Source: an uncultured virus (IMG/VR IMGVR_UViG_3300044675_004257) (lineage: Duplodnaviria > Heunggongvirae > Uroviricota > Caudoviricetes). Taken from it: a DNA stretch of 20,000 bases. Below are positions 1-20,000 of this stretch, piece after piece; position 1 is the first letter of the stretch; the number at the start of each line of letters is the position of its first letter. The notes beneath the pieces are model-generated. The model ran no database searches. It was given only the letters and a program-made list of their open reading frames with translations, and had not been told where the DNA came from. Where the stretch lies: IMG/VR virus record IMGVR_UViG_3300044675_004257, positions 57,660-77,659 of that record. One strand, given 5' to 3'. Made by a program: the position numbers and the translations under genes.

Positions 1-2
1 AT

Positions 3-1058
3 GAGGTATTGCCTGCTGGCAACTATGTTGTCAAGCAGGATCCATTCGAAAATTTCTATATCGAACAGATTGAGAATTTCGATGTGCCTACAAAATTGTA
101 TGGTGATACGATTCGCAACACTGAACGTATCATCAACAGTTTTTGGAATCGTGAGAAATCCACAGGTGTAATGCTTGTGGGTGAAAAAGGTTCAGGTAAA
201 ACCTTGCTGAGTAAAAACATTTGTATTGAAATGTCCAAACAAAATGTGCCAACTATTGTTATCAATGCTTCATGGCACGGTGATAAATTCAATACACTGA
301 TTCAATCTATTCAGCAACCATGTATTGTAATGTTTGATGAGTTTGAGAAGGTGTATAACAGTGAAGAACAAGAAGCATTGCTGACATTATTGGATGGAAT
401 TTATTCAACCAAGAAATTGTTTATGTTGACCAGTAATGATAAATGGCGTGTTGATTCGCATATGCGTAACCGACCAGGTCGTATCTTCTATATGGTTAAC
501 TTCAAAGGTTTGGATGAGGCATTCATTCGTGAGTACTGTGCTGATAACTTGAATGATAAATCACACACAGAACGAATTGTAAACATTGCTTCTGTATTCT
601 CAGCATTTAACTTTGATATGTTGAAGGCAATGATTGAAGAAATGAATCGTTACAATGAATCGCCACAAGATGCAATGCGTATTCTTAACGTGAAGGCCGA
701 GTTTGATTCTGGTGCTACATATACTATTGAAGTCTATCGTGGTGACCGTAAGGCTGACCGTGTGAGTCCAACACAATGGACAGGTACACCATTGTCATCA
801 AAAGATATCAGTGTCAGTTATTGGTTCAAATCTTTAAAGAAGGTGGAACCACAACTAAAAAAAGGTTCGCAACTCTTGTCCCCAGTGGTCGATGATGATG
901 AACACGGTGAAGATTCGGGTTGGAACGAAAGAGATTTCGGTAACGATGACTTGGTGAAATTCAACAACAAGACTGGCCAGTTTATCTTTGAGAAAAATGG
1001 CACTACCATTATTTTAATGAAAGAATCACCTAAGTATTTCAACTTCGATGCATTTTAA
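3..1058 (+). CDS. AAA+ family ATPase (probably 5'-truncated by the window edge)
   Basis: Walker A GEKGSGKT, Walker B IVMFDEFEK, sensor LTSN and second-region-of-homology MRNRPGRI. The frame is open to the window start, so the true start is likely upstream. Confidence 0.85.
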   Translation, partial: EVLPAGNYVVKQDPFENFYIEQIENFDVPTKLYGDTIRNTERIINSFWNREKSTGVMLVGEKGSGKTLLSKNICIEMSKQNVPTIVINASWHGDKFNTLIQSIQQPCIVMFDEFEKVYNSEEQEALLTLLDGIYSTKKLFMLTSNDKWRVDSHMRNRPGRIFYMVNFKGLDEAFIREYCADNLNDKSHTERIVNIASVFSAFNFDMLKAMIEEMNRYNESPQDAMRILNVKAEFDSGATYTIEVYRGDRKADRVSPTQWTGTPLSSKDISVSYWFKSLKKVEPQLKKGSQLLSPVVDDDEHGEDSGWNERDFGNDDLVKFNNKTGQFIFEKNGTTIILMKESPKYFNFDAF

Positions 1059-1067
1059 GGATTAAAT

Positions 1068-1322
1068 ATGAGTACAGAAGAAGATAAAATCAAACACTCA
1101 AAACGTTTGCAGAATGATGAGATTGCCATCAAAAAACAAATGAAAATTGCCAAACGCCACGGCATAGATGTTAAAGAACCTCACAAGTTTGCCAAACATC
1201 ATGCCATGGATTGTGGAAACCCTGAATGTGGATTGTGTGGTAATCCTAGGCATATATCTAAAGATAGCCTCACAATCCAAGAGAAATCCTTTAAACAAAC
1301 CGAAAAGTGGGAGACGGAATGA
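1068..1322 (+). CDS. Small basic hypothetical phage protein with His/Cys cluster (HHAMDCGNPECGLCGNPRH), possibly Zn-binding
   Basis: 84-aa ORF with AAGGA RBS just upstream and a CxxxxCxxC motif. Confidence 0.7.
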   Translation: MSTEEDKIKHSKRLQNDEIAIKKQMKIAKRHGIDVKEPHKFAKHHAMDCGNPECGLCGNPRHISKDSLTIQEKSFKQTEKWETE

Positions 1323-1337
1323 TTGTTTTAGTAGTAC

Positions 1338-1366
1338 TTGCCATTGAGTTGATTTTCATGTATAAT
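1338..1366 (+). promoter_or_regulatory. sigma70-type (early) promoter
   Basis: TTGCCA (1338-1343), 17-nt spacer, TATAAT (1361-1366), intergenic and upstream of the CobS-like gene. Confidence 0.75.
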
Positions 1367-1399
1367 ACCAATATGTGGATGTCATAACTGGAGAAAAAT

Positions 1400-2542
1400 A
1401 TGAGTTTAAACCGCAATCAAACCGCTTTTGTTAAAGCAGCCGAAGAATTGTATGGCACAGGTTCTATTTTGACCCGTGACGGCATTCAACAAGTTATTGA
1501 AGAAAATGACCTTTCTTTTCCACACTGGTTTGTAACCAAGTCTGATTATAGAGTTGGTCGAGGAGAATATAAATTGCCTAACATCGGCACCAAGAAAACA
1601 ATTGTTAAAGAACCTGAACTTGAAATTGCATTGGCTGCACAAGTTTTAGAATTCAAACAACCTAAACTAGTTGATGACTCTGACGTATCAATTCCTACAA
1701 AGTATAAAGATTATGTGCCATTTGGATTTTTTAAAGATTTGCGTAATATCATTAAGTCTGATTTGTTTTATCCTGTGTTCATTACAGGCCTTTCAGGTAA
1801 TGGTAAAACCCTCATGGTGGAACAATCTTGCTCGGAGCTCGGGCGGGAGTGCATTAGAGTTAACATTAGTATTGAAACTGATGAATCGGATTTGCTCGGT
1901 GGTCCTACTCTTGTTAATGGGAACGTTGTTAATCGTGACGGTCCTGTTATTACAGCAATGAAGCGTGGCGCCATTCTGTTGATTGATGAAGTTGACCGTG
2001 GTTCTAATAAGTTGATGTGTTTGCAAGGTATCTTAGAAGGCAAACCATACTACAACAAGAAAAACGGTGAGATGGTATATCCAAAAGATGGGTTCAACGT
2101 CATTGCTACTGCAAACACTAAAGGTCGTGGTAGTGAAGAAGGTCGTTACCTTTCACAGATTCTAGATGATGCATTCCTAGAACGTTTCCCTATTACAGTT
2201 GAACAGGAATATCCTGATGTTAAGACTGAAAAGAAAATACTTTCACCATTGATTGCTGACCAGGATTTTGTTGAGAAGTTGACACAATGGGCTGATATTG
2301 TTCGACAATCATTTGACCAAGGTGCTGTTGATGAAGTTATCTCCACACGCCGTTTGGTCCACATTGCTAAAGCATTTAAAATCTTTGGTGACCGAATGAA
2401 AGCTATTGAACTATGCGTGGCACGGTTCGACACAGACACCAAAATGGCGTTCCTCGACTTGTATTCCAAGGTTGATGCGAAAGTTGATGCTCCCGTAGGA
2501 AAAGCCCCTACGGTGGTAAATACGGATGAAATTCCATTCTGA
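1400..2542 (+). CDS. cobS: CobS/MoxR-like AAA+ ATPase as found in T4-like phages
   Basis: Walker A GLSGNGKT, ETDESDLLGG, Walker B LLIDEVD, ATANTKGRG, LDDAFLERF, ISTRRLV; GGAG RBS. Confidence 0.85.
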   Translation: MSLNRNQTAFVKAAEELYGTGSILTRDGIQQVIEENDLSFPHWFVTKSDYRVGRGEYKLPNIGTKKTIVKEPELEIALAAQVLEFKQPKLVDDSDVSIPTKYKDYVPFGFFKDLRNIIKSDLFYPVFITGLSGNGKTLMVEQSCSELGRECIRVNISIETDESDLLGGPTLVNGNVVNRDGPVITAMKRGAILLIDEVDRGSNKLMCLQGILEGKPYYNKKNGEMVYPKDGFNVIATANTKGRGSEEGRYLSQILDDAFLERFPITVEQEYPDVKTEKKILSPLIADQDFVEKLTQWADIVRQSFDQGAVDEVISTRRLVHIAKAFKIFGDRMKAIELCVARFDTDTKMAFLDLYSKVDAKVDAPVGKAPTVVNTDEIPF

Positions 2543-2565
2543 TGTAAAAAAACAACACTGGATGG

Positions 2566-2594
2566 TTGCCAACATGCCATCTTTGTGTTATAAT
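2566..2594 (+). promoter_or_regulatory. sigma70-type (early) promoter with extended -10
   Basis: TTGCCA (2566-2571), 17-nt spacer, TGtTATAAT (TATAAT 2589-2594). Confidence 0.75.
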
Positions 2595-2638
2595 TCATAT
2601 GTTGGTACTCTTATCATGTAATTTTGAAAGGACTTAAA

Positions 2639-2962
2639 ATGTCAAACACCGTTCGCTCAGGCAAACAAAATCGCCACGAAAAAATCACCGTAACCCTTTT
2701 GTCAGGTAAACCTGTATCTCCCGATGAGATTAAGTCCTGTTTCAAAGGCACGGATCAAGAAGCGGTTCTCTATCGCTTATCCACAAACATCTATAACATC
2801 CGCAAAGATGGCGGTATCATCAAGGTGCATAAAACCGGCCGTGCTGTAACAGCATATCAGTTGGTTAATTATACCGAGTTTGATAAGAATGGTCGTTATG
2901 TTGGCGCACCTAAAACAACACCTGTTGCACAACCAACAACTACTGAAACTGCTGAAGCCTAA
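2639..2962 (+). CDS. Hypothetical protein, possible winged-helix DNA-binding protein
   Basis: ATG at 2639 follows an AAAGGA RBS. The segment LLSGKPVSPDEI...RLSTNIYNIRKDG-I...Y-L has a wHTH-like pattern (inference). Confidence 0.6.
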   Translation: MSNTVRSGKQNRHEKITVTLLSGKPVSPDEIKSCFKGTDQEAVLYRLSTNIYNIRKDGGIIKVHKTGRAVTAYQLVNYTEFDKNGRYVGAPKTTPVAQPTTTETAEA

Positions 2963-2991
2963 TGCTTCGTCCCACTATAAACGGAGAAGTT

Positions 2992-3201
2992 ATGAACTGG
3001 TCTAAATTTTTGATGCGAGCAGCAATAGTTGCATTCCTACTTTCTTTGAATTCATTATTTGTTATGTTGCTTTGGAATATGTTTCTTATTCCCGCAATTA
3101 ATGGTGTGAATGAAATAGGTTTTATCACAGCAATGGGTTTAACTGCTCTTTTTGGCATTCTATTTAAAGACAATGGCATCAAGGCGAACTTCAATGAATA
3201 A
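2992..3201 (+). CDS. Small membrane protein (two hydrophobic segments)
   Basis: GGAG RBS before ATG 2992; two hydrophobic stretches. Confidence 0.65.
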   Translation: MNWSKFLMRAAIVAFLLSLNSLFVMLLWNMFLIPAINGVNEIGFITAMGLTALFGILFKDNGIKANFNE

Positions 3202-3415
3202 GTGGGACCGAGATAACCTGGATTTTATTATGAATACGACCAATGAAGGTTTTGATGAATGGCTGGATCAAGCCGATAACGATGATGTTGCCTATGCATT
3301 AGAATTAATTCGTATGGCAAAAGCTGAATTGATGATTCAGGAAATGGAATTCACTGATGATGTGTCTAATTTTACTGAAGCATCACAGTTAATTGAAAGG
3401 ATTAAAAATGTTTAA
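3194..3415 (+). CDS. Small acidic hypothetical protein
   Basis: ORF overlaps the previous stop and fits the tight + strand packing. Confidence 0.6.
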   Translation: MNKWDRDNLDFIMNTTNEGFDEWLDQADNDDVAYALELIRMAKAELMIQEMEFTDDVSNFTEASQLIERIKNV

Positions 3416-3656
3416 CAAAACTTTGAGATATGGTATGTTTACTATTCTTTTTTTAGTGATAGCTGCGTGTTCAACTCCCAAATTGGATGGTTTCGAAAAA
3501 GCAAAGGTCATTGAACGTGCTGAAGTAATTCGGTCGTCTAAAGATTGTATAGACGCAAAAATGCGTCCAGTGATTCAAACACTGCCGCAGAAAACGGATC
3601 ATGGCACAATCATGTATCCAGTTTCTGTTCAATGTGAAGTGGCTTATCGTCAATAA
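3408..3656 (+). CDS. Putative lipoprotein
   Basis: AAAGGA RBS; basic N-terminus, hydrophobic stretch and lipobox-like IAA/C-S. Confidence 0.6.
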   Translation: MFNKTLRYGMFTILFLVIAACSTPKLDGFEKAKVIERAEVIRSSKDCIDAKMRPVIQTLPQKTDHGTIMYPVSVQCEVAYRQ

Positions 3657-3666
3657 GGTGATTTAA

Positions 3667-4194
3667 ATGTATTCCGAAATCGTCAATGATTCTGGTATTT
3701 CCCAACACACAATGGAAATCATTGTATTTGGTGCTATTGGTGTATTTGTTCTTGGTCTTGTTTTCTTTCTTTGGTGGAAACAAATCATCATTGGTGTTAT
3801 GGCTTTAGCTGCGGTTGTTGTCTTGGCCAATCACAGACCAAAAACACCAGTGGTGCCTAAAGTTGAGCAAGAGCAAATCATCATTGAAAAGGTAATTATT
3901 CCTGAAAATCCTGTCCATATTGAATTAGATGAAAAGAAGATTCAAGAAGGTGTGGATCCACAACCGACCAACAAAGAAGAATTGATGACAAAACCAGAAG
4001 ATGATAGAAAATATTTCATCGAGGATTGCCTACAATTTACAGACTATAATAAATCTCAGTGTGAGGCAATTTGGGATAAGAAAGACACCTCTGAAACCAA
4101 GTTGTTAGATGTTGAGAATGTAAAATATAAACAACGGCGTGCTGAAGCATTAAAGAAACCTAATGCTGTTGTTGCACACTACACATTAAGATAA
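3667..4194 (+). CDS. Membrane-anchored hypothetical protein
   Basis: AAGGTG RBS; two N-terminal hydrophobic helices then a soluble domain with a Cys pair. Confidence 0.7.
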   Translation: MYSEIVNDSGISQHTMEIIVFGAIGVFVLGLVFFLWWKQIIIGVMALAAVVVLANHRPKTPVVPKVEQEQIIIEKVIIPENPVHIELDEKKIQEGVDPQPTNKEELMTKPEDDRKYFIEDCLQFTDYNKSQCEAIWDKKDTSETKLLDVENVKYKQRRAEALKKPNAVVAHYTLR

Positions 4195-4203
4195 GGAGTT
4201 AGT

Positions 4204-4551
4204 ATGATGATTAGTTTGTACCGTGGTATTGTTGATATTCTTACCAATCAAACAGAAATTTTGAATAAACAGTTTATCAAACACATTCGCACCTTTAATG
4301 ATGGTGACCCTACAGAAAACTTTGGCACAGCAGGATTCTGGAATCTGATGCTTGAAGTGACCTATATTTTTTATGTAAAATGTTTTGTTGCAGTTGGCAT
4401 TGGCATTACACTTGCATTGGCTGTTGTTTTCTTTCCATTGTATGCTTTACGTAAAGCAACCAGTGGTGCATTTATGGGTGCTATGCCAAGATATGAACAA
4501 CCAATGACATACGAAGAACCAAAGATTGAACCTATTCAGGAGAAAAAATAA
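4204..4551 (+). CDS. Hypothetical membrane protein
   Basis: AAGGAG RBS; central hydrophobic segment. Confidence 0.7.
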   Translation: MMISLYRGIVDILTNQTEILNKQFIKHIRTFNDGDPTENFGTAGFWNLMLEVTYIFYVKCFVAVGIGITLALAVVFFPLYALRKATSGAFMGAMPRYEQPMTYEEPKIEPIQEKK

Positions 4552-4940
4552 TGGCTACATGGAGTATTAAACCGGAATGGAAAAAATCCATTATTGAACG
4601 TAATCATCTATCATTAGGTGATAATAAAATTGTGATTGAAACTGGTTGGCGATGGGGTGAATTTCACATTCAAACGCCGCCGTCTGATGGTGATACACCG
4701 CCAGTATTGGAAGAAGGTGTAGATTTATATAGTTGTGGTTATGATTGTGAGATGATTGAATTGGATGATGGTTGTTGGGAAGAACACGATTTCGATGACT
4801 GTGATGATGAAACCCGTGAATGGTTAGAAAACTTCTTTGAAGAAGGTAATTCATGGTTAGACCTTGAAGATAATGGTTGGTCTAATGATGATTGTGAGAT
4901 GATTATCAACTGTGAAATGGCCATTGAAAGAGTGGACTAA
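4551..4940 (+). CDS. Highly acidic, Trp/Cys-containing hypothetical phage protein
   Basis: AGGAG RBS; start overlaps the previous stop (TAATG). Confidence 0.7.
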   Translation: MATWSIKPEWKKSIIERNHLSLGDNKIVIETGWRWGEFHIQTPPSDGDTPPVLEEGVDLYSCGYDCEMIELDDGCWEEHDFDDCDDETREWLENFFEEGNSWLDLEDNGWSNDDCEMIINCEMAIERVD

Positions 4941-5260
4941 TGGCTATTATTGATCCATGGAATTTGCCTATTGATATTAAAGAAATGGAATATGCCATCA
5001 AAGGCAATATGATTAAAGCGCAACTTATTGTTAGTGACTTGGAACAGTTGCGGATGAATGTTGCAACATTTCAGGATGATATCAAACAAAGGTTGTTAAT
5101 AGTCCTGCTGGATGAATTGATGAAAACTAAAAGTGTTGAATTTACAAAGATGCCTCACCACAGCCATGGCCTTACATATTTCCGAGCAAGGATGTTTGCC
5201 GTGCCTGATGACCAGGTAAGGATCCTACGTGTGTCGCAATTAAACAACAGTGTGGCTTGA
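4940..5260 (+). CDS. Hypothetical protein
   Basis: TAATG stop/start coupling; 106-aa ORF. Confidence 0.65.
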   Translation: MAIIDPWNLPIDIKEMEYAIKGNMIKAQLIVSDLEQLRMNVATFQDDIKQRLLIVLLDELMKTKSVEFTKMPHHSHGLTYFRARMFAVPDDQVRILRVSQLNNSVA

Positions 5261-5285
5261 CATATATAACTACCCATGTTATAAT
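5257..5285 (+). promoter_or_regulatory. Consensus sigma70 promoter with extended -10
   Basis: TTGACA (5257-5262), 17-nt spacer, TGtTATAAT (TATAAT 5280-5285). Confidence 0.85.
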
Positions 5286-5307
5286 ATCACCATAAGGAAA
5301 TAATACT

Positions 5308-6234
5308 ATGAAGATTGCAGTTTGTTCAGATATTCACCTAGAATTTGGTACTATCAGCCTCGACAATACCGAAGGTGCTGATGTACTCATTCTTGGCGGT
5401 GATATTTGTGTTGCTAAAGATTTAAATACAAGGGACGAATATGCGCTTGCTGACCGCTTTGGCCGCTCTGAGGCGTGGCATACATTCTTTCAAGAATGCT
5501 CTGCTAGATTCCCTCATGTTATCTACATCGCTGGAAATCACGAACATTATCACGGTGATTTTAGGGATACTATTACAAGGCTTCGTGATAAGCTTGGTTA
5601 TCTACGCAATTTACATATCTTAGATAAACAAATTCTAACTGTTGATGATGTAACATTCATTGGCGGTACTTTGTGGACTGATATGAACAAGGAAGATCCA
5701 ATTACATTGTTGCACATGAAAGGCATGATGAATGACTTCCGTTGTGTAGATAATAGTGACCGTGTGGTCAACTACAAAGCACCAATCTACAAAAAAGATG
5801 GGAATGGTGAATACATCACACAAAAAATTGGTGAAGTAAATTCATTGATTGAAGATGGTTTTGAATTCAAGCAACGTGTTTCTCGGTTCTCACCAGAAGA
5901 TTCGGTTGAAGACCATCGTAAAATGTTGGGTTACATTCAGTCTGTGATTGAAGGTAAGTTTGATGAAAAGTTTGTTGTTGTGGGTCACCATGCACCAAGC
6001 AAATCATCAACCCATCCTCGTTATGCTGATGAACAGATTATGAATGGTGGTTATAGTAGCGCATTGGACGAATACATCATGGATCATCCACAAATCAAAT
6101 TGTGGACTCATGGTCATACACATGAAGATTTCGACTATATGGTTGGTTCTACTCGTATTGTTTGTAACCCCCGTGGTTATGATGCATATGAAGACCGTGC
6201 TGATAGATTTCAATTGAAATTTGTGGAGGTTTGA
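5308..6234 (+). CDS. Calcineurin-like metallophosphoesterase
   Basis: Motifs SDIHLE, GGDI, AGNHEHY, GHHAP, HGHTH, NPRGY. Confidence 0.9.
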   Translation: MKIAVCSDIHLEFGTISLDNTEGADVLILGGDICVAKDLNTRDEYALADRFGRSEAWHTFFQECSARFPHVIYIAGNHEHYHGDFRDTITRLRDKLGYLRNLHILDKQILTVDDVTFIGGTLWTDMNKEDPITLLHMKGMMNDFRCVDNSDRVVNYKAPIYKKDGNGEYITQKIGEVNSLIEDGFEFKQRVSRFSPEDSVEDHRKMLGYIQSVIEGKFDEKFVVVGHHAPSKSSTHPRYADEQIMNGGYSSALDEYIMDHPQIKLWTHGHTHEDFDYMVGSTRIVCNPRGYDAYEDRADRFQLKFVEV

Positions 6235-6491
6235 TGAACGAACAACTTAGAGAACTTGTCCGAGAATCTTACCTAGATGTATATGGTCTAGGCAAAGAAC
6301 GGTATAAGTGGGAATATACAATTGAGAAATTCACCGAGATGATTGTGTTAAGGTGTACCGATATCATAAAAGAAAATAAACAATTTGCCAAGGATCATAG
6401 GTGGTCTTCCCGTGAATTGGCTGATGTATGTGTGTTTGAAATTGAAAAAACTTTTGGAGTTGAAAATGGAAAAGAAACTGTATCTAGTTGA
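6234..6491 (+). CDS. Hypothetical protein
   Basis: GGAGG RBS; TGATG coupling to the previous gene. Confidence 0.65.
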   Translation: MNEQLRELVRESYLDVYGLGKERYKWEYTIEKFTEMIVLRCTDIIKENKQFAKDHRWSSRELADVCVFEIEKTFGVENGKETVSS

Positions 6492-6750
6492 AACTGTATC
6501 AATGTTTCGTATGCGTTATGTGGTTGAGGCTCATGAAGAATCTCATGCACATGATGAATTCATTATGGAAATTGGCAAAGATTCTTTCAAAGAATTTTCA
6601 CAACATCATATTGATGAGGTGATTGTTTCTAGTCGTGAATTATCTGCAAAAGATTATTTAAAATTGTTTGACGCAGATAACGATTACTGTAAGAATTGGG
6701 ACATTGCCGACAAAATGAAATCAATCAACTCTATTGATTACAAAGAATGA
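6466..6750 (+). CDS. Hypothetical phage protein
   Basis: GGAG RBS before ATG 6466 (MEKKLYLVETVSMFRMRYVVEA). Confidence 0.65.
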   Translation: MEKKLYLVETVSMFRMRYVVEAHEESHAHDEFIMEIGKDSFKEFSQHHIDEVIVSSRELSAKDYLKLFDADNDYCKNWDIADKMKSINSIDYKE

Positions 6751-7568
6751 AGAAGATTCTAATCACCGGTAGTTCTGGTTACATTGGCCAACACCTTTGT
6801 CAGGTGTTGAGTAATGAATATGTTGTTGGTTTGGATCGTGTGTTCAAACCACAACTTGCAGAAAAATTTATACAAGAAGATATTGACAACATGAACTGTT
6901 TAGATGGCCACTATGATGTTGTGGTTCATTTGGCTGGATTGGTGAATGTCGGTGATTCTGTAAAATGGCCGATGCGTTACTACCAAACAAATGTTGGTGG
7001 TACAATGAATCTTTTGGAACGTGTGAGTTTTGACCATTTCATCTTTGCATCAACTGGCGCAGCCTCTGGTGCAGAAAGTCCATATGCAATATCAAAAAAG
7101 ATTACTGAAACAATTGTTCGTAATTATTGCACATTAACTAACAAAGACCAAACAATTTTCAGGTTCTACAACGTTATTGGTTCTGCATACGGAATTGATC
7201 CAACGAACCATGATGGTTTGATGTACAATTTAATGAAAGCGAGAGAAACAGGTGAGTTCAATTTATATGGTAATGATTATGATACACTTGATGGTACCGC
7301 AGTTCGTGATTATATACACGTACTTGAAATATGCGAGGCCATTAAACTTGCTATTAGACGACCTTCAAATATCCTCTTGGAAAACCTAGGCAGCGGGCAA
7401 GGTTACACAGTACAACAAACCATAGATACATTCAAAAAGGTGAATGATTGTGATTTTAAAGTAAATGTGATGCCACGTAGAGCAGGTGACTTAGCACATT
7501 CTGTTTTGCATGATGTGTCACCGTATATGAAAAAAGTTTTTACACTGGAACAAATGTTAAAATTATGA
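6747..7568 (+). CDS. NAD-dependent epimerase/dehydratase (UDP-glucose 4-epimerase-like, extended SDR)
   Basis: ILITGSSGYIG Rossmann motif, HLAG, YAISK catalytic YxxxK, RFYNV, DGTAVRDYIHV, RRAGD. Confidence 0.9.
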   Translation: MKKILITGSSGYIGQHLCQVLSNEYVVGLDRVFKPQLAEKFIQEDIDNMNCLDGHYDVVVHLAGLVNVGDSVKWPMRYYQTNVGGTMNLLERVSFDHFIFASTGAASGAESPYAISKKITETIVRNYCTLTNKDQTIFRFYNVIGSAYGIDPTNHDGLMYNLMKARETGEFNLYGNDYDTLDGTAVRDYIHVLEICEAIKLAIRRPSNILLENLGSGQGYTVQQTIDTFKKVNDCDFKVNVMPRRAGDLAHSVLHDVSPYMKKVFTLEQMLKL

Positions 7569-8227
7569 AAATCTATTTCTCAAATTATCGTAACCACTGG
7601 ATTTCTCCATATACAATTTTGGAGAAGATTTTCTTTTGGCGTGAGATTGACTATGATGAACCAATCATCGAAAAGTGGTCCAATCGTCTAATGCCATTGT
7701 CAACCGCATACATGAAATTCATGGACTTTATTCATCCACAAATTCGTTATGTAAAAATCGACAGATGGGATACATGGAATATGGATGGCACATTGTCACC
7801 AATTATTCTTCCAATGTTGAAACAGTTGCACGCCACGAAACATGGTTCGCCTAATGTTGATGATAATGATGTGCCAGAAGAATTGAAGTCTACCTCAGCA
7901 CCACCAAAAGAAAATGTATATGATGTGGATGCCAATCATTTCAAACGTTTCGATTGGGTCATGGATGAAATGATTTGGGCTTTTGAACAACTACAACCAG
8001 ATAATGATTGGGAACAACTGTACACTTCTGGTGTTGCTGATTGGAATTTTGTGCCTGTTGATGTAGAAGGCAATGAAGTGCCTAAAAGTGAACAGAGATA
8101 TACTGAAATGCGCCATGGACCAAATCATACATATGAGATAGATTGGGAAGCTCGCAACAAACACCAAGAACGCATCACTAATGGTTTGCGTTTGTTCGGC
8201 AAATATTATCAAGCACTATGGGACTAA
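7565..8227 (+). CDS. Hypothetical phage protein
   Basis: 220-aa ORF with ATGA coupling; Trp-rich, C-terminal GLRLFGKYYQALWD. Confidence 0.75.
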   Translation: MKIYFSNYRNHWISPYTILEKIFFWREIDYDEPIIEKWSNRLMPLSTAYMKFMDFIHPQIRYVKIDRWDTWNMDGTLSPIILPMLKQLHATKHGSPNVDDNDVPEELKSTSAPPKENVYDVDANHFKRFDWVMDEMIWAFEQLQPDNDWEQLYTSGVADWNFVPVDVEGNEVPKSEQRYTEMRHGPNHTYEIDWEARNKHQERITNGLRLFGKYYQALWD

Positions 8228-8228
8228 T

Positions 8229-8408
8229 ATGGTTAATGTACTACAAAAACTTGAAGAAGAAATGTCTGAGATAAAACTCCGTATAAAAGAGTTGGAACTC
8301 ATTGAAAAAGAAAATGTGGCATTGCGTGAATTGGTGCATCACCTTGCATCACGACCCGCACCATATCAACCAGACCCTTATGCACCACCATATAAGGTGA
8401 CTTGTTAA
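8229..8408 (+). CDS. Small coiled-coil hypothetical protein
   Basis: ATG immediately after the previous stop; heptad-like LEEEMSEIKLRIKELE. Confidence 0.55.
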   Translation: MVNVLQKLEEEMSEIKLRIKELELIEKENVALRELVHHLASRPAPYQPDPYAPPYKVTC

Positions 8409-8647
8409 TGTTATCATTCATTCATTATGTGTCGGCCTTACGTAGGTTGAAAGAATCCGAAAAGACTGTCTATATGTTAGGTGGTGAACAAGAAGCACCA
8501 CCAATGATCCTGGCGCAACGGGATATGATTAAACATGAAGTTGAATATTATCAAGAAGAATCCATCAAACTAGCATTCTTTATAGGTGCAGTTGCCTTAA
8601 TTGGCACCGCAGTGTATAATCTACTTTTACAATTAGGAAAAATATGA
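8408..8647 (+). CDS. Hypothetical protein with C-terminal TM segment
   Basis: TAATG coupling; hydrophobic C-terminus. Confidence 0.6.
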   Translation: MLSFIHYVSALRRLKESEKTVYMLGGEQEAPPMILAQRDMIKHEVEYYQEESIKLAFFIGAVALIGTAVYNLLLQLGKI

Positions 8648-8898
8648 AAACTTGGTTACTTTGGTTAAAAGAAAATTATGTGAAACTCGTTGGTTACATA
8701 CTAATGGTTGTTGCCATTTTATTGTTTATGTTGGCAATTGTCACCAGACCTACACCAACAGTAGATGTATTAAAAGACTTTAAAGATGGTATTCAAAACC
8801 ACCTTGTATGGTCGATTAAAGGTGAATGTTTCTTTGTACGTCCACACACAGAGCAAACAGTATATTTAATTCGTGTGGCTGATTGTGATAAGAAATAA
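8644..8898 (+). CDS. Small membrane-anchored protein
   Basis: ATGA coupling; N-terminal TM helix and Cys pair. Confidence 0.65.
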   Translation: MKTWLLWLKENYVKLVGYILMVVAILLFMLAIVTRPTPTVDVLKDFKDGIQNHLVWSIKGECFFVRPHTEQTVYLIRVADCDKK

Positions 8899-8907
8899 GG
8901 AGTCACT

Positions 8908-9216
8908 ATGAGTTTATTTGTTGAAGTCAATTCTATTGAAAAGGGTTGTCCTGTTATTATTAATTTGGACCACATTATTGAAATTGCACCATTGGCTAAT
9001 GGTGGATGTGCATTGTTTACGCTTGATGGTGCAGGTATGAATTCTAAAAATGCCATGAAAGTTTCCGACAGTTATGATTTGTTTAGACAATTCGCTATGC
9101 AGACTGTAACAGTAGAAGATATTGAACGCCGTTTTCCTAAAGTTTCTACATCATCTGAAACTACAAAGAAAACTAAAAAATCAGAAGAAATTGAAATTCC
9201 TAAATTTGGTGGTTAA
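8908..9216 (+). CDS. Hypothetical protein
   Basis: AAGGAG RBS; 102 aa. Confidence 0.7.
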   Translation: MSLFVEVNSIEKGCPVIINLDHIIEIAPLANGGCALFTLDGAGMNSKNAMKVSDSYDLFRQFAMQTVTVEDIERRFPKVSTSSETTKKTKKSEEIEIPKFGG

Positions 9217-9219
9217 ACA

Positions 9220-9450
9220 ATGAAGTTTGAAATGGCAGGTCAACACTACAACTACTTGGGGGGTTTTAATGACAAACAACCAGGAACAAAAGTTACTATA
9301 GAATTTGAAGCAGAACAACTGCAAGACATTCTAGAAGAATTTACCATGTTTCTACGTGGATGTGGTTTTATAATTAACGGTACATTAGATGTGATACCAG
9401 ATGAGGAATATTATGCAGCAACTATTCGCACCGACAATTCAATGGATTAA
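9220..9450 (+). CDS. Small hypothetical phage protein
   Basis: EFEA..L.DILEEF..FLRGCGF pattern, reminiscent of small T4-like phage proteins. Confidence 0.65.
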   Translation: MKFEMAGQHYNYLGGFNDKQPGTKVTIEFEAEQLQDILEEFTMFLRGCGFIINGTLDVIPDEEYYAATIRTDNSMD

Positions 9451-9700
9451 AGATGATTGGCGCAGTAATCACATTCGTTTTGTTATTGAGTTGCTCGCTT
9501 GGGCTATTAGTATTGGTTGCTCAATTACCATGGCACTCACTGTACCATCTCCCCCTCTACTTGCTCTGTATCCTGTGTGGATCCTTGGTTGTGCTCTGTA
9601 CGCTTGGGCTGCTTATACTAGGAAATCATTTGGCATGCTGGCTAACTACATCTTGTTGACAACTATTGACACCATTGGATTGATTAGGATGTTAACATGA
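9413..9700 (+). CDS. Small three-helix membrane protein
   Basis: GAGG RBS before ATG 9413; three hydrophobic segments. Confidence 0.65.
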   Translation: MQQLFAPTIQWIKDDWRSNHIRFVIELLAWAISIGCSITMALTVPSPPLLALYPVWILGCALYAWAAYTRKSFGMLANYILLTTIDTIGLIRMLT

Positions 9701-9981
9701 GTACAACTTTAACAACCAATACATTCTACGGCATTTTGCCGAGTGTTAGTGCCGGAGGCACAGGTATGGCAATGCAGACAGCACAAGCAACATCATTCGT
9801 AATGGTTGAACCTATCGGTTATGAATTTCAGGTAGTTGAATATATGGAAGGCGATAGAATTGCAAAGGTTGCTTTACAGGTTAAACGAAACATACATGAC
9901 CAATATGGCAACATAAAGACACATGGTATGTGGATGGATGTTCCTAGGATTAAAATTCCTTATGTGGCGCCTGTGGTGTAA
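9697..9981 (+). CDS. Hypothetical protein
   Basis: ATGA coupling and AGGA RBS. Confidence 0.6.
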   Translation: MSTTLTTNTFYGILPSVSAGGTGMAMQTAQATSFVMVEPIGYEFQVVEYMEGDRIAKVALQVKRNIHDQYGNIKTHGMWMDVPRIKIPYVAPVV

Positions 9982-10111
9982 AGCTTTAGGTGAAAAAAGT
10001 GGTAACAATAACAGCGAGGCCAATAAAATTGCTTGCATCCGGACTGTTATTGTGTTATCATACATCATAACCAACCTTTTTATTATTGCCGGAGTAATCC
10101 ATCACTGGTGA
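9962..10111 (+). CDS. Small membrane protein (MWRLWCKALGEK type)
   Basis: MWRLWxKALGEK...A..IA.IRT...TN.FI.AGV.HHW resembles a small protein recurrent in aquatic T4-like phages (recalled, not searched). Confidence 0.6.
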   Translation: MWRLWCKALGEKSGNNNSEANKIACIRTVIVLSYIITNLFIIAGVIHHW

Positions 10112-10115
10112 CAAC

Positions 10116-10670
10116 ATGAACATTTTTTACCTTCACAATGACCCAAAAGTTTGTGCAGAAATGCATAACGACAAACATTGTATCAAAATGATCCTCGAAT
10201 ATGCTCAATTACTTTCTACTGCTCATCGTGTTCTTGATGGCACTTTGTCTGTTGGCCTCTCTGAAACTGGTCGAAAACAAAGCAGATATGTTCTTTCTGA
10301 CGGCCGTGAGTCTGAGCTCTATGTTGCTACACATATCAATCATCCTTCAGCAATTTGGGTGAGAAAGTCTTATGAAAACTATGAGTGGTTGTATACTATG
10401 TTCATTGAATTGATGAAAGAATATACATATCGTTATGGTAAAAACCATGCCTGCGAAAAATTGATTGAATCACTATACACACCACCAACACATATTCCCA
10501 AAGGCGTTGGCTTCACAGAACCAACACCAGCAATGCCTGATGATGTAAAAGTGGCAGGCGATTCAATCAAGTCATACCGCAATTACTATATAAATAATAA
10601 GACGCACCTCGCTTCATGGCGAGGAAAATTTAACTCACGACCAGTGCCAAGCTGGTTTCAAACCGCATGA
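10116..10670 (+). CDS. Pyrimidine-dimer DNA glycosylase / endonuclease V (DenV)-like protein
   Basis: MNIFYL...DKHCIKMILEYAQLLSTAHR, THINHPSAIWVR, EYTYRYGKNH, PAMPD, YRNYY. Confidence 0.7.
   Translation: MNIFYLHNDPKVCAEMHNDKHCIKMILEYAQLLSTAHRVLDGTLSVGLSETGRKQSRYVLSDGRESELYVATHINHPSAIWVRKSYENYEWLYTMFIELMKEYTYRYGKNHACEKLIESLYTPPTHIPKGVGFTEPTPAMPDDVKVAGDSIKSYRNYYINNKTHLASWRGKFNSRPVPSWFQTA
10589..10596 (+). promoter_or_regulatory. T4-type late promoter motif TATAAATA
   Basis: Exact TATAAATA about 70 nt upstream of the 10667 ORF/phoH group; lies inside a CDS in AT-rich DNA, so it could be chance. Confidence 0.45.
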
Positions 10671-10942
10671 TTTATACATTTTTGAATAAAAATACAAGTG
10701 AAATTGAAGAACATACGATGCGCCTTGCAGAGTATGATGAGTTTAAGTTAAATAACCCCCATCTAGAACGTTACTTCACAGTCGATGGCATTCCAGGCCT
10801 AGGCGATGGTATGCGTATGGACACACCAGGAACTGGTAAGGCCGACTCCACATTTGAAAAGTATGTCATCAATCGTATGAAGGAAACTATTCCTGGAAAT
10901 ACAATGAGTGGTCATAAAACTAAAATGCCAAGGGAATGGTAA
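10667..10942 (+). CDS. Hypothetical phage protein (FmdB-like N-terminus lacking cysteines)
   Basis: MIYTFLNKNTSEIEE...NPHL pattern; ATGA coupling; sits upstream of phoH. Confidence 0.65.
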   Translation: MIYTFLNKNTSEIEEHTMRLAEYDEFKLNNPHLERYFTVDGIPGLGDGMRMDTPGTGKADSTFEKYVINRMKETIPGNTMSGHKTKMPREW

Positions 10943-11133
10943 TGGCGCAGATACCAGCCCTATTTCTACCAAAAAAGAAAATTGAGGAGATACCTGAGGT
11001 AAAGAATTCCAGCAAGAATCGGAAGAAAAAGAAACCCGATACTACTAAAAAAGTTTCAGCAATATTTCAAAGGGGAATTGATGGTTACCAAAAAAACAAC
11101 AGCCAGATACGCAGCGGAACAGTTACAAGATGA
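10942..11133 (+). CDS. Small Lys-rich hypothetical protein
   Basis: TAATG coupling to the previous gene; overlaps the phoH start by about 50 nt. Confidence 0.4.
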   Translation: MAQIPALFLPKKKIEEIPEVKNSSKNRKKKKPDTTKKVSAIFQRGIDGYQKNNSQIRSGTVTR

Positions 11134-11845
11134 TGAGAATAAGACAAGGCATCAACCAGCAGTAAACAATTCATTGAGAATTAAACCAGACCATCTAAAG
11201 ACGTTTGATCCACTAACAGAAAATCAAAGATTATTCTTTGAGATGTATAAAGGCGGTGCCTACTTTATGGGACTATTTGGTAGTCCTGGGGTAGGCAAAA
11301 CTTTTTTGGCACTATATAAATCATTAGAAGAAGTATTAGACAAGTCCAATTCATTCAAACAAGTAGTAGTTGTAAGGTCACTTGTGCAATTACGTGACGT
11401 TGGTTATTTACCAGGCAATCTTGAAGAAAAACAAGAAATCTATGAATTACCTTACAAAGAGATTGCGGCCACATTATTTGGTCGTTCCGATGCATGGGAT
11501 AGATTAAAGGAACAAAATCATGTACGATTTATTTCTACTACTGCCATTCGTGGTATTTCTATTGATGATGCTATTATTATAGTTGATGAAAATCAGAATT
11601 TGAATTGGTCAGAAGTAAATACAATTATCACCCGTGTTGGACATAGGTCCAAAATCATATTTTCAGGTGATTTTAAACAAACTGATTTGATTAAGAGTAA
11701 CAAAGACCAAACAGCATTCCATAGTTTCTTGGAAGTGGCACGTAAGATGCCGTCCTTTCAAGAAATATACTTTACACCAGACGATATTGTTCGTTCCAGT
11801 TTAGTTAAACAATGGATTGTGGCCTGTGAAGACCTAGGTTACTAA
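11081..11845 (+). CDS. phoH: PhoH-like ATPase
   Basis: PLTENQ, Walker A GSPGVGKTFLA, GYLPG, IRGISIDDAIIIVDENQN, TRVG..SKIIFSGDFKQTDL, DIVRS. Confidence 0.92.
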   Translation: MVTKKTTARYAAEQLQDDENKTRHQPAVNNSLRIKPDHLKTFDPLTENQRLFFEMYKGGAYFMGLFGSPGVGKTFLALYKSLEEVLDKSNSFKQVVVVRSLVQLRDVGYLPGNLEEKQEIYELPYKEIAATLFGRSDAWDRLKEQNHVRFISTTAIRGISIDDAIIIVDENQNLNWSEVNTIITRVGHRSKIIFSGDFKQTDLIKSNKDQTAFHSFLEVARKMPSFQEIYFTPDDIVRSSLVKQWIVACEDLGY

Positions 11846-11884
11846 GATAAATACTATTCCAAACTAAGATAAATACTATTCCAA
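11841..11884 (+). repeat. Perfect 22-bp tandem direct repeat ACTAAGATAAATACTATTCCAA x2, each with a late-promoter-like ATAAATA
   Basis: Copies at 11841-11862 and 11863-11884; the first includes the phoH stop codon. Confidence 0.95.
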
Positions 11885-11901
11885 TAATAAGAGGAAATAA
11901 A

Positions 11902-13353
11902 ATGATTTTTGAAATTGAAGCCACACGATTTGAAGATGGTGATAAAAGAGTTTTTCACTATGACAATATGGCTAATGTGTTGAAAGATTCTGATGGTAAT
12001 GTGTTTGAATATCCGGCAGACCAAATGCCACAACATTCTTTGAAACCTTACAAACCATTTGACAAGAATCGTCCACTAAAAAAATCAAAATTAATCAGCC
12101 ATTTGAAGATTCAGATGGGGTTGAGTTGTAACTATTCTTGTGATTATTGTTCACAGAAGTTTGTTGAACGCCAACCAGAAACCTCTAAAAAAGATATTGA
12201 TGTTTTTATGGAGAAATTAGATAATCTTCATTTTGATGAAGATGTTGGTTTAAGAGTTGAATTTTGGGGTGGTGAACCACTTGTTTATTGGAAAACAATG
12301 AAGCCATTGGCTGAGGCCATTGCAGAAAAATTTGACAGTTGGAAAACCAAACCACAATTCAGTGTTATCACCAATGGTTCGATACTAACTGATGAAATTA
12401 TTGATTGGTTAATGATGATGGATTTTGCTGTGTCAATTTCACATGATGGACCGGGTCAATTTGTACGTGGTCCTGATCCTTTTGATGATCCTGAACAAAA
12501 AGAACGTATTCTAGGATTCTATCGTATGATGACTAGACTTGGTAAAAGTTTTAGTTTTAATTCAATGTTGAACTCTAAAAACCAAAGTCGTAAAGAAATC
12601 TATGATTGGTTCGTAAATCTCACTGGTGATGAAAATGTTATCTTGGGTGAAGGTTCAATGGTTGATGCCTATGACGAAGAAGGTATATCATATTCACTAA
12701 TCACAAAACAAGAACATTTCGATTTTAGGCAACGTGCCTTTGGTGAGTTGTATGGTACAGAAGGCCAAATTGGTTTTAGAGCACAATTAGGTAAAATTGA
12801 TGATTTTGTAACTGGTGTATTGACTCATAGGGAATCTAAATATTTGGGTCAAAAGTGTGGTATGGATGATGAACACACTTTGTCTGTCGATTTACGTGGT
12901 AACATTATGACCTGCCAGAATGTGAGTTCTTTAGAAATTTCCAAGAACGGTGAATCACACCATGGTGGAAACTTAGAAGATTATGCAAAAGTTGAATTGA
13001 AGTCTGTTACGCATTGGTCTAACCGAAAAGAATGTCCAGAGTGTCCAGTGTTACATGTCTGTAAAGGTGCGTGTATGTTCTTGGATGAAAAGTTTTGGGA
13101 TGTTTCTTGTGCTAATGCATACTCTGATAACGTGGCATTATTTGCGGCAGGATTCACAGTTATGACGGGTGGTTATATTCCGACACTAATTAAGAGTGAT
13201 ACTTTACCTCTTGAACGACAAGATATCTTTGGTAATATATTCACACACGAAGAAGATAAACAGAAAAAAATCATACCAATCAAGGTAATTAAAGAGATTA
13301 TTGGTGAAGTGGATGAAGTTTTGGTTTATGGTAAATCTCGTTTAGAAAACTAA
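11902..13353 (+). CDS. Radical SAM enzyme with C-terminal SPASM domain (peptide-maturase / anSME-like)
   Basis: CNYSCDYC (CxxxCxxC), FWGGEPL, ITNGS, SISHDG; SPASM-type Cys set CGM...CQN...CPECPVLHVCKGAC...C; GAGG RBS. Confidence 0.9.
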   Translation: MIFEIEATRFEDGDKRVFHYDNMANVLKDSDGNVFEYPADQMPQHSLKPYKPFDKNRPLKKSKLISHLKIQMGLSCNYSCDYCSQKFVERQPETSKKDIDVFMEKLDNLHFDEDVGLRVEFWGGEPLVYWKTMKPLAEAIAEKFDSWKTKPQFSVITNGSILTDEIIDWLMMMDFAVSISHDGPGQFVRGPDPFDDPEQKERILGFYRMMTRLGKSFSFNSMLNSKNQSRKEIYDWFVNLTGDENVILGEGSMVDAYDEEGISYSLITKQEHFDFRQRAFGELYGTEGQIGFRAQLGKIDDFVTGVLTHRESKYLGQKCGMDDEHTLSVDLRGNIMTCQNVSSLEISKNGESHHGGNLEDYAKVELKSVTHWSNRKECPECPVLHVCKGACMFLDEKFWDVSCANAYSDNVALFAAGFTVMTGGYIPTLIKSDTLPLERQDIFGNIFTHEEDKQKKIIPIKVIKEIIGEVDEVLVYGKSRLEN

Positions 13354-13356
13354 ATA
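13350..13356 (+). promoter_or_regulatory. Late-promoter-like CTAAATA upstream of the Asn-Cys protein gene
   Basis: Variant of the TATAAATA motif about 25 nt before ATG 13382, overlapping the rSAM stop. Confidence 0.35.
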
Positions 13357-13381
13357 ATAACAACATTAGAGAGTAGAAAAA

Positions 13382-14272
13382 ATGACACTACCAGCATCAG
13401 GTCAACCCATTGGAGTATCAAACGTTAATGCAGCAGTTGGAAGGTCACCCACAACAAATGCAAGTTTGACTTTTTTAAATGGTTACATAAAACCAGTTAT
13501 AAGACCGGGTACATCAAATTTAGGTTCTTTTAGTGGCCTAAGATTTTATAGACAAAACACTGCCGGCAATTGTAATAATGTAAACAATAAAGCATGGAAT
13601 TGTAATTGTGGTAATATTCAATGTAATTCAACAAACAACTGCACAGCAATTAACTGTGCAAACTGTGACACACAATTTTGGTTACAAACTGGAGACTGTC
13701 AATTATCAACCACACCAGTGTACAACTGCACGAACAACCAAAATTGTTTCAGCTATAATTGTAATTGTTCGAAGATTATTTGTACAAAACTATTTGACCT
13801 CGGTTTAATGAAGAAAAATATCTTTGAGGCAGACCAAGCATTTGGTGAACGTTTGCAAAAAACCAATCCGGATATCTACAATGGTTATCGTGCATGGGCG
13901 GAAATTGTTGTTGACTGGATGGATGGCAAAGGTCCTAAGATGATGCCTTGGATGTCCGATGATGAATTTAGTGCAGCTGCAAAGAAATGGTCCATCACTT
14001 GGGCTCACGATATTGCAACACCTTGGGCTGAAGAAATGGCATACTTAATGGGTGAAAAGGAAACAGGCAGTCTGACAGGTAAAATGATGTTTGTGTTTGG
14101 TACACCAATCTGCAAGGTTATTGGTGTGTGGCAACGTTGGTTTGGACCAAGTAAAAAAGAACCTGGTTTCTTAAAAGGTGCTGGCCTTGTTGTAATTTTT
14201 GTAATGTTCAAGTTGGTTGCAGAACTAGGTCGTTTCATTGAGAAATTCATACCAAGTAAAAAGGTTGCGTGA
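13382..14272 (+). CDS. Asn/Cys-rich tripartite protein, candidate substrate of the neighbouring enzymes (precursor or virion-fibre-like protein)
   Basis: N-terminal MTLPASG...SNVN segment, residues 63-129 with 12 Cys (10 as NC) and 19 Asn, then a C-terminal domain starting KIICT with a hydrophobic tail. Confidence 0.8.
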   Translation: MTLPASGQPIGVSNVNAAVGRSPTTNASLTFLNGYIKPVIRPGTSNLGSFSGLRFYRQNTAGNCNNVNNKAWNCNCGNIQCNSTNNCTAINCANCDTQFWLQTGDCQLSTTPVYNCTNNQNCFSYNCNCSKIICTKLFDLGLMKKNIFEADQAFGERLQKTNPDIYNGYRAWAEIVVDWMDGKGPKMMPWMSDDEFSAAAKKWSITWAHDIATPWAEEMAYLMGEKETGSLTGKMMFVFGTPICKVIGVWQRWFGPSKKEPGFLKGAGLVVIFVMFKLVAELGRFIEKFIPSKKVA

Positions 14273-14562
14273 TGCCAGTATATTCTTCAACTAGACCGGT
14301 TAAAATATTGATTAACAATTTGGATTATACAGATGAACATCTGACACATTTTTTTAACACATATAGTTTAAATGCCTTCGATTTAATGACACAACAAAAA
14401 AAAGAACGTGTTTTTGAAATGTTAACAAAACATGAAAATTTACTAACAAAATTTTATGGTAATGCTTTACTCAAAAGTGGAGTTTTTGTTCCAAAATTAG
14501 CTAGAGATAATGTTGATAATGTATATGTTACAGAATATAAAAAGTGGTTGGAAAAACAATGA
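14272..14562 (+). CDS. Small hypothetical protein (paralog A)
   Basis: TGATG coupling; local similarity to the next ORF. Confidence 0.65.
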   Translation: MPVYSSTRPVKILINNLDYTDEHLTHFFNTYSLNAFDLMTQQKKERVFEMLTKHENLLTKFYGNALLKSGVFVPKLARDNVDNVYVTEYKKWLEKQ

Positions 14563-14945
14563 AGAATTATTCACACACTTTACTACCAACAATAAAAACA
14601 TATGATAATGAAAATATTTTATTTAATCAATCATTAATACCAAATTTTGTTAAAAAAACATTCTTCGAAAGAGTTGTTGCTTTAAGTGAAGAAGAAAGAG
14701 ATGAATTTTTCCGCATGAGTTATGAGTATGAGGATGTATTATTTGAAATGTTTGACGGCCAGATTGAGAATTTGACGGAAGCTGGTTGGACAACCGCAAC
14801 CGATACAATCTTTAGAAATCCAACAGAAGAATATGAAAATTATGCATCTTTACCGAAAGATGCTGATTTGACAGATGAGGAACATCAGTTGAAATTGGAA
14901 CACCTAAGACAATTTAAAGAATGGTTTGAAAAACAAAACTATTGA
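14559..14945 (+). CDS. Small acidic hypothetical protein (paralog B)
   Basis: ATGA coupling; ends FKEWFEKQ versus YKKWLEKQ in paralog A. Confidence 0.65.
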   Translation: MKNYSHTLLPTIKTYDNENILFNQSLIPNFVKKTFFERVVALSEEERDEFFRMSYEYEDVLFEMFDGQIENLTEAGWTTATDTIFRNPTEEYENYASLPKDADLTDEEHQLKLEHLRQFKEWFEKQNY

Positions 14946-14954
14946 TTTTTTATT

Positions 14955-15662
14955 ATGACACAAAATATTATGACAAGAGAAGACAGAGAAAAATACCATT
15001 GGTATCAAAATGCACAGAACATGTTTTGGCAAAGTCCAATTTGGGAAGTACAAACACGTTTTGATGAAGAATTTAATGAAACTCTGTTAGATGAAATTTA
15101 TGGTATCGGCAAAGATATCGTATTGGGTAAAGACAAAGACCCAAACAACAGTATATGGGACTACAGTAGACCCAACTTAGATATACTTAAACAAGAAATT
15201 ATAGACATTGTAACCAAGAAAATTGTGCAAAATATTCCACAACTCAGAATGTTAAATATTCGTGGTTGTGAACACTTCATGGGTTGGGTCAATGTGCGTG
15301 AACCAGGAGAACGCTTAGAGGTGCATGGACACACCGAATCTGCTATCGCAGCAACGTATTACATAAAGGCTAAAGAAGGTTGTGGTGACCTTGTGGCGTT
15401 TGATTCTGCACAAGCAATTGATTGGTTAAATAATACTCTAAGTAACACACCAAAATTGCGAGAACGTAGGTTTAAACCAGTTGAAGGTAGATTGATATTT
15501 TTTCCATCATATGTTTTGCATGGCGTTAATGAAAATAAATCTGATGATTTACGCATTTCATTGTCAACCGACCTAAGAAAAGTTGTAGACAAAAATGCAC
15601 AGAATACGGTAATTTTAAAATCGTGGGCTGGCCGCATGGCAAAAATTAGAGAATGGAAATAA
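14955..15662 (+). CDS. Putative 2OG-Fe(II) oxygenase (TIGR02466-like, HxH type)
   Basis: WVNV...EVHGH...YY...GDL...PVEGRLIFFPSYVLHGV..N...RISLS. Confidence 0.85.
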   Translation: MTQNIMTREDREKYHWYQNAQNMFWQSPIWEVQTRFDEEFNETLLDEIYGIGKDIVLGKDKDPNNSIWDYSRPNLDILKQEIIDIVTKKIVQNIPQLRMLNIRGCEHFMGWVNVREPGERLEVHGHTESAIAATYYIKAKEGCGDLVAFDSAQAIDWLNNTLSNTPKLRERRFKPVEGRLIFFPSYVLHGVNENKSDDLRISLSTDLRKVVDKNAQNTVILKSWAGRMAKIREWK

Positions 15663-16192
15663 TGTTTACAAAACTGGAAACAAATTTTGAAAAACCATTA
15701 TATGCAGTTACCGACCCACTAAAAAATTTCAAACATGAAGGTAAAGGTATCGACTATAAAAAGATATGGTCACCTGAGGCTGACAAAATATATGGTGTGA
15801 TACCAAAAAGGTATTGGCAGGACTTTCACTTGACAGTTATGACAATTGATTGTATAATCCCACCACACACAGATACTGAAATTATCACCTCTATAAATTT
15901 CTATATGCAAACCGAAGGTTGCACAACAACTTTTTATAAACCGAAGGTGGAGATTCCAAAAACTGTACAGGTTGAGAATCAAACCAATGGACATATATAT
16001 TTTGAAGAAGATTTAATTGAAGTTGGTAGTTTTGTTGCTAAAGATTATGATATTTGGTTACTTGATGTAAGTCAAATACATGGCGTTAAGGGTAAATTTA
16101 ATTTACGTAAAGCCATTACCTTAGGAACTTTTGTTCATAAGTATCAGGACGTACTAGAAATGTTAAAGGAAACCAATAATGTCGTTTGTTAA
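15662..16192 (+). CDS. Putative Fe(II)/2OG dioxygenase (DSBH fold), paralog 1
   Basis: IPPHTD (HxD), SINFY, LLDVSQIHGV (distal His), LRKAI (Arg); TAATG coupling. Confidence 0.7.
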   Translation: MFTKLETNFEKPLYAVTDPLKNFKHEGKGIDYKKIWSPEADKIYGVIPKRYWQDFHLTVMTIDCIIPPHTDTEIITSINFYMQTEGCTTTFYKPKVEIPKTVQVENQTNGHIYFEEDLIEVGSFVAKDYDIWLLDVSQIHGVKGKFNLRKAITLGTFVHKYQDVLEMLKETNNVVC

Positions 16193-16850
16193 ATTAAAAC
16201 ATACATATGAATATATGCCACACACCATTATACCACAAGGTAAGGCTGATTCATTTGCTGGAAAATATGGACTAGGTGTAAGACACAGTACAATTTGGAC
16301 ACCAGAACCTGAAAAAGAAGTGTTGTATAAAGTTATACCTGAAAGGTATTGGAAAGATTTTCAAGTAACAAGAATGTCTATTAATAGTTTGTTGTTACCA
16401 CACGTTGATAATGATTTTATAACAACAATCAATTTTTATTATGACCCACAGAATTACAGGACAGTTTTTTTCAAACCAAAACCAGGAGCAAATTCTTGGA
16501 AGACAGAAGAAGATAGACACCATGGTGTTGATGAGGGAACAATTATAGACCAAAATGTGAATGTTGAGGAACTAAAAACCAGAGTTAAAGAATTTGTATC
16601 GGAGAAACAAAATATGCCGACATGTGAAGAAATAACATATGTTGATGCGGTATATACTTTCGATGATGTTTATGAAATTGGATCTTTTATTGCTCAACCT
16701 AGCGAAGCATACCTGTTAGATGTGAGAGTACCACATAATGTTGAACCTTTGGGTGGTGAAGCAAATCTTAGGAAAGCTTTTGCACTTAGGACCAAATTGT
16801 ATGATTATGGCCAAGTATATGAAATGTTGCAGGAAACTGGAAATTTATAA
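16179..16850 (+). CDS. Putative Fe(II)/2OG dioxygenase (DSBH fold), paralog 2
   Basis: LLPHVD, TINFY, LLDVRVPHNV, LRKAF; shares IPxRYWxDF and EMLxET with the upstream gene. Confidence 0.7.
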   Translation: MSFVKLKHTYEYMPHTIIPQGKADSFAGKYGLGVRHSTIWTPEPEKEVLYKVIPERYWKDFQVTRMSINSLLLPHVDNDFITTINFYYDPQNYRTVFFKPKPGANSWKTEEDRHHGVDEGTIIDQNVNVEELKTRVKEFVSEKQNMPTCEEITYVDAVYTFDDVYEIGSFIAQPSEAYLLDVRVPHNVEPLGGEANLRKAFALRTKLYDYGQVYEMLQETGNL

Positions 16851-16860
16851 AGGATAACAA

Positions 16861-17655
16861 ATGTTTTTTGAAAAATTAGACTACACAGTAAATATTGAGA
16901 AGTTGAAACAAGAAGTAAGGGATAGCGTTTTTACTTTGGGTGACCAAGTTATTCAAGGTGAAGAATATGAAACTCCAAAATACAATGGTTTTGGTGGTTG
17001 GAGTATTCTATGCAAAGAAGCCACATGGACTGGTGGTTGGGAAGCTATTCAGTTGGAAAAAGGTCAATCACTAGAATCATTTTTACCGACAGAAGAATTG
17101 ATTTACAAAGCATACAAACATTTTAATGTATCTCATGGTTTGGAACATGACAAACCAACGGAAGCTTATGTTGGCGAAATTAAGAAAGTTTTGGACGATA
17201 TACGTGAAATGGGATTTTATCCAACCAGAGCAAGAGTTACTTGTTTGAAAGCAAATTCAAAAAGTTTGGTACACAGAGATGCTGAAGAAAAAGAATATAT
17301 GGCTCGTATTCACATTCCACTATTCACAAATAAAAAATGTGTACACATTTGTCAAGGTAAAAATTTACACATGCCTGCTGATGGTGGCGTTTGGATTCTT
17401 TGGGTGAATCAATGGCACCAAATTAGAAATGATTCCGATGAAGATAGATACCATATCATTATGGATGCTTACGACACCAAAAAGGTAACAAAACATTTTA
17501 AATATGAAGGTGAGTTTGAACAAATGTTAAAATTTGTTGGTAGTATGAGAGAAAAGATTGATAGTGTAGAATTGACAGAAGAAGATATAGACTTCTTTGA
17601 AGCTATCAGACAAAAATATGTAACTAAAAAAATTAGAGATTTTGAAATTTATTAA
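16861..17655 (+). CDS. Aspartyl/asparaginyl beta-hydroxylase-like Fe(II)/2OG oxygenase
   Basis: RARV..L......VHRD...ARIHIPLFTN...HMPADG.VW....WHQIRN.S.EDRYHII; AAGGA RBS. Confidence 0.75.
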   Translation: MFFEKLDYTVNIEKLKQEVRDSVFTLGDQVIQGEEYETPKYNGFGGWSILCKEATWTGGWEAIQLEKGQSLESFLPTEELIYKAYKHFNVSHGLEHDKPTEAYVGEIKKVLDDIREMGFYPTRARVTCLKANSKSLVHRDAEEKEYMARIHIPLFTNKKCVHICQGKNLHMPADGGVWILWVNQWHQIRNDSDEDRYHIIMDAYDTKKVTKHFKYEGEFEQMLKFVGSMREKIDSVELTEEDIDFFEAIRQKYVTKKIRDFEIY

Positions 17656-17658
17656 ATT

Positions 17659-19176
17659 ATGACAGATATACACGGTATCGTTTTTACCGGTATGGAACGA
17701 ACTAGAACAATTAGTCGACCAGCTGGTGCAGCAAGATTGAGGACAGTTTTAGACCAACATGGTTATAACATGGAAGTTATTGATTATTTTGGCAACTTCA
17801 CGGATGAAGAAATTGAAACAATCTGTGCTAGATTTATTGGACCAAAAACACTGTTTGTTGGCGTCAGTATTACCTTCATCTATGCATTTGATAAGGTGAA
17901 TCACCTATTCAATCATATTAAAGAAAAATATCCACACGTAAAGACTTTAATTGGCGGCAATGAGACACCAATTAGTGGTATAGATTTAACTAAGGTTGAT
18001 AGAATTTTTTGGGGATATGCCGAAGAAGCGGTATTACACTATTTAAAATTCCTGACAAAAAAACGATTGGATGATTTAAAGTGGGTTCCTTATAGAGAAA
18101 CTTTTTCTATCAATGCCGAAATGGTGTACAAGAATGATGATACTGATTTATCCATAAAATGGTTGGAGAGCGACTTAATCAAAAACAATTTCTTGCCTAT
18201 TGAAATTAGTAGGGGTTGCATTTTCAGATGCAGGTTCTGTGCCTTTCCATTGTTGGGTAAAAAGAAGAACGATTACATTCGTCACGTAGATAATTTGGCT
18301 GCCGAATTGCGTAGAAACTATGAGATGTTTGGTGTAAACAATTATTGGTTTAATGATGATACGTTTAATGATAACGTGGTTAAATTAGATTATGTTGCTG
18401 AAGCAATTGCAAAGAGTGGTGTTAAGATTACATACACAGCGTTCTTACGTGCAGATTTGATTGAACGTTTTCCAGAAACTATACCCATGTTAGCGGACAC
18501 TGGTTTGGTTGCTGCAACATTTGGTTTAGAATCACTGCATCCAGAGGCCAAGAAGGCCATTGGTAAAGGCCTAGATAATGAAAGACAGTTTGAAGCAATT
18601 AGACAGTTAAAGAAATATAAACCAATTTACACATATACTGGTATGATTTGTGGGTTACCTGGAGAACCAATCTCTAGTGTGTATAAAAGTCAGCAATTAT
18701 TGTTGGACCAAAACTTTGAAGTATTTGATAATTGGGATTGGTGGCCTTTGTTGATTAGAAAAGGATCAGTCAGTCGTTTAAGTGAATTTGAAAAAGAATA
18801 TGAAAAATGGGGTTACAGTGAAATGTTACCTGGAGAATTTAAAGTTCCCACAGGTGATGATGATTTTAGATATGCACAACCTGATGAAGGAACAATGATT
18901 TGGAAAAACAAATATACAAACTGGTATACTGCAAGGCGTGTTGCTGATTCATTGAATAAAGAAACAGAACAACATCGAATCAAAGCTGGTAAATCAATTT
19001 ACGGTAATGCTGATAAAGGTGTCAGTATCAACCATGATGTATTTGAACTGGTTGGTATGGGAGTTGATATTAAAGATATCATTGATGGAACATTTGACAA
19101 AACTTTTTTGAATAAAAAAATCGAAGAAGCAGACCAAACTATCCTTGAATATAAAAACTTAAAGTTAGGATTATAA
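17659..19176 (+). CDS. Cobalamin (B12)-binding radical SAM enzyme (class B methyltransferase-like)
   Basis: N-terminal B12-binding-like region (VGVSITF, LIGG, GYAE), EISRGCIFRCRFC, DDTFN, FGLES, ICGLPGE. Confidence 0.85.
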   Translation: MTDIHGIVFTGMERTRTISRPAGAARLRTVLDQHGYNMEVIDYFGNFTDEEIETICARFIGPKTLFVGVSITFIYAFDKVNHLFNHIKEKYPHVKTLIGGNETPISGIDLTKVDRIFWGYAEEAVLHYLKFLTKKRLDDLKWVPYRETFSINAEMVYKNDDTDLSIKWLESDLIKNNFLPIEISRGCIFRCRFCAFPLLGKKKNDYIRHVDNLAAELRRNYEMFGVNNYWFNDDTFNDNVVKLDYVAEAIAKSGVKITYTAFLRADLIERFPETIPMLADTGLVAATFGLESLHPEAKKAIGKGLDNERQFEAIRQLKKYKPIYTYTGMICGLPGEPISSVYKSQQLLLDQNFEVFDNWDWWPLLIRKGSVSRLSEFEKEYEKWGYSEMLPGEFKVPTGDDDFRYAQPDEGTMIWKNKYTNWYTARRVADSLNKETEQHRIKAGKSIYGNADKGVSINHDVFELVGMGVDIKDIIDGTFDKTFLNKKIEEADQTILEYKNLKLGL

Positions 19177-19835
19177 TGTTCATTTATTGCCCACCAAAAG
19201 AGATTCCAAAAATTGAATCTCAAACTTTTCCTGACGGGAAAAGATATTATGTCACGCCTGATGGTAAAAAGTTACCATCGGTGACCACAGTGGTGGGTGC
19301 TCAGAAAAAAGAGGCCATCATGGCATGGCGCCGTAGAGTTGGTGAAGAAGTTGCAAACAAAATCTCCAAACATGCTACATCCCGTGGTACTAATATGCAT
19401 ACCATGTGTGAATATTATTTGAACAATGAAACAAAACCACCAGGCACTGTTATGCCTGATGCCAAAGAGATGTTCATATCAATCAAACCACATCTAAACA
19501 AAATCAATAACATACACTACCAAGAGGTCGGACTGTGGTCTGCACAACTAGGATTAGCAGGTCGTGTAGATTGCATTGGTGAGTATGAAGGTAAGTTATC
19601 AGTCATTGATTTTAAAACATCAAAGAAGATTAAAAAGCGTGAAGATATTTTAGATTATTTTTGGCAATGTACTGCATATGCATTGATGTATGAAGAATTA
19701 GTTGGTACACCTATTGATGATTTGATAATCATTATGGCCGTGGATAACGAACAACCAATGATTTTCAAAGAAAAAACACAAGACCATATTGAAGGCCTGG
19801 TTAAAGCAATTGATTATTACCATAAAAACAGTTGA
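19176..19835 (+). CDS. PD-(D/E)XK exonuclease (phage exonuclease, Cas4/MGME1-like fold)
   Basis: RYY.TPDG..LPSVTTV, RGT.MH, AGRVDC, IDFKTS, Q.TAYA.M. Confidence 0.85.
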   Translation: MFIYCPPKEIPKIESQTFPDGKRYYVTPDGKKLPSVTTVVGAQKKEAIMAWRRRVGEEVANKISKHATSRGTNMHTMCEYYLNNETKPPGTVMPDAKEMFISIKPHLNKINNIHYQEVGLWSAQLGLAGRVDCIGEYEGKLSVIDFKTSKKIKKREDILDYFWQCTAYALMYEELVGTPIDDLIIIMAVDNEQPMIFKEKTQDHIEGLVKAIDYYHKNS

Positions 19836-19860
19836 CAGACTAAATAATTTAATGTATAAT
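19832..19860 (+). promoter_or_regulatory. Consensus sigma70 promoter with an embedded late-like CTAAATA, upstream of the RNA gene
   Basis: TTGACA (19832-19837), 17-nt spacer, TATAAT (19855-19860); CTAAATA at 19840-19846. Confidence 0.85.
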
Positions 19861-19865
19861 GTGAA

Positions 19866-20000
19866 GTTATGGTTGTATGAAGCAACTAGAAAAGTGTTCT
19901 GGACGGGGGTGCGAATCCCCCCAGGTCCACCATAAGCATATTAGTGGTCTTGAAACCCACAATTCATAGTTAAGTCTATGTGCTAGTATGTTTCTGATGG
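19866..20000 (+). ncRNA. ssrA: Probable circularly permuted (two-piece) tmRNA: acceptor piece plus intervening segment; the coding piece would lie beyond the window
   Basis: GGAC-GGGGG-TGCGAAT-CCCCC (T arm)-CAGGTCC-ACCA ending at 19932, about 70 nt after the promoter, with no matching 5' acceptor strand upstream. It is followed by a hairpin-forming spacer, and the window ends in GG. Confidence 0.75.

Follow-up and report, generated by a model that had tools for sequence, protein, structure and literature searches.

The locus raises the question of why a phage protein should contain a segment in which most of the cysteines directly follow an asparagine, and what is done with them. The window analysed here is a stretch of 20,000 nucleotides from an uncultured virus of the Caudoviricetes. 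The Asn-Cys-rich protein has 296 amino acids, and its whole gene, taken from the ORF list, occupies positions 13382..14272 on the + strand. It has no match in Pfam, PHROG or NCBIfam. A protein database search returned 697 relatives at E ≤ 1e-3, all of them unnamed, and a cluster look-up of the homologs held at NCBI gave 'hypothetical protein' as the only name. Three parts can be distinguished. The N-terminal part (residues 1-62; 13382..13567, + strand) corresponds to the 55-91 residues that lie ahead of the first Cys in homologs. It is followed by the Asn-Cys core of 67 residues (13568..13768, + strand), in which the first residue, 63, starts at base 13568 and the last, 129, closes at 13768. 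The C-terminal all-helical domain (residues 131-296; 13772..14272, + strand) begins at a K-I-I-C motif and is predicted by AF2 to form helices between residues 133 and 289.

In the whole-protein AF2 model the helical domain has pLDDT values of 76-88, while pLDDT is below 50 across most of the core, with low segments at 61-93 and 107-131. A profile search of the PDB with the 296-aa protein gave only a chance-level match to a cytochrome c555 construct (E 2.5e-4, residues 25-74), and Foldseek found nothing in the PDB at E ≤ 0.001 when given the AF2 model. Against viral models, Foldseek returned only uncharacterised phage proteins with the same helical domain, and a look-up of that domain in the ESM Atlas led only to unnamed viral clusters, below 0.9.

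The sequence-only reading had drawn attention to the composition of the core, and the counts are confirmed: there are 12 Cys and 19 Asn, and the residue before each Cys is Asn ten times, Gln once and Asp once. This pairing is not a composition effect. Shuffled versions of the core contain a mean of 3.4 N-C pairs (sd 1.4), and ten or more pairs were reached in 5 of 200,000 shuffles. Conservation was analysed in an alignment of the window protein with 107 listed relatives of 280-340 aa, minus P0116 and P0119, which have only the helical domain in common with the window protein; this leaves 106 rows, including the window. Across these 106 aligned homologs, which are mutually related so that the counts are not independent samples, 1192 of the 1408 core Cys (85%) are preceded by Asn. 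The expectation that N-C pairing would be kept in homologs is thus borne out.

C64, C95, C116 and C127 are Cys in all 106 homologs, and six more core positions are Cys in 90-105 of them. Most of the spacings are fixed as well: C81 and C87 are separated by 5 residues in 103/106, C87 and C95 by 7 in 100/106, C116 and C122 by 5 in 104/106, and C122 and C127 by 4 in 102/106. The sole variable inter-Cys spacing is the loop C74-C81, which ranges from 5 to 23 residues. Aromatic-N-C units are present three times in the window protein, as WNC at residue 72 and YNC at 114 and 125, but they are not a common element. Position 72 is W in one homolog of the 106 and C in 83, and many ladders in the other lineages described below have no aromatic residue next to N-C. 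Conserved aromatic-x-x motifs of three residues, expected of triceptide-type cyclophane substrates, are thus not what the substrates have in common. Of the two tyrosines, Y114 is kept in 104/106 homologs, being invariant only within the 45-sequence alignment A1, and Y125 is kept in 82/106.

Hydroxylation of Asn as in EGF domains had also been suggested. There is a resemblance to the EGF Asp/Asn β-hydroxylase systems, in that the core is Cys- and Asn-rich and a PF05118 protein is encoded 2.6 kb downstream. However, EGF-type Asp/Asn hydroxylation sites follow the consensus C-x-[DN]-x4-[FY]-x-C-x-C, which is matched nowhere in the window protein and in 0/106 homologs, and the EGF-like reading was rejected. 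Ahead of the helical domain the homologs have between 10 and 17 Cys, an odd number in 50 of the 106, which makes a strict all-disulfide framework a poor fit.

Directly upstream of the Asn-Cys gene lies the gene of a putative modifying enzyme, a radical SAM/SPASM protein of 483 aa (11902..13353, + strand; Pfam Radical_SAM PF04055 1.1e-09, and Fer4_12). Its CxxxCxxC motif, at C76/C80/C83, is invariant in 6/6 aligned enzymes from four lineages. The seven-Cys SPASM motif has the form C-x9-15-G-x4-C, gap, C-x2-C-x5-C-x3-C, gap, C. A SPASM-type array of this kind is present as C319-x13-G333-x4-C338, C378-x2-C381-x5-C387-x3-C391 and C403, all invariant among the enzymes from four lineages; the Pfam SPASM model itself is absent from the matches at E ≤ 0.01. 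No Pfam match to an RRE/PqqD domain was found in the enzyme, in which about 65 conserved residues precede the cluster motif. The top NCBIfam matches are to peptide maturases, namely PapB (1.4e-22), geopeptide, CcpM, QhpD-type (5.8e-18) and SCIFF enzymes. The cut-offs of the named families are not reached (80.4 vs 340 bits for PapB, 70 vs 500 for CcpM, 53.8 vs 425 for SCIFF and 50.6 vs 525 for TIGR04463). Weaker matches, also far below cut-off, are to YhhB (8.9e-16), AmcB and FxsB, which are cyclophane-forming, and to anaerobic sulfatase maturase (6e-11). NxxcB is missing from the best 25 of the 45 NCBIfam matches.

The enzyme and the Asn-Cys protein are constant companions in what we call the window clade, comprising 28 viral loci with a full-length or near-full-length homolog, 27 of which include upstream DNA. 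In all 27 the enzyme is found just upstream, with 70-100% identity and once with one gene between. Conversely, when loci were fetched with the enzyme (63-100% identity), an NC-rich ORF was present within about 1.5 kb in 75/75, and in 70 of these the very next ORF is an NC-rich protein with K-I-I-C. The other five are L095, which has a variant junction, and four loci with one or two ORFs inserted before the NC-rich protein. Two of the inserted ORFs, in L132-L134, resemble membrane desaturases. The homolog-fetched and enzyme-fetched sets overlap in contigs, and the synteny is common to all window-clade phages, so that co-occurrence there would not, alone, prove a functional link.

More weight can be placed on distant lineages. 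Relatives of the enzyme occur in other phages and in bacterial contigs, at 36-63% identity to the window enzyme. Viral loci were fetched by the enzymes of L035 and of Achromobacter phage JWF, to which their own enzymes are 52-63% and 47-79% identical, respectively, and 28 of them include 4 kb or more of upstream DNA. Upstream ORFs on the + strand that end in an NC ladder are found in 26 of these 28 loci, the exceptions being L197 and L218, which amounts to about 17 distinct ladder cases when near-identical loci (e.g. L204-206, L212/213 and L222/223, which are identical or nearly so) are collapsed. There are one to three such ORFs per locus, 1.4-6 kb upstream of the enzyme. The ladder is followed by 0-4 residues, except in L220 and L221, whose Hint-capped fibres have about 175 after it, and in the helical-domain paralog of L193, which has 166. 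The bacterial-genome loci come mostly from freshwater Burkholderiales, Limnohabitans and Polynucleobacter among them, and presumably represent binned phage contigs or prophages. An upstream ladder ORF is present there in 52 of the 53 with at least 4 kb of upstream DNA (the miss being L245), and in 11 of the 27 with less. Ladders were detected by simple sequence patterns. In 42 control loci that lack the enzyme, amounting to 479 kb and 1981 six-frame ORFs (60 aa or longer), no ladder ORF was found on the + strand.

Individual cases illustrate the association. The helical domain occurs behind other N-termini (Gly_rich_2 and others) in 42 viral loci, and in 41 of these the enzyme is missing. The exception is L035, in which three small paralogs share a tail-fibre-like N-terminus. 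Two, of 101 aa, close in an (N-C)n ladder, and in the third the ladder is followed by the helical domain; an enzyme 42% identical to the window's is encoded 3.3 kb downstream. In phage JWF, an N-C/D-C ladder lies directly before the annotated Hint domain of the tail-fibre-like gp028, and a 44% identical enzyme, annotated in one record as an anaerobic sulfatase-maturating enzyme, follows two genes later. In Ralstonia phage RSP15, a short N-C/Q-C motif closes the side tail fibre, and a 43.5% identical enzyme is found three genes on. The framework is conserved among its homologs, and the association of enzyme with ladder extends across lineages.

Co-occurrence of enzyme and ladder does not prove an enzyme-substrate pair. 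It does lend strong support, of the gene-association kind, to the earlier suggestion that the N-C pairs are programmed radical SAM sites and not those of a plain Cys-rich domain. We consider it probable that residues 63-129 are the Cys framework of a module of about 130 residues, encoded together with a dedicated radical SAM/SPASM enzyme. The main competitor is that the framework goes unmodified, the core binding metal ions or Fe-S clusters or forming disulfides after lysis, and the enzyme having some other target. Invariant Cys at fixed spacings are what metal or disulfide domains typically show, and AF2 is often unsure of metal-dependent folds, as it is of this core. Alternating C-x-C ladders also recall the H-x-H iron sites carried by the T4 long-fibre tip. 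Such a framework would, however, leave the pairing of ladder and enzyme (26/28 and 52/53 loci, vs 0/42 controls) unexplained; the odd Cys counts noted above and the fact that the enzyme's nearest families are Cys-peptide maturases also argue against it. On this evidence an unmodified framework seems unlikely.

If the core is indeed modified, the reaction can be outlined as follows. The enzyme would bind the core in the cytoplasm, while this is unfolded or folded only in part, and, using a SAM-derived radical and its auxiliary Fe-S clusters, would turn the thiols of the N-C cysteines into covalent cross-links. These would most plausibly be thioethers in which the sulfur is bonded to a carbon of some residue close by, probably an Asn, and the modified core would then be a rigid knot independent of disulfides. 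On balance we think it probable that the enzyme modifies the N-C cysteines of the framework. The choice of thioethers as the most plausible chemistry is by analogy, because the enzyme's nearest families make them. The top NCBIfam matches provide one comparison. QhpD forms thioethers between Cys and side-chain carbons of acidic residues. The acceptors of PapB and QhpD are Asp/Glu in C-x3-D-type motifs, which differs from the adjacent N-C of the window, and the scores of the window enzyme against both families are far below cut-off. The chemistry of PapB/freyrasin is like that of QhpD/QhpC: PMC9389541 describes PapB as forming Cys thioethers to side-chain carbons of acidic residues.

Two further systems add to the case for thioethers. 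In NxxcB, a streptococcal radical SAM RiPP enzyme, the Cys sulfur is joined to the β-carbon of Asn, according to PMC9389541, so that Asn is a native β-thioether acceptor. Asn and Cys are the linked residues there and the core-defining residues here, where the chemistry is predicted. The two differ in that NxxcA has one N-x-x-C motif in a short peptide, whereas in the window Asn directly precedes Cys at 10 or more sites in a folded phage protein. Similarly, PMC13692751 reports that CrpC, a SPASM radical SAM enzyme of Methanococcus voltae, introduces thioether (ranthionine) links into the whole 29-kDa Cys-rich protein CrpA; as in the window, the SPASM enzyme is encoded beside the Cys-rich protein. 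CrpC/CrpA (TIGR04463 family) differs in being archaeal and cellular and in having other motifs, and the window enzyme scores well below the TIGR04463 cut-off, as given above.

The radical chemistry could be of a different kind, such as conversion of Cys to formylglycine, C-C cyclophane links at the conserved Y-N-C, or epimerisation. The weaker family matches (anaerobic sulfatase maturase, YhhB, AmcB, FxsB) fit this, as does the single record in which the JWF enzyme is called an anaerobic sulfatase-maturating enzyme. The well-conserved Y114, with N115-C116 adjoining it, and to a lesser degree Y125, would offer sites for a cyclophane. However, those matches are far below cut-off, as are the thioether ones, the Trp at 72 is private to one homolog, and many ladders of other lineages have no aromatic residue beside N-C to be cross-linked. 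We regard chemistry of this kind as quite unlikely and continue with thioether formation as the preferred proposal.

Where such a module would be used is suggested by the genes around its relatives. Of seven ladder proteins tested from other lineages, five match tail-fibre PHROGs (those of L196, L200, L207, L209 and L194). The two without a tail-fibre PHROG match are small proteins of about 95 aa, and small ladder proteins of this size adjoin tail-fibre genes. The 296-aa window protein has no PHROG tail-fibre match. Stand-alone versions of its residues 1-130 are present in three genome loci, L228, L227 and L280. That of L228, on a Polynucleobacter contig, is a 131-aa protein with 48% identity to window residues 1-116 (E 2e-26), which has the ladder at its end and lacks the helical domain. 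The gene order there is tail assembly protein, central tail fibre J, long-tail-fibre distal-subunit-like protein, the 131-aa protein and then the enzyme (56% identity). L227 (Paraburkholderia) has the same arrangement, with a 135-aa homolog 43% identical to residues 1-129 (E 3e-20), and L280 holds the third stand-alone copy. Because of these stand-alone homologs, residues 1-130 are best described, at the level of sequence, as an autonomous module. The simplest form of the module would appear to be a small protein, or the C-terminus of a tail fibre, that closes in an (Asn-Cys)n ladder; in the window it is fused to the C-terminal helical domain, with the enzyme gene directly upstream.

The slot after the distal tail-fibre gene is where phages keep genes for fibre accessory proteins or adhesins, and accessory genes of the T-even gp38 or lambda Tfa type sit there. 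The stand-alone homologs, placed directly after a gene resembling a tail-fibre distal subunit, are alike in this respect, and the window framework has one hypervariable loop, as adhesins do. The likeness does not go further: there is no similarity to gp38 or Tfa in sequence or fold, and the window gene lies outside any tail operon, its neighbours being ATPases, a phosphoesterase, an epimerase-like protein, a DenV-like protein and PhoH. Given that the stand-alone relatives lie just after tail-fibre genes, phages probably modify a host-recognition part chemically, and the finished module would probably be located at or near the distal, host-contacting end of the fibre.

The core also belongs to a folded protein module that spans about 130 residues and is not a short RiPP core, as had been supposed in the sequence-only reading. 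A classical RiPP precursor, from which the core would be excised and released as a small bioactive peptide against the host or competitors, is very improbable and was rejected: a Cys-rich product with a SPASM maturase, oxygenases and a B12 radical SAM enzyme nearby does resemble a RiPP cluster, but no protease or exporter was seen in the window cluster, the N-terminal part is conserved together with the framework as a single module, and the homologs and ladder proteins lie inside tail-fibre operons, many being PHROG tail-fibre proteins themselves.

The helical domain is the most conserved part of the window protein. Among the 106 homologs, median identity to the window rises from 45% in the N-terminal part to 64% in the core and 80% in the helical domain, and the junction residues K131, I132, I133 and C134 are invariant in 106/106. 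The domain forms the C-terminus of varied phage proteins, for example a 616-aa protein beside fibre genes in Synechococcus phage SynMITS9220M01, and it also closes an 886-aa DUF4815 protein. In the window clade it looks to be an addition to the module. Ladders elsewhere are C-terminal or are capped by Hint, which suggests that the helical domain may be a removable cap or an assembly aid. Hint domains as a class are self-cleaving. Kyte-Doolittle hydropathy reaches its maximum of 1.98 over residues 262-280, in the last helix of the domain, and this hydrophobic helix points to a possible alternative role as a membrane anchor.

Taken to its full extent, the proposal becomes more tentative. It is possible that many phages, which may range from freshwater myophages to probable Burkholderiales prophages, use a radical SAM/SPASM enzyme, often together with a 2OG oxygenase, for the cross-linking and oxidation of an Asn-Cys framework at the host-contacting tip of the fibre. 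This would be an enzymatic, disulfide-independent way to harden or tune a receptor-binding part. The window clade would then be its most elaborate version: the framework there runs to 67 residues, includes a single hypervariable loop and is joined to a helical domain that would be a cap or anchor, and as many as four oxygenase-like proteins, along with a B12 radical SAM enzyme, would serve it. Post-translational cross-linking by radical SAM enzymes has been described in small peptides but in very few proteins of cells. Were phages to use it on fibre-tip modules, the building and diversification of host-recognition parts would gain a new layer, a class of orphan radical SAM and 2OG genes found in large aquatic phages would be accounted for, and a compact, genetically encoded and redox-independent protein staple would become available. 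A literature search outside subscription journals and supplements turned up no account of phage radical SAM enzymes that are paired with Asn-Cys ladders. New here are the 67-residue version of the framework, the fact that it is fused to the helical domain, the occurrence of stand-alone homologs within tail operons, and the extended oxygenase/B12 cluster.

That cluster lies downstream of the Asn-Cys gene, all on the + strand. One member is a 2OG-FeII_Oxy_5 oxygenase of 235 aa (14955..15662; Pfam PF13759 2e-17; phrog_81). An HMM search of 33 distant loci found a PF13759 oxygenase beside the radical SAM enzyme in 21, five of them seeds of the HMM, and found none in JWF, RSP15 and 10 others. This recurrent oxygenase may hydroxylate Asn, which would make a reasonable second step; the PF13759 partner and the oxygenase cluster of the window offer it indirect support. 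Three more oxygenase-like proteins of the window could also act in this way. Two of them, o179 and o223 (15653..16850), are paralogous cupin/JmjC-like putative oxygenases with a mutual identity of 33%, in whose family H72, D74 and H143 are invariant. The AF2 model of o179 has a pLDDT of 89, and its top Foldseek matches are the hydroxylases NO66, MINA53 and YcfD, which are ribosomal protein hydroxylases, plus FIH (E 9e-5 to 1.4e-3, TMq 0.39-0.49). The third is the Asp/Asn β-hydroxylase-like protein of 264 aa (16861..17655; Pfam PF05118 1.1e-08) mentioned above, which is present in 26/26 window-clade loci that reach that far. PMC7029224 lists an Asp/Asn β-hydroxylase as a core gene of pelagimyophages, and describes radical SAM cassettes in their host-recognition cluster. 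The B12-binding radical SAM enzyme (505 aa; 17659..19176; Pfam Radical_SAM 4.9e-19 plus B12-binding) has top NCBIfam matches of methyltransferase type, all below cut-off.

In the distant lineages, a partner protein of about 255 aa follows the ladder genes in 11 of the 16 loci examined. A profile comparison of this family (A3) with that of o179/o223 (A4) showed no relation, and PDB sequence searches with A3 and with A4 gave no match. Finally, two small ORFs lie between the Asn-Cys gene and the PF13759 oxygenase, both on the + strand and both with no family match. The first, o97 (14269..14562), overlaps the stop of the Asn-Cys gene and is found in 24/28 window-clade loci. The second, o133 (14544..14945), is acidic and overlaps o97. 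Outside the window's closest relatives, the identity of o97 falls to 31-57%, vs 80-100% for the adjoining genes, and o133 diverges fast in the same way.

The NC-protein gene, which encodes the Asn-Cys core, is followed in the window by two small ORFs, o97 and o133 (14269-14945), each of which overlaps the stop codon of the gene before it. Beyond the closest relatives of the window their identity is just 31-62%, even though the flanking genes there are 80-100% identical. The two ORFs are possibly distant paralogs of one another.

Downstream lie o179 and o223 (15653-16850), a paralogous pair of putative oxygenases that are 33% identical to each other and share an invariant H-x-D...H. No sequence library gave a name to either; their domains are predicted to have a cupin/JmjC-like fold, with the closest likeness being to NO66, MINA53 and YcfD, which hydroxylate ribosomal proteins, and also to FIH. 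A B12-binding radical SAM enzyme is encoded at 17659-19176, and is kept in 23 of the 25 loci of the window's clade that reach that far. It comes closest to PhpK-type P-methyltransferases and to methylases of lipids or hopanoids, with every one of these matches below the cut-off.

Other genes are found within or beside the enzyme loci of relatives. In three of these (L132, 1823-3291; L133, 9425-10863; L134, 9446-10881) a tandem pair of ORFs of about 240 aa each is inserted between the radical SAM and NC-protein genes; both ORFs carry histidine boxes of the kind usual in membrane fatty-acid desaturases. Among 16 distant loci examined, where the Asn-Cys run typically forms a C-terminal ladder, 11 have a conserved ~255-aa protein (alignment A3; for example L204, 6584-7348) directly 3' of the ladder genes, its sole match being a weak one to a PHROG pectate-lyase family (3.9e-05). 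Locus L193 has a gene for a DctP-type (TRAP transporter) solute-binding protein (5139-6077; Pfam, 5.8e-51) inside the phage locus, flanked by ladder genes on one side and the radical SAM gene on the other.

The ladders themselves vary. On two Rhodospirillales-type MAG contigs (L294, 5175-6035; L295, 3-530) a run of S-Y-C / T-Y-C repeats precedes the N-C/D-C end, and the L194 ladder (5729-6568) has five Cys in a row at its end. Further Hint-like junctions, in which C-F-P comes after the ladder, are present in a Burkholderiaceae MAG and Burkholderia paludis MSh1 (L235, 5190-6332; L237, 5709-7268), resembling the arrangement in Achromobacter phage JWF, where a ladder is followed by a domain annotated as Hint.

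The helical 'K-I-I-C' domain (13772-14272 in the window; L030-L071 elsewhere), for which no library gives a description, is a C-terminal module widespread in large-phage proteins. The N-termini ahead of it are Gly_rich_2, Pro/Ala-rich, Ig-like or DUF4815, and some loci (L033, L042 and L045) have two copies.
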